Shown here piece by piece: positions 1-64,000 of a stretch of 64,000 nucleotides of DNA. Under the pieces are notes generated by a model. It was not told the DNA's origin. It saw only the letters and a program-made list of their open reading frames with translations, and searched no databases. Made by a program: the position numbers and the translations under genes. The stretch is from Candidatus Bathyarchaeota archaeon (GTDB taxonomy: Archaea > Thermoproteota > Bathyarchaeia > Bathyarchaeales > Bathycorpusculaceae): the NCBI GenBank assembly GCA_963775685.1, contig CAVZJV010000014.1, positions 288,001-352,000 on the forward strand, in the 5' to 3' direction. Position 1 is the first letter of the stretch. Every line of letters begins with the position of its first letter.

Positions 1-292
1 GTCTGCTTGACTTTAGGCTAAATCGCCTTTTGACAATTGTTAACGCTACTTGCAATAAGGATGCAATTGCTCCTACCGAAAAGATAATCATTATAATTAA
101 AAGCACCGATTCCCAAGGATCCATGTTGAAAAAGTTGCTTCCGTTCGGAACGTAAAATCCAATAGTGGTAGTTATTGAAACGGAGGATAAAAGGGCGCCA
201 AGGGCTGGAAGATGCTCGTAAACCAAGAAAATTGCAGCGCCTCAAATGAACATGAATTCGAGGATAATTATTTGGCGATAAACAGCTTGCAT
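1..292 (-). pseudogene. Small membrane protein with a K+-channel-like pore motif and an in-frame TGA; runs off the window edge
   Basis: Manual translation MQAVYRQIIILEFMFI*GAAIFLVYEHLPALGALLSSVSITTTIGF...; TM-pore-TM pattern; TGA at 242-244. Confidence 0.4.
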
Positions 293-584
293 AAAAACAA
301 ATGGTCCGTAATGTGACTTCTAAAAAATGAAGCTTACTTTACAGCTTTCTCTATTGCCTCTCTTTTTACGGGTTTTCGAATAAAAATCTGGTATGTTTTT
401 AGTCACCGGATGTGCTATATGGAAAAGCTGCTATGGCTTCATATATTTTTCGGAAAAGACACCGATACAAGCCTGTTTACCGCCAAAGCCTCAAGCCATT
501 GTGCTTCCGCTTACTTGCTGTTGTTGTAAGGGGACAGTCACATAGGGTTATGTTATCAAACGGAAACCTATCTATAGAAAGCTT

Positions 585-1580
585 ATGTCTGACATTATAG
601 ACGTCAAAAACCTTGTTTTAGTCTACGGCGACGGCACTAAAGCAGTGGATAACATTTCATTCAGCGTAGGGGCTGGCGAATTCTTTGGTTTCCTAGGTCC
701 CAACGGAGCCGGGAAAAGTACTACTATTAAGGTTTTAACGACTCTTCTTAGAAAAACATCTGGCACTGTTACGATTGCAGGCTATGATGTTGAAAGGCAA
801 GCGGCTGATATTCGTAAAATCATAGGAGTTCAAAGCCAAGAAACAACCGTCGATGGTGACCTAACAGGTATAGAAAACATTACGTTGCAAGGGCATTTCC
901 ACCAGATGAACAGAGACGAAATCAAAAAACGAGTAAACGAACTTCTGGTTCTAGTTGGTCTTGAAGAAGCTGCGGAAAAACGCGCCAGAAATTACTCGGG
1001 TGGAATGAAAAAAAGGCTTGACCTCGCTACCGCCCTTATTCATAAACCCAAAATCCTGTTTCTAGATGAACCAACAACAGGTTTAGATCCCCAGTCAAGG
1101 GCAGCAATTTGGAGTTATTTGGAAAAACTCAACAAAAATGAGGGAATAACTATTTTCTTAACAACTCAGTATCTGGAAGAAGCCGACAGGCTATGTAAAA
1201 GGCTTTCGATAATTGATTCTGGAAAAATAGTTGCAAGCGGTTCTCCGGCTGAATTAAAGCGGGAAATCGGAGCTGACTCTATCAGAATATCTCTTGAGAA
1301 CTGCAAAAAAGACAGCTCAAACGCTAAGGAAATTATTAAGAGCATGACTGATGTTACTGAAATACTAGATTCAGAAGAATGCCTCACAGTTTATGCTAAG
1401 AATGCAGGTTTGCTCATTGCTGATATTGTAAGGGCTTTAGATAGCAGTGACATTCGACTTGCTTCGGTAACGTTTTCTTCGCCCTCTTTGGACGATGTTT
1501 TTATGAAACACACAGGCAGAAGAATACGAACTGAAGAACTTGTTAAAGCTCCCAGCAGAATGTTTGGAGGACGCCGCTAA
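585..1580 (+). CDS. ABC exporter ATP-binding subunit (DrrA-like)
   Basis: GPNGAGKST Walker A, YSGGM signature, LFLDEP Walker B. Confidence 0.93.
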   Translation: MSDIIDVKNLVLVYGDGTKAVDNISFSVGAGEFFGFLGPNGAGKSTTIKVLTTLLRKTSGTVTIAGYDVERQAADIRKIIGVQSQETTVDGDLTGIENITLQGHFHQMNRDEIKKRVNELLVLVGLEEAAEKRARNYSGGMKKRLDLATALIHKPKILFLDEPTTGLDPQSRAAIWSYLEKLNKNEGITIFLTTQYLEEADRLCKRLSIIDSGKIVASGSPAELKREIGADSIRISLENCKKDSSNAKEIIKSMTDVTEILDSEECLTVYAKNAGLLIADIVRALDSSDIRLASVTFSSPSLDDVFMKHTGRRIRTEELVKAPSRMFGGRR

Positions 1581-2353
1581 TGACTCTACTTTCTGATACA
1601 CGTTACATATTCATAAGGTATATGACAAAACTCGTCCGTACCCCCATCTTGCTTTTCTTTTCGCTTTTTCAGCCCCTCCTGTTCCTTCTACTATTCACAC
1701 AGCTGCTAGGTAGACTTGGAAATTTTCCAGGAATATTGCCCCCCGGAGTAGGTTATTTAGAGTTTGCGACTGCAGGGATTCTGATGCAAAATGCGTTTGG
1801 AAGCGCTCTGCAATCAGGAAACTCGATAGTGGCTGATATAGACTCAGGTTACCTGCAGAAAATGCTCGTAACACCTGTAAGTCGCCCCGCAATTTTGCTG
1901 GGCAGGTTAAGCAGTGACGCTTTCAGAGTAGTTATTCAGACAGCCATAATTCTTGCTTTAGCATATGCGTTGGGTGCCTATGTTACTACAGGAATCATTG
2001 GGATTTTACTTATCTTCTTCACTCTTGCTTTCTTCGGACTTGCTTGGTCAGGAATCTCTTTAGCAATAGGCATGAAGACCAGAAGTGCTGAGACGGTTTT
2101 CGCGATAGGTGGCGTCATCACTTTTCCGTTGCTGTTTTTAAGTCCGGCGTTGTTCCCGATTAGTTTTCTGCCAACATGGGTGCAAGACGTTTCAATGTTT
2201 AACCCTGTAAGTTATGCCGTGGACGCTAGTCGAGCGCTTATGATTAACGGGTATGACTGGGCTACGATTCTTCCAGCTTGGGGCGTAATCGGATTAGTTG
2301 CCCTTATAACGCTAAGCGCTACTTTGTATCAGTTCAGAAAAGTTGTCAGCTAA
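1580..2353 (+). CDS. ABC-2 type permease (DrrB-like)
   Basis: About 6 TM helices, NPVSYAVDASR motif, TAATG overlap with the ATPase gene. Confidence 0.9.
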   Translation: MTLLSDTRYIFIRYMTKLVRTPILLFFSLFQPLLFLLLFTQLLGRLGNFPGILPPGVGYLEFATAGILMQNAFGSALQSGNSIVADIDSGYLQKMLVTPVSRPAILLGRLSSDAFRVVIQTAIILALAYALGAYVTTGIIGILLIFFTLAFFGLAWSGISLAIGMKTRSAETVFAIGGVITFPLLFLSPALFPISFLPTWVQDVSMFNPVSYAVDASRALMINGYDWATILPAWGVIGLVALITLSATLYQFRKVVS

Positions 2354-2820
2354 AAAAGCTGACTTTACTCAACGGGTAAGTAGTACCCATTAGCTGTCAG
2401 TAGAATTAGTAGATAACCCCTTAATTTTTTTATTTCAATCGAATCGGGTTGCAGTGCCGATGACTTTCAGGGTTTTATAACCCCTATTGCATTGGCGACG
2501 GTTTCTTGTACTAAAATGTTGAGCGTCGCTGGTTTCAACTAATGTGTATTTTGGGGCTAAAATTTTCTCTTAATCATTTTGTGGTTTTTTCCAAAAAACT
2601 TGGCGTCGGGGGGTCTTAAATGTTTAAGTGATAAATGACATTTTCTCTCAGTAGCTTGATAACTATCGAAAATCTAAAGTGGAAAAAATGCACTAAAGAA
2701 ATATATATTTTAACGAGTCAATATGGCGAAAGATGCCACTTTGATGTGACAACTAATATACTTGAACGAATTAATTTCCCAACCATTCCAACTCACTCTC
2801 AAGGGAAAGGAGCAGGCGTC

Positions 2821-4503
2821 TTGCTTAGCAAACTCTGGAACACACTAAATCGCTTATCCTCGAAAAAATCCCTAAAGTACACCCTCTATCTCTCAGCTAT
2901 CATAGTTTTTTTTGCTATAATTTTAATTCCACCTATAATCGGCATACTAGTTAACGTAGGAACCGTGAGTGCCGTCATCAACCAGCCTTCTGAAGTTAAC
3001 GTAGCCCTGGGTGCAATCTCAAACTCAATAATCATCGGCTTAATTGTTGCAGCCCTAGATTTAGCCGCTGGTATTCCCCTCGCATGGCTAATCACCCGAG
3101 GCAAGTCAAGATGGCTAAGTGTGCTGGATACTCTTGCGGACCTGCCATTCATTGTGCCAACATCTGCCTTAGGCTACTCGCTTCTACTGTTTTGGAGCCA
3201 AAGCCCAGAAGGCATATCAGGAATTTTCGGAACAATTATTTCACCAGGCTACGTGCTGGTTATGCTTTTACATTTCACATTTTCATTTCCAGTTGTTGTG
3301 CGAATAGTGGTTGGAGCAATGTTTGACTATAAGATGGAGTATGAACGCGCTTCAAGAACGCTTGGGGCGCCTCCACTGACAGCCGCCCGAACTGTAACTT
3401 TCCCAATTATCAAGCCCTCGCTGCTTGCAGCGTATATTCTTGCTTTTGCAAGGTCGCTTTCAGAAACGGGCGCGACCTTTATCGTAGCTGGAACATTTCT
3501 TAACGGCCCAATTTTCCTGCAAACAGTAAGCAACCAATTCAAAGCGGGTCAAATCTCTCAAGCAACCTATCAAGGCGAAACAGTCTTTGCAAGCTTAATC
3601 CTGATAGGTGTTTCTTTGGTTATTTTCGCTGCAATAACTGTTTTAGGAAAAAGAGTAAAGTTGCCATTTGGACACGGCTTGCCAGTTTTCGAAAAGAAAC
3701 TTAGCTACAAAAAAGCTGCATGGACTAGAAACAGTGTTGCCTTGTTTGTTTTTATTGTGATAGTGCTTATTCCTTCTCTTTTCGTGGCGTTGCCAGCTTT
3801 CCAAGCTATCTCTGAGGGTACTCAGTTAATTCAGGCTTTCACTAGCTCAGGTGTTTGGGCAACTTATTGGCAGAGCCTATTCTTGTCCTATGGTTTAGCA
3901 GTCACTGTTACAATCTTAGGAATCATCATTGGAATACCTATGGCTATACTGATTGCGAGACAAACATTCGGAAAATGGCCCTCAACCATCCTTGACAGTT
4001 TACTTAACATTCCAATTATAGTTCCATCTATCGCTCTTGGTTTATCCTTGAAGTTTTTCTGGCAAGGAACCGGAGTTCCAGAATTTTTGCTGCTTGTTTT
4101 CGCCCACTTAGCGATTACTTTCCCATATTTTGTCCGCTCAATGTCGGCAGCGATGGATCGTATTAGCTTGGATATGGAGGAAGCGGCTAGAACCTTGGGT
4201 GCTAAACCCTTTACGGTGTTTAGGTCAATTGTGTTGCCGCTTACCAAGTACTCGATACTTTCAGGAGCAATCATCGTTTTCACACGAAGCATCAGTGAAA
4301 CAGGTGCAACCTTAGCAGTAGCTACGCATTTGCAGACGACGCCAGTGTTAATAGTTAACTGGGTTAATGCCCTTCGTGGTGTGACGCAGCCGATCGCAGG
4401 TGTAACCTCCTTAACTGTTGGTTTAGCCTGTGGTTTCCTGATTCTTTTTAGCTTGATAATCCTCTTTGTTTTGAGACTTTTAACTAAAAAGGGGAAGGCT
4501 TAG
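2821..4503 (+). CDS. ABC importer permease with duplicated domain (FbpB/ThiP-like)
   Basis: Two EAA loops (ERASRTLGA, EEAARTLGA); probable TTG start at 2821 although the ORF opens at 2635. Confidence 0.85.
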   Translation: MLSKLWNTLNRLSSKKSLKYTLYLSAIIVFFAIILIPPIIGILVNVGTVSAVINQPSEVNVALGAISNSIIIGLIVAALDLAAGIPLAWLITRGKSRWLSVLDTLADLPFIVPTSALGYSLLLFWSQSPEGISGIFGTIISPGYVLVMLLHFTFSFPVVVRIVVGAMFDYKMEYERASRTLGAPPLTAARTVTFPIIKPSLLAAYILAFARSLSETGATFIVAGTFLNGPIFLQTVSNQFKAGQISQATYQGETVFASLILIGVSLVIFAAITVLGKRVKLPFGHGLPVFEKKLSYKKAAWTRNSVALFVFIVIVLIPSLFVALPAFQAISEGTQLIQAFTSSGVWATYWQSLFLSYGLAVTVTILGIIIGIPMAILIARQTFGKWPSTILDSLLNIPIIVPSIALGLSLKFFWQGTGVPEFLLLVFAHLAITFPYFVRSMSAAMDRISLDMEEAARTLGAKPFTVFRSIVLPLTKYSILSGAIIVFTRSISETGATLAVATHLQTTPVLIVNWVNALRGVTQPIAGVTSLTVGLACGFLILFSLIILFVLRLLTKKGKA

Positions 4504-4554
4504 CATGGCAACTAATAAGAGTAATAAGGATCTTTCTCAGAGGAGAAGTAGACT

Positions 4555-5655
4555 ATGCCTGATATAAGAGTCGTAAACTTAACTAAAAAATATGGCGACC
4601 TCTATGCTTTAGACAATGTCAGTCTAACCATACGTGACCAAGAATACTTTTCCTTGCTGGGACCAAGCGGCTGCGGCAAAACGACCCTTCTAAGACTAAT
4701 TGCGGGGCTCATCGAACCGGACAGCGGTGAAATCTACATTGGAGATAAACGAGTCGACAAATGCCCCCCTGAAGACCGAGACATAGGTTTTGTCTTCCAA
4801 ACTTTTGCCCTTTTTCCACATATGACAGCTTGGAGTAACGTGCTCTACGGTCCCAAAGTAAAGAACTATGACGCAAAACAAGCTGAGACTATTGGACACG
4901 AAGTTTTGGAGCTAGTAAAACTCGATGAACGTCTAAACGCTTATCCTAGTGAGCTCAGCGGTGGTATGATGCAGAGAATCGCTGTTGCCCGAGCGTTGGC
5001 TGCAGGCGCCAAAACCTTGCTTTTGGATGAACCGTTAGGGCAGCTTGACGCTAAAGTGCGCAACGAAATTCGTTATGAAATTCGTCGCATGGCAAAAGAC
5101 CTCAAGCTCACAGCTATTCACGTTACCCACGACCAAGCTGAAGCTATGTCCATTTCAGATAGGATCGCGGTTATGAAGAAAGGTAAGATTGTGCAAGTAG
5201 GCACCTCGCAGGAGCTCTACATGCACCCAAACAGTTTGTTTGTAGCTCACTTTATTGGGGAATCTAACTTTTTGGAAGGCTACATAACTAAGGTAAATGG
5301 TGAGTCAGAAATTGAGTTGCGACAAGGATTGAAGATTAAAGCCTTAAACCCATTAAACATCACGCAAGAGGAGAGAGTAGTCTTAGCCATACGACCTGAA
5401 ACCTGCGAAATGAAAAGAGGACATATTGATGCTAAAAATAGTTTGTATGGGCAAGTTGAAAAAGCCACTTTTGAAGGTATCGTGGTTCGCTATGAGATTC
5501 GTCTTGAAAACGGCGACCGCTTCGTAATTAACAGACCTTCATTAACTGAGAAGTGGGGCAACATAGGTGAAGATGTCACAATAACTTACCCACTTGATAA
5601 AGCCCATCTGTTCCCATACCCAGAAGCTGGTTTGGCAGAGGAAACCAAGGTTTAA
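4555..5655 (+). CDS. ABC importer ATP-binding subunit (PotA/FbpC-like, TOBE domain)
   Basis: GPSGCGKTT, LSGGM, LLLDEP, HVTHDQAEA. Confidence 0.93.
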   Translation: MPDIRVVNLTKKYGDLYALDNVSLTIRDQEYFSLLGPSGCGKTTLLRLIAGLIEPDSGEIYIGDKRVDKCPPEDRDIGFVFQTFALFPHMTAWSNVLYGPKVKNYDAKQAETIGHEVLELVKLDERLNAYPSELSGGMMQRIAVARALAAGAKTLLLDEPLGQLDAKVRNEIRYEIRRMAKDLKLTAIHVTHDQAEAMSISDRIAVMKKGKIVQVGTSQELYMHPNSLFVAHFIGESNFLEGYITKVNGESEIELRQGLKIKALNPLNITQEERVVLAIRPETCEMKRGHIDAKNSLYGQVEKATFEGIVVRYEIRLENGDRFVINRPSLTEKWGNIGEDVTITYPLDKAHLFPYPEAGLAEETKV

Positions 5656-6031
5656 AGCAACCAAAAGACGATAGTGGATGCTGATAGTGCTTATCTTTGT
5701 TATCGGGGGTCTTTAAAATATACATGAAATTTTGCATTTTTTTGTGCTTAAAATTTAAATCTAAGTGTAGTATTTCTATGTGAACTAGCTCGGGGTAGTA
5801 TGGGAGAAAATAAGGCAATTGGACAGAGTATACTAGGACGCTTCGTTAAAAATGAAGCTTGTTTCGTTAAAGACGACCATCTTTTAATTAAAGAAAATCT
5901 TGCTTGTTTGTACAGCTTTAATGCAGAAAAATTTAAATATGTTCACGGCAAGGCTTTTGATTATAACAAGTGCAAATTTGGCACTATCTTCAAGCCGGCT
6001 TTAATGGTAGATATTAATGGAGAGAAAAAAT

Positions 6032-6385
6032 ATGCCCTTTGAAGGTCTTATTGCGGGTCTTATTGCGTTCGTATTAATTTTCGCTTCAACTATGGTAATC
6101 TACGCTTTAGGTAAACGGTCAGCCCCTAAAACTACTCTGAGCGAAAACGAGCAAGCCGCCTACGCTTGCGGTGAAAAAGTAATCTTTCACGGAGTAAAAA
6201 TTAATGTATCCCTCTATAAGTACCTGATTTACTTTGTAATCTTTGACTCATCTGTTTTAGTTCTCGCTTTTGCTTCATTCGCATTAGTAGGCGCAAACTC
6301 CACAAACCCACTTCTCCTAATCATCTACCTTGGCATAATTCTTGCCGCAGGCTTAGTCGTTGTTGAAGGAGGAAAAGAATATTGA
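6032..6385 (+). CDS. nuoA: NuoA-like membrane subunit of the hydrogenase complex
   Basis: 3 TM helices, YACGE loop, YFVIFD motif. Confidence 0.8.
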   Translation: MPFEGLIAGLIAFVLIFASTMVIYALGKRSAPKTTLSENEQAAYACGEKVIFHGVKINVSLYKYLIYFVIFDSSVLVLAFASFALVGANSTNPLLLIIYLGIILAAGLVVVEGGKEY

Positions 6386-6900
6386 CCGATACAAAAACAT
6401 GGGCCCGCGTAAAATCGCCGTGGGTTTTGCACTTTAACTCAGGTGCCTGCAATGGCTGCGACATCGAAATAGTTGCGCTATTAACTCCAAAATATGATGT
6501 TGAACGATTCGGTGTAAAACTTGAGCCTTCGCCGCGCCACGCAGACGTCCTTTTGGTAACAGGATGCGTTACGCAGCAATGTGCAGAACGTCTCAAAAGG
6601 GTCTATGACCAGATGCCACAACCCAAATTCGTCGTTGCCATAGGAGCATGTGCATGTAGCGGTGGAGTTTTTGCAGGAAACTATAATGTGCTAGGTGGCG
6701 TTGACAAAGTGATCCCAGTTACAGCTTACATACCTGGGTGCCCACCGCGTCCAGAAGCAATCTTAGATGGAGTAGTTAAACTCCTTAATGCCTTAAATCC
6801 ACCTAAGGCAAAAAAGCAGCCTAAACAGCCTAAGGCACCAAAGGAAGAGGTCGCTAAACTGGAAGCACCTATTCCTCAAAATGTAAAAACCAGTAGTTGA
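6382..6900 (+). CDS. nuoB: Group 4 [NiFe]-hydrogenase small subunit (NuoB-like)
   Basis: CNGCDIE, SPRHADVLLVTG, GACACSGG, PGCPP. Confidence 0.9.
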   Translation: MTDTKTWARVKSPWVLHFNSGACNGCDIEIVALLTPKYDVERFGVKLEPSPRHADVLLVTGCVTQQCAERLKRVYDQMPQPKFVVAIGACACSGGVFAGNYNVLGGVDKVIPVTAYIPGCPPRPEAILDGVVKLLNALNPPKAKKQPKQPKAPKEEVAKLEAPIPQNVKTSS

Positions 6901-6913
6901 GGAGGCAAATAAA

Positions 6914-8491
6914 TTGTCAAACAACAAAATAGATATGTTGAAAGTAGTTGAATCCAAACTCGGAAGTAAAGTCCAAATTCAGCCAGGACACTTGAGCACA
7001 GGAACCATACTTGCAAACAACGGGTTGCATCGAGATGTCCTAAAGGCCATGATTGATGCAGACGAAAAAGTCGGCATAACAGCTATAACTGGGCTTGACC
7101 TCGGAGAAAACTTAGGTGTATACTACCATGTTCATTCTTCAAATGCGTTTGTAACAATCAAAGCTGAGGTTCCAAAAGCAAACCCGAAAATCCAGACAAT
7201 TGTTGACCTTCACCCAGGCGCGGCTTTCCACGAACTGGAAGCCGCAGATCTGTTAGGCATAATCTTCGAGGGACACCCAATTTCAGGGCACTTTGTTCTC
7301 TCCGAAAACTGGCCGGACGGCGTCTATCCTCTTAGAAAAGATGTGAAAGCAAACGAAGTAAAAATGGTCCCTACACCGGCATCTGAAGAAATTAAGCTAC
7401 CCACGAATGAAAGGTTAGTAAAAATCATCATCGGTCCCCAGCACCCAGCACTACTAGAGCCTGAAAAATTCGCGGTAACGGTCGAAGGAGAAACAGTAAC
7501 AAATGTCGAACCTCGTATCGGCTATGTCCACCGGGGCATAGAGAAAGCAACAGAATCCCGTACTTACCTGCAAGACGTTTACTTGGTTGAACGAATCTGT
7601 GGCATCTGTAACAGCATTCACGCTGCCGGGTTTGTTGAGGCTGTTGAGAAAATTGCGAAAATTCAAATTCCTGAAAGAGCTCGTTACTTACGTGTCATCG
7701 CGTTGGAACTTAACAGGTTGCACAGTCACCTTTTGACTTTGGGCCACGCAGGACTAGAAATTGGCTATGAAACGATTTTCCAATACTTCTGGCGCGACCG
7801 CGAACCCATCATGGATTTAATAGAGTTAACCAGCGGTAACCGTGTTTACTCCTCACTTATGACAGTTGGTGGCGTGCGACGAGACATAAAAGCCACAGAC
7901 ATTCCGAAAATAAAATCTGTTCTCAAAACGCTACGCGGACAATTGCCCTTCTACCGACAAATCTACGAAAATGAACCCACCCTTAAGTTGCGTATGAAGA
8001 ACGTGGGTGTGCTGAGCCGAGAGGATGCACTAAAATTATCCGTGGTTGGTCCAGTAGCCAGAGCTTCGGGTGTGGATATCGATGTCCGGAAAGATGAGCC
8101 ATATGAAGCATATGGCGAGATTCCCTTCAAAGAAATTGTCTACACAAGCGGCGATACGTGGGGTAGAATGAATGTTCGTATGGATGAGGTTGAAGAAAGC
8201 ATCAACATCATCGAATACGCAGTCGACCACATGCCTTCGGGGCCCTTCCGAATTGATACCGCTCGAAGTGTACCGGTTGGTGAAGCGGTTAACCGTGTTG
8301 AAGCTCCAAGAGGGGAACTCTTCTACTATGTTAGAAGCAACGGTACAGACAAACCTGACCGCGTTAAAGTCCGAACCCCAACATTCGCTAACATACCTTC
8401 CTTCCTTAAAACAGCCATAGGCGAAAGCATAGCTGATGTCCCAGCCAACTTTGTTAGCTTAGACCCCTGCTTCTCATGCACAGACCGGTGA
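6914..8491 (+). CDS. Group 4 [NiFe]-hydrogenase large subunit, NuoC+NuoD fusion
   Basis: N-terminal NuoC-like domain (ELEAADLLG, YPLRKD); GPQHP; L1 motif RICGIC; L2 motif DPCFSCTDR at the C-terminus. Confidence 0.92.
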   Translation: MSNNKIDMLKVVESKLGSKVQIQPGHLSTGTILANNGLHRDVLKAMIDADEKVGITAITGLDLGENLGVYYHVHSSNAFVTIKAEVPKANPKIQTIVDLHPGAAFHELEAADLLGIIFEGHPISGHFVLSENWPDGVYPLRKDVKANEVKMVPTPASEEIKLPTNERLVKIIIGPQHPALLEPEKFAVTVEGETVTNVEPRIGYVHRGIEKATESRTYLQDVYLVERICGICNSIHAAGFVEAVEKIAKIQIPERARYLRVIALELNRLHSHLLTLGHAGLEIGYETIFQYFWRDREPIMDLIELTSGNRVYSSLMTVGGVRRDIKATDIPKIKSVLKTLRGQLPFYRQIYENEPTLKLRMKNVGVLSREDALKLSVVGPVARASGVDIDVRKDEPYEAYGEIPFKEIVYTSGDTWGRMNVRMDEVEESINIIEYAVDHMPSGPFRIDTARSVPVGEAVNRVEAPRGELFYYVRSNGTDKPDRVKVRTPTFANIPSFLKTAIGESIADVPANFVSLDPCFSCTDR

Positions 8492-8495
8492 CCCC

Positions 8496-9494
8496 ATGAT
8501 CGATTTTACCTTAATCTTTCGCATTCTTGTCTTCCCTGGTTTCACATTTGTGTTACTCTTAACTTTGTTCTGCGATTGGATGGAACGTAAAATCGAAGCA
8601 CGTATACAAAACCGCGTCGGACCAATGGTCGCGGGTCCTGCGGGCATTCTTCAGCCTCTAGCAGACTTCATTAAGTTGCTAACAAAAGAAGATATCGAAC
8701 CAAGAGATGCCAAGAAAATCGTTTTCCGATTTGCTCCCTTGGTGGCTTTCACAATCATGGTCTTTGCTTTTTGCTTCATACCTATTGACGGCGCGAGCGT
8801 TTTATCCGTCAATGGCTTTAGCGGTGACTTGATAGTGATTTTGGCGTTTGCAACAGTCGCGAACTTTTTGCTGTTCCTCTCTGGATGGGCGTCCTGCAAC
8901 CCATACGGTACCATCGGCTCAGCACGAGTTTTAACTCAATTCTTAGGCTATGACATTCCGCTTTTTCTAATTGCTTTAACACCCGCGTTCATCGCTGGTA
9001 GCCTACAAATTGCAACCATCGCTTCACTTCAGGCAACTAAGTTCCTTCCATTTATCCTCATGGCACCATGGGCTTTTGTTTTGTTCGTTATAACTATGCA
9101 GGCGGAACTTGAAAAAGACCCCTTCGACGTACCCCACTCGGAAAGCGAGCTTGTTGGCGGATTGGAAACTGAGTACACAGGCGCCAAGCTAGCTTTCCTG
9201 CATTTGACACGTGACGTGCAAGTGGTTTTTGGCTCAGCGTTAGTGGTTGAGTTGTTCCTTGGCGGGCCTTATGGACCTGTATTTTTTGGTCCTTCATGGA
9301 TCTGGTATAGCTTGTGGTTTGTGCTCAAAGTGCTCGGAGTGGTACTTATATCGGAGTACATCACAACCGTTGTTGCTCGTTTCCGCATTGACCAAGTCCT
9401 CTCCGGCAACTGGAGACTCCTCTTACCCGCAGCGTTGTTATCATTGATGCTTACTGTGGCATTAGTAACATGGGTTTATCCATTGATGGTGTGA
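8496..9494 (+). CDS. nuoH: NuoH-like membrane subunit
   Basis: ERKIEARIQNRVGP, LQPLADFIKLLTKE, PFDVPHSESELVGG. Confidence 0.92.
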   Translation: MIDFTLIFRILVFPGFTFVLLLTLFCDWMERKIEARIQNRVGPMVAGPAGILQPLADFIKLLTKEDIEPRDAKKIVFRFAPLVAFTIMVFAFCFIPIDGASVLSVNGFSGDLIVILAFATVANFLLFLSGWASCNPYGTIGSARVLTQFLGYDIPLFLIALTPAFIAGSLQIATIASLQATKFLPFILMAPWAFVLFVITMQAELEKDPFDVPHSESELVGGLETEYTGAKLAFLHLTRDVQVVFGSALVVELFLGGPYGPVFFGPSWIWYSLWFVLKVLGVVLISEYITTVVARFRIDQVLSGNWRLLLPAALLSLMLTVALVTWVYPLMV

Positions 9495-9498
9495 CAAG

Positions 9499-9942
9499 AT
9501 GCCGAAAAAATCACGTATATCTCCAATATTCAAACGAGCAGCATCCCATTTATTCACAAAGCCAGCAACCACACAATATCCCTTTGTGAAGCCTGAACTT
9601 CCTAGCGATGATCGAGGCAAAACGGTCTATACGATTGACTCTTGCAACGTCATCGATATTGGAACAGGTTCAGGCAGGTTGACTTTAGATGTAAGATCAA
9701 TTGTGGGCTCAAACTGTAGCGTATGCGTTAGAGATTGTCCAGCTGGCGCAATTGAGATAGTCGAAGTTGAAGGCAAAAAACGTCCACAAATTAGTTTCGA
9801 TAAATGCATTTTCTGTCATCAATGCGTTGAAAGCTGTCCCCGGGGTGCAATAAAAAGCTCCGTTTTCTATGAGCTAGCCACCACAGACAAATGTGCACTT
9901 ATCCAGAGACCAAAACCAAACGCTGAGGAGAATAAACCGTAA
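9499..9942 (+). CDS. nuoI: NuoI-like 2x[4Fe-4S] subunit
   Basis: ATTQYPF, CSVCVRDCP, CIFCHQCVESCP. Confidence 0.85.
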   Translation: MPKKSRISPIFKRAASHLFTKPATTQYPFVKPELPSDDRGKTVYTIDSCNVIDIGTGSGRLTLDVRSIVGSNCSVCVRDCPAGAIEIVEVEGKKRPQISFDKCIFCHQCVESCPRGAIKSSVFYELATTDKCALIQRPKPNAEENKP

Positions 9943-10406
9943 TGATTTTTGAAATCCTTGCTGTAGGCTTAATAATCTCCGCCATATTGGCGCTTTTCCT
10001 TGACGAAGTCATTTACTCAGTTGCTGCGTTGGCAGGGACCTTTTTTTTTGTTGCTTTAATATACGTTTTAAATGGTGCCCTCTTCGCGGCTATCTTCCAG
10101 TTTGCTGTCGGCGTTGGTACATTATCTATCCTGTTTCTTTCAGGAGAAATGTTAGGCGATAAACCCATTAAGAAAACCTCCCCCGTACGCCTTGGCGTCT
10201 TGATAGGTGCAGGCGCGGTTTTGTCGTTGCCTGCGATTTTCCTCTCTTTATCTGGGTCAACCAGCACAAATTCTGGTCTAGAAATTGGTGATGCTTTGTG
10301 GAATGTACGGGGTTTAGATGTTGTCCTGCAGGCAATTGTTATTTTGACGGTGGCACTCGGAATCGCTATTGTCTTGTATGAGAAGAAGAAAAAGGGTGGG
10401 AAATAA
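9942..10406 (+). CDS. nuoJ: NuoJ-like membrane subunit
   Basis: Hydrophobic 5-TM pattern, operon position. Confidence 0.75.
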   Translation: MIFEILAVGLIISAILALFLDEVIYSVAALAGTFFFVALIYVLNGALFAAIFQFAVGVGTLSILFLSGEMLGDKPIKKTSPVRLGVLIGAGAVLSLPAIFLSLSGSTSTNSGLEIGDALWNVRGLDVVLQAIVILTVALGIAIVLYEKKKKGGK

Positions 10407-10726
10407 TGGACTTCGTTATTCTGTCACTCGTAATGTTGGCAATCGGAATCTACGGCTTGCTCACCAACCGTCAACTCCTAAAAGTTTTCATATCTGTAGA
10501 GTTAATCGCAACAGCTGCCACGTTGAATTTTGTGATGCTAGCTTCTTCCATGGGTGTAGGTCTGGGCCAAGCATTCCTAATCTTAGCATTTTCAACTGAC
10601 ACCGCGGTTAGCGGCGTAATATTAGCGTTGCTCGTCATCGTAACCAAAAAGTATGGAACAAGCGACATGAGCAAAATAATTCAGATTTTACAAGAGAAAG
10701 GCGAAAGCGAGGATGAAGCGCAATGA
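10406..10726 (+). CDS. nuoK: NuoK-like membrane subunit
   Basis: IGIYGLL...ISVEL, 3 TM helices. Confidence 0.85.
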   Translation: MDFVILSLVMLAIGIYGLLTNRQLLKVFISVELIATAATLNFVMLASSMGVGLGQAFLILAFSTDTAVSGVILALLVIVTKKYGTSDMSKIIQILQEKGESEDEAQ

Positions 10727-12675
10727 TACTTGAAGAATTCTCAGCATGGTTTGTTTGGGTTCTACCTCTCATGGCAAGCTTATTCGTACCCATAATCGGA
10801 AAATACAGTGACAAAGCCAGAAACTACTTTGTCGTCGCAATCGCAGCCATCACTGCGGCTCTGGCGCTTTCACTGGTGCCGAGTGTCTGGTCTGGAAACG
10901 GAACAGCCACAAATTTCAGTGTAAGTTGGATTCCAAGAATTGACGCTGGAGTGTACATTGATCCGCTCAGTGTGCTATTCACATGCCTTGTCGCATTCTT
11001 TGCATTAATCATCGCTGTCTACTCAATAGGCTATATGAAAGGTGAAGAAGGCTTAACACGGTACTACTACCTTATTCTGCTCTTTATCGGTTCCATGATT
11101 GGTTTAGTAATCTCTGACAATATGTTGCAGATGTTTATTTTCTGGGAAATGGTGGGCTTGTGCTCGTACGCTTTGATTTCGTTCTGGTACAAAAAACCCG
11201 AATCTATTAAGGCTGGTGTTAAAGTTTTCATAATGACTCGTATCGGCGACATTGCGTTGCTTGCTGCTATAGGAATCCTCTATTTGATGTTCACTACCTT
11301 CAGTTTCCATGGAGTAATAGGCGGTATCCAAGATGCAGCAACGGCAGGAACTTTGAATACGAGTCTTATGGTTGTTGTTGCGTTTTTGGTTTTAGGTGGT
11401 GCCATTGCGAAGTCTGCTCAGCTTCCTTTGTTCACTTGGCTCTATAGTGCCATGGAGGCGCCAACCTCTGTTAGCGCCCTCTTGCACGCAGCCACAATGG
11501 TTAAAGCAGGCATTTATTTGCTTGCGAGGTTCATACTCATATTCTCAGTAGCACCTGTACTAATAACTGCTCTAGGCACTCAGTTCTGGTTTGCGACTGT
11601 TTCATGGATAGGTGTCTTAACTGCATTAGTTGGAGCAACACTCGCATTAACAACTACTGACATCAAAGGAGTTCTTGCATACTCGACAGTAAGCCAAATT
11701 GGCTTTATGATGGCTGGCTTAGGCGCAGCTGTTGAAGGTGCTGCTTCTATTGGCTGGTTCGCAAGCTTGTTCCACATGGTAAGCCATGCTTTCTTCGAAG
11801 GACTTGGTTTCCTCATTGCAGGTGGGATAATACATGCCATCGGTACGCGCGACATGCGTTTAATGGGTGGTTTAAGGAAAACAATGCCCATTAGCTTCAT
11901 CTTGATGGCTATAATGATAATAACCACAAGCGGGCTTCCGCCCTTCGCCGCTTTCTTTAGCAAGGGATTAATCATCACCAGTGTAACTGACGCAGGAAGT
12001 CTTATCCAGACCATTTTGCTCTACGCGGGAACTGCAATCACCTTTGCGTACTGTGTCCGCATGTTCAGCTTAGTGTTTATGGGCAAAGAATCTGAGCATC
12101 TACAAAAGCAACATGTTCATGAATCGCCAAAAGTAATGCTTATTCCAGCAGCGGTACTGTCAGGTTTATGCATCGTTTGGGGCTTAGCAATGCCCTTTGT
12201 TTTGGACTTCATGTCAAAATCAGTGTTTACGGCAGAGTTGAACACCCTTGGAATCACTTTGCTTGGCTCATTAACCAGTCTTGAAACACCCATCTTCCTT
12301 GCGTTGCTAGTTCCCACAGGTTTGATCGCTTACTATTCATATTACAAGGGCTACCAAGGTGTTCGAAACGTTGCCGCAGGTAAAAACCCCATCTCAACAA
12401 TGCTCAGGCATGCCTTCTTCTTTGACGATTTATACGGTGGCGTAACCAGAGGGATTGAACGTTTCTCTGAAGGTCTTACACGGGTTGAAAATACCTTGTT
12501 TGGTCGGTACCCCGACTCTGCTGGCACCTCGGTGAGTCAAGCTGCAGAACCCGGGCACGTTACAACTTTGAAGAAGGGGCCATCATCTTCGTTTAGGAAT
12601 TATGTTGCTGCGGCAGTCGTTGGCTTTATCCTAATTGTTGTGTTGATAATATTAAAAACAGGTATAGGAGTCTAA
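10723..12675 (+). CDS. nuoL: NuoL/MrpA-like antiporter subunit
   Basis: FWEMVGLCSY, KSAQLP, AMEAPTSVSALLHAATMVKAG. Confidence 0.93.
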   Translation: MILEEFSAWFVWVLPLMASLFVPIIGKYSDKARNYFVVAIAAITAALALSLVPSVWSGNGTATNFSVSWIPRIDAGVYIDPLSVLFTCLVAFFALIIAVYSIGYMKGEEGLTRYYYLILLFIGSMIGLVISDNMLQMFIFWEMVGLCSYALISFWYKKPESIKAGVKVFIMTRIGDIALLAAIGILYLMFTTFSFHGVIGGIQDAATAGTLNTSLMVVVAFLVLGGAIAKSAQLPLFTWLYSAMEAPTSVSALLHAATMVKAGIYLLARFILIFSVAPVLITALGTQFWFATVSWIGVLTALVGATLALTTTDIKGVLAYSTVSQIGFMMAGLGAAVEGAASIGWFASLFHMVSHAFFEGLGFLIAGGIIHAIGTRDMRLMGGLRKTMPISFILMAIMIITTSGLPPFAAFFSKGLIITSVTDAGSLIQTILLYAGTAITFAYCVRMFSLVFMGKESEHLQKQHVHESPKVMLIPAAVLSGLCIVWGLAMPFVLDFMSKSVFTAELNTLGITLLGSLTSLETPIFLALLVPTGLIAYYSYYKGYQGVRNVAAGKNPISTMLRHAFFFDDLYGGVTRGIERFSEGLTRVENTLFGRYPDSAGTSVSQAAEPGHVTTLKKGPSSSFRNYVAAAVVGFILIVVLIILKTGIGV

Positions 12676-12679
12676 GAAA

Positions 12680-14269
12680 ATGACGCTTCCAATTCTTCTA
12701 GCAGTATTTGCAATTCCATCCTTAAGCATCCCATTAGTCTACTTCACCGGAAAGAAATCGCCTAAAGCAGCGGCCATCTTTGTTGCCTTAATCGCGCTCA
12801 TCAACATCGGCTTGGTTTTGTCAACTGTCCCAGCTGTTCTAAACAATGCAAGTCACCGCTACACTGAATCCTACGCTTGGATTCCTACATTAAACAGCAC
12901 GCAATTCTCTCTGTTCGTCGATGGGATAAGCGCTTCAGTTGCCCTAATCAGCTTAGTTCTTATCTTTGTGGCTGCATTGTTCTCGATTAATTACATGGCT
13001 GGAAAAAAGAACCTGCCCTCATACTACGCCCTGTTATGTATGCTCTCAGTTGGCTTAATTGGAGTCTTCCTGACTTCAAACTTGCTCCTATTCTACTTCT
13101 GTTGGGAACTTATGCTTGTCCCAGCCTATTTCATAGTGGGCGAGTGGGGATACCGAAATTCTTACAAATCTGCGTTTAAACTCTTCATATTCACCCATGC
13201 AGGTGCCGTCTTTGTCCTTTTAGGCATCGGAGCAATCTACTACCTAACAAACACCACCGACATGTTTGTAGCGCAAACTCAACTGATGACGGTCGCTCCC
13301 GATATAATAAAATGGATCCTAATCGCACTGACCGCGGGATTTGCCGTAAAAATGGCGGTTTTCCCAGTGCACATGTGGCTCCCCGATGCCCACTCGGAAG
13401 CACCCGCTCCAATGTCTGCCCTCCTAAGCGGAGTCATCATCAGCGCAGGAGCTTACGCAATTTTACGCTTATCCTTCGGCATTGTTTTTCCAGCAGTCGG
13501 AGTAGCGTTTGGAACAGGTTTCCTTGAAGCATTATCAATTATCGGAGTAATCACAGCGTTTTTCGGGTCATTCCTTGCGTTGGTTGCAACTGACATAAAA
13601 CGTCTCATCGCCTACTCAAGCATCGCCCACATGGGCTACATCATGTTCGGTCTCTCGCTCTTCCCAGTGAGCTTAGCCGCTGGAACAGCCGTTTTGTTAG
13701 TTTCAGCAACCGCCATAACGGGAACAGTTTTGCATATCATCACTCACGCTGCAAGCAAAGGCCTCTTCTTCCTTACCGCAGGCGGAATCATGCATCAAAC
13801 CGAAGAGAGAGACATTCGTAAAATGGGTGGCTTAGCAGGCAAGATGCCGTTCTCAGCTGTCTCAGGAACTATAGCGGCGTTGAGCATTGCCGGAGCACCT
13901 CCATTGGCCTGCTTTATCAGTGAATTTCTCATATTCGTGGGCGCAATTCAAATCATAAATGCAACTGGCGGTCTTAGCAGCTTCTACATCATACCCACTG
14001 CTCTTATGCTAATAGCAACTGTGTTCTCACTGGCCTATGCGCTTAGGTTCATTTCAAAAGTGTTCCTTGGACAACCCAAAGATGTTCATGGCGTTGAAGA
14101 AGGCGAAGTGATAGCAACGGAAGCTGGACATGAAAAACACAAGATCATCGATATACCAAACTATATGAAGATCGCATTGGCAATCTTGGTAGTTTTGGTG
14201 GTTATCATAGGAATCTATCCGACGTTCTTTATGAATCTAATACAAACAGTAACATTCGGACCGGTGTAA
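12680..14269 (+). CDS. nuoM: NuoM-like antiporter subunit
   Basis: WELMLVP, HMWLPDAHSEAP, KRLIAYSSIAHMG. Confidence 0.92.
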   Translation: MTLPILLAVFAIPSLSIPLVYFTGKKSPKAAAIFVALIALINIGLVLSTVPAVLNNASHRYTESYAWIPTLNSTQFSLFVDGISASVALISLVLIFVAALFSINYMAGKKNLPSYYALLCMLSVGLIGVFLTSNLLLFYFCWELMLVPAYFIVGEWGYRNSYKSAFKLFIFTHAGAVFVLLGIGAIYYLTNTTDMFVAQTQLMTVAPDIIKWILIALTAGFAVKMAVFPVHMWLPDAHSEAPAPMSALLSGVIISAGAYAILRLSFGIVFPAVGVAFGTGFLEALSIIGVITAFFGSFLALVATDIKRLIAYSSIAHMGYIMFGLSLFPVSLAAGTAVLLVSATAITGTVLHIITHAASKGLFFLTAGGIMHQTEERDIRKMGGLAGKMPFSAVSGTIAALSIAGAPPLACFISEFLIFVGAIQIINATGGLSSFYIIPTALMLIATVFSLAYALRFISKVFLGQPKDVHGVEEGEVIATEAGHEKHKIIDIPNYMKIALAILVVLVVIIGIYPTFFMNLIQTVTFGPV

Positions 14270-14273
14270 GCAC

Positions 14274-15797
14274 ATGGTACAAGTACAAATCTTAGACATA
14301 ATATTGCCGATATTCACTCTGGTAATTGCATCATTGCTTACCATACCAATATTTAGAATAATCCGAAAACAAAACAACCATAAAACTGCCTTGACATTAG
14401 GCTGGTTCTTAGCGGTCTTTTTAATTGCAGGTATAACTGTAGCCAATCTCGCGTTGACCTATTACAGCACAGCCAACCCTTCAGCCTTAAACTTGGCTTT
14501 AGATGGCAGCATATCAACGGCAATCACCAGTTCTTTCCTGATAGATGCCCTCTCAATCTACATGGCAATAATCATCGTTGGAATAAGCGCAGTAATTACT
14601 GTCTATAGCGTGTTTTTTGTTAACTCAAATGAGAGACCGTCGGATCGATATTTTGCCATAATGCTCATTCTCACTGCAGCGTTACTGGGCGCGGTTCTTT
14701 CAGGAGACCTTTTGACCTTCTTCATATTCTGGGAAGCAGCCACAGCAGCTGCAGCGTTTCTAATGATGTACCGCAAGAACGCGTTTAGCCTCAATGCAAC
14801 CCTAAAGTTCCTCGTCATGGTCATAATTGCCTCGGCGTTTGTGCTTTTTGGGCTCTCAATCGTTTACGGGTTAACCGGAAGCCTCAACTACACTGCTGTC
14901 CGAGAAGCCTTAACTGGAACTGTTGCTGCAGACCAAAATCTGCTCATCATAGCCTTCGTGTTCATAGCTGCTGGCTATGCAATTGAAGCTGCAATTGTAC
15001 CTTTTCACTTCTGGCTTCCAGACGCGTACACAGCCGCTCCAGCTCCATCAGCGGCGTTCCTTTCGGCGTTGGTCGACCAGGGCAGCTACTACATCGTTAT
15101 CAGAATACTGCTCTACATTATCATTCCGACTGGTCCAAACCAGGTGTTAGATTGGACCCTCATGTTGGCTATTCTCGCTGGGTTAACCATGGTTGTTGGT
15201 AACATCTTTGCGCTTATCCAAAACGACGTAAAACGCCTAATCGCGTACATCTGCGTTGCTGATGTAGGCTACAATCTTGTCGCAATCACAAGCATAAAGT
15301 CGCTTGGCCTGGAAGGCAACCTCTACTTCTTCCTGATAGGCGGCTTAACAACAGCCTTAGCTTTCATGGCAATCGGCATCATAAACAATTATGGTATCAG
15401 AACTCTTAGCGACTTCGCTGGGTTTGGTAAGAAAGCACCTCTGGTCAGCTTAGCTATAGTAATTGCCGGCTTGTCTTTTGCTGGTGTTCCTCCGCTTGGT
15501 GGATTTATAGGTAAATACCTCGTCTTCACCGCGGCTCTGCAAGCAAACTTGGCGTGGCTAGCTGTTATCGGAGTCTTAACGTCTGTGTTGCAAACCGCCT
15601 ATATCTTCCGTATTATGAACGTGATGTATTCAAAGAAACCCAAAGATGAAATCGCTCTAAAAGAAAACAAGCACATCCTAATTCCCGTCTTCATCCTTGT
15701 TGCCGCACTCTTCATTTTGGGGTTGTTCCCTGATCTTGTCTTGCAACTGATCGCGCCAGCCGCACACCAACTATCCGCTCTAATACCCTCAATATAA
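14274..15797 (+). CDS. nuoN: NuoN-like antiporter subunit
   Basis: PFHFWLPDAY, GVPPLGGFIGK. Confidence 0.9.
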   Translation: MVQVQILDIILPIFTLVIASLLTIPIFRIIRKQNNHKTALTLGWFLAVFLIAGITVANLALTYYSTANPSALNLALDGSISTAITSSFLIDALSIYMAIIIVGISAVITVYSVFFVNSNERPSDRYFAIMLILTAALLGAVLSGDLLTFFIFWEAATAAAAFLMMYRKNAFSLNATLKFLVMVIIASAFVLFGLSIVYGLTGSLNYTAVREALTGTVAADQNLLIIAFVFIAAGYAIEAAIVPFHFWLPDAYTAAPAPSAAFLSALVDQGSYYIVIRILLYIIIPTGPNQVLDWTLMLAILAGLTMVVGNIFALIQNDVKRLIAYICVADVGYNLVAITSIKSLGLEGNLYFFLIGGLTTALAFMAIGIINNYGIRTLSDFAGFGKKAPLVSLAIVIAGLSFAGVPPLGGFIGKYLVFTAALQANLAWLAVIGVLTSVLQTAYIFRIMNVMYSKKPKDEIALKENKHILIPVFILVAALFILGLFPDLVLQLIAPAAHQLSALIPSI

Positions 15798-16343
15798 GAC
15801 CAATCAAAGTTTCAACTGCCTATGGTAAGCACCTGTGTTTGATAGCTGCCAAGAGTGTGAACCGAGGTTGGAAAAGCCTCTTTATTTCTTTTTTCATCAG
15901 TAAGATTCGTCTCGTTCTATTTTTGTTTTGATAACTTGTTGAATTGACAAAAAATTAAGAATTTTTTAAATTAGGAACTTTTTTGTTTCAGGAAAAAGTT
16001 GTTCTTGGGGGGTTTTTGCTGTTTGAAAACTCGGCGTGATTAACTTGATTTTGAGGCAAATAAACGAAGGGAAATATTCAATTCTTTTGATTGTAAAAGA
16101 AGAAATTGTTGGTGAAAGCGGTGTTTTCTTTTTCTCGATTGCTAAAGATTGCTTTATTTCAAGATGGGTAGGCGTAATATTACTCGGGGGCGAGTTTATT
16201 TAAGCAACAGCTTGTTCGCTTTAGAGGAAAATTTGATTGGGTTTTTGTTAAATTGAAGAACAACATCAGTTGTTTTTGCAAAATTGGATCTGCTTGTTTT
16301 GGGTTGGTTTTGTTGTTTGGGCTTTGGATCGGTTGCAGGTTGC

Positions 16344-16409
16344 GGCTAGGAATGGCTAGGAATGGCTAGGAATGGCTAGGAATGGCTAGAACTGGATAGA
16401 AATGGTTGG
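16344..16409. repeat. 10-bp tandem repeat (GGCTAGGAAT)x4 plus degenerate copies
   Basis: Directly visible in the sequence. Confidence 0.95.
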
Positions 16410-16430
16410 ATGTTTTGTTGCAGATGAGTT

Positions 16431-16567
16431 CAGTTGCAGTTGCAGTTGCAGTTGCAGTTGCAGTTGCAGTTGCAGTTGCAGTTGCAGTTGCAGTTGCAGT
16501 TGCAGTTGCAGTTGCAGTTGCAGTTGCAGTTGCAGTTGCAGTTGCAGTTGCAGTTGCAGTTGCAGTT
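16431..16567. repeat. Hexanucleotide microsatellite (GCAGTT)x22 plus a partial unit
   Basis: Directly visible perfect 137-bp tract. Confidence 0.98.
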
Positions 16568-16611
16568 AACTGACGTGTAAGCTTTAGTGGTGAGTTAGGG
16601 TTGGGTTTTGG

Positions 16612-17854
16612 TTATTTTCGGATTTGTCCATTGCCCAAAATGACGTATTTAGTTGTGGTTAGATGCTGTAGACTCATTGGTCCTCTTGCATGTAGTTTTT
16701 GGGTGCTGATTCCGATTTCTGCGCCTAAGCCGAATTGGTTGCCGTCGGTGAATCGTGTAGATGCATTCCAGTAGACTGCGGCGGAATCGATTTCTTTTAT
16801 GAATTGCATTGCTTTGCCAAAGTCGGCTGTTAGGATACTGTCAGAGTGATGGGTGCCGTACTTGTTAATGTGGGCAATGGCGTTCGTCTAAGTCCTTAAC
16901 GACTTTAACGCCTATTATCAAGTCAAGGTATTCTGTGCCCCAATCCTCTTCATTTGCCGCTTTAATGTCGGGGACAATTTTTCGGGTTTCTTCGTCACCA
17001 CGGACCTCCACGCCGTTTTTGCGCAACTCTGCAATTACCTCGGGTAAGTAGTGCTTAGCGATTTTATTGTGGACTAGTAGTTTCTCTGCGGCATTGCATG
17101 TTCCGGGTCGCTGGCATTTGGCGTTGATGACGATGGGCGTTGCTTTTTTCAGATCTGCGTCTTCTTCAACGTATACATGGCAGTTGCCAGTTCCGGTTTC
17201 GATGACGGGAATCCGCGCCTTCTCAACAACAGTTTTGATTAAGTCGGCGCCTCCTCTGGGAACCAAGACGTCGATGTATTCGCGCATGCCCATTAGCTCT
17301 TCTGCAACCTTACGGTCAGGTGAAGGCACAATTTGGAGTGCGTCTACGGGCACGTTTGTTGTTGCCAATGCTTCTTGGAGCACTTCAACGATTGCGATGT
17401 TGGAATTTAAAGCGTCTGAACCTCCGCGAAGAATAACGGCGTTGCCTGATTTTATGCAGATGCCTGCTGAATCAGAAGTTACATTGGGGCGGGATTCGTA
17501 TATTACGCCAACTACTCCGAGGGGAACGCGAACTTGGCTTATTATAAGGCCATTGGGGCGTGTCCAGGTGCTCAGAATGGAACCGATCGGGTCAGGTTGA
17601 GCTGACACTTCTCTTAGTTCTTTAGCCATCGTTTGAATTTTCTTTTGGTCCAAGGCCAAACGATCAAGCAACGTAGCTTTGACGCCTTTAGCTTTGGCTG
17701 CTTCTACATCTGCCTTGTTAGCGGCTAAAATCTTCTCAGAATTCGCTTCGAGGGCATTTGCCATTCTGCAAAGAGCAGTGTTTTTTGCCTCTGAGGAGAG
17801 CTTGCCCATCTCAAATGCTGCAGCTTTGGCTTTTCTGCATATTTCTTGTATCAT
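16612..17854 (-). CDS. proA: Gamma-glutamyl phosphate reductase, with a 1-bp frameshift near 16882
   Basis: [26 protein letters not shown]; the C-terminal [25 protein letters not shown] lies in a second frame. Confidence 0.92.
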
Positions 17855-18981
17855 TTTATTTCCTCAATCAGGTGTATGTTTCGGTGCTCGACAATCTCTT
17901 TTGGTTTGTTGACGCCGAGTTTTTTATGTACTTCTTTTACTTGTAAGCCTTTAATTAGGTTTAGCTGGCTGCTGTTGTAGTTGGGGTTGCCTCTGGCGAA
18001 TTCAATTTCGTTTTCATCTTGAAGGCTCACTACGTCTCCTATATCAAAGATTCCGCTGATACCTGTTACTCCAACGGGCAAAAGGCTGGAACCTTCCAAG
18101 ATCGCCTTCTTTGCGCCTTCGTTAACATGAATGCTGCCTTTCACTGAAGCGCCATATGCAATCCAACGCTTAACAGCCGGCATGCGATTTTGGGGCTTAA
18201 AGTAGGTGCCAACGCCTTTTCCAGCTAGGATATCCAAAATTACGTTTTCTTTTCGGCTGTTAGCTATAACCACTGGGATGCCGCAGGAGGTGGCGATTTC
18301 GGCGGCTTTAATTTTGCTCTGGATACCGCCTCTGCCCGATTTGTTTTTGCCATTAAGTGACTTTTTCAGTTTGGTCGTAATTTCTTCAACTGTATTTATT
18401 AGTTCAGCTCCAGACTGCGTGGGGTCGGCGGTGTATAAGCCTTCAACATCGGAGAGAATAATTACTAAATCGGCGCAGAGTGCCCCTGCAACTAGCACAG
18501 AGAGGATGTCGTTGTCGCTAAAATTTATCTTGTAGCCTTCCGTTCGCATTAGTTCATCTATTGAAACTACGTCGTTTTCATTAATTATTGGAACGACCCC
18601 AATCTTTAGGAGCAAACCCAGCACATCGCATGTGTGAACATAGGAGGTCCTGTTGGAGAGGTCTTCTGCTGTTAAGAGTATCTGGGCAACTTTTAAATCG
18701 AATTTCTTAAAGATCTCTCGATACTTTGCCATAAGGACACTTTGTCCTGTAGCTGCGGCTGCTTGCTGGAAAGCAACATCTTTGGGTTTAGGGGGAATTC
18801 CAAGTTCAGCGATGCCTGCGGCAACTGCACCTGAAGTCACCAAAACTATTTTGTCGCCTTGTTTGGTTGCAGTAGCTATTTGGCGAGCTAGGTTTTCCAT
18901 TTCTGTTAGGTCCAGTTTTCCTTTGCTGGTTGTTATGCCGTTTGTGCCAACTTTAACAACCGTTAATCTTGAAGGCATCAC
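17851..18981 (-). CDS. proB: Glutamate 5-kinase with PUA domain
   Basis: VVKVGT, TSGAVAAG, PIINENDVV, DNDILS. Confidence 0.95.
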   Translation of the reverse strand: MMPSRLTVVKVGTNGITTSKGKLDLTEMENLARQIATATKQGDKIVLVTSGAVAAGIAELGIPPKPKDVAFQQAAAATGQSVLMAKYREIFKKFDLKVAQILLTAEDLSNRTSYVHTCDVLGLLLKIGVVPIINENDVVSIDELMRTEGYKINFSDNDILSVLVAGALCADLVIILSDVEGLYTADPTQSGAELINTVEEITTKLKKSLNGKNKSGRGGIQSKIKAAEIATSCGIPVVIANSRKENVILDILAGKGVGTYFKPQNRMPAVKRWIAYGASVKGSIHVNEGAKKAILEGSSLLPVGVTGISGIFDIGDVVSLQDENEIEFARGNPNYNSSQLNLIKGLQVKEVHKKLGVNKPKEIVEHRNIHLIEEIK

Positions 18982-19145
18982 TCAATCCCTTGCATGTACA
19001 GACTTATTTGAAATAGGTTTGACTTGCTTAAAAATGCAACCAAATATGTGCGCCAAAATTTTGTTTTTATTTATTTAAAATTCATATTTTTCCATTACAC
19101 TCTTCTAAAGCTTTTAGAAAAATATATAAGGAAAATGGACATGGC

Positions 19146-21365
19146 TTGTTGAACATGTTCATACCTTTACAAGCATTAGCAACATTAACAATTAATCCTG
19201 TTGTCTTTTGGATTGCCCCAATCGCTGGCATAATCGCTGTTCTTGCTTCTTTACTGCTCATGTACCGAATTAGCAAAATGAGTCCAGGTGGACCAAAAAC
19301 AGTTGAAGTCGGCAACGCAATCAGGGAAGGCGCCTACGCTTTCCTTAAAAGGCAATACAAAACAATCGCCATAATTACAGTAGTTATTTTTGTTCTACTG
19401 TGGGTCGCTTTGCCAAGCGGTCCTTACGGTGTAGGCACCGCAGCAGCGTTCTTGGTGGGCGCAGTTGCCTCCTTGGCCGCAGGCTACATCGCTATGGATA
19501 ACGCGACTAAGGCAAACGTCCGTACCGTGGCTGCAGCCAAAGATTATGGTGCTGAGAAAGCGCTTAAAACCGCGTTTTATGGTGGGGCCACTATGGGTAT
19601 GGCGGTTGTCGGTTTATCTTTGTTGGGCGTAAGTTTTCTATTTTTGCTTTACGGTGGCTTTAACGCCATGTTCAACACTTTGGATGTCACTGCAGCTGCC
19701 CAACTTGGAAGAGACGCAGCAAGCGGAATCGTCGGCATGGGTTTTGGCGCCTCGCTTATTGCGTTGTTTGCTCAGCTTGGAGGAGGAATATACACTAAAG
19801 CCGCAGATGTCGGCGCAGACCTTGTAGGCAAGGTTGAAGCTGGCATTCCTGAAGATGACCCACGTAACCCTGCAGTCATCGCTGACAACGTCGGCGATAA
19901 CGTTGGTGACTCAGCTGGAAGAGGCGCAGACTTATTCGAATCAGCCACAGGGGAGAACATCGGAGGCATGATTATCGGCGGTTTAATCAGCATCGCCACA
20001 GGAAACTTGATCTTCCTGATTTTCCCTCTAATCGCACGCGCTTTAGGTATCTTTGCAACTTTAATCGGCATGCCTTTTGTAAAGCTTAGCGAAGCAGAAG
20101 CCAAACACCCTATGAAAGCTCTGCGAAAAGGCTTAATGGTTACAACCATAGTTTCAGGAATTCTGTTCTTGTTTGCCACAATTTTCCTCTTAGGCGAAGG
20201 CTCATTTTCCATGACCTTCCTCTACCTGTACTTCTGTTTACTTGCAGGTTTAGCCGCAAGCGTTGCCATTGACTACATCACGGACTACTACACAGGAAGC
20301 GACCGCGGTCCAGTTGGAAGAATAGCTAAAGCCAGCGAAACAGGCGCTGCAACAAACATCATTACAGGCTTCGCAGTCGGACTTGAAACGACAATGCTTC
20401 CAATAGTCTCGCTGGTCATAGCCCTTATCGTATCGTACTTCTTTGGAACACAATTCGCGTCTTCATGGAACCTAACTCACCCAACCCAAATCATTGACCC
20501 ATTCATAGGCGGCATCTATGGAACCACTCTTGCAACAATGGGCATGCTCGCAGTTATGGGCATGGTCTTGGCCCTCGACGGCTTTGGACCAATCGCCGAT
20601 AACGCCGCAGGTATCGCACAAATGTCCGGTGAAGGCGGCGCAGAAGCAACCATGGAAGCTCTCGATGCAGTTGGAAACACAACCAAAGCCCTAACAAAAG
20701 GCTTCGCCCTTGGCTCAGCACTACTCGCAGCCCAACTGCTCTTCCAAACATACGCATCAGAAGTTACACTACGAACAGGCGTACCCTTCATTGTAGACAT
20801 CTCCAACCCCGCAGTACTAATCGCAGGCTTCATCGGCGCCATGCTACCATTCTTCTTCAGTTCACAGGCCATCAGCGCAGTAGGAAAAGCAGCAGCAGAA
20901 ATGGTTGCTGAAGTCAGACGACAATTCAGAGAAATCCCCGGAATCATGGAAGGTACAGGCAAACCTGAATACGGCAAAGCAGTAGACATCAGCACAAAAT
21001 CCGCGCTCAAAGGCATGGTACTTCCAGGACTAATCATCGTGATTGTCCCAATCATCGTAGGTGTCCTATTAGGTCCAGAAGCAGTAGGAGCACTCGTAAT
21101 CGGCGCAACACTATCAGCAGTCCCTCTTGCACTGTTCATGAACACTGGCGGAGGAGCATGGGATAACGCAAAGAAATTCATTGAATCAGGCCATTACGGT
21201 GGCAAAGGCAGCCCAGCACACGCTGCAGCAGTAGTTGGTGACACAGTCGGTGACCCACTCAAAGATACAGCAGGACCAAGCCTACACGTACTCATAAAAC
21301 TATTGAGCACACTTTCAATAGTATTCATCCCGCTGTTCCTAAACCTGCTACAACTGATCCATTAA
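19146..21365 (+). CDS. hppA: Membrane pyrophosphatase (H+-PPase, K+-independent signature)
   Basis: DVGADLVGKVEAGIPEDDPRNPAVIADNVGDNVGD; GNTTK motif. Confidence 0.96.
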   Translation: MLNMFIPLQALATLTINPVVFWIAPIAGIIAVLASLLLMYRISKMSPGGPKTVEVGNAIREGAYAFLKRQYKTIAIITVVIFVLLWVALPSGPYGVGTAAAFLVGAVASLAAGYIAMDNATKANVRTVAAAKDYGAEKALKTAFYGGATMGMAVVGLSLLGVSFLFLLYGGFNAMFNTLDVTAAAQLGRDAASGIVGMGFGASLIALFAQLGGGIYTKAADVGADLVGKVEAGIPEDDPRNPAVIADNVGDNVGDSAGRGADLFESATGENIGGMIIGGLISIATGNLIFLIFPLIARALGIFATLIGMPFVKLSEAEAKHPMKALRKGLMVTTIVSGILFLFATIFLLGEGSFSMTFLYLYFCLLAGLAASVAIDYITDYYTGSDRGPVGRIAKASETGAATNIITGFAVGLETTMLPIVSLVIALIVSYFFGTQFASSWNLTHPTQIIDPFIGGIYGTTLATMGMLAVMGMVLALDGFGPIADNAAGIAQMSGEGGAEATMEALDAVGNTTKALTKGFALGSALLAAQLLFQTYASEVTLRTGVPFIVDISNPAVLIAGFIGAMLPFFFSSQAISAVGKAAAEMVAEVRRQFREIPGIMEGTGKPEYGKAVDISTKSALKGMVLPGLIIVIVPIIVGVLLGPEAVGALVIGATLSAVPLALFMNTGGGAWDNAKKFIESGHYGGKGSPAHAAAVVGDTVGDPLKDTAGPSLHVLIKLLSTLSIVFIPLFLNLLQLIH

Positions 21366-21463
21366 GACAACGAAAACATTAGGGAAGTTTTTTCTTCCCA
21401 AAACTTAATATTTTTTTGAATTTTTGGTTTTTTTTAAATTAATCCATCTTTGATTAAGTAAAA

Positions 21464-21802
21464 TTAGGCTACTGGAGTGCTTTGAGGCATCTTGCCCTTG
21501 AAGCCTTCAATCTTGATTTGCTTTGCCATCTCCATGCCTGTGTCAGTTAGATTAAACAACTTGTATCTGTTGCGCCCATCCCTTGTAAGCTTATCTTCTT
21601 CTCTGAAGAGTCCGGCCTTTGCTAATATTTCACACATGTTAATATCCATCGATTGGATGGGGCTGCCTAAACTTTGGTCTAAAAGACTCAAGGTTTGGTC
21701 TTTGCTATTTAATGCAGCCAGAAGGCAACCTTTGAGGGGTTCAATTAATTGTTGTATGTAGTTACACATGTATTCCTGAAGAGTTTGCACCATAAAAAAC
21801 AC
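21464..21802 (-). CDS. Hypothetical protein, probable winged-helix fold
   Basis: LAKAGLF...YKLFNLTDTG wing-like pattern. Confidence 0.55.
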   Translation of the reverse strand: MFFMVQTLQEYMCNYIQQLIEPLKGCLLAALNSKDQTLSLLDQSLGSPIQSMDINMCEILAKAGLFREEDKLTRDGRNRYKLFNLTDTGMEMAKQIKIEGFKGKMPQSTPVA

Positions 21803-21885
21803 CTAAGAATTATTTAATTAATCAAGGAAGCGAAAGGATTTAAGTTTTGCCTACCCACTGTTTTCCAAAATAGAGTTGTCTCAGC

Positions 21886-22980
21886 TTGAAAATTATTGAA
21901 AAAAATCTCAATCAAGGCTTTGTTAAAGTGGTGCCTGATTCGTCAGACGACCTATGGCACCTGTACAACGTTGTATTCAAAGGCGACGAAGTGTACGCTA
22001 TGACTTCACGAGCCATCAAAAGCGACACAGCGACCTCTAGGCCAAAGAGTGCTGAGCGTGTTTCTGCTTTTATGGGCGTTAAAGTGGAGTCAGTTGGCTG
22101 GGACAAGTTTCTAGGAAAGCTCCGCGTTCACGGTTTGATTTGTCATGCTCCAGACATTATTCCTACAGGCGCCCACCATACACTCAGCATCGCGCTCAAT
22201 CAGCCTATGACGATTGTGAAGAAAGAATGGCCCAAACACCTCTTGGACAGATTAATTAAAGCTAGCGAAGCTGAAAAACCACTCTTAATCCTCTCCATAG
22301 ACGATGAGGGCTTTGCTATTGCTGAAACTAAACAGTACGGTTATGAAACTCGAGTTGATCAACGCATGAGGCTTCCGGGAAAAGTGGAAGCAGATAAACG
22401 GGTGGAAGCTACAAAAGTTTATTTTAAACTTGCTTTAACGAGCCTAAACAAGCTATGGTCACAAAACCACAATCCCATAGTCATCATCGGCGCAGGCTAC
22501 GTTAAAACTGACTTTGTCAAATACGTCAACGAGGAATCTAAGGAAATGTCTCGTGCCGTGGTTGATATTAAAAGTGTTAACAATGGAGGCACAGCAGGAA
22601 TCGACGAAGCCCTACGTTCGGGGGTTTTGTTGAAGGCAGCGCATCAGCTTAGGGTCGTTGACGAAACTGAAACCATGGAGGAAGTCATGAAGCGCTTAGG
22701 CAAAGGTGAAGGAACAGTCACTTATGGCTTGGACGCTGTTGAGAACGCGGTGATGATGGGGGCAGTTGAGAAGCTGGTGATTGCCGATACGAAGCTCCGC
22801 GAAGCAGACGAATCGATACGCCTTAAACTTGAAGATCTAATGCACCAGGTTGAAAAACGGAATGCCCCTATAACGGTGGTCAGTACAGAACATGAGGCAG
22901 GAGCGAAACTCATATCGCTCGGCGGAATCGTTGCCTTACTAAGGTATCCACTATACATAGATACCCCGACTAACCGCTAA
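21886..22980 (+). CDS. pelA: mRNA surveillance protein pelota
   Basis: DDLWHLYNV, GAHHTL, LGGIVALLRY. Confidence 0.95.
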   Translation: MKIIEKNLNQGFVKVVPDSSDDLWHLYNVVFKGDEVYAMTSRAIKSDTATSRPKSAERVSAFMGVKVESVGWDKFLGKLRVHGLICHAPDIIPTGAHHTLSIALNQPMTIVKKEWPKHLLDRLIKASEAEKPLLILSIDDEGFAIAETKQYGYETRVDQRMRLPGKVEADKRVEATKVYFKLALTSLNKLWSQNHNPIVIIGAGYVKTDFVKYVNEESKEMSRAVVDIKSVNNGGTAGIDEALRSGVLLKAAHQLRVVDETETMEEVMKRLGKGEGTVTYGLDAVENAVMMGAVEKLVIADTKLREADESIRLKLEDLMHQVEKRNAPITVVSTEHEAGAKLISLGGIVALLRYPLYIDTPTNR

Positions 22981-23229
22981 AACCCCAATGGCAACGCCTA
23001 AATTCTGATGTTATGGCAAGAGAGATGTCTTTTTTGAGTACCAGTTGCAAGCGGTAGTTTTAGCTCTTAGTTTGTTTCATAATGTTGTTGGAAACAACAA
23101 AAAAAGCCCCAAAAGACCTATTCCATCACCAATAGATGCATAAACAACCTAAATAGTGGTTTTAGACCCTTTATAAATAGATGCTTTATATATCCCTTAT
23201 ATCATTTAAATACTAAATCGTGAGTTGAC

Positions 23230-23793
23230 ATGAGTAAAAGAAAACCGATCATTAAGATCCAAAACATTGTTGCTTCTGTCTCACTTAATCAAAAAATTGA
23301 CCTGCAAAAAATTGTTGAGAAATTTCCTCAAACTGAATACAACCCTAGTGTTTTTCCAGGCCTTGTCTTTCGTCTAAAAAAACCAAAAACCGCTACCTTG
23401 ATCTTTGGCACAGGTAAAATGGTGTGTACAGGTGCTAAGTCTGAAAAAGAATCGCGAAGCGCAGTAGAAAAAGTTGTTAAAGAACTTCGCGGCGAAGGCA
23501 TCCAAATTACAGAAAAACCCATCGTCAACATTCAAAACATCGTTGCCTCAGCTGAACTTGGCGGAGAAATCGACCTTGAAAGTCTCGTTTACAAACTCAG
23601 TAAGGTCATGTATGAACCAGAACAGTTTCCGGGTGCAGTGTACCGTATGGATGAACCCAAAGTTGTGTTCCTTATCTTCAGCGCAGGCAAACTTGTGTGT
23701 GTGGGAGCCAAGAAAGAAGAGCAAGTCTATGAAGCAGTCGACAAAATCCAGCTACTACTCGAAGAAAAAGAACTCATTTATTACCCCTCTTAA
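23230..23793 (+). CDS. tbp: TATA-box binding protein
   Basis: Two IQNIVAS repeats, YEPEQFPG. Confidence 0.97.
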   Translation: MSKRKPIIKIQNIVASVSLNQKIDLQKIVEKFPQTEYNPSVFPGLVFRLKKPKTATLIFGTGKMVCTGAKSEKESRSAVEKVVKELRGEGIQITEKPIVNIQNIVASAELGGEIDLESLVYKLSKVMYEPEQFPGAVYRMDEPKVVFLIFSAGKLVCVGAKKEEQVYEAVDKIQLLLEEKELIYYPS

Positions 23794-24500
23794 CCTTCCT
23801 TTTTCATTCTTCGTCTAACCGCAGGATTCATTTCCGAGAGTTTTTTTAAAGCCAACTCAAACGGCTCATCCTGCAAAAGTTCTTTTTTGACGAAAACCCC
23901 TGTTCTGCCCACTGCATCACGCTTTAAAAGCGCATGGACTCTGTCCAAAACCGTTTCTGCTGAGACATCCAAGATTTTTGCTGCAAACTCTTCCTGGCCA
24001 ACTATACAGCTCTCAACATGACCTGTTTCTGTTGGTTCGATGAGCATAAGTCGTTTATCCACACCAGCAACGCGAACATTTGATTTAAGTTTGTTAAGGT
24101 TTGCTTCGCCCCCGAAGCGATAAAATTCTCTCTCTACACGACGCATCTCCATGAGCGGAAATGAAACGGTGGTTTGTTCGTCAACTTCTATATGGGCTTT
24201 CATGGCATAAGACGGTGTAGCTTGAACAATAAGCCGTAAGTTTATAGGTATTTTTTCTTTTTCAAGTGCTGTTTCCACTTGGAAGCTGTTTTGAATTTCA
24301 GGGATGAAAACATCCACGTCGCTTCTAAGTTTAACGTCTCCTCTGGCTATACTGCCATGTGTAAGTGAATGCAAATGAAGCGCATCTAGCGCCTCCATGA
24401 CCCAGATTGCTTTGCGTCTCAGTTCCTTTAACTGTTGCCAACGTAAACTGGAATAGGTAACTTCCTTGTATTCTCCATGTTTGGTTGGTTTAACAGCCAT
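23790..24500 (-). CDS. Pol-beta-like nucleotidyltransferase domain protein (conserved archaeal family)
   Basis: HGSIARGD...SDVDV; an alternative TTG start exists at 24512. Confidence 0.8.
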   Translation of the reverse strand: MAVKPTKHGEYKEVTYSSLRWQQLKELRRKAIWVMEALDALHLHSLTHGSIARGDVKLRSDVDVFIPEIQNSFQVETALEKEKIPINLRLIVQATPSYAMKAHIEVDEQTTVSFPLMEMRRVEREFYRFGGEANLNKLKSNVRVAGVDKRLMLIEPTETGHVESCIVGQEEFAAKILDVSAETVLDRVHALLKRDAVGRTGVFVKKELLQDEPFELALKKLSEMNPAVRRRMKKEG

Positions 24501-24578
24501 CTTGTCTGCCAATTTAATGATTTAGTTCGGCATGGTTTATTTAGTTTAGTTTTCAATCAAGCTACAGAAGGAAAACTG

Positions 24579-25523
24579 ATGGATACCCCTCTCTGCAGCG
24601 CTTGCAAAACTCGCCAAGCCATCTTTTACAGGCAATACTCGGGTCAAAGACTATGCAAAAACTGCTTCACCCAATCTATCGAGGCAAAAGTACGTGCAAC
24701 CATAGCTCGGCACCATATGCTTGGTTTCGATGACCATTTGGCAGTGGCAGTTTCAGGTGGCAAAGATAGCCTCGCTATACTACACATTCTTGCAAAAATA
24801 AAACGGAATAGACCAAAGACCACTCTAACCGCTGTTACGGTGGATGAAGGTATAAAAGGCTACCGAGATGAAGCCCTCCAAATAGCTGCTGTTAACTGCC
24901 AGAAACTTGAAATCCCCCATCAGATAGTCTCGTTTAAGGAACTTTACGGTTTTACTCTAGACGAAATGATTTTTAGAGCCCGAGAAAGGGGGCAAACAGA
25001 GTTGACTGCTTGTGCTTACTGCGGTGTTCTGCGGCGTAAAGCCATCAACGATGGGGCACGGCAAGTTAAAGCCAATAAAGTCGCCACCGGTCACACTTTG
25101 GATGATGAAGTGCAGACGGTTCTGATGAATATTTTGCGAGGAGACATCGCAAGGTTAGCCAAGGAAAAACCTGTGTCCGCCGAAGTTCACCCCATGTTTG
25201 TGCAAAAAATTAAGCCCTTTTGTGAAATCCCCGAGAAAGAAAGCGCTCTCTATGCTTACGTTAAAAAAATAGATTTCCAAGACACTCCTTGCCCGTATGC
25301 TTCTGAGGCTTTACGCAACGACATCAGAGGGATGCTTAACCGAATGGAAGAGAAACACGCTGGAACCAAATTCACTGTATCAAAAGCTATTGAGCGTTTG
25401 CGTCCCGCTCTGGAACTAACGGTTCAGAAAGAAGCAGAGGGTTTTAGAAACTGTGATGAATGTGGTGAGCCGTCAGCTTTGGATTTGTGTAAAGCATGTG
25501 AAATGCTTCGCCAGGTACGTTAA
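24579..25523 (+). CDS. tRNA 2-thiolation protein (NcsA/TtuA/Ctu1, TIGR00269 family)
   Basis: N- and C-terminal Zn fingers, SGGKDS PP-loop, CAYCGVLRR, TGHTLDD, CPY. Confidence 0.9.
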   Translation: MDTPLCSACKTRQAIFYRQYSGQRLCKNCFTQSIEAKVRATIARHHMLGFDDHLAVAVSGGKDSLAILHILAKIKRNRPKTTLTAVTVDEGIKGYRDEALQIAAVNCQKLEIPHQIVSFKELYGFTLDEMIFRARERGQTELTACAYCGVLRRKAINDGARQVKANKVATGHTLDDEVQTVLMNILRGDIARLAKEKPVSAEVHPMFVQKIKPFCEIPEKESALYAYVKKIDFQDTPCPYASEALRNDIRGMLNRMEEKHAGTKFTVSKAIERLRPALELTVQKEAEGFRNCDECGEPSALDLCKACEMLRQVR

Positions 25524-25726
25524 GCTTTATGGTTTGTTTTCTGTTGGCTTTTGAGTTTGCGCAGCATCTCTGAAGCTTCGGAAGCATTTTCGGCGGCTGC
25601 TATTCTTTGGGTTTTTTGGAGGTTTACGTTTGTGCCGCAGTAGGGGCAAATTTTACTCTTCTGTCCAATGGCACATAGCATTAAACCGCCACATTTTGTG
25701 CATTTTACGATAAGTGTTGCGCCCAT
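25520..25726 (-). CDS. Zn-ribbon protein (DUF1922-like)
   Basis: CTKCG and CPYCG. Confidence 0.7.
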   Translation of the reverse strand: MGATLIVKCTKCGGLMLCAIGQKSKICPYCGTNVNLQKTQRIAAAENASEASEMLRKLKSQQKTNHKA

Positions 25727-25796
25727 TTTGTTTTTCTTCCGAAAGCCTTTTCATCAAACAGGTTGATTAATTGTTTGGTAGGGAACAGAGAGCGTT

Positions 25797-26159
25797 ATGA
25801 GTGTTGATGAAGAGCAGTTCAAGTCAAGGTCTCAGTTGACTGATTTGGCTGTTGTGTACTTTAAGAAAGAAGGCTACAAGGTTAACAGCGAAAACGTCAA
25901 GCTTGAAGGACACACCGGCGTTAGCAGGCATTTTGATTTGATTGTCCAGAAAGGTCGACTTGAGCAGGGCGTTTGGGTCAGGGATTGGAACCGCACGATC
26001 GGAGTTAACGTTATCATAAACCTTGATATGTCTTCGGAAGATGTGGATTTGTCAAGTCCTATTATGATTGGAGGAAAATTCAGCGATCACGCCAAATCTT
26101 ACAGCAACCGACGGAAAATCACGTTGCTTACGAAGCAGAAAATCGGCAGTTTCCGATAA
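25797..26159 (+). CDS. Mrr-type restriction-endonuclease-fold protein
   Basis: GYKV...GHTGVSRHFDLIV...VWVRDW...IGV...FSDHAKSY; the D/ExK motif is degenerate. Confidence 0.65.
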   Translation: MSVDEEQFKSRSQLTDLAVVYFKKEGYKVNSENVKLEGHTGVSRHFDLIVQKGRLEQGVWVRDWNRTIGVNVIINLDMSSEDVDLSSPIMIGGKFSDHAKSYSNRRKITLLTKQKIGSFR

Positions 26160-26741
26160 CTACTCTTTCAGGTACTCGTCAGTTAATCCTTCCCTTTCCA
26201 ACATGCCAAGCCAATCTACCGTGCCAACAATACAGGTTTTTCGTTTCTCCAAAACATCAACAATTTCATTTATTACCTGCTCAACGGACTTGCCTGTAAC
26301 ATCTAACTCGCAAACCCTGCCAGCATGAGCCTCAACAGCTTCGCCTAGGCAAATATCTATAATTTCTGCTTGAAGGTTTTCCCACATTTTAGTGCCGCTG
26401 TACCCACATTTCTCCATAAGATGTTTGAGTTCCACCGGGTTTCTGCGTAGTACAAAAACGTGAGCAACATGCTCGGTTGAAGTAACAGCGCTGGCGTAGT
26501 GACCGTCTATGATGATATTGACACTCTCAGAGGCATCTATGATTTCAGAGATTTTTTGCTGCATACTTCCCTCATTAATTATGATGGTGTCCCGCTCTTT
26601 ATCTTCTCCCAAAATTAAATTGTAGGTCTTGGCGAAGTCTGTTAAGTTAATGTATTGAGCGTTTAGTTTGGTTGCTAACGCTTTGGCGGTGGTTGTTTTC
26701 CCCGTGCATGGTGTACCTGTTATGAGAATTACACGTTTCAT
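26160..26741 (-). CDS. Adenylate kinase AK6/Fap7 family
   Basis: ITGTPCTGKTT, IIDGH, ENLQAEI. Confidence 0.9.
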   Translation of the reverse strand: MKRVILITGTPCTGKTTTAKALATKLNAQYINLTDFAKTYNLILGEDKERDTIIINEGSMQQKISEIIDASESVNIIIDGHYASAVTSTEHVAHVFVLRRNPVELKHLMEKCGYSGTKMWENLQAEIIDICLGEAVEAHAGRVCELDVTGKSVEQVINEIVDVLEKRKTCIVGTVDWLGMLEREGLTDEYLKE

Positions 26742-26982
26742 GGATGTATCTTTATTGGAGTTGTAAATATTTATTTTGTCTATGATTTTTAGTTAACTTT
26801 CATTATAGCATATTGTATGAAGAGCGATAAGGTCTACTTAGAAAAGTTCTTTGTCTTGTGACTTCTCCCTTAATTATGTAAATAAAATAGTAATAAAACT
26901 TGAAAATTCTAAAGGCAGAGTCAATAACCCTAAGTTAAATAATATGTTACAAAAAAAGAAAAAGGGATTTTATTTTTGGCGA

Positions 26983-29633
26983 TTAAGGGTGTTTTCGGAG
27001 TATTAGAAACCCAACTATTGCTATTGCAACAATTATGGCGATTACTCCTGTCGCCAAGTATGTTAACAGGTCTGCTGTTGTTGCCAAGCTTTGCTGGGGT
27101 GCGGCGGTTGCAGCAGGTGTTACTGTGTCGCTAGCATGGGCATAGGTTGAAGCTGATGATGGCCAATATGATTCTGAACCTGCAAAAGTTGCGGTAATTT
27201 GGTAGTCACCTGATATTTCAGGTGTCCATGTAAATCCGAAGGCGCCTGAGTCGTCGCTTGTGGTAGTCCCGATTACTCTTTGATTATGGTTTGAGTCGAC
27301 AACGCTGATGACAATTTGTACACCTGATGTATGTGTTGGTTTTACCTGTTGTTGATAGACGTATTCCATCCATTTGCTCTGACTTTCGTCAGAAACACAC
27401 GGTAATCCATGGGGGAATGTCGCTGCGACTACGTTTTGTTTTGATCCGGCAGAGACATCCATGACTGTGCCTGTGATAGTTATAGGTGTGTTGGTTGAAA
27501 CTCCGACTGCTGGAGCTGTTACTGTTACTGCGCTTGGTCCTTTGCCGAAGGCATATACTTGGTTGTCGTATGCGTTTAGCGATAGGAGAATGCCATAAGA
27601 GATTTCTGTTGATGTGACGCTGGTGTCTAGTTCGCTCCAGACCAGATTGCCGTTAGTGACGTTTACTGCTAATAGTTGTGCTCCATGGAATAGGGGTGGG
27701 TTGTATTCGTGGCCAATGGCAAAGTAAGCTACGTCTGTTGAGATACATGAGCTACTAAATACCCACAGTGGCCAGATGTCATAAGGCGTTTCAATTCCTG
27801 GGTCACCGATTAGTTGTGTGGTGTTTGTGTACCATTTCACGCTTCCATCTCCTATGTTTTGGCACCAGAGATCTCCTCCTAAACCTTCCCAGAAGATTAC
27901 GCCGTTTCCAAAGTAGGGCTTAAGGCTGAAGAGGTCATAGTGATTTGGTTCGCCACCGTTGAGTCCTGTTAGAGTTTTCTCCCACACTTTAGCGCCTGTT
28001 CGCGTGTTGAAGGCTGCAACAACGTATTAACGTCGTTGGCAATAACGATTAGTCCATTTCCGTATGTCTCAGTAGTTCTTGTGAAGGGTAATAGGGCTGC
28101 TGTTTGTGCTTGTGTTATGTTTTGTGTTATTACCTGGGCACCAGTGTTCATATCCATAGTTGCTATGACGAGCCAACCAGGTGTTTCTCCTCCAACTCCT
28201 TGTCCGTGAACGAATCCACCTGTCAATACAATTTCGTTGCCAGTTATTGAGTTCATCGAGAGGGCTGGATTTATTGCTGCACCTGAAATATTAGTTGCTA
28301 TTGGCATAGACCACATTTCTCCATTACTCATCGGGCGCACTGTGTTTACTGATGGATTCCATTGTTGACTTGTTTGTCCAATCGCCATCGTCATGTTAAC
28401 ACACGTTAAATGAGGTCCTGTATTTGTTACTGGTACGTTTTGTCCAGCGACTGGATGTGTCATTTCAGTTCCGACGGTGTTGTTTATGTAGTAACCTATC
28501 ATGTTTCCGCTTTCATCAGTTCTAAGGCTCAGAGCAGAACCGTTGACGACACTAAGGACATACTTGCCGGTTAAACCATCGTACATGTTCCATTGTGTTC
28601 CGCTGTTTACGACTTGATTGCCGCCGGTATCCGCTGCAGGCAGCGTTCCAGTTGTCCAGATGTATGGTCCGACAACGCCGTATTGATTAATTGCTTTAAA
28701 GTTTACGTTCATGCCGCAACGCAATGCGTTAGTTGTGTTTATCACCCAAAGATCCTGTCCTGTGTAGATGTCAACAGCTTTGACTCCGTTGGAGTAGGCT
28801 GTGGTTGTTGTATACCATGTTGAATACATTATGCCGTTCATTACAACTGGGGCGTATTTGGGTTCATACTGAGAGGTTGACCAGTAGTGGCTGTCTTGTT
28901 CATTTCCGCCTAGGTCTCCACCGACTACACCTCCTTCTGCCCAAGGTTTCGTCCAGAGAATATGGCCGCTGTTAACTGATGCAGTATATGGGTTGTAGAA
29001 GCTGCTGACGTTGTAGCCGCCAGTTTGCGCAAAAGAAACTGAACCATATCCTAGCCATGCACCGGTCAGAGTATACCAATTCTGCACATTCTGTGCCGTA
29101 ACTGGGGTCTGCCAGTAGCTTGTCGGAAGTGGAGTGAACGGATATCCTTGGTGCTCTACTGGGTCTTGTTGTACCGTAAGTGATGCTATGTTGCTCTCAC
29201 TGGGTGCATTAATAAGGCCTGCCCAACGACTGTTTGTTGCAAGAGTTTGTCCACCATAGAAGAATTGGAAAGTATAAGTGCCCACTTGGTCTGGAACGAT
29301 GTTTGTGTATGAGCCGCCAGTAAGATCGGATGTGAATGGTCCTAGGGTTTTAACTGTTCCATCAGGTAATGTCTCTCTGACTGTCATGTTCACTGCGTAT
29401 TCCACAGTTTCCATAGGTGTTGCTAAGAAGAAGTTTACGTTGACTGTTTGGCCGACTCCGACTGGATTAGGAGCAACGTTAATGTAAGCATACGTTGGAA
29501 TGACTGTTCCCGTTGGAGGATAGACTTGTCCTACCACGTTTGGTGATAATGTCAGCGACGTTGCCATTGAAATTGTTAAGAGTGTTACAATCAAAATAGC
29601 CATAGTTTTATTTTTTAAATTTTGCATTTTCAT
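26983..29633 (-). CDS. Large secreted, membrane-anchored PQQ-like beta-propeller protein; frameshift near 28010
   Basis: Signal peptide, propeller repeats (AVDIYTGQDLW, AVNVTNGNLVW), C-terminal TM plus RKHP; split over two ORFs. Confidence 0.8.
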
Positions 29634-29908
29634 TTTTTCTTTCTTCTTTGTTTTTTAAACGAAAAAAAATTCTTTTTCTCTCGTCCCTTTAACGTATGAA
29701 AATTGCCACTATTTATAATCTTGCTTATTGACTATTGCCGTTTCTAAAAAATCCATACAAATAATATTATTTCATTAAATTTTGCAAAAGTATTGAATCA
29801 ATACATAACTTGCTTACAATCTTTGATGAAAAGAAACGGCCTTTACGTCTTCCTGCCAAGGTGGAGACGTAGGGTATGTTTATTGGGTGGGTTTATCCAC
29901 TTCATGTG

Positions 29909-30217
29909 GGCTGGCGAGTTGGTGTGTGGCTGTCGGATCCAAATTTGGGTCTGAGGAAACTCCGCCCACATGTAGAATTGCAGTCCCTTGGGACAGCGCG
30001 AGAGCGTTGGCAACGGAGCAGAAACGAAACGTCCACCCAGACTTGGCGATGAGACATTTGTGATGTCGAGTGCGCTGGACTGGAAACGGTGAAACGGCCG
30101 TCCTGCAAGTGGAAAGGGCAAACAGTCGCCGATGAAGTATCTACCGGAAGGCGCGGGTAGCCCGATTAGCCGAATGCCACAGAAAACAGAAGGCGGGTTA
30201 CAACCAACACACCAGCC
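29909..30217 (+). ncRNA. rnpB: Archaeal RNase P RNA
   Basis: CR-I GAGGAAACTCCGCCC, CAGAAACG, GGTGAAACGGC, CR-V ACAGAAGGCGGGTTA; the 5' GGCTGG..GTTGGT pairs with the 3' ACCAAC..CCAGCC (P1). Confidence 0.93.
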
Positions 30218-30228
30218 TATTTTACTAA
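30190..30228 (+). repeat. attL-like direct repeat (3' end of rnpB)
   Basis: AAGGCGGGTTACAACCAACACACCAGCCTATTTTACTAA, 37/39 identical to 35661-35699. Confidence 0.9.
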
Positions 30229-30242
30229 TACACCAGCCCTGA

Positions 30243-31422
30243 TTACTCATTGCGTTTTTTCGCCTTCCTAAACAGCATAATACCTTGAGGAGTAGTGACA
30301 ACATACTGCCAACATTGCTCTATCAGTTCGCCGGCTTCTTTAGCGTCTTTAGCGGTTGCGTGATGATAGCTTTCAGCGTCATCGTCAACGGGAACCAGAT
30401 GAGTATAGACTAATGTGCTGTTTATGTTGCGGTGGCCCAGTAGTTCTTTTACGTGAAGGATGTTTCTTGTTATTGCGTATTCTTTTGGTAGCTTTGAAAT
30501 GTCTAAGACTGTGGAATCTTATTTGTTTGAGGCGTGGATTTTGCAGTTTGATTGATAAGCGTGTTTTTGCCGGTCATATTTCCAGCGAAAAGCGTTAAGG
30601 TTGCCGTTTCCAAAGATGTACTGGTTTGTTTTGGGTAGCATTAGGAGTCTTGACATTAATCGGCTTGATATTTTTGATTTGTCTTGGATTGCCATGTTTT
30701 TCTGCTATGCATTTTAGGGTAAAGTTTTCTTCGTCTAGATCAGTCCATTTGCATTGCCATAATTCGCCTATTCTGAAGCCTGTTTCTTTGAGTGCTAGCA
30801 AACAAGTTCCTACTTTTTTACTGCATGCCAGCTACTAGAGCATCTACTTCTTTTTCCAATGGTACAAAGGGCAGGGATTTCTTGTTTTCATAGTATGGCG
30901 GTTCCCAAGATATTCTCAGCATTTCCGCAAAACTATCATAGGCGCTTACAAAGTTTTGTTTGTATCCGTTGCTCCATTTCTCGTTTGTAGCAAGAATAGT
31001 TCTGTACAGCTTCAGGATCATGCAGATTAACGCCGCTTTTCTCGGAAAGATACCTTAGCAGTTTAACCCTTGTTTTTATCGTTGCATCGCTGTACTTCCC
31101 TTTCTTCTTTAGATACCAAAGGAAATCAATGATTTCGCCTTGAATTTGCGTTTGGTGTGTTTGGTTTCGGCTAATCTCCACAACATCGGTTTTTTGTTGT
31201 GGATCCAAATTTTTCGCCTTGTCTTGCAGGATTGCGCTTAATTGGTGATCGCTATTTGTCCTAGACAATTTAAAAGGGTTTGGTTCACTGAATCTGAGGT
31301 TACAATCATTGCAGTAATAGCGCTGTAAGGTTAAGCCTTCAGCAGTTTGCCTAGTTCCAGCTTTGTCAAAAGGACCTAAAGATCCACATTCTGGGCAGTT
31401 TAGAGGTTGAGGTTGTGAGTTT
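30243..31422 (-). pseudogene. Tyrosine integrase with N-terminal Zn ribbon, multiply frameshifted
   Basis: Fragments CPECG..RYYCNDC, KETGFRIGEL, KHG, FHSLRH, LLGHRNINSTLVYTHL and C-terminal LFRKAK in different frames. Confidence 0.88.
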
Positions 31423-31630
31423 AAAGGATGTTCATAAGCGCCTTACGGATGCTAATATTCAGTTAGCTAATACTAATATCAACTTTGCAAAAGAGGTTAA
31501 GGTGTTAAGTCCTAGTGTGAAGGCTCTGACTGAGACTTTGCTTGGAGCTACGCAGCAGAAACAGCAACTACAAGAAACCAATGTTCCTTCTGAAACTCAT
31601 AGTCAACCGCTTAACCATATCTACGAGTAA
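31415..31630 (+). CDS. Hypothetical coiled-coil fragment
   Basis: 71-aa ORF only. Confidence 0.3.
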   Translation: MSLKDVHKRLTDANIQLANTNINFAKEVKVLSPSVKALTETLLGATQQKQQLQETNVPSETHSQPLNHIYE

Positions 31631-32121
31631 GCGAATCTTAGCCTTCTTATTTTTCTTTTGTATCGGGAAACTGGAAAGCGCTTTCAAATACCCTTTCTTG
31701 CTCTCGGGAGTACCCTTTTAATTACTGTGCGCTGGCTTTAATGGACGCCTTACTTGGATCCGCTTATTTTTAAGTGTTGAACGATTAGCGCGCTGGCCTG
31801 TCCTTAAATTGAAAAGCTTATAACCTAGAAACTGGGTCTCGTGCCATTGAGAATCAATCAAACAAGAAAGTGATCCCTGCGAGACAGGATGAAAACGAGA
31901 CCATGTATGCGCCGGTGCAGGTTTCTCCCGTATCAATCACCTTTTTTCCATTTTTAATCAATCCTTTCCAGATCAAATGCAAATATTTTGGGATACAAAA
32001 CCCGCTCAAAAGCTAGTTTGTGCAAGTTAGTTAAAAGCTAACTTCAAAGGATAACCAGCATAAAAACCCTTTTGATTTCAAGTTACGCTAAGCTCTAGCG
32101 CACTTAATATATAAGAGGCAA

Positions 32122-32931
32122 TTGGCTTCACCATATAACGTGCCACGCAAGCGTAAACAGAACAACCATTTATTCAAATTCATAGTTGTTTTGTTGCTTG
32201 CAGGTATAGCGTTTAGTCTAAACACCATAATAAATGGCACTATAACCCTAACTCCTACATCACAACCAATTAAGGGAAACAATCTTGCTCCAATGTTCCA
32301 AAATGGAATAGCTAATTGTCGTTGGGGTGATGCAAACTTACATGGTGGGAATCCTTATTATGGCACTACACAAGCTGGTGAGATCGACTACAGCAATCTA
32401 TCTCCTAATGGCTATCCTTCGATGAAAATTTATGCTTCTGCACCTGAAATTGATGAATACTTTTATGCTGTGCATCCCGGAGATCATATTGTTTTTTGTG
32501 CTTGGCTGAAAACAGATGGAACTTCTGCTATTCCTTACGGTGTCAATATTGGAATAGACTTTTATGGCAACGGATACAGCATTGACGGTTTACCAAGTAG
32601 CGGTTCAGAACTTAACTATTTTTCAGGAACCACTTGGAATCCTACATCGCCTTCTAATCCTCATTGGGTTAGCACAACTGGTACTGCTGCAGGCTATAAT
32701 GTGATGTATGTCCGTTGGGGAACTACAAATTGGGTGCAAATGCAATATGATTTTATTGTTCCAAATGTTGCATATACTAAATGTCCGTACATAGCTTATC
32801 CTCATACAATTCCATCGACATACATTAACTCTGTAGTTCTATGGGTTGGCTCTCAAGAAGCTGTTGGTAATTTAGTTTATGGCAGTCATACCGCTTGGAT
32901 TGCGGATTCTGAATTTTATATTAACCCATAA
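32122..32931 (+). CDS. Membrane-anchored, secreted beta-rich protein (island cargo)
   Basis: Basic N-terminus plus TM helix; G/Y/W/N-rich carbohydrate-binding-like body. Confidence 0.7.
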   Translation: MASPYNVPRKRKQNNHLFKFIVVLLLAGIAFSLNTIINGTITLTPTSQPIKGNNLAPMFQNGIANCRWGDANLHGGNPYYGTTQAGEIDYSNLSPNGYPSMKIYASAPEIDEYFYAVHPGDHIVFCAWLKTDGTSAIPYGVNIGIDFYGNGYSIDGLPSSGSELNYFSGTTWNPTSPSNPHWVSTTGTAAGYNVMYVRWGTTNWVQMQYDFIVPNVAYTKCPYIAYPHTIPSTYINSVVLWVGSQEAVGNLVYGSHTAWIADSEFYINP

Positions 32932-33313
32932 ATTCCTCTCATAACAATGGAATCAACATGAAACAGCTCCAGTGTGGTTCGCAGATTCAGAACTTCATAT
33001 TAATGTTTGTAGATATGTCGATAAGTTCTTATTCGCTGCCACCCTTCCGCATCTCCCGCACACAACTCCCTTTTTCTTAAAAGGACGCGTATAAACTGAT
33101 TTCACAAATTGTCTCTAAAATTTGTACTTATTTTAAGAATTTGCTAACGATATTAACTTTATAGCCAATGTAATACAGCAGCAGCCACGAAAGGAAGAAA
33201 ACAATTTACCGGTTTCAGACGGTTATTCTCAGCTTAGCTGTATGTATGAATAGTTGATTGTTAAATGCTTATTGTGTTGTGTTATCGCTTAATTTGCCTA
33301 CTTAGTCGGTGCA

Positions 33314-33333
33314 TTACAACCATTACACCAGCC
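33314..33333 (+). repeat. Internal partial att copy
   Basis: TTACAACCATTACACCAGCC, 18/20 identical to 30198-30217. Confidence 0.7.
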
Positions 33334-33350
33334 CAAATCTATAACAGAAG

Positions 33351-33638
33351 GTATATGAAATAACAGAAAACAGCCCTTCAGTTACATACACTAATTCTGA
33401 GGCTTTAGAATATTGGAAAAAGCAATTAGCCAACCGAGACGGCAAAACTGCTGTTCGATATCGCCAATACTTCAAGGGCTTTGTTGAATACATAGGTATG
33501 AAGCCAGACCAAATACTAGCGCAACGAGAACTTGAATTAAGAAGTTTAGACAGAAAAGTGCAGCGGGGATTTGAAAGTGAATTCAAACCCTACCTCGCCA
33601 AGAAAAGAGATGCAGGATTCGAAAGTTTTAAGGCTTAA
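33351..33638 (+). pseudogene. N-terminal core-binding fragment of a second tyrosine integrase
   Basis: EALEYWKKQL..KTAVRYRQYFKGFVEYIGMKPDQILAQRE..; no canonical start and no catalytic domain. Confidence 0.55.
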
Positions 33639-33669
33639 AGCATTCAATGTAGGATAGTGGCAGGTATGC

Positions 33670-34248
33670 ATGTATGATAAAAAAAGAAGACAATTGTTAT
33701 CGATACACTTTTCTTAGCTACACTTATACCGCTTCTAACTCTTGGTTTTTTGTCAGCAAGTAACACCTATATATTCTCAAGAAACTTGACGGTAAAAGAT
33801 ACAACGACCTCTAACATGGGCAAAGACCCATGTTTGATTTGTATTATGGAGATGTCTATTTTGGGGAATTGATCATTCGGGTTGACTCACCACTTAGAGA
33901 AGTCACGAATATCGTCTTGATACGCCAAACACCCATGAAGACTATGTCGTAGACTCAATACTTCTGAAGTTCAGTACAGGCGTTAACAATCCAACGAACG
34001 TTTACATGGAATGCAATTACCCGGCCGTTCCAACTACCTTCAAACAAGACAATTACGGAACAACAATAAGGATAGATGGCATGGAAGTTTACCATGGCGG
34101 AAGTGCACCGATTAACTTCATGGTCGAAAGCTACCGCAACGTAACTTTATCCATAACTGCTGACATCACATACCACGAAACATCGCTCTTACAATTAACC
34201 TGCTCTATGGCACATGTTTCAGTGTACACCCAAATTGAAACCAGTTAA
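33670..34248 (+). pseudogene. Frameshifted membrane-anchored hypothetical protein
   Basis: Hydrophobic N-terminal segment near 33690-33760, and a C-terminal ORF at 34006-34248. Confidence 0.4.
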
Positions 34249-34479
34249 ATACACTACAACTCGGCGAGCCGTGCTCGTCTCGCACGTTCCAGACGACGGT
34301 TATGCGCCTCGGTCGTCGTAGCGGATAATCCCACCCTAAAGGGGATCTCCTCGTAAGTAAGAACTCTGTCTTGCCGGCATCTAATCTTTTTAGTAGAGGA
34401 ATCTTGACTTGAGTAATTCAACATGCGTGAAAGGGCTGAAAGACAACACATATATTTAGAACAAACCAAAGAGTAATAG

Positions 34480-34776
34480 GTGACTTATATGATAAATTTT
34501 GAAGATATTATGGGATTACAGGTAGTTACTTCAAGTGCAAAAATTATTGGAGAAGTGAAGGGAGCAAAAATTGACACCGAGACTTGGGCGATAAAGTTCT
34601 TGAACGTGAGGCTTACTGGTGATGCTGCTGAGAGTCTTGGGTTGAAGAAGAGGTTTAGAAGTTCCAGCATATGCATTCCAGTTAGCATGGTTCAAGCTGT
34701 CGCTCATGTTGTGACAATCAGTAGGTCTATTGAAGAGTTGGAGAGCTCTCAAGAGATTGCTGAGTGCAAAGACTAA
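34480..34776 (+). CDS. PRC-barrel domain protein
   Basis: IMGLQVVTSSAKIIGEVKGAKIDTETWAI..IPVSMVQAV. Confidence 0.8.
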   Translation: MTYMINFEDIMGLQVVTSSAKIIGEVKGAKIDTETWAIKFLNVRLTGDAAESLGLKKRFRSSSICIPVSMVQAVAHVVTISRSIEELESSQEIAECKD

Positions 34777-35034
34777 AAACGCAGTAGGGCTTTTATGGAT
34801 TCAGTGAATAGTTGAATAGCGTTGATTAAGTTCTAATTTTTTCTTTTTTTTTTGTCAATTAGCTGGCTGCATGTGTAAAACAGAGGAAATAAATGTAGCT
34901 TTGCGTGCGCCCAAACAATCTGTTCCTATTGAATCATTGATGAATTCAAAACCAGCGTAGGTTATACTAATCTTACCAAAGAAGCACTAATTACTGCTTG
35001 AATGCTTATTAAATTAGACAGTAATTAATGTTAC

Positions 35035-35445
35035 ATGAAAAAATCGGCAATAATAATACTGGCGGTGGTTGTTTCTGCAGTCATTGTTCTATCAGTTGTT
35101 GGCGCAGCCTTACTCTCAGGAATGTTTGGAGCAGTATTTACCGCAACTGAGCCTGCTCAAATCAAAGAAGCTTCAATTGCAACAAATTTTGGTGGCGGAT
35201 ACAGTCTAGAAGCTGGAGCATATGCGCTGGAAGGAACCGCTCAAAACCTTGGACAAAAAGACGCAAAAAACGTTAGAGTAGATATCACTTTCTTTAACGC
35301 TGATACTCAACAGGAATTAAAGACACAAACAATCTCTTTTGGCGACATTGCAGCAGAAAGCACAAAAAACATCAATCTTTCTATTGAATTTCCAAGCGAT
35401 TCAGTGCGTGTTACTTTTACAACAACCGACCCAGTATGGGAATAA
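35035..35445 (+). CDS. Secreted Ig-like (FxLYD-like) protein
   Basis: Signal/TM helix, GTAQNLG..AKNVRVDITFFN. Confidence 0.65.
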   Translation: MKKSAIIILAVVVSAVIVLSVVGAALLSGMFGAVFTATEPAQIKEASIATNFGGGYSLEAGAYALEGTAQNLGQKDAKNVRVDITFFNADTQQELKTQTISFGDIAAESTKNINLSIEFPSDSVRVTFTTTDPVWE

Positions 35446-35660
35446 ATTGAATTTTACTCAACTATTTTTTTCTTTTTGAGTTTTATTATCTATCGCTCGA
35501 CCAAACAGATTGAGACATTAATCCTTGCTTTACAAAATTAGGGTTTGCGGAAGACGTATAAAATCGGGGAGTGAGCGTATAAAAACTTATAACTAGTAAA
35601 AAACAATTAAGAACTCAGGAATTTGAAATGATTTTTGACCCTAAGAAATTACTAAGCCCA

Positions 35661-35699
35661 AAGGCGGGTTACCACCAACACACCAGCCTTTTTTACTAA
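35661..35699 (+). repeat. attR-like direct repeat (displaced rnpB 3' end)
   Basis: AAGGCGGGTTACCACCAACACACCAGCCTTTTTTACTAA. Confidence 0.9.
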
Positions 35700-35822
35700 C
35701 TCGCACCGTGCTTAACCTTTTGATACAAATGTGCGTAATAGTGCGCGGACGCTTTGATCGCTTGAAAAGCAAATTATAAAAGGATATAAAGAATAAGGGA
35801 ATAAAAATTACTTAGATTAACG

Positions 35823-36578
35823 ATGAAAGTAGGCCTTTTTGGGTTTGGTAGAGCAGGTAAAGCCGTTGCTACAGTATTGCTGCAAAGCGAAGAAACTGAT
35901 CTTTGCTGGGTTATCAGAAAATCAAAAGTTTTGCAGCATCGATCAGTTCCAGAGTTTCTTGGTATTAAGCATGATGACGACCAAGGATTAATTTTCCCCA
36001 AAGGTGAATGGACACCTGAGCAGCTTTTCGACAAACATCCTGTTGACGTTATAATCGATTTTTCTTCTGCTGATGCCGTGTTGTCTTATGGAAAAGAGGC
36101 GGCAAACAAGGGTATAGCCATTGTTACCGCAATATCAGCTTACCCCGATGAAACAGTTGCTTTGCTAAAAAACTTGTCACGGAAAACAAGAGTACTCTGG
36201 TCTCCTAATATAACTGTAGGTATCAATTTTTTAATGCTGGCAGCTAAAATCCTTAAAACTATTGCTCCTTACACAGATATTGAAATAATTGAAGAACATT
36301 TTAAAAACAAAAAAGGTGTTTCAGGTACAGCTATAAAAATTTCAGAGGCTTTATCACTGCCAGATACAGACATTAAATCTGTTAGAGCAGGCGGTATTGT
36401 CGGTCGCCACGAGATCATCTTCGGTTTTCCCTTCCAAACAGTGCGTTTAATTCATGAATCTATACAAAGAGAGGCATTTGGCGATGGGGCATTGTTTGCT
36501 GCTAAGAATCTTGTCGATAAAAAGAAGGGGTTTTATTCTATGGAGAACCTGTTAATACCCTATTTTAACATGAAATAA
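35823..36578 (+). CDS. dapB: 4-hydroxy-tetrahydrodipicolinate reductase
   Basis: GFGRAG, IIDFS, SPNITVG, EEHFKNKKGVSGTA, SVRAGGIVGRH. Confidence 0.88.
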   Translation: MKVGLFGFGRAGKAVATVLLQSEETDLCWVIRKSKVLQHRSVPEFLGIKHDDDQGLIFPKGEWTPEQLFDKHPVDVIIDFSSADAVLSYGKEAANKGIAIVTAISAYPDETVALLKNLSRKTRVLWSPNITVGINFLMLAAKILKTIAPYTDIEIIEEHFKNKKGVSGTAIKISEALSLPDTDIKSVRAGGIVGRHEIIFGFPFQTVRLIHESIQREAFGDGALFAAKNLVDKKKGFYSMENLLIPYFNMK

Positions 36579-36758
36579 TTATTTCGCCATTAGATAACTA
36601 AAATTTGTAAAATATTTTGGGATAGCTTAATAATACAACAGTTAATTCTTCATTTTTTTAGTTGGTGATCGCAACGCCTTTTGGCGGACTTATTTTTTTT
36701 GTTTTAGATTTCCAAAAGGAGGAAAAAAGGGTTGCTACAAATTCAGTGGAATAATCTC

Positions 36759-37118
36759 CTAAAACCAAGGAGCTAATATTCCAATTCCGATTATTGCCAC
36801 TGTAATTGCCAGTATTGCTATCACTATTGCGAATATTACTACTGCAACAACGGCAATCACGAACGCCTTTATCCATCCACAGTCAAAGAAATGTTTAATC
36901 AGTGCTAGCCAGACTATCAACAATATTATTGTTGCAATCAAGTTACCAATAAATGCGCCAACAATTGTGTTTATAACAGTGCCAAGAAAGACTATCCAAA
37001 GCGCATCGGTGAATTTTGCCTTGTCTTTTCCTGCAATTAATCTTCCAGAAATCCAAAGGGCCGGAGAAAGTATTATTGTCCCTATTACGATCTGTATTAA
37101 TATTCCTATAAAATCCAT
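36759..37118 (-). CDS. Small 4-TM membrane protein
   Basis: Hydrophobic 119-aa ORF with an upstream GAGG. Confidence 0.7.
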   Translation of the reverse strand: MDFIGILIQIVIGTIILSPALWISGRLIAGKDKAKFTDALWIVFLGTVINTIVGAFIGNLIATIILLIVWLALIKHFFDCGWIKAFVIAVVAVVIFAIVIAILAITVAIIGIGILAPWF

Positions 37119-38188
37119 AATTCATCCTCTACATTTACTTGATTTAATTGATTTATAAACTTGAGCATTTAAATAGATTTGAAAGGAAAAAATATTCACA
37201 AATAACAACCATAAAGAGACCATAAAATAACAACACACCTCGCCTAGCAAGTACGTCTTCTAAAAGATACTTTTTTTGCAAAGCCAGAGAACTATCTCGC
37301 AGCAATCTTATCTAAAAAATTCCTTAAAAGTGTTTTCTCCATTTATCGTTTGCTTCATAGGCAAATTTTAAAAACAATTCTGAGCTATACTGGTCGGTTC
37401 ATCAATTGACTCTTTCTTTTCACTATTCCTATCTGCAATTGCCCCTTGGATGATACTTGCATCTATAGCATTCGTTATCGCAGGGTTGGATTATACGTTG
37501 GAAGAAATAAAAATATAGTTAAATCTCATTTACCAAGCGCCTTGATGAGATAGAAGAATGGCAGAAAAATCACTAAACTATGGTCTCTTGGACTTAGGAT
37601 AAGCAGTTAGTTACAGAAATCATTATCCTCGTAACTCATAAACGAAATGCAGTTTGCTTTGCCATTTCCATGATTATAGGCAGGCTTTAAATTTTTTGAT
37701 ACGTGCATGAAAGTTGCTGTTTCTGATTTTGATTGGAAAAAGGAAAAAATTGAAGAAGATGTAACATGCATTCATATGAGGCTTCTTTGATGTTTCAAGA
37801 TTTGCAGGAGTACGTACGTTGGGCTTTTCAAGCTAGTATCTAAATCAAGAGCTCTTAATTTGGGCAGTTTTATTTCTTCGATAATGAAGAGTTGTATTTG
37901 ATTCTCCTATGGTACCCGGGACTTTTAGTCGAAAGTAAAGGCAACATAGAAATGCATGAGTGCTACATTATCTATTGAGAGGATTTTGTGATTTATCGTA
38001 GATATTTTGATTCTCCTAATTGCGGGGGCTGTATGTACAAAGGAAGTAGTTACTGCTGGGGTCAATGCTCCTTAAACATCTGGAAAAAAGACAGGGAATA
38101 TTGATGATTTTGAAATTGTTAATGCGCGAGCCCTTTACCTATTTTATCTTCAAAGTTATCCCTGTTTTACCTATGGAGATTTAAGAAA

Positions 38189-38527
38189 TTGAATTCCGTT
38201 TTGGAAAAGACTCACTCGCTTATAATACGGGCGGTTGACTTTCAAAGAAATAAACCACTCCAAAGTGTTAACGTTAAAATTTTCAGATTAGAAAAAGAAC
38301 CAATAACTCCCAAACAATGGGCTGAAAATCTCAAAAATGGGTCTCCTTTTAAAAGTTTGGTTCTTTCGAGGAATACCGATAATAACGGTAACGTAACCGC
38401 CGAGCTTCCAGAGGGCTCATATGAAGTTACAGTCGAAAAATGTGGTTTACTTAAGGTCTGCGAATTAACCCAAAATGATGAAATTATCGCTATTGAACCG
38501 AAAAAGCAGTGGTGGAAAAAATCTTAA
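38189..38527 (+). CDS. Carboxypeptidase-regulatory-like (Ig-fold) protein
   Basis: KPLQSVNVKI..TDNNGNVTAELPEGSYEVTVEK. Confidence 0.6.
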   Translation: MNSVLEKTHSLIIRAVDFQRNKPLQSVNVKIFRLEKEPITPKQWAENLKNGSPFKSLVLSRNTDNNGNVTAELPEGSYEVTVEKCGLLKVCELTQNDEIIAIEPKKQWWKKS

Positions 38528-38819
38528 ATCCGATTAGCTAGAATAAATATACAAAAATCCATAAACCCGCAAAATATTTCTATATATTCGTATTAAAAAA
38601 ATGAGTTTTCAAACATTTGTTTATAAGTGCAGTTAGTGTATATTATTCTTGAAAAGTATTTTTTTGCACGGGTTTGGGTTAAGAGAATGATACTTTTCAA
38701 AAATAGAAGCGAAAAAAAAATGAGGATCTTAAAAATTAATTTATTGAAAAATTGTGTTGAATCTAAGTCATTGACACAAAGTAATTATGCTCATAAAAAA
38801 ATAGGAGCAAAGTAACTAA

Positions 38820-39074
38820 ATGGTGAGCTTAGGAAACCTAGCTCAGTGTCCGCAATGCACTCGAATGGGACGTATTGTTTGGATTTCGCAAAATGGAAAG
38901 ATTGTTGGAATCCAGTGTTCTAAAAGTCACCGCATGGAGAATTTACCTAATTCGTATGGGTTTGCACGTTCTCCGTCTAAGGCGAATAAGAATAGTGTTT
39001 TTCTAGTAAGAACGGAATCGTGTGGACCTTCGATAAGTTGTTGCCTTAACATTACAGGCTCTCCAGCAAAATAA
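38820..39074 (+). CDS. Small Zn-binding protein
   Basis: CPQC and CSKSH. Confidence 0.55.
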   Translation: MVSLGNLAQCPQCTRMGRIVWISQNGKIVGIQCSKSHRMENLPNSYGFARSPSKANKNSVFLVRTESCGPSISCCLNITGSPAK

Positions 39075-39098
39075 AGATAGGTGCTGAATATAATATAG

Positions 39099-39560
39099 AT
39101 GGTTTCTCAAAACATTTTAGTTTTTATTCGAATTATTCTCGTTTTATCTTGAAGGCATTAAAGAAATCTTCTTTTCAAGAATTTCTTTGCACTATGCTTT
39201 TAGTGGAAAGCATTGAGGAAAAAACCGTTAATACTATTGATATTATAGTTTTTCCAGCTCCTAGAAAAAATGGATTCAATATCGTTGGCAAATGTGACCC
39301 TTTTAGGGGCAGAATTCGCATTTATCCAAAAACTTTTAACTATTCTTCTGCATTCAAGAAAAAGTACGGAAAAGACTACTTCTTTACTTTCGTAGGGAAT
39401 AGAGCTAGGGCAGCGTTAATTCACGAATTGTTACATCTAGAAGTACCTTAGTGATGAGAAAAAAGTACACGAATTAACGGCTACCTATTTTTCAGAATAC
39501 ATGAAAAAGAAAATAGATAAAAATTCAAATTTGATAACATTGCATAATCTAATATTTGCT
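39099..39560 (+). pseudogene. HExxH metallopeptidase-like protein, frameshifted
   Basis: ALIHELLHL in the 39149-39451 ORF; flanks are in other frames. Confidence 0.5.
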
Positions 39561-39668
39561 TCCAAAAGCACACACTTATTTGGATCCCAAAATCAATTCA
39601 ATTCCGAACCCTAATATGAGTAGGTGCATTTTAGATTTTTCTAAGCATTAGGATTACTTAAAATGGGT

Positions 39669-40960
39669 TTATTCGCTGTATTGCTTTTTTTTGTCTTTAC
39701 CGAATCTCAACTTTGCGGTCAAAATCTTCTCAGTAGCAAACAATCGTGAAGCAATGTACATTATGACAACAGTAAAATTGCAACGTAAACAATCCCAAAC
39801 ACAACAATGCCATAATCACCTGTTATCACTGCTTTTGCCGCGATAATTGGGTGACTGTATGGAATAGCGTAGAAAATTGTTTTTAGTGCCAGCGGCAGAG
39901 AATTAACGTCTAAGTAGACTAAAGCCAAAGAGGGAATGAAGATCAACGGGTAAATGTAACCAACCAACGCTTGTGCACCCCGCACATTTTCGATAAAGGC
40001 CGACATTATCACAGCCAACGCTAAAGCCGATAACAACGTAACGAATAAGCTAACACCCAACAATATATACCCGCCAACTGAAGGCACTAAACCCAGAGCA
40101 ACCAAATCCACGCTGCTTCCTACATTTCCTGCTATACCTTTTGAAATGGAGCCGATCATGTAGTTGTAGCCGATTAAAACAGCAATCGAAGCTGCTCCAG
40201 CAACAATTATGGTGCTTGAGACTTTCCCCATTAAGATTGCAAATCTATCTACAGGAGTTGTTAGCAGGGTCTCTAGGGTTTTCTCTTCCTTCTCCATAGC
40301 AACGCTGGTAGCTGCAATTTGCATAGCGTAAGTCAACATAATAATGATCGTAATGGGCAAAGCAATGGACTGTGACAACATCAAACTCGACAACGTGCTG
40401 GCGTCAACGCCCTGTTCGATTTGACCCTTAATTATACTTGATTGGGCGACTTCAACAACATCAGGAGCAACTGCACGATTAAAACCCCCCACAACTGCGG
40501 TAACAGCTGATCCGCCAATGCCGCTAAAAATTCCTCCTCCTCCGTTGAAAACGCCATAAATGTTAACCAAGCCTGTAACATTCCAAGCGCCTCCAGCATG
40601 CATAGTTAAGTTAGCGCTAAACCCAGATGGAATCTCTAGAAACATAGAACTGTTGTATTTTCCAAGTAATCCTTGGTCTACGATGTTTTGTGGTGAAAGG
40701 TTGTTGACAACTTGCACGTTCAAGGTGCTGTTTAAGTAGCCTACCAGCGCATTACTCCACGTTCCATTGTTGTCGTTGTCAACTAATAGCAAAGTTGCCC
40801 TTTGAGCTTCTGTCTGTTCCGTCTCAACTGCAAACCCCATGACTAAACCCAAAATAGGAAACATAATCAGGGGCAACACTATCATGCCAATTAGGATTTT
40901 CGGGTCACGCATGAGCTCTTTTAACTCTTTGACAAGGATCGTTGTGAAGCCTTTAAGCAA
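39669..40960 (-). CDS. ABC-2 permease (NatB-like); frameshift near 39775
   Basis: KELKELMRD, EKEEKTLETLLTTP. Confidence 0.85.
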
Positions 40961-41685
40961 AGCCAACCACCTTCGCAAAAACCTCTTCCAAGTTCTCGCT
41001 GTTATATTTGATTTTGAGAGTGTTTGGTTCCCCTTCAACTACCAATTTGCCCTTATGCACCAGCCCCACGCGGTCACAGAGATATTCAACCTCAAGCATG
41101 TTGTGGCTACTTAGCAAAACTGTGACGCCATGTTCCTTAACGTAGCGTTTAACAATCTCTCGTAATGTGATAAGCGTAAAGAACGTCTAAGCCACTTGCA
41201 GGTTCATCAAGCACCGCTAACTTTGGCCTAGTCATTAAAGCCCGTGCCACAAGCAGCCGCCGTTTCATGCCTTTGCTGTATGTTTTAGCTTTATCTTTCA
41301 ATCTATCGCCCAGTCCGCATATTTCCGTCGCTTCCTCTATGACGGCTTTTATGTCTGTTTCTGGTTTGCTTTGGAGTTTTGCCATGAACTGTAGGTACTC
41401 TAAACCTGTAAGATTAGGGTAAGCCCCCGATTCCTCAGGCAAATAGCTGATGATTTGCCGTGTTTTTTCAGGCTGCCTTGTTGCATCTTGCCCGAAAATG
41501 TTAATGGTGCCTGTTGTTGGTTTAATTAATGTACAGATAATTCGTAGAGTAGTGGTTTTTCCTGCTCCGTTTGGTCCGATTAAGCCGTAAATTTCGCCAG
41601 GTTTGATATTAAAACTCACACCGTCAAGTGCCTTTACTTGACCAAATTGCTTGGTTAACGATACTGCTTCCACGGCTAGGCTCAA
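40953..41685 (-). CDS. ABC ATP-binding subunit (NatA-like); frameshift near 41155
   Basis: GPNGAGKTT, YSKGM, LDEP; the C-terminal SSHNMLEVE..NLEEVF is in a second frame. Confidence 0.85.
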
Positions 41686-41721
41686 GTTTTCCCTCTCTTT
41701 ATTGATTTTTGCGACAAATTC

Positions 41722-41986
41722 TTATTTAAATTTTAAGTACCCTTCGCCCAGCTTTTCAAGGTAATCCATAAATTTTTCCAGTTTTGCCTTGTCCATCTCA
41801 ACCAGTTCGCGGCGTCTGGCTTTAACATATTTGCGGAAAACTTCCAAACACTGAACAGCATTAAATGTTTCCTTTGAAGGCTCGAATTTGATCTCGCTCA
41901 ATCTTAATGCGGTATAGCGTGGTTAAAAAAGTCATAAAAACAACCAATGTATTGCTGACTATGACAATTAGCGAAATATCAACCAT
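41722..41986 (-). CDS. Small membrane-anchored hypothetical protein, 1-bp frameshift
   Basis: MVDISLIVIVSNTLVVFMTFLTTLYRIK... continuing as ETFNAVQCLEVFRKY... Confidence 0.45.
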
Positions 41987-42045
41987 GCAAGAGTCACTCT
42001 TCCCTATGAATAACATAAAAGAAAGGGTATTTTTCCTTTCGTTGT

Positions 42046-43275
42046 TTAGAAACAGTTGTTGCTTTCTGGCAGAATTCTCAGTACGCGAAGGATTTTTTTG
42101 AATTCATCTTCTTTTAGCGACGCTCTGCGTCCGTTAGCGTACATTTCTTTGACTGTATCAACGACAGCAGAGACGGTTTCATCATCTGGAACATTTCCTG
42201 AGAGCTCGATTATTTTGTGTTTGATTATGCCTTTTCCAGATTGTTTACCGATGGTTAAGCGCCTTGTGTTTCCGACCAATTCAGGCGGATAAGGCTCATA
42301 TGTCCAGGGGTCGTTGAGAACGCCGTGAGTATGAATTCCTGATTCATGAGCAAATCCGTAATCGCCAACGATTGCCTTGTTAGGCGGCACTACGTAGCCT
42401 GTGGCTTTGCCGATGTAATCGGCAGTTGCTTTGAGCTTCTCTGTTTTGCCCTTATACTTCTGGAACCCATAATGCAAGTAAAGGTTTAGCAATACCTTTT
42501 CTGTCTCGGCGTTGCCTGCGCGTTCCCCGATTCCAACAAAGGTAGTACTAGCATAAACTTTGTCCCATACACCTGACGATGCTTTTATCGCAGCCATAGT
42601 ATTTTCAACCGCATTACCAAAATCGTCGTGGGCATGAATCTCGATGGCGCTTATACGCGTTTCCTTCTTTATAGCCACCACTTTCGCTGGGATACCATGA
42701 GGCAACGGAGCATCTGGATCCGACAATCCGATACCGACGGTGTCACATATACGGTAACATTCCGCACCTGCATCTGCAATTGCGTTTATGAAGCGCTTTT
42801 CGAAATCCCAGTCTGCTCGTGTGCTATCTTCACCGTGAACAAAAGTCCTTAACCCACAAGTCTTGGCTGCGTATTCAGTTACGTCAACGACATTTGCCAA
42901 GATTTGTTCCCGAGTTTTTTCTGGCCATTTAGCCAAGAAATGAATATCAGATACGGGGTGGGAAATGCCAACCTCTTTGAGTCCGCATGCCACAGCGCTG
43001 TCGATGTCTTCTTTAACGGCTCTACACCAGCCTGCGACACGTAAATCAAGGTTTAAATCGCCGATGAGTCTGCAAGCTTTTTTGTCGGGTTCTTGGTAAT
43101 GGAAGAGTTCAATGCGTTCGACGCCTATTTCATCGAGTAGTTGAGCGATTTTTGCTGAGTCTTTGGGACCAGTTGCTAAGCCTGGCATTTGAATGCCGTC
43201 ACGAAGTGTAGTGTCATCTATAATTGGTTCTGTTTTTAGAGGCTTGAGTTTGAAATAGAAGTCTTTTATGTCCAT
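42046..43275 (-). CDS. DRE-TIM acyltransferase (Re-citrate/homocitrate synthase-like)
   Basis: DTTLRDG, HAHDDFG, GIGERAGNA, HESGIH. Confidence 0.85.
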   Translation of the reverse strand: MDIKDFYFKLKPLKTEPIIDDTTLRDGIQMPGLATGPKDSAKIAQLLDEIGVERIELFHYQEPDKKACRLIGDLNLDLRVAGWCRAVKEDIDSAVACGLKEVGISHPVSDIHFLAKWPEKTREQILANVVDVTEYAAKTCGLRTFVHGEDSTRADWDFEKRFINAIADAGAECYRICDTVGIGLSDPDAPLPHGIPAKVVAIKKETRISAIEIHAHDDFGNAVENTMAAIKASSGVWDKVYASTTFVGIGERAGNAETEKVLLNLYLHYGFQKYKGKTEKLKATADYIGKATGYVVPPNKAIVGDYGFAHESGIHTHGVLNDPWTYEPYPPELVGNTRRLTIGKQSGKGIIKHKIIELSGNVPDDETVSAVVDTVKEMYANGRRASLKEDEFKKILRVLRILPESNNCF

Positions 43276-43456
43276 TTTTCTTGCTCTCTTGTCTGGTTTT
43301 ACGTTACTTTAACGCATATTGGTAATGCTAATTAACGCTTACGTGTAATTGATAAACATTTCTGCACACTTTATGTAAGTTTGTCCAACCAAATATAGAC
43401 TTAACCATAAAATGTTTTGTCTTAAGCAAACAAAACCTTTACATTCAAAACATAAA

Positions 43457-43771
43457 TTAGCCAACATTTGTGTAAAGAGCTTTCAGCGTTCCCGAAACTG
43501 CCAAAACATGCATCGACGCAACCTTGCCGGCAACAGACGTAACTGTAGCCAACGAAGCCTTCACCATTGGCAAAGATAAAAGCGATGTACGAACCACAAA
43601 AATTTTGCGTTCTCCATCAAAATTGATTAAAGCTAATCCCGTCAAACTCGCTCCAACTTCACCATACAACTTTGAAACGGCACCCCACAGCGCATCCATA
43701 AAATCACGCTCGCAGGGCAAAACTTCACATTCAAGTTGGACGGCGAGATATCGACGCTTAATCCGTTTCAA
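43457..43771 (-). CDS. rnp2: RNase P protein Pop5/Rpp14
   Basis: KRRYLAV, LYGEVG, VSGTLK. Confidence 0.9.
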   Translation of the reverse strand: MKRIKRRYLAVQLECEVLPCERDFMDALWGAVSKLYGEVGASLTGLALINFDGERKIFVVRTSLLSLPMVKASLATVTSVAGKVASMHVLAVSGTLKALYTNVG

Positions 43772-44502
43772 GCAGGTTTCCCTTCCTTGATTACGCTTAT
43801 GCCCGGTGCGACAAATCTGGAACTGAGCTTTTCTCTGTTACGCAGAACAATCGTCAATGGACCAGTTGAAACCGCATCCAAAGCTTCTGATTCGTTGAGC
43901 CCAAACAAGTAAGCCAAAGCTGCCAAATCTCGTGGCCTCCGTAGCAAATTCTCCTCCCAAATACCGCTTGAAACGACAATGGGAACATGGAACTCTAATG
44001 CAAGGGCAACTTCACGACGCAAATTTGAAAGAAATCTAACTCGTGGTGGACCCTCCAAAGTTAGAATTGATTTTACGTCTACTTCTAATGCGGCTAAGCT
44101 ACAGCTTGCAAGTTCAGCCTCGGCGCGGTCAAAAAAACGTTTATGGTAGTCGAGACTGGGAAAATTAAGTAGGTCCACGCGTCTATCTTTGGCGGCTTGC
44201 CGGGCGATTTCTTTGGTGTCGCAAAAAATGCATATGATTTCGAATTGCCGCCGAAACTTGCGTAGAAAACGCATCAAATCTTCTTGGCTTTGAGGTTTAA
44301 AATCTGCACGCAAAACAAAATCTAACCCTGAATGTGCGCATATGGTTTTTAATGCTGCGACTTCGGCTTGTTGTAGGCCAACGGTGAATGGAACGCTGAT
44401 GTAGCGGTAACCAAATCTTGCTACTTTGTTGATTAGGTGCTGGGTGGTTTTTTGATCTTTTGGATTTATGCGCAGATGCAAATCTGCAAAGGCTCGAGTC
44501 AT
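43768..44502 (-). CDS. rnp3: RNase P protein Rpp30
   Basis: FADLHL, RQAAKDRRVDLL, LRRPRDL. Confidence 0.9.
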   Translation of the reverse strand: MTRAFADLHLRINPKDQKTTQHLINKVARFGYRYISVPFTVGLQQAEVAALKTICAHSGLDFVLRADFKPQSQEDLMRFLRKFRRQFEIICIFCDTKEIARQAAKDRRVDLLNFPSLDYHKRFFDRAEAELASCSLAALEVDVKSILTLEGPPRVRFLSNLRREVALALEFHVPIVVSSGIWEENLLRRPRDLAALAYLFGLNESEALDAVSTGPLTIVLRNREKLSSRFVAPGISVIKEGKPA

Positions 44503-44948
44503 GATAACAGCAACCCAGCTTGTTTTAAAAACTCCAATATTTCCTGTTGCGTTTTGTTTTTGAAGTGGATTTTTAAGTGGATAGGGTCATTTTGAGAAAA
44601 CCTAAGTGCTCCCAAGAATGCTGATTGCTTATCAAACCGCAAGTACAAGTTGACTTTTTCCAGATGCAGTTCAATGTTGCGACCAAGTTCTTCTTTATCC
44701 AATGATCCCAAACCTGAACCAATTTTTTCTAAAGCATTTGGTAGACTTTTTTTGTCTTCTAGTTTAGCGGTAAAAAGGATAATGGGGTTTCCGTGATGCC
44801 CCGTACAACTGGTTTTTTCGAAAACAAGGGGTTCCGCCAACTCCGTCGTAAGGATGTTGCGTACGGCGGTTTGGACTTTGGTAGGGTCTTCGGTTGCATG
44901 TGCGAAGACTCGTAGGTCTATGTAGGCGATTGGTAGTTTAGCTGACAT
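44499..44948 (-). CDS. RNA-binding protein of the exosome/RNase P superoperon
   Basis: HATEDPTKV, GHHGNPI, YLRFDKQ. Confidence 0.88.
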   Translation of the reverse strand: MSAKLPIAYIDLRVFAHATEDPTKVQTAVRNILTTELAEPLVFEKTSCTGHHGNPIILFTAKLEDKKSLPNALEKIGSGLGSLDKEELGRNIELHLEKVNLYLRFDKQSAFLGALRFSQNDPIHLKIHFKNKTQQEILEFLKQAGLLLS

Positions 44949-44981
44949 CAGGCACCGATTTGTGTTCACCGGGGTTGGCTT

Positions 44982-45185
44982 TTAGCTTTTTGGTTTAGCG
45001 TGGGCTTTTATGCAATCCACGTTGGCTTGATGGGTGGATTTACGTTTAACGTCGATGCGTATGCCTAGTTTTTTGGCTTGCTGCTTGTTTACTCCTGCTT
45101 CTTTGAGTTCGTTTGGGCTAAAGCCTTTGCGTCCAGTGCTTTGCTTGCCGTTTTGTTTGGTTATGACTGGTTTTATGTGATGCAT
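44982..45185 (-). CDS. rpl13e: 50S ribosomal protein L13e
   Basis: GRKGFSPNELKEAG..LGIRIDVKRKS. Confidence 0.85.
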   Translation of the reverse strand: MHHIKPVITKQNGKQSTGRKGFSPNELKEAGVNKQQAKKLGIRIDVKRKSTHQANVDCIKAHAKPKS

Positions 45186-45806
45186 TTATTTGCCTCCTTT
45201 TTGCTGTTTGTCGCCGTGGCGTCCTGTGTTGCCGAATTTATGGCTTGGGCGCAATTTTTCTGTTCCTCTGCCGCGATGGTGGAGTCCTCGGACGTTTTTG
45301 CCTGCGCTGGTCATGCTGCGGAAGACTCTGCTAGTATGCTGTGGTTCAGTTATCCAGCTGACATCTTTATCAGTTTTGATGGTTGGTGCGTTGGGGTCGA
45401 CAAGTATAACTTCGAACCATTTGTGTTTGCCGTCTTCGCCAACCCAGTAGCTGTTTAAAACTTCCAAGTTAGGGAATCGTTTGGCGGTTCGTTCCTCTGC
45501 GATTAATCGGATACTTTTTCCCGGTTTAAACTTGGCGACTCCCATGCGTTTGGGTCGTCGTCCTGATCGGGGACGTAGTTTTCTTAATCCGCCTCTGCGG
45601 ACTTTTGTTCGGGCAACTACGAAGCCTTGTTTGGCTTTGTAGCCTAGTTTTCGTGCGCGATCGAGTCTTGTAGGGTGCTCGATGCGCAGAACGGTTGGTT
45701 GTTTACGCCACTGCACTAAGCGTTGGCGCATGAGTTCTTCAACGAAGCTTTTTTCGGGCTGAGCCCATTCTTCGGCTATGTATTTGTATGCCATATCTTT
45801 TTTCAT
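45186..45806 (-). CDS. rpl15e: 50S ribosomal protein L15e
   Basis: [31 protein letters not shown]. Confidence 0.97.
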
Positions 45807-45819
45807 CCTATCTGTATTG

Positions 45820-45880
45820 TTTGCTTACGGTTCAGTCCCGGAGGACCACATCCCAACGGACTATGTTTGTCCGCCTGCAA
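45820..45880 (-). promoter_or_regulatory. Structured rpl15e 5' leader (candidate eL15 r-leader)
   Basis: Hairpins GCGGAC-aaacata-GTCCGT and GTCC-tccg-GGAC, the second flanked by GGGATG and TGAACC; BRE/TATA-like AGAAAAGGTTTATTT at 45906-45920. Confidence 0.6.
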
Positions 45881-45945
45881 TTTCACATCATAGTGCCCTT
45901 GAATGAAATAAACCTTTTCTATGATATTTCTAACATTTTCTAGCG

Positions 45946-47175
45946 CTATTTGGGTTTCCGGAACAGTCTAAAGCCCTCAATATCGCAAACGTATTCGAAG
46001 CCGGCTTCAACAAGTTTTACTGCTTCGTCGACTGAGGCTGCTGTTGCTGAGTAGTAACGGTCTGAATCAAAGTTTATCAAGTGAGTGTAGACAGTCGTTG
46101 TTAGGATGTTCTTGTGGCCTAATCTTTCCTGGACGTGTAGAAGCGATTTTGTTTTATGATACTCGTTTGTTGCAAACCAATGTCGAAAGGTATGGAAGGT
46201 AATTCGGTTGAGGTTGGGATTCTGCATTTTAGCCGCTACTCTTCGTCTAAGCGCTCTAAAGGAACTGCTGAAGTGCATCAGGCCGAATGGGTTTGGCGGT
46301 TCACTTTGAAAGATGTAATTCTTCGATATTTTGGGCAATGAATTGATGGTTGCAGTTAACTTGGCGCTTACTTTAAACATCCTGGGCGTTCCATGCTTTA
46401 GAGTCTCGTTAAGGGTGATTGCGTTTCTTTCAAAGTCTATGTCTTTCCACTGGAGAAACCAGGCTTCGCTAGAGCGCATTCCTGTTTCCTTCAAGATTAG
46501 CAGGTAGGCTGATTGTTTGCTGTAGGCCGCGTTGATTAAGCAATCTATTTCTTTCTCGGTTGGAACGTAGGGTATTTTTCGTTCAACCTGGTATCTTGGG
46601 GCTTTCCAGGTTCCGCCTACAATGCTTAGGTATTTGCTGTAGGATGCAACGGCTAAGGCTCTGGTTGCTTGGCTCCATTTTTTCTTAAAGATTGTTGCCT
46701 TTACTGATTCAGGATCCAGCAGGTTGGCGCCGGCGCTCTCTAATCTTTCCAGGTAACGAACATACAGTTTGGCTGAGTTTTCGTGTCTTCCATCGTTTTC
46801 TAAGGCACTTAGGAACTTTATGAATCGTCCTCTGCTTTGCTGAGTTATCTCTTTATCTCCCGCAACAGTTTTGATTTCTGTTGTGGAATCCAAGTTTTTC
46901 GTCTCCTCGACGCATATTTGGCGATTATAAGGTAAGGCTACTACAGTATTTAATGACGATGACGAATTTTTTGGTAATGGTTGCCCCGAGAAACGGAATC
47001 CACAAGATCGGCAAACCCAACGCTGAATTACATCACCCTTGTGATAACGAAGGCCATTACGCCAAATTTTGGCGGATCCGCAGCTGGGGCAGTTGGGAAT
47101 TTGCGAGCTGGCGCCGGCGGATATGCTGCCATCCGATTTACCTATATTAGTACTGCGACTGAGAGCCTCAACCAT
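45946..47175 (-). CDS. Intact tyrosine integrase with N-terminal Zn ribbon
   Basis: CPSCG..QRWVCRSC; ETGMR, KHG, HTFRH, LGH, VYTH. Confidence 0.93.
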   Translation of the reverse strand: MVEALSRSTNIGKSDGSISAGASSQIPNCPSCGSAKIWRNGLRYHKGDVIQRWVCRSCGFRFSGQPLPKNSSSSLNTVVALPYNRQICVEETKNLDSTTEIKTVAGDKEITQQSRGRFIKFLSALENDGRHENSAKLYVRYLERLESAGANLLDPESVKATIFKKKWSQATRALAVASYSKYLSIVGGTWKAPRYQVERKIPYVPTEKEIDCLINAAYSKQSAYLLILKETGMRSSEAWFLQWKDIDFERNAITLNETLKHGTPRMFKVSAKLTATINSLPKISKNYIFQSEPPNPFGLMHFSSSFRALRRRVAAKMQNPNLNRITFHTFRHWFATNEYHKTKSLLHVQERLGHKNILTTTVYTHLINFDSDRYYSATAASVDEAVKLVEAGFEYVCDIEGFRLFRKPK

Positions 47176-47178
47176 ACC

Positions 47179-47508
47179 TCAAGAAAACCTCCAGGTGCCT
47201 CTTTTCTCGTAAAATCTCGTAAATTTCTTTAAGTAACGATTCAACAGTTGCAGGGGTGCCTCTTTTATGCAAAAATGTGCAAAATTCTTCAAGTTACGAT
47301 TCTCGTAAGTGATAGGGTACCCTTGTTTCTGACAAAAACTGACAATTTCTAGGAAAGACAGTTTATAGTGACTATTGTCTTGATTTTGCTGAATCTTTCT
47401 TTTAAGCCGAAAGTAAGCTACTCGGTGTCGAGTGCTGCAGAATAAGGCCTTAGGGTTTTTGGGGGTGAAGGCCTGTTTGCAGAAACAACAACGTCTTTCT
47501 TGAATCAC
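47179..47508 (-). CDS. Zn-finger DNA-binding protein
   Basis: CCFCKQAFTP..FCSTRHRVAYFR. Confidence 0.6.
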   Translation of the reverse strand: MIQERRCCFCKQAFTPKNPKALFCSTRHRVAYFRLKRKIQQNQDNSHYKLSFLEIVSFCQKQGYPITYENRNLKNFAHFCIKEAPLQLLNRYLKKFTRFYEKRGTWRFS

Positions 47509-49050
47509 CTAAGAAACCTCCTTGAAGCCAGAACAACCAAGGGGTTTTTCGGTTGTTTCGTTTACTTTACAGTAAAAAGGACATGGTACTCTCTGGTAGT
47601 TCTCGCATACTTCAATACAATAATATGTGTGTGAAGGGGCGGGGTACACTTTTTCTTGATCGGGACTATTTTTATTTACTACCCCCACCTGCTCACACAC
47701 ATATCTCATAATTCTTTTATCAGAAGGATCGGGTTGTTCAATGATTAACCCAGCCGTTTCTAAGGTATCTATAAACGCTTTTGCTTTTTCTCGACCTATA
47801 AATTTGCGGAAAGCCTGGAAGTACATTGTTTGAAAGTCTTTTCGGGTGAACCCTTCAGAGTTTTCTTGCATTTTAGTTTTGAATGAGTTAAAAACTGTGT
47901 AGACTTCTGGGGGAATGCCTAACTCGTTTGCCTCTGCAACTGTGTTATAATATTTGAAGCCTATTTCAACGTCTCTAAGTTGTACTGTTAGGGCTGTTAT
48001 TGGATCTGTTTCAAGAGTGCCTGTTTTATCCTTGTAAAATTCGGAGTGCCAGTTGCGATTATAGAAATTTAGCAGAGTATACCCTTTTATGATGTTTACT
48101 AATCTGCCAATGTCGCGTTGGTTTCTTGCTTGAAGTATTGGGTGGCTTTCGATAAATTTATCGTAAATTAGAGATTGAAGTTCTTCAGGAACCACAATTT
48201 GATTAATTTTTGCCTTCCTTATGTTGTCAATTCGGGCTGCTAACTTTGTTCTTTCACTATTTTTAGATATTTCTCTTTTGTATGAATACCGGTTGCCATC
48301 TTTGTGGATTTTTAAAGCAATTGTCTCTCTTAATTTGTCCTGAGTGACTTCAGGGCTGAGAAGTAGTAACCTAGTCTTTTCTTGTTCATCTTGCTTGTAG
48401 TTTGCAGAGCAAAAAACGACGGTTGGGTAGCCTTCTATGACAATATTCTCTGAGCGGTTACCGGATTTCTCGCTTCTGTTAGTGATTTTCATTGTTATCT
48501 GTTTTTGGTCGTGGCTTAGAAGTGGCCGTAAATTCTCCAAGAGTTTGGCATGTGGTTGATCTAAGAAAATTATGATTTTTTGATGTAAGTTAATATAGCG
48601 AATTTTGCGCTTTTTCTCGGGTTCTAAATCTCTTTTGTCTTCTGGATCGGGTAATAATGTCCCGTATTCATGGAAAAAAGCTGTTGGGCTGCAATATCCG
48701 ACTATCATTAAATCTAATTGTGGAAAATAGCCCGTACCTATTTCGATTGGCAGATAGCTTTTTCCTGTTGAACTTCCAGCTAAAAACCCTAGGTTTGCCT
48801 GGTCCTCGTCTGTATAGTTGCATAGTAAATTAAGAAAAGTGATAACTTTGTTTGTGTTATCATGCTTGACTGTTGAACCTAAAATCTGGATTATTTCCTC
48901 GTCTGTTATCTCCTTTTGATCTGTTAGAAGTTTCATTGTTTTATAGAAATCTTGGCGCACTTCGTTGTTTTTGCATTTGTCGCATAAATTGCCTTTCTGG
49001 GTAATATCGTCTAGATCTTGAATTTCTTCATTGCAGCTTACGCATTTCAT
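47509..49050 (-). CDS. P-loop ATPase, putative replicative helicase, with Cys clusters and a C-terminal wHTH
   Basis: CVSC..CDKC, AGSSTGKS Walker A, IIIFLDQ Walker B, LRPLLS, TRLLLL. Confidence 0.75.
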   Translation of the reverse strand: MKCVSCNEEIQDLDDITQKGNLCDKCKNNEVRQDFYKTMKLLTDQKEITDEEIIQILGSTVKHDNTNKVITFLNLLCNYTDEDQANLGFLAGSSTGKSYLPIEIGTGYFPQLDLMIVGYCSPTAFFHEYGTLLPDPEDKRDLEPEKKRKIRYINLHQKIIIFLDQPHAKLLENLRPLLSHDQKQITMKITNRSEKSGNRSENIVIEGYPTVVFCSANYKQDEQEKTRLLLLSPEVTQDKLRETIALKIHKDGNRYSYKREISKNSERTKLAARIDNIRKAKINQIVVPEELQSLIYDKFIESHPILQARNQRDIGRLVNIIKGYTLLNFYNRNWHSEFYKDKTGTLETDPITALTVQLRDVEIGFKYYNTVAEANELGIPPEVYTVFNSFKTKMQENSEGFTRKDFQTMYFQAFRKFIGREKAKAFIDTLETAGLIIEQPDPSDKRIMRYVCEQVGVVNKNSPDQEKVYPAPSHTYYCIEVCENYQRVPCPFYCKVNETTEKPLGCSGFKEVS

Positions 49051-49063
49051 GGCTGGGCGGTTC

Positions 49064-49282
49064 CTAGAAATTTAGTAGTTCCGGAGTTGAAGATTGGGTG
49101 TTTTGGTTAAACTTGCAGATGTCTGCCTGGGAAATCTTCTTTTGTAGAAGGGCTGAAAGTGCTTTCCTGCTAACTAATCCGATGAAAACACGTTGTCCCT
49201 TGTCGTCCAGAGCATAGACATGGAAGCTTCGCCCTGAGTGGCTGGACTTTAAAAGTCCGGTTAAATAGAAGCGATTTGACAT
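49064..49282 (-). CDS. Small hypothetical element protein
   Basis: 72-aa ORF within the operon, GGTGA upstream. Confidence 0.55.
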   Translation of the reverse strand: MSNRFYLTGLLKSSHSGRSFHVYALDDKGQRVFIGLVSRKALSALLQKKISQADICKFNQNTQSSTPELLNF

Positions 49283-49400
49283 GGCTCTTCACCTTTTTTG
49301 GGGCTGCTGCAGGCTTTGTTTGAGGCCGATACTGAAAGTTCCCTTAAGACATCTGCCCACCCCGGCCTCACAGTCGACGCATTTCTCTCGGTCGTCCTGG

Positions 49401-49589
49401 CTACTCAAAAGAAGCCTCCGGAGCCACTTTTTTCTCTATAAGCGGCTTGATTATAATCAAGCCGTCAATGTCCATTAGTACTGCTTTCAGTTTTTGGCCG
49501 GTTTCCTTTTCAATCAGATTTATCCATGAGGCTGGCAAAGTGACGCCGCGAGAGCCCCCGTGACCTGTAATCTTTCTTACAATTGGCAT
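49401..49589 (-). CDS. AbrB/SpoVT-like regulator
   Basis: RKITGHGGSRGVTLPASW..LIIIKP. Confidence 0.8.
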   Translation of the reverse strand: MPIVRKITGHGGSRGVTLPASWINLIEKETGQKLKAVLMDIDGLIIIKPLIEKKVAPEASFE

Positions 49590-49654
49590 GGTTACTAAAG
49601 AGATATTAAATACATATTAGCTATCAAGTTGTAAGTAACTTCAAGTGTACCTAC

Positions 49655-50527
49655 ATGCAAGTGCAGAGCAATAAAATTAAAAACAATCTACAGCTAGATA
49701 TCTTACTAACTTTGATGGAAGCGCCAAATTATCGACTTCAAAGTAACCAGATTATGAAAACCTTACGTGATAAGTATATTCCGAAACCATATTGTGACGG
49801 TGCTTTTGATGTGGCTTTTTCGAGAGCAAAAAAAGCATTAGTCTCAGAAGGATTCCTTCATAGAGAAAATCGCGGCCACCAACAAATCTTCTATAATCTC
49901 ACTAAAAAAGGCCAAAAAGAATGTGTGAGTGGCAGTTTAGAAGCCGTTCAACAGAGTATTAAGAATCTTGAGCAGCTTATGTCTATATTTCTTTCTAATC
50001 CAGCTCGCCTTGAAGAATGGTTCCAAACAGGAGAAGACATATTTTATAAAGAGACTGTTGGGGCGGCTCAGAATAAGCCTGAAACTTTTTCTAAAGATTT
50101 TCGTGGGGCTTATTCCAAATACATAGCTAGAGGTGTGGAAATTTGGAGACCTATTTTTAATTCTATGTTTAAATTACATGAAATATTGGTCAAGTTTAGA
50201 GCTCAACTAAAAGAAACTCAAACCAATGAATGCAGTCAATTTGTCACAGTAATCGACCGCAATAATAATGAGCCATTAATAATACCCTCAAGACTGCTAG
50301 AAGGAATTGATTTTAAGGAGCTTAACATTATTGGCTACGACAAATTCCCAGAGGACAGAAGAATCCAGTGGATCGGGCAAGATCCTAAAATTTTGCAACA
50401 GAAAAATGCTTACTACGTACCTCCGGTCTCGACTTCAATGATCTCATTAAAAAATGTTTACCAAGAGCATTGGCTTCGAACACAAGAAGAGAAGTTAACC
50501 AAAGAGGAGTTAACTGAGGAAAAATAG
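49655..50527 (+). CDS. Winged-helix regulator, divergent from AbrB
   Basis: ILLTL..FSRAKKALVSEGFL..FYNLTKKG. Confidence 0.65.
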   Translation: MQVQSNKIKNNLQLDILLTLMEAPNYRLQSNQIMKTLRDKYIPKPYCDGAFDVAFSRAKKALVSEGFLHRENRGHQQIFYNLTKKGQKECVSGSLEAVQQSIKNLEQLMSIFLSNPARLEEWFQTGEDIFYKETVGAAQNKPETFSKDFRGAYSKYIARGVEIWRPIFNSMFKLHEILVKFRAQLKETQTNECSQFVTVIDRNNNEPLIIPSRLLEGIDFKELNIIGYDKFPEDRRIQWIGQDPKILQQKNAYYVPPVSTSMISLKNVYQEHWLRTQEEKLTKEELTEEK

Positions 50528-50695
50528 AGTTGTTGGAACGCGCCATAAAGATATTGGCCGGGCCCTGGAGGTTACAGTTGACTCAGTAGAGCTTACTTAG
50601 CGGAATTCAATTATAAAATTTAGCGCCAGATTTCCTTAAAACATTTACTCAGCGAATTGCACAGTAACATCAGCAACTGATAGCGTAAGCAGTTC

Positions 50696-51055
50696 TTGAT
50701 ATTTTCGCATCAAGTAAAATCCATTTGTCGTTGTAGAGTAGAATTTTTGTTCTCGCAGACGCTATCTTCTCTGGGGTTTGATGTGCAGCTGCTGGGAAGC
50801 CAACATTACGTTAAACAAAAGCTGGATACTTTGGATACTAAGCAACTATGTAGTGTTCGCGAGGTTTTGCTTAAGAATCCGCAGCCACGCCTGAAAAAAG
50901 AAGTGACATCTAGTAGACATATGCCTTATGGAATAACTGCAGATTATGTTAAATACGTTGAAGCTGCTGACTCTGAGAAATTAGCCAAATTAATTAAGAC
51001 TGTTGCGCTGCTACTTCAAACGAAGGTTTACCTGTTTTGGAAGAAAATTAGTTGA
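50696..51055 (+). CDS. Hypothetical protein
   Basis: 119-aa ORF only. Confidence 0.4.
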   Translation: MIFSHQVKSICRCRVEFLFSQTLSSLGFDVQLLGSQHYVKQKLDTLDTKQLCSVREVLLKNPQPRLKKEVTSSRHMPYGITADYVKYVEAADSEKLAKLIKTVALLLQTKVYLFWKKIS

Positions 51056-51586
51056 GTTTTAATGTTGCAGCCGCAGGTCCACATCCTAGCGGGTCGCCCC
51101 CCCCCAAAAAACGAATTTATCCTGCAAACAACAAATCTGCCTTTTCTTTTTTCTATTCAACGGCTATTTTTTTTTGAAGTTAAGAATTCAGAATTGGCTT
51201 TTGTCGTTATGATATTTTTCGGTATTCCTTCATTTTAATAAGAAACATCAAAAGAAAAGACAGAACAGCAGCCTTCAAAGAAGCATCTTGCCCAGCATAA
51301 ATGTAAGCGGAAATACCGTTATACCGCTACTATAAAGCTATCGAGCATTTGATCGCACAAAATACTAATCTCTGGCTTGTTCCTAGAGGAATATGCAGAG
51401 TTTAAGAACGCGCATTATCTTCTTCAATCTGCCGTTTAAAAGCCTACTCAATCGCTTCTCAGCGTTAATACCTTTTAGTTTTTTCGATTCCGTCCCACTT
51501 CTTTGTTCTGACGTGATTATTTTGGTTTCATTGAATTTTTACTCTACGATTTAGTAGATGGATATATTAGTTATCGCTGTCTTTGG

Positions 51587-51659
51587 TTTTAAGGCCAGTA
51601 GAACGGTTATGGTAAGTGGGTAACCGAATGACGGTAATTGGGAGGTAACTGAAAGTGAA
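51587..51659 (+). repeat. 73-bp direct repeat, copy 1
   Basis: 67/73 identical to 55952-56024. Confidence 0.92.
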
Positions 51660-51818
51660 GTGTTCATTCGCTTGCTAAATGGTACTTTGACTATTTTCCT
51701 TACAAAAGAAGCAGAGGAGTTCAAGTCAAGTATTCTTTACTACACTCAGTCAAGAAATCTTAACGGAAAGCATTAAAATGACTGTCTTATAAAGTAATTT
51801 CAAGGTTGAAAAAAAACA

Positions 51819-53053
51819 ATGAAGAAATTAACGCCCTTATTAATAGCCATTATTCTGACTGGAATCGTGATTGGCAGCATCCGTCTAGAAATTTGTTCAG
51901 ACATCCACACCAGTCAACGGCATAATCACTCAAAATACCACATGGACAAAAACAAACAACCCTTATATTCTTACAGGTCCAGTGCTTGTTAGCCATAATA
52001 CGACCTTAACAATTGAGCATGGCGTCATAGTAAACCTCAATAGTTATTACATCCAAGTGGATGGAACAATACAAGCAATGGGAGCTAACGATGATCCAAT
52101 TTATTTTAATGGAAATAACCAATTCCCAGATTATGGCATCGTTTTCACATCATTAAGTAACGATTGGAATGAGACAACGAATGCAGGTTCAATAATAGAA
52201 AATTCCGTTCTTAACATAATCGCGATAGAAATAAATGGTACATCTCCAAAAATTGATAGAAATTCAATCAATGGGTACATAAACGCACATGTAACTGCAT
52301 CACCGATTATAACGAATAACGTTATCTTTGCTGGAAAAAATTATCAAACAGCAATAACGGGCGGGTTTTCATCGTTAATTTCGAATAACACCATAAAAAG
52401 CAATCATAATATAGCAATATTGGCTTATGATTCATTCGACAATTTCAAATAATACTATAGAAGGAAGTAGGCAGAAGGGAATTAACGCTCATGCAAGCAC
52501 CTTATACAATAAGAAGATTTACAATTGCTCGGTATGGGGTATTTCGTCTGATTCAGGAGTAATCCGAAATAATATTGTCGCCGATTCTAACCAGGCTATA
52601 GTTACTTCAGGGTTTGATAACATTTTTAATAATACCCTTAGAAACAATTCAATTGCAGTTTATGCATACAATTTTCCTTCTACCATTACCTATAACAACA
52701 TAGAAAACAGTACTCAATACTTTATCAAACTTGATACTACTGAAAAGTATATGGTAAATGCAACATATAATTGGTGGGGAACAACAGATCAACAAGCAAT
52801 AAACCAGTCGATATACGATTCTAAATATGACTTTAACTTGGGCACAGTGAGTTTCATTCCTTTTTTAACTTCGGCTAACCTTCAAGCAATGCCTGACATA
52901 AACGCTCCAACTCCAACACCAAACCCGTCATTTTCTCCATCACCTGCTCCATCCGTTCCAGAGTTTTCATCTGTCATCATAATAGTTACAATAATCATGC
53001 TTGATAGCGGCAATAACAACAATAGTACTCACGAAGGAGATTGTTTATTTTAA
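51819..53053 (+). pseudogene. Secreted right-handed beta-helix surface protein with a PEF-CTERM-like tail, frameshifted
   Basis: Signal peptide MKKLTPL..; ISNNTI repeats; NATYNWWGT; P/S linker then VPEFSS and a hydrophobic stretch. Confidence 0.75.
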
Positions 53054-53256
53054 CAAAAATCCTAAAAAATATAGAAGGGTCAAGCAAGTTTTTTAGGACT
53101 TGCTTTTATTCTTTTTAGTTTTGCTTTTACAAGTCAGCGTTCTCATCTGTCATTATCGTCTTTATGACAGTATTTAAGTTGTGATCATCATATCATTGAT
53201 ACGGATGTTCAACATTCCGACTTGTTGGGTTGTTGGGGAAAAATCTTTTTGATTCA

Positions 53257-54421
53257 TTAGACACGATTTTCACGCCTCAGGTTCATTTTTCCTTTAGATA
53301 ACTTAGTTCTGATTTAAGATCAGCGATTTGCTATCTTTAAGCTATCAATTTCTTGTAGGAACTTCTGTTGTATGCTTAGATCCCAACCAATAGATGCACC
53401 CAAAGAGAAGAATCCTTTTTCATCTTGAAGGAATTTCAAGTGAATTTGGGTCATAAATTGGTGACCGTTTTTATCGACCTTTGTTTTTATACGCTCTCAA
53501 GCGATGCAAAGTCATCAATGGAATCAAAGTGTTATGAGGCTTCCGTTGTAAGTGCAAATCTCCAAACAATCTTTATCATCGCCATTCATGGATGAAATTC
53601 ATGCGTAGTATCCTTGAATACCGTTCAGTCGGATTATTAGGATCAGGGTCTAAATACACCATTTCTATCAGTGGGTAACAACTCCTGTGGTCATCGTAAA
53701 GGTTAAAAGCGTGCACAGTCCCTTTGAATTCCATGCCTAACATTAAATCAGGATCAGAAACGTTGTTAAATCGTATGCTACCAAGATCATCCCAATCATT
53801 GGTACTGCTAGGAGTATTCCAGATTATCCGAGAGTAACCGTCTATTGTTATGTTACCTACATTCAAATTTCCTGGTGTAACGCGATTTGCTTTCACTATA
53901 TGCAATGTATCAAAGAAACCGGAAAATTTACTAATGTCGCCTAAACTCGACCCAAGTATTATGTGGTTCATCCCGGTATTGTCATGCCATTCACGTAACG
54001 TATTGTCTGTTGTGAGATAGAAGAGTTGGCCTTTGACGTGAGTTTTGAGGATAGGAATCACCTTGATCAAGATTAGCGGGGATTATTGGACTATCAGAGA
54101 AGTAACAACCAGATCTTGGGCGGATCGATCATACTATTTAAGGCCATAACCGAGTGCTAAAGCACCTTGATTTGAGCTGAGAAACCCACCTGCTGTTATG
54201 TCTTTTTTAATTATTAAGCCTCGGTCGATCGCTATGAGTGGTTCATTATAATTATCTGTACTACGGATAGCGAACAAATTGGCAGTATATTCCGTTGAAT
54301 CGGTGAATCGAATATAGTTTGTCCCTAATTTTCCATCGTTTTGGAATGATCGATTTACAGGTTGCCAAAGACCCTTATTATCGAAACCAAATAGATAGTA
54401 TAGAATGTCATCTTTGCTCAT
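53257..54421 (-). pseudogene. Virus tail-fibre-like gene, fragmented, ending in a coiled coil
   Basis: ORF pieces 54134-54421 and 53576-54070, then ..GFFSLGASIGWDLSIQQKFLQEIDSLK..LKSELSYLKEK. Confidence 0.45.
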
Positions 54422-55372
54422 TTGTGAAAAGTTGCTCTGGCATCTGTATAGTGGCCATTAATTGTTAGCCCACCGAATGTGGGTGATGTTGTAGTTTTCA
54501 GATTGGTTTGATCGGTAAAGTTAGTCATTGAAGGTGTCACAATTGGTATTCTGTCTGTGCTGATTGTTCCGTTTGTAATTAATGAAGCGTCGGCTGTAAG
54601 GTTCTGCAAGGCTCTGCCTGAAGTAATAACTTGTGTACCGCCGACTTGTAGAGTTGCAGAATTAACGTAATCTGCAATTGTAGCGTTTCCATTAACTGCT
54701 AGATCGCCAGTAACAGTAAGATCGCCTCCGGAACTGCCTAGGGGTCCAATGTAGGCGTCGGCGACAACCACATCGTCAACGTATACCGACGAAGGATAAG
54801 TTGATTCTGTCTGACTGTCTTGCGCAACAAAAGCTCTGTTTATGCTGCCCCAATCATCATTGTCGAACCCTGTTGTGTCACTCAAACCATTGTCTTTGAT
54901 TCCATCGATCCACGCTTCCACTGTCCCCGAGGATGCGTTGACAAGAGCCTTCAACTCCAGACAGTACCAAGTGTTTGTTTGAGGCGTATTCACAGACGAA
55001 TACAGCAACGTATACGTGCCACCTTTTAGGTATCCAACAAACCAGTTTTGGCCCATTATTGTAGCGCAATCCAATGCCTAGAACCGTATTGTTCGAAGAG
55101 CCATTGCATAGAAAACCCGAAAGTACACCCTGTCCGCTTGTAGGTAATGTGTCGAAACGTACGTAGAATCTATGATGAACGGTAGTGTAGGTTGAACCCA
55201 GGTCTCTGTAGGCGTCTGCATAGCCGCTACTTGCGGTTAGAGTAAACTTTCCAGCGTACGAGCCAGATTTAACAGTTGTATCTTGCACTTGAGATGTGCC
55301 GTCTTGTACGTAGTTTCCAGTCCAAGAACTAAAGCTTCCGCTCTCAAAGCCGTCACTAAAAATAGTCGTCAA
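54418..55372 (-). pseudogene. Lectin/lyase-like beta-sandwich fused to a fibre-like segment; frameshift near 55075
   Basis: FSDGFESGSFSSW, TWYCLEL..AWIDG, YVDDVVV, GGDLTVTGDLAVNG. Confidence 0.6.
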
Positions 55373-55487
55373 CTGTCATTTCACCTTCCAAGACATCGAC
55401 ACCGTGTATCCGGTTTTAGGCAAGCCTCAAACATAACATTGGCATCATCGCCGGCTCTATTATTTCCAGTTTTTTCTTGTTTTGCAT

Positions 55488-55835
55488 TCATAGTCGCCGC
55501 GCCCAGTTAGCGCTTATCCCAGCTGCGCCTTCAGCATCACTACGCTGCAAACACATTATCGTTCCCTTCCCATCTTTATGAACAGCAACATGCAATTCGA
55601 TCGGTTGGTTTGACGCATCACACTGCTTGCCGGCTTCAGCGTTGATGTGCTGCGGAACGGTGAAGGCAGCTTTCTGGTTGTAGTCAAAAGTCTCTTGGAA
55701 GCCGACGTTTAAGTCGAGTTTTGGCTGCCATGCATAGCGGCAGATTGGACACCGAAAACGCGGGTTAACTCCGCTGGCTGGATCATTGGAGGATATTGAG
55801 TTATAGAAGAGCTGCTTGTAGATTGTTTGGCTCAT
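55488..55835 (-). CDS. Zn-binding hypothetical protein
   Basis: CPIC..H..C; GAGGTG SD upstream. Confidence 0.6.
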   Translation of the reverse strand: MSQTIYKQLFYNSISSNDPASGVNPRFRCPICRYAWQPKLDLNVGFQETFDYNQKAAFTVPQHINAEAGKQCDASNQPIELHVAVHKDGKGTIMCLQRSDAEGAAGISANWARRL

Positions 55836-55951
55836 AATATTACACCTCGTTTATGTTTCAATTCGAAGGTTGTTGGGTGGTTTTTTTGGTTTTTAGTTTT
55901 GTTTTGTTCAAACATTCTTTTTGTTCCCTAACCCATCTTCGCTGCTTTAGC

Positions 55952-56024
55952 TTTTAAGACCAGTAGAACGGTTATGGTAAGTGGGTAACCCAGTTACGGT
56001 AACTGGGAGATAACTGAAAGTGAA
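55952..56024 (+). repeat. 73-bp direct repeat, copy 2, with a perfect 9-1-9 palindrome
   Basis: CCCAGTTAC-G-GTAACTGGG. Confidence 0.92.
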
Positions 56025-56124
56025 CAGTCTCAGTTAAAATTTAGTGAAAATGAAGTGCTTCACTTTCACTCTCCTCTAACCTATCACAGGTATCTGTTTG
56101 AGCCTCGGCTTTAAATGCTAAAAG

Positions 56125-56442
56125 TTGCAACAGAAGAAGCCCCAGGAAGGTGACTTGCGTTTGGATTTAGCAACGATCCTGTCTTCAAATTGCAGGCGAA
56201 AGATAATCAAATATTTAGCTGAAAATGGTCCAACTCACATGATGCAGCTAATACTTGTAATAAGAGGCAAATATCCACAAGTCAACTCTGAACTTCTAAT
56301 ACTCCAAAAAGAAAACATCATTATCGACCAACGTATCGGTCGAATGCGCATGCTCCGGCTTAACAAGGAAAACGCTGGTACCTTACAGATTATCCAAGCG
56401 CTAAAGATTTTATCTGATAAAAACTCGAATATACGAGATTGA
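56125..56442 (+). CDS. ArsR-like winged-helix regulator
   Basis: ILSSNCRRKIIKYL..QVNSELLILQKENII..GRMRMLRLN. Confidence 0.75.
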   Translation: MQQKKPQEGDLRLDLATILSSNCRRKIIKYLAENGPTHMMQLILVIRGKYPQVNSELLILQKENIIIDQRIGRMRMLRLNKENAGTLQIIQALKILSDKNSNIRD

Positions 56443-56855
56443 GAGGGATAAAATTGAAGGCTTCCCAAACTGAAGAAACAAATCTATTATTGCTCTCAGA
56501 AGGGTTAATTTCACAGACGAGTAACATTAGGGAAGCGATCACAAATTTTCTAAATCAAACAGTCACCCTCCCAACTGAACTTATCGCTCGGATCAAAGAT
56601 TTTACGGGATCCTGCAAAGGGGATTTCGCAAGCAAAGAGGATTTTGTTATTGATGCAATCAATTTTAGATTAGAATGGCTGAAGAGTAATAGCGAATGTT
56701 TTGAAATCTCTCGTGAACAGTATGATGCGTTAAGTGAAGCTCTTAAGGAAATGGGATCCGAGTTCTTCTCGGTTGAAGAATTCGTTCAAGGCCAAATTGT
56801 TGACGTTTTGAAAAGATACGACGATTATTTGAAGAGCAAAAGAAGAAAAAGATGA
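56439..56855 (+). CDS. Tandem ribbon-helix-helix protein
   Basis: TVTLPTELIARI..SKEDFVIDAI and FEISREQY..SVEEFVQGQI. Confidence 0.6.
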   Translation: MRGIKLKASQTEETNLLLLSEGLISQTSNIREAITNFLNQTVTLPTELIARIKDFTGSCKGDFASKEDFVIDAINFRLEWLKSNSECFEISREQYDALSEALKEMGSEFFSVEEFVQGQIVDVLKRYDDYLKSKRRKR

Positions 56856-57543
56856 TTACAGTAAAGGAGATTAAGGAACTACTTAGTGCATTCACTCGTT
56901 GGAACATACTGAAGTGAAACAGTTAATCGATTCCTATTCAAGCTGTTTTTGATTCCATTATTTGCTTCTGTGTTGCCTTTTCCTAAGCTTGCATGTCCGA
57001 ACCTGACTACTTTCTAGTTCTGGGTAATCCCATCGTTAATCCCTCGCATAATCTTTGGGTTACTATTCAAGATTTAGAAGGCATTTTTGTCTGCAAAGTA
57101 TAAAGCTCAGCTCTGAAGTTTAAGAGCCGTTTGCCAACCCATTTGCTAACTCTTTCGCCAACGCCTTCTCAGGTATCCGGCGGCATTTTTTGTTTTAATA
57201 GTTCCAATCGTTATTGTCGTATCAGTTTTCGTGATTGCCTCTCTTCTGTTTTATAGAAGGCATCGAAAATAATCTCTAAAAACAAATCCAACGTTTAGAG
57301 AAAAAGCATAAAGTAAATTTTAGATAAAAAGCTTGATAAACTTAACTTTCTCAAGATATCCTTAGCTTTAGTCTAGGTTTTTTCGGTGAAGAAAGGTAGT
57401 CAAGGATTTTCACTTTGGCTTTACTCACTACTGTTTGGTGAGGTCGTTTTTCCATTTGTTTTATATGGAATTTTAGCTTATGCATGTGTCCTAAGTGATT
57501 GCCAATGAGAAAGATTTCAGGTTGTTTGGAGGTTTAGCTGGTT

Positions 57544-57654
57544 ATGGGTAAGACTGTTCCAGCCTACCGTATGGCTTTGGAGGAAGAGAATATCCGTTGG
57601 AGCGGCTTTGAGAGGGCTTTGCAAAGTGGGGCTTACGATGGGTGGCGCTCATAG
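57544..57654 (+). pseudogene. Truncated N-terminus of the small PolB2-operon protein (arCOG07300-like)
   Basis: MGKTVPAYRMALEEENIRWSGFERAL, then similarity is lost; GGAGG upstream. Confidence 0.55.
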
Positions 57655-57817
57655 CCTTGGCTGCGACTGGCGTGGCCGTTAGGGCAATGGTTGCTAACCT
57701 AAGTCTTACGGGAACGTTCTCGGCTTAGCAAAGGGCGGAGTGGTAGCCGAGTTGTTTTTCAAGTATTTCCTTGAAAAACGGGGTAACCTATTATATAAGG
57801 AGCTTTTTTCTCGTCGT

Positions 57818-58072
57818 CGTTTAATGATAATGCTGCTGTTTTTGAGGAGTAACTCACTATCCGGTGAGATAAAATTCAAACCTGATCTATAATAGACAAC
57901 CCATCCAAACATAAAGCGAGGTAAATATCGGGTATAGTTAAGGCATCTCATAGTAGAAGTTGGAACACCTAGAACGGCTGGAACCCCTAATACGAAAGAA
58001 GCTATTTTATTGCCGTTTAAGGATAATGCGGTTGTTTGCGAGGAGTAACTCATTATCAAGTGAGGTAATTTT
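57818..58072 (+). repeat. Imperfect ~59-bp direct repeat, copies 196 bp apart
   Basis: CGTTTAAxGATAATGC..GAGGAGTAACTCAxTATCxxGTGAG at 57818 and 58014. Confidence 0.75.
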
Positions 58073-58886
58073 CTACTATTTGATAGAAGGTCTTTCATTA
58101 GGTGCGATAGGAAAAGAGGTTCTTGACGCGTTTAACCCTCTTTTGATAATCTAAGCTCAATTCATGCAAGGTTTACTAGGAAAAATAAGAAAGAATTTTC
58201 CTACTGGGAGAAAAAATCAGAACAATACAGACAGCTTTTAGGGCATTTTGAGTTGGCTTAGTTTTGGGTTTACTCCCGCTCTCTAGAATGAATGTACAAG
58301 TTATGCTATTATCGAAAATAAATCATTCCTTGCTTGTGAGTTGTTAAAGAGTTTTTTTGTGCTTTAATCAAATATTGGTGGAAGCAGAGTCATTACAGCC
58401 ACAGAGGGATAAGTAGTCATTTTGTGTTCGCCTTAATGTTTTTTAATAAACAAAAAAAGAGAAAAAAGGGAAGGTTGAGCGGGAGATAACGCGGAGAGAT
58501 AACTAAAATAAACCTTTCCAGAAGAAACGAAGCTATGAGATTCAAAGCCACTTTTTCACTGAGTGCGATGGATATCATTGGGATAGAAAATTAAACTTTT
58601 TAGGTTTCTATAAGAGGTGCAATATATGTGGGGAACTTCACGACCTATTCAACAACCTTAACCTCCCCACATATACTCAAACATAGAAAACATTTATTCC
58701 AAAAAGCTCCAATATAATACCAACATAGTCCTGTTAGGCTTTTGTAATGTTTTACAATTGAGTCCAAATAAGTTTGTTTTGGTGGTATAGTGAAATTAAT
58801 TGGGCTAAATTCATAGATTATATATACTTGGATGGGTTAATGTTGATAAATTCCGTCTATTAAGTGAAGTTTATTGGGGAGCCGCT

Positions 58887-59906
58887 TTGAAAATTAGAAT
58901 AGGAAAAAGAAGCGCTATTGTATTGTCGACAATTGTACTTCTTTTTTCTTTGATATTAAGTTCGTTTCTTTACATAAACTATACAAAGCCCTACAATGGG
59001 TCAGTAGAATCAATTACTATAGGCGCTACACTCTTGGAATCCACAGGACCCCTGTTTGTTGCTAAAGATAGGAATTTTTTTTCCAACAACGGCCTTAATT
59101 TAACCATAAAATATTATGATGTTGGATTAAACGCCGTTAACGACCTTTTGGCAGGCAAAGTAGATATGGCTTTGAGCGCTGAGTACATATTAGTCAGCAA
59201 GGCACTGGGCAATCAGAAAATTCAAACAATCGGAAGCATTGCCAAAACCGATTTTGCGTATGTAGTTGCTAGAAAGGACCATGGAATCCGAGATATCTCA
59301 GACCTTTACGGCAAAAATATTGGCGTTGTTCGGGGAACAGTAATGGAGTTCTATCTAGGTCAATTCCTTGAACTTAACCGATTGAGCATATCGAATGTAA
59401 ACCTCGTTAACATAACGCTTGCGCAGTCAGTTGATGTTCTGGTTAATGGAGAGGTGGATGCAGTAATTTCTTTTCCGCCTTTTGTTGAAACCGCTCAGCA
59501 GAAACTTGGTACCAACGCCGTTGTTTGGGATCCCCAGGGAAGTCAGTCCCTATATGGTATAGTTACCGCCAGAAACGACTGGATAAGCCTTCACCCGGAA
59601 GTTGTTAAACGTTTTCTTAGAGCGGTAAGCCAAACAGAAGATTACATGACACGGCATCCCGCTGAATCAAAAGTTATCGTTGGCCAGACTATGAATTTCA
59701 CATCTGGTTACATGGATATTGTTTGGGCACGAAACGAGTATACGCTGTCTCTTGATCAATCGTTGGTTCTTGCTTTGGAGAATGAGGCAAGATGGATGAT
59801 TAACAGAAGCCTAGCCAGTCAGACAGTGATTCCAGATTTTACGAACTACATCAGCTTTGAGGGTTTAACTGCGGTAAATCCCGACTTAGTTAACGTAATT
59901 CATTGA
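58887..59906 (+). CDS. SsuA/NMT1-type substrate-binding protein
   Basis: N-terminal TM, DLYGKNIGVVRGT, GEVDAV, HPEVVKRFLRA. Confidence 0.85.
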   Translation: MKIRIGKRSAIVLSTIVLLFSLILSSFLYINYTKPYNGSVESITIGATLLESTGPLFVAKDRNFFSNNGLNLTIKYYDVGLNAVNDLLAGKVDMALSAEYILVSKALGNQKIQTIGSIAKTDFAYVVARKDHGIRDISDLYGKNIGVVRGTVMEFYLGQFLELNRLSISNVNLVNITLAQSVDVLVNGEVDAVISFPPFVETAQQKLGTNAVVWDPQGSQSLYGIVTARNDWISLHPEVVKRFLRAVSQTEDYMTRHPAESKVIVGQTMNFTSGYMDIVWARNEYTLSLDQSLVLALENEARWMINRSLASQTVIPDFTNYISFEGLTAVNPDLVNVIH

Positions 59907-59919
59907 GGAGCGAAGAAAA

Positions 59920-61836
59920 ACGAAAATCAAAAATCAGTTCATCGTTTGCATTGCAGTATTCAGCTTTATGTTGCTTATCATAATCTCCTCAGTAGTATAT
60001 ACAGAACAACAAGTAGTTCAGCTACGGCTTCAAGAAGCGACTTCAAGCAACATCGAACGCTCAGCAAGTAGCCTGAGCAGTGTAGCCATCGACTATTTTC
60101 TCTATCAAGAGGACTACTTGCAGCTTCAACGTTGGAATACCACAATTTCTTCACTCCGCCAAGATATAACAAACCTAAAAGTTAACAATCAACAGCAACA
60201 AAAACTTGCTGATAGCGTTGAAAATGACCTGGAAAACATAAATCAAACTTTTGCCGATGTGACCTCCTACTTACAAAACGCCTATAGAACTGTGAGTATT
60301 AGAATTGACCCAGAATTTCAGCACAGATGGAGCAGTATGGCTGTCCAAAATCAAGCCCTTGCTTTTGACTCTTCTCAACTATCCAATTCTTTTGACAACC
60401 AAGCCCACCAAGCAAATGATACCAATACCCTCCTGATTGTTTCGCTAGCTATTACCTTTGGAGCTTTCTTGGCAACTATTTACCTCATTGTTTTTCGTAG
60501 GACCTTAAAATCGGTAACTGAACTCCAAAACGGCATCGACACTATAGGTTCAGGTAACCTCGAATACGTAATTGAAACTAAAAGAAATGATGAGGTAACT
60601 GATCTCTCCTGCGCTTTTAACAAAATGACAGCAAATTTGAAGAATCTTACTGCTTCAAAAGCTGATTTAGAAAATGAGATTGCAGGTCGCAAGAAAGCGG
60701 ATGAGGCTATGCGAGAGAGCGAAGAGCGTTTCTCTAAAGCTTTCCATAACAGTCCTATCCCACAAATTATCGCCCGTTTTGGAGATTGGCACTATGTTGA
60801 TGCAAACGAGAGCGTAGCTAATTTGCTTGAGTATAGTCGTGAAGAGTTGATTGGTCATTCTTCGGCGGAGCTGAACCTAATACCGCTTGTTAGGCGCGAA
60901 TCGGGTGTACAATCTGTTATTCAGGCAGGGGAACTGCGCGACTTTGAAACTGATGTCCGGACAAAATTTGGAAAAATAATAACAGTGCTTGTCTCAACTG
61001 AAACAATCACTCTTAACGGTGAAAAACACCTAATCAACACTTTTATCGATATTACCATGCGCAAACAGATGCAAGCTAAATTGGAAGAATACAGCAAGCA
61101 CTTAGAAGATTTAGTTAAAGAGAGAACTAAACAGCTTAAAGACGCAGAGCGGTTAGCCGCGATCGGCGCCACCGCAGGTATGGTGGGACACGATATACGC
61201 AACCCTTTGCAGGCTATAACTGGCGATGTGTATTTGGCTAAAACTGAATTAGCGGCAATGCCTGAAAGCGATGAGAAAAAAAACACATTGGAGAGTTTGC
61301 ACGAGATTGAAAAGAACATCGATTATATTAACAAGATTGTTGCTGACTTGCAAGATTTCGCTCGACCACTTAAACCGAACATAGAAGAAGCTGACTTAAA
61401 ACTGATAATTGATGAATTGCTAAGAAAGAACAGCTTGCCCGAGAACATTAAAGTAGCCGTCAAAGTGGAGTCTGAAGCAAGAAAAATCTTTACTGATTGC
61501 GCTTATCTAAACCGCATACTCTACAACCTAGTTACAAATGCTGTTCAAGCAATGCCTAAAGGCGGAAAAATATATATCAACGCTTCTAAAGATAAGAAAA
61601 CAGGCGACGCTATCATAACTGTTAAAGACACAGGCGTTGGCATACCTGATGGAGCTAAAGAAAAAATGTTCACGCCGATGTTCACTACAAAATCGAAAGG
61701 TCAAGGGTTTGGTTTAGCTGTAATCAAGCGTATGGCTGAAGCGTTAAAGGGTAACGTGTCTTTTGTGAGTCAAGAGGGTAAAGGAACAAAATTCATAATA
61801 CAAATTCCCCAAAAGTTCACAGAAACAATATCTTAA
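59920..61836 (+). CDS. Membrane sensor histidine kinase (HAMP-PAS-HisKA-HATPase)
   Basis: RNDEVTDL..FNKM, PAS domain, GHDIRNPL, NLVTNA, DTGVG, GFGL; likely start is ACG at 59920, first ATG is at 59968. Confidence 0.92.
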   Translation, partial: TKIKNQFIVCIAVFSFMLLIIISSVVYTEQQVVQLRLQEATSSNIERSASSLSSVAIDYFLYQEDYLQLQRWNTTISSLRQDITNLKVNNQQQQKLADSVENDLENINQTFADVTSYLQNAYRTVSIRIDPEFQHRWSSMAVQNQALAFDSSQLSNSFDNQAHQANDTNTLLIVSLAITFGAFLATIYLIVFRRTLKSVTELQNGIDTIGSGNLEYVIETKRNDEVTDLSCAFNKMTANLKNLTASKADLENEIAGRKKADEAMRESEERFSKAFHNSPIPQIIARFGDWHYVDANESVANLLEYSREELIGHSSAELNLIPLVRRESGVQSVIQAGELRDFETDVRTKFGKIITVLVSTETITLNGEKHLINTFIDITMRKQMQAKLEEYSKHLEDLVKERTKQLKDAERLAAIGATAGMVGHDIRNPLQAITGDVYLAKTELAAMPESDEKKNTLESLHEIEKNIDYINKIVADLQDFARPLKPNIEEADLKLIIDELLRKNSLPENIKVAVKVESEARKIFTDCAYLNRILYNLVTNAVQAMPKGGKIYINASKDKKTGDAIITVKDTGVGIPDGAKEKMFTPMFTTKSKGQGFGLAVIKRMAEALKGNVSFVSQEGKGTKFIIQIPQKFTETIS

Positions 61837-61888
61837 TTCATCTTTAAGCCCATTTCTTTCATTGCTAAAAAAATAAACAGTATAAAAT

Positions 61889-62413
61889 TTAGACAACGTA
61901 TCTGTCTGTTTGCTCGAAATCCCGAACAATCTCCATCACACGCTTAGGTGCATTGATGGGTCCAAGAGAAATATCTTTAAGTAAAACCCAAGGCGACTTA
62001 CGTGCAACCACAGTGGCTATGTGTTCTTCGCCAAAACTTTTCTTAGCAACGTCTACGACTTCTCTTCTAACACCTGACTCTGACATTTCCCCGAGTGCAT
62101 GCAAATACTCATGCAACAGAAGGTTGTAGACCAAGGCATTGATAGTGGGTTTATCACTCATCGAGGCCTCAACGATTTCAACTAGCGCCCTGTTTAGAAC
62201 AATATTGTTGGTTCCAACGGGGTAATAAGCGCCAAGCTGCAGGGGCAAATCGTCTAAAAACAACATCATGCTGTCTCTACGTTTGCCCAAAGTGCATTCG
62301 GCAGATTCTTTGACGATTTTCCAAACCTCCGCGTAGTTTTTGGCTTTATTCAATGTGGCGCCAAATGATTGGGTAGGGTTGGGATTGTTTGGACTCAAAG
62401 CAGTTTCCTTCAA
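61889..62413 (-). CDS. Conserved archaeal HExxH zincin-like protein
   Basis: LGAYYPVGTNNIVLN..LLHEYLHALG. Confidence 0.7.
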   Translation of the reverse strand: MKETALSPNNPNPTQSFGATLNKAKNYAEVWKIVKESAECTLGKRRDSMMLFLDDLPLQLGAYYPVGTNNIVLNRALVEIVEASMSDKPTINALVYNLLLHEYLHALGEMSESGVRREVVDVAKKSFGEEHIATVVARKSPWVLLKDISLGPINAPKRVMEIVRDFEQTDRYVV

Positions 62414-62899
62414 GGATGAAAGAAAAGAATCAAGCCTTTAAGTGTTGCACCTTGATCTGATTTTAGTGACTTGACGTCCTCGGTAGGTAATTGAAGTTGC
62501 AAAAACAATGGGTCATTCAAATATTTCATGGGCTATGAGCGGCTAGTTGTATAGCCCGAAATGTAATGTTCAAATTCAAAAGTATTAAATTAACAACTTT
62601 AGATAGGGCGGGAAAAAAAATATTTGAATAATACGGTTCTGCTTTATGAAAGAACAATACCAGTTGTTTTTGAAAAAAAAGGAGGGGGCTATTTTGGGTT
62701 GGTTTTGTTTTTTAGGCTTTGCAAAGGCTGCAGGTTGAGGTGGAGAAAGCTAAGGAAGGGTGCGTGTTCTCGTTGCTGTTACCTAAGCAATTTCTGAGAT
62801 AAGGTCGCCGAATAGGACAATAATAATTCGAGGTTCGGAACAAACAAAAAATTGATAAATGACTAATGCTTTTGTCATAGCGTTATAGGTGAAAATTGA

Positions 62900-63322
62900 A
62901 TGGCAAGTAATGTCGTCGTAAGAGACATCATGCAAAAAGACGTTAAAGTCGTAAACAACAACACAGTGATGCAAGAAGTAGTTGCAATAATGAACAAATT
63001 CGACAAAGATGCAATTCTAGTTGTCCAAAGCGGCAAACCAACCGGCATTATCACCGTCAAAGACGTCCTGATAAGAGCAGTTGAAGCTAACGTACCACTT
63101 AAAACTGTCATCGCAAGAATGGTCTACACAAACCCCCTCGTAACAATTGATGAAAACGCAACCGTTGAAGAAGCAGCAAAACTCATGAAACACTGGAACA
63201 TCAAACACTTACCAGTTGTCGACAAACAAGGCGCCCTTGTAGGCTTACTAGATGATAGAGCAATTGTCTACGCGGTTCCAAAATTGATGTCGATAATGGA
63301 AGAATTCTGCCGCCGAAAATAA
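62900..63322 (+). CDS. CBS-domain pair protein
   Basis: VRDIM, GIITVKD, IKHLPVVD. Confidence 0.9.
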   Translation: MASNVVVRDIMQKDVKVVNNNTVMQEVVAIMNKFDKDAILVVQSGKPTGIITVKDVLIRAVEANVPLKTVIARMVYTNPLVTIDENATVEEAAKLMKHWNIKHLPVVDKQGALVGLLDDRAIVYAVPKLMSIMEEFCRRK

Positions 63323-63431
63323 TTTCCTTCTCTAATCTTCAGTTTTTTATTTACCAACCATTTTTCCAAAGAATCTAATTATAACAATATATTCTGCGAA
63401 GAGCAAAAACAAGAAAAAGATAGAAAAGGGC

Positions 63432-63722
63432 TTATTGCTTGCTTTCTTTTGCCCAGGCTTCTTTGGCGATTTTAGCGATGGCGTCAGTGTTTGTCTGATC
63501 ATTTAGATCTGTCAAAACATTTTTGATTTCGTTTCTGACGAGCAAAGCAATTTCGTTGACCCGTAATGGTTCAGGTCTTGTCGATTGATATATGCGAAGA
63601 GCTCGGAGAACAAATCGAACGATTAAGTTGTTGAGTTCATCTTGTAATTCGGTGAGTTCATCCTTGCTTTCGGTCATTTTTTTGCTATAAGCGTCTGAAT
63701 CTCTTTTTCCAGTAGGTTCCAT
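63432..63722 (-). CDS. Hypothetical helical protein
   Basis: 96-aa ORF downstream of pyrG. Confidence 0.6.
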   Translation of the reverse strand: MEPTGKRDSDAYSKKMTESKDELTELQDELNNLIVRFVLRALRIYQSTRPEPLRVNEIALLVRNEIKNVLTDLNDQTNTDAIAKIAKEAWAKESKQ

Positions 63723-63804
63723 TTTTTATCGATCCTTTAAGCAGAAGTGTCAACGGCGGATTATAGCCTTTTCTAGTGAAGCAATTTATCTACAAAAAGA
63801 GGTG

Positions 63805-64000
63805 TTAAGGAAGGGGTGCTTTGGGTTTACCCAGCTTGCGGTTGACACAGGCTTGGATAAAACCGGCATATTCAGGGGAGGGTCTGCCGGGGCGGCTCTT
63901 GAATTCTCCATGAAACTGGCTGGCAAAATAGAAGTATTTGTCAGGCAACTCCAAGGTCTCCATTCTTCGTCCATCGCTGCTCTTGCCAGTAAAACATAAG
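63805..64000 (-). CDS. pyrG: CTP synthase, C-terminal end (partial)
   Basis: Manual translation FTGKSSDGRRMETLEL..YFASQFHGEFKSRPGRPSPEYAGFIQA. Confidence 0.8.
   Translation of the reverse strand, partial: LCFTGKSSDGRRMETLELPDKYFYFASQFHGEFKSRPGRPSPEYAGFIQACVNRKLGKPKAPLP

Follow-up and report, generated by a model that had tools for sequence, protein, structure and literature searches.

For islands and proviruses that carry a tyrosine integrase, the classical target is the 3′ end of a tRNA or tmRNA gene. The targets given for 68 integrated elements of Thaumarchaeota are tRNA genes (39), intergenic sites (15) and the 3′ ends of protein genes (14), and the available text of that paper has no occurrence of ‘RNase P’ or ‘rnpB’ (PMC6563490); neither term is mentioned in the available text of a review of archaeal integration (PMC8371274). 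The ‘suicidal’ archaeal integrases of the SSV type are described as carrying attP inside the integrase gene (PMC7253208, PMC8371274), and the dusA-specific integrases as a monophyletic clade with one non-tRNA target in many genomes (PMC4482086). Searches of the literature found no description of integration at rnpB, though supplementary tables may list targets unseen here.

The window analysed here is a stretch of 64 kb from a genome of Bathyarchaeia, a major uncultured lineage of sediment and soil; the source genome (G000) comprises 3.06 Mb in 14 contigs, and the records of its relatives carry the label Candidatus Bathyarchaeia. We read the 5.5 kb that separates rnpB, which encodes the archaeal RNase P RNA, from a dapB-like gene as a stack of decayed integrative elements, with a probability of roughly 0.85. 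On this reading two or three mobile elements have each inserted in the last 20–30 or so bases of rnpB, rebuilding the gene. The arrangement shares with the tRNA and tmRNA islands an integrase at the junction, an attP that would bear the 3′ end of the RNA gene, one rebuilt junction with a partial copy at the other, and tandem or layered insertions at one site, but differs in its target, the CR-V and P2/P1 3′ strands of a single-copy essential ribozyme gene. Likewise the att repeats, the tandem integration in one target and the empty-site comparison have counterparts in the thaumarchaeal elements, whereas rnpB is absent among the targets reported in the text of that study (PMC6563490). The locus comprises the following features, in window coordinates:

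29914–30212, plus strand: rnpB (archaeal RNase P RNA), full-length match to RF00373 (cmscan).
30190–30228, plus strand: putative attL of the newest element, being the rnpB 3′ end (CR-V / P2–P1 3′ strand) and the element-side tail TATTTTACTAA.
30243–31530 (upper coordinate approximate), minus strand: Zn-ribbon tyrosine integrase pseudogene (type A), convergent with rnpB, by three-frame translation.
32122–32931, plus strand: ORF of 269 aa, cargo of the type-A element, whose product has a hydrophobic segment at the N-terminus.
33306–33344, plus strand: degenerate repeat of the rnpB 3′ end, interpreted as the type-A attR and former attL of an older element.
33345–33626, plus strand: N-terminal fragment (about 94 codons) of a type-C integrase, co-directional with rnpB, by tblastn.
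34480–34776, plus strand: PRC-barrel protein gene, 98 aa (PF05239, 22.1 bits; cutoff 21.2).
35035–35445, plus strand: right-hand ORF of the older element, 136 aa.
35643–35704, plus strand: distal junction of three segments.
35823–36578, plus strand: dapB-like gene of the host flank, with DapB_N and DapB_C above their cutoffs.

The identification of rnpB in an earlier note on this DNA is borne out by cmscan, which matches RF00373 over model positions 1–288 of 288 on the plus strand with 190.5 bits (gathering score 84). Despite the insertion the gene is thus full length, its score lying inside the range of 171–199 bits of full-length genus relatives, and it is the only RF00373 match in the source genome. 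The P1 helix may extend to 29909/30217, as read from the sequence, since 29909–29913 could pair with 30213–30217 (GGCUG/CAGCC). The window holds no tRNA gene, and the target is rnpB rather than a tRNA or tmRNA gene. The repeat of the rnpB 3′ end that the note had recognized is equally present, 30190–30228 and 35661–35699 being identical at 37 of 39 positions (two differ). A fuzzy scan of both strands of all 14 contigs, allowing up to eight mismatches, recovered only these two near-identical copies of the 39-mer in the 3.06-Mb genome, which rules out a repeat dispersed through the genome. A third and degenerate copy, which the note had missed, lies between them at 33306–33344, with 67% identity over 39 nt and a 21-nt core with three mismatches, so that direct repeats of the 3′ end of the target bracket the insert at three places.

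Tyrosine recombinases have an Arg, a His-x-x-Arg, a His/Trp and a Tyr as catalytic residues. The integrase of the window, which the note placed about 15 bp from the left repeat, has its minus-strand stop at 30243–30245, 14 nt from the repeat end at 30228. Its description as a Zn-ribbon tyrosine integrase holds for the motifs, a CPEC...CNDC Zn ribbon together with the recombinase signatures HSLRH and LLGH..Y; RIGE, HSLRH, LLGH and LVYTH, which supply the catalytic residues, can be read across its frames and also in a frame-guided read-through. It does not hold for an intact gene. Compared with the intact 430-aa gene of the relative G426, to which it is 89% identical in nucleotides, the window copy has five 1-nt indels (near 31005, 30826, 30677, 30557 and 30486) and a degenerate stretch over its first 35 or so codons, and the longest piece of open frame at the locus is 168 aa. 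The gene is a frameshifted pseudogene and the local copy of the element a non-functional fossil. In principle the five indels could be assembly errors; their sites are not in long homopolymers. PF00589 matches the intact G426 relative with 49.6 bits (cutoff 27.1) and the other three integrase types found at rnpB with 57.7–74.8 bits, and PHROG integrase families match as well. The 269-aa ORF behind the integrase has no Pfam or PHROG family, its matches in the protein Atlas are all below 0.9 and give nothing usable for function, and no homologue was found in the other rnpB loci fetched; soil-metagenome contigs match this region at 32229–33334. For a second integrase of the window (45946–47175) no att repeats were found.

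The association of this integrase clade with rnpB was surveyed in the genus and in a scan of named genomes. At 13 of the 14 genus loci that carry an integrase at least 74% identical to that of the window, the gene is convergent on rnpB, or on a fragment of its 3′ end, at a distance of 33–258 nt; genus matches of 47% identity or less all lie away from rnpB. In the scan of named genomes, which was independent, rnpB adjoins the integrase at 12 of 14 loci (identity 36% or more), while the two loci at 28–29% identity adjoin a tRNA gene instead. Three paralogues in the source genome, intact or split, are convergent on tRNA-Leu(tag), tRNA-Pro(ggg) and tRNA-Leu(cag), a further likeness to the classical islands, and phylogenetically the rnpB-linked convergent clade groups with a co-directional sister clade (support 1.0), the two together being nested among these tRNA-linked paralogues. 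Two further integrase lineages besides type A also occupy rnpB in relatives. Wherever the type-A clade occurs, rnpB is followed by the tail TATTTTACTAA (six relatives, among them G426, G392 and G274). Four integrases of the clade are intact ORFs of 382–430 aa. The proposal that the rnpB 3′ end serves this integrase family as an attB restored on insertion is therefore strongly supported by the 13 loci, the four intact genes and the empty sites described below, even though the copy in the window is a fossil. In an unbiased sample, the 3′ end of rnpB is repeated downstream of the gene in 8 of 16 genomes of the same genus and in 1 of 9 from other families.

Compared with the closest described integrases, those at rnpB share with the SSV type that they are archaeal tyrosine recombinases targeting RNA genes (PMC7253208, PMC8371274), and the similarity may go further in the co-directional types, where the called ORF runs through the att core (ORF start at 2768 and rnpB end at 2805 in G008; 2764 and 2803 in G024). 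Type A differs in not being split, its intact ORFs lying whole beside attL and wholly on the element side in four relatives, G426 and G409 among them. The dusA integrases, for which the target is described as the 5′ end of a bacterial protein gene (PMC4482086), likewise form a clade with a single non-tRNA target, but at rnpB that target is the 3′ end of an archaeal ribozyme gene.

The degenerate middle copy probably separates two different kinds of element. Intact type-A elements have right ends 4.6–6.5 kb downstream in four relatives, and the left-arm signature of these ends matches 33306–33344; the left part of this copy, CGGTGCATTAC, resembles the type-A right ends of G392 and G409, and its tail, CCCAAATCT, resembles the tails that precede co-directional integrases. 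The type-A element of the window, 3.1 kb long, thus most likely ends here as judged from sequence, the reading as attR resting on the arm similarity and the flanking sequence, as the copy itself is just 67% identical. One 2467-nt soil-metagenome contig, from another organism, diverges at 33334, which fits a boundary at this copy. The 2.3 kb that follow are what remains of an element of another type. The fragment at 33345–33626 is 40–46% identical to five type-C integrases (best E value 8e-21 by tblastn), all of which start at an rnpB 3′ end. The PRC-barrel gene recurs 3′ of rnpB in relatives, with 80–84% identity in three of them (G001, G291 and G274) and as more distant copies in four others, and the 136-aa ORF, whose sole family match is to DUF2393 and sub-threshold, has a 90% identical counterpart in G274, likewise placed ahead of the distal copy. 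A PRC-barrel gene is also present in the flank of the G291 empty site, and part of 33345–35660 might be host DNA.

The earlier note took the two 39-mers as the ends of one 5.5-kb element, with attL at 30190–30228, attR at 35661–35699 and integration by the adjacent Zn-ribbon integrase. The bounding copies are indeed the sole pair of such identity in the genome, and the size resembles that of type-A elements elsewhere (4.6–6.5 kb), but a single element is nonetheless unlikely, the third copy and the differing arms implying a stack. The distal junction consists of an arm, ATTACTAAGCCCAA, at 35647–35660, the rnpB 3′ core at 35661–35688 and a type-A-like tail from 35689 to about 35704. This arm closes elements with a co-directional integrase in seven relatives, G024, G291, G368, G141 and G008 among them, whereas type-A right ends bear a different left arm; the third copy has that type-A signature and is followed immediately by the type-C integrase fragment. 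The distal copy moreover retains the type-A tail in the manner of a displaced former attL in G368 and G141, where the order is rnpB, co-directional integrase, arm with core and type-A tail, and a remnant of a type-A integrase. This layout shows that layering occurs and also identifies the type-A tail. Over 57 nt the junction is 96.5% identical to its G368 equivalent, which then continues into the integrase remnant, while in the window homology stops near 35704 and blastn detected no older type-A integrase remnant beyond that position. The repeat at 35661–35699 is probably an older, displaced junction. The tail 35689–35704 could also be native host sequence and not the scar of an older element. 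The arm-plus-core motif, allowing three mismatches, is present in 98 of 401 genomes of the order, an overstated count because it also picks up a variant in which the arm is followed by GGCTGGTGC and which, in the source genome, adjoins a tRNA-like fragment rather than rnpB; by hand cross-matching, 23 genus genomes have the motif on the contig and strand of rnpB, 0.7–11 kb downstream.

Under the stack reading, and by analogy with integration in tRNA genes, each element would bring the rnpB 3′ end along in its attP, so that recombination would restore rnpB to full length at the left junction while displacing the earlier 3′ end downstream. In the most likely order of events, an old type-A insertion may have come first, leaving a tail of about 16 nt (35689–35704). 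Next would have come an element whose type-C integrase is co-directional with rnpB, its remnant at 33345–35660 retaining the N-terminal integrase fragment, the PRC-barrel gene and the 136-aa ORF. The type-A element with the convergent Zn-ribbon integrase (30229–33305) would have arrived last and later acquired the five frameshifts. The type-A crossover probably lies to the right of TTAC, and on this model would fall within TTAC..CACCAGCC.

Empty sites are present in relatives. In G017 a dapB-like gene (79% identical) starts 620 nt after rnpB with neither an integrase nor a second copy; as no alignment to the window was obtained for the intergenic DNA, this empty site is syntenic and not base-exact. 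The G291 genome bin holds an empty and an occupied contig together. In the occupied contig a 5.66-kb element lies between repeats identical at 28 of 28 positions and is followed by the flank; in the empty contig rnpB directly precedes the same flank, with 94% identity over 1345 nt. This base-exact pair belongs to the co-directional sister clade and not to the convergent type of the window. Recombination probably did occur at the rnpB site of the window. Viral contigs gave no match to the motif of arm plus core, and neither an excised circle nor an attB/attP junction was found in viral contigs or in contigs of soil sequencing runs. Four runs from one soil study contain only 8–12% of the words sampled from the stretch, and their sequences at 90% likeness are short contigs of relatives, that is, of other organisms. 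Three joints seen in one contig each (30217 to 34296, 30228 to 30319 and 34709 to 35642), with sides of 23–31 nt, are weak and are not relied on here. Loose contig ends at 30228, 35640–35642, 35688 and 35699, again from other organisms, fit the proposed sub-boundaries. That the extra copies arose by local duplication or gene conversion, or are small RNA or regulatory modules, with the integrase a bystander, would agree with the lack of an excision product in these viral and soil contigs and with copies that have no integrase nearby at 8 of 18 relatives’ loci, but is very improbable given a clade that tracks rnpB at 13 of 14 loci, the exact empty/occupied pair of G291 with its repeat-bounded insert, the conserved element-side arms of the copies, and three unrelated integrase lineages at the same base positions.

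In this Bathyarchaeia genome an essential ribozyme gene is a landing site, a role usually filled by tRNA genes. A broader proposal, offered tentatively and at a little under even odds, is that in this order of Bathyarchaeia the 3′ end of the single-copy rnpB is a landing pad common to at least three tyrosine-integrase lineages, and is occupied so often that in many genomes a mobile element supplies the 3′ strand of P1/P2. Host and element would then need to co-evolve for pairing, and the co-directional integrases, with ORFs that start at or within the rnpB 3′ end, perhaps owe their expression to transcripts that continue from the rnpB promoter. If integration at rnpB is as described, the structural RNA genes targeted by site-specific integrases would gain a third class, and one integrase family would offer a clean case of a switch in target, tRNA to rnpB, accompanied by reversed orientation and the loss of the Zn-ribbon domain in the sister clade. 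Island finders limited to tRNA and tmRNA genes would then miss a common hotspot of the Bathyarchaeia, and the site would provide a testable and precise attB/attP pair for genetic tools in these archaea.

The Rfam archaeal RNase P model, run on the locus as the earlier note had advised, identifies a full-length rnpB at 29914-30212 on the plus strand (190.5 bits, model positions 1-288), the only copy in the 3.06-Mb, 14-contig genome (G000). The recurrence of its 3' end and tail is confirmed: the 39-nt stretch at 30190-30228, the left copy, which completes rnpB to full length, shares 37 of 39 bases with the distal copy at 35661-35699. As to a dispersed repeat, a whole-genome scan of both strands at up to 8 mismatches found these two near-identical copies only. 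A degenerate third copy, overlooked previously, lies between them at 33306-33344. A simple calculation of duplex energy between the 3' strand of each copy and the rnpB 5' strand gave -29.3 kcal/mol for the left, -31.7 for the distal and -21.8 for the middle copy; by this rough check the P1/P2 pairing of the left copy about equals that of the distal copy and is weaker in the middle one.

The tyrosine integrase described as ending about 15 bp from the left copy is correctly placed, its minus-strand frame having a stop at 30243-30245, 14 nt away, but the gene is broken, which had been missed. The CPEC...CNDC Zn ribbon and the following HSLRH and LLGH..Y motifs are scattered over all three frames in a three-frame translation. 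The DNA is 89% identical to an intact 430-aa gene of a congeneric genome, G426, in which PF00589 is present, with five single-base indels relative to it (near 31005, 30826, 30677, 30557 and 30486); the first ~35 codons are no longer alignable. Since long homopolymers are absent at all five sites, the indels look like real mutations and not assembly errors.

From its arms (element-side sequence left of the rnpB 3'-end core), its tails (right of the core) and an integrase fragment, the local copy appears to be a layered fossil and not one live 5.5-kb element. Type A denotes Zn-ribbon integrases convergent with rnpB, types B and C co-directional lineages.

Proposed layers of the locus, in order from rnpB to dapB
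29914-30212, plus strand: rnpB, with attL at its 3' end
30229-33305: type-A element, with the pseudo-integrase and a 269-aa ORF
33306-33344: hybrid junction behind the type-A element
33345-35660: type-C remnant, with an integrase fragment, a PRC-barrel gene and a 136-aa ORF
35643-35704: old junction, before dapB

The right ends of type-A elements in four relatives (G409, G283, G359 and G392) lie 4.6-6.5 kb downstream of rnpB and read AGGTGCGTTAC, CGGTGTATTAC or AG(T/C)GGAATTAC left of TTAC, none of them rnpB-like; the middle copy of the window reads CGGTGCATTAC there. Directly after it, 33345-33626 encodes ~94 residues that match the N-termini of five type-C integrases at 40-46% identity; in their own genomes these integrases start right at the rnpB 3' end. 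The arm preceding the distal copy, ATTACTAAGCCCAA, closes elements with co-directional integrases in seven genomes (G024, G003, G291, G368, G141, G008 and G294), and the tail after that copy resembles the tail beside type-A integrases. The same three-part junction, followed by a type-A integrase remnant, occurs in G368 and G141, a layout which shows that older junctions are displaced downstream as newer elements enter the rebuilt rnpB. In the window this homology ends near 35704. The third copy, the different arms and the type-C fragment speak against the single element between two 39-mers that had been proposed.

The PRC-barrel gene (34480-34776) has counterparts in seven genomes (G001, G012, G274, G286, G291, G392 and G002), located downstream of rnpB and within a few kb of it; because in G291 it occurs both inside an element and in an empty-site flank, it may be host DNA, cargo or both. 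Co-directional integrase ORFs run through the att core and start inside the rnpB 3' end (oriented loci of G008, ORF 2768-4036, rnpB ending at 2805, and of G024, ORF 2764-3702, rnpB ending at 2803). In the window, a frame starting at an ATG 37 nt before the core of the distal junction continues through arm and core.

The search for an empty site in relatives was productive. In G017 a 620-nt spacer separates rnpB from a dapB-like gene 79% identical to that at 35823, with neither an integrase nor a second rnpB 3'-end copy; this spacer shows no alignment to the window. Two related versions of the locus occur in the G291 bin: in contig C10 the flank directly follows rnpB, and in C11 the same flank comes after a 5.66-kb insert that has an integrase and repeats identical at 28/28 positions, the flanks being 94% identical over 1345 nt. 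As a member of the co-directional sister clade, this insert proves the principle, not the exact element type of the window. Full-length rnpB is present in two or three copies on different contigs in bins G291, G364 and G426; the G291 contigs represent two related populations, and the two of G364, 99.96% identical over 2.6 kb, therefore overlap.

The central idea of the earlier note, insertion into the rnpB 3' end, was right, and scans of the genus and of named genomes bear this out. Among 120 genomes of the genus, matches to the window integrase at at least 74% identity comprise 14 loci in 12 genomes. By coordinates, 13 of these loci face a full rnpB or a 3' fragment of it in convergent orientation at a distance of 33-258 nt; the remaining one is on a 2-kb contig ending 144 nt past the gene. 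Matches at 47% identity or less are all situated away from rnpB. Four clade members have an intact ORF (382-430 aa). A separate scan of named genomes gave 14 loci at at least 36% identity, all labelled Candidatus Bathyarchaeia or Bathyarchaeota except one 'uncultured archaeon'; rnpB adjoins the integrase at 12 loci (8 convergent, 4 co-directional), and the two remaining archaeal loci searched (28-29% identity) have a tRNA gene in its place. In G000 itself, tRNA-Leu(tag), tRNA-Pro(ggg) and tRNA-Leu(cag) each have a convergent paralogue of the family beside them. A FastTree phylogeny of 28 integrases, with two truncated rows left out, unites the convergent rnpB clade and its co-directional sister, which has no Zn-ribbon region, in one group (support 1.0) nested among paralogues linked to tRNA genes; the rnpB-linked integrases of type B (G024, G003) and of type C (G008, G294, G215, G357, G383) form two more lineages, apart from this group.

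In an unbiased draw of relatives, at least one extra downstream copy of the genome's own rnpB 3' end (at most 7 mismatches in 28 nt) was found in 8/16 same-genus genomes and 1/9 from other families of the order, four genomes without one having less than 6.1 kb of downstream sequence; an integrase or remnant lies within 1.5 kb in 6/16 and 1/9 respectively. Of 401 genomes in the order, 98 contain a 22-nt arm-plus-core motif (at most 3 mismatches), some of these matches being an unrelated variant; a reversed control gave ~20 matches. In 23 genus genomes, hand cross-matching places the motif 0.7-11 kb downstream of rnpB, with contig and strand shared by the two. At 18 of these loci, a set picked for bearing the motif, an integrase or fragment adjoins rnpB in 10 cases and is absent in 8. 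No excised form was found, and viral contigs gave no match. In public sequencing runs, the only sequences covering part of the stretch were soil contigs of relatives; their break points (30228, 33334, 35640-35642, 35688 and 35699) agree with the proposed boundaries, but these contigs are not junction reads of this organism.

Several neighbouring features were also recorded. Upstream of rnpB (26983-29633, minus strand) are two genes of a hugely expanded family, one of 554 aa and one of 334 aa with weak Ig-like and PQQ-like matches; several dozen paired paralogues (27-58% identity, tblastn) are spread across the genome. A second, intact Zn-ribbon integrase of the same family (409 aa; 45946-47175, minus strand) ends 73 nt from an eL15 ribosomal-protein leader (45824-45873); no flanking att repeats were found, and the window has no tRNA genes. 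Outside the window, an orphan co-directional arm and rnpB 3' core lies on contig C14 of G000 (C14:197097-197117, minus strand), opposite in strand to rnpB and 121 kb away from it; its P1 variant, ACGTCC, is also seen in other species, and no type B or C integrase is nearby. At C14:2286804-2286825 the co-directional arm AAGAAATTACTAAGCCC is joined to what by eye is an apparent reverse complement of a tRNA 5' half, although Rfam and ARAGORN both report no tRNA gene there; this 22-mer recurs in 8 genus genomes. Among elements elsewhere, the type-A element at rnpB in G254 (locus L118, 2219-5536) encodes a 1105-aa protein fusing Prim-Pol to an MCM helicase, a replication module like those of plasmids or viruses; that of G409 encodes an unrelated 555-aa P-loop protein of no Pfam family. 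The element at rnpB in the other-family genome G024 has a 185-aa ORF (oriented locus 5795-6352), by eye a candidate TATA-box-binding protein.

A full-text literature search, with subscription journals and supplementary tables outside its scope, found no paper on rnpB as an attachment site, and in the papers inspected that contain the search terms rnpB is purely a phylogenetic marker. Neither 'RNase P' nor 'rnpB' occurs in the text of a 2021 review of archaeal tyrosine recombinases (PMC8371274), a Thaumarchaeota mobile-element survey (PMC6563490) or a Bathyarchaeia virus preprint; a prior mention may exist. In Bathyarchaeia, integrases of several lineages have repeatedly used rnpB as their attachment site, a variation on the theme of integration at tRNA and tmRNA genes.
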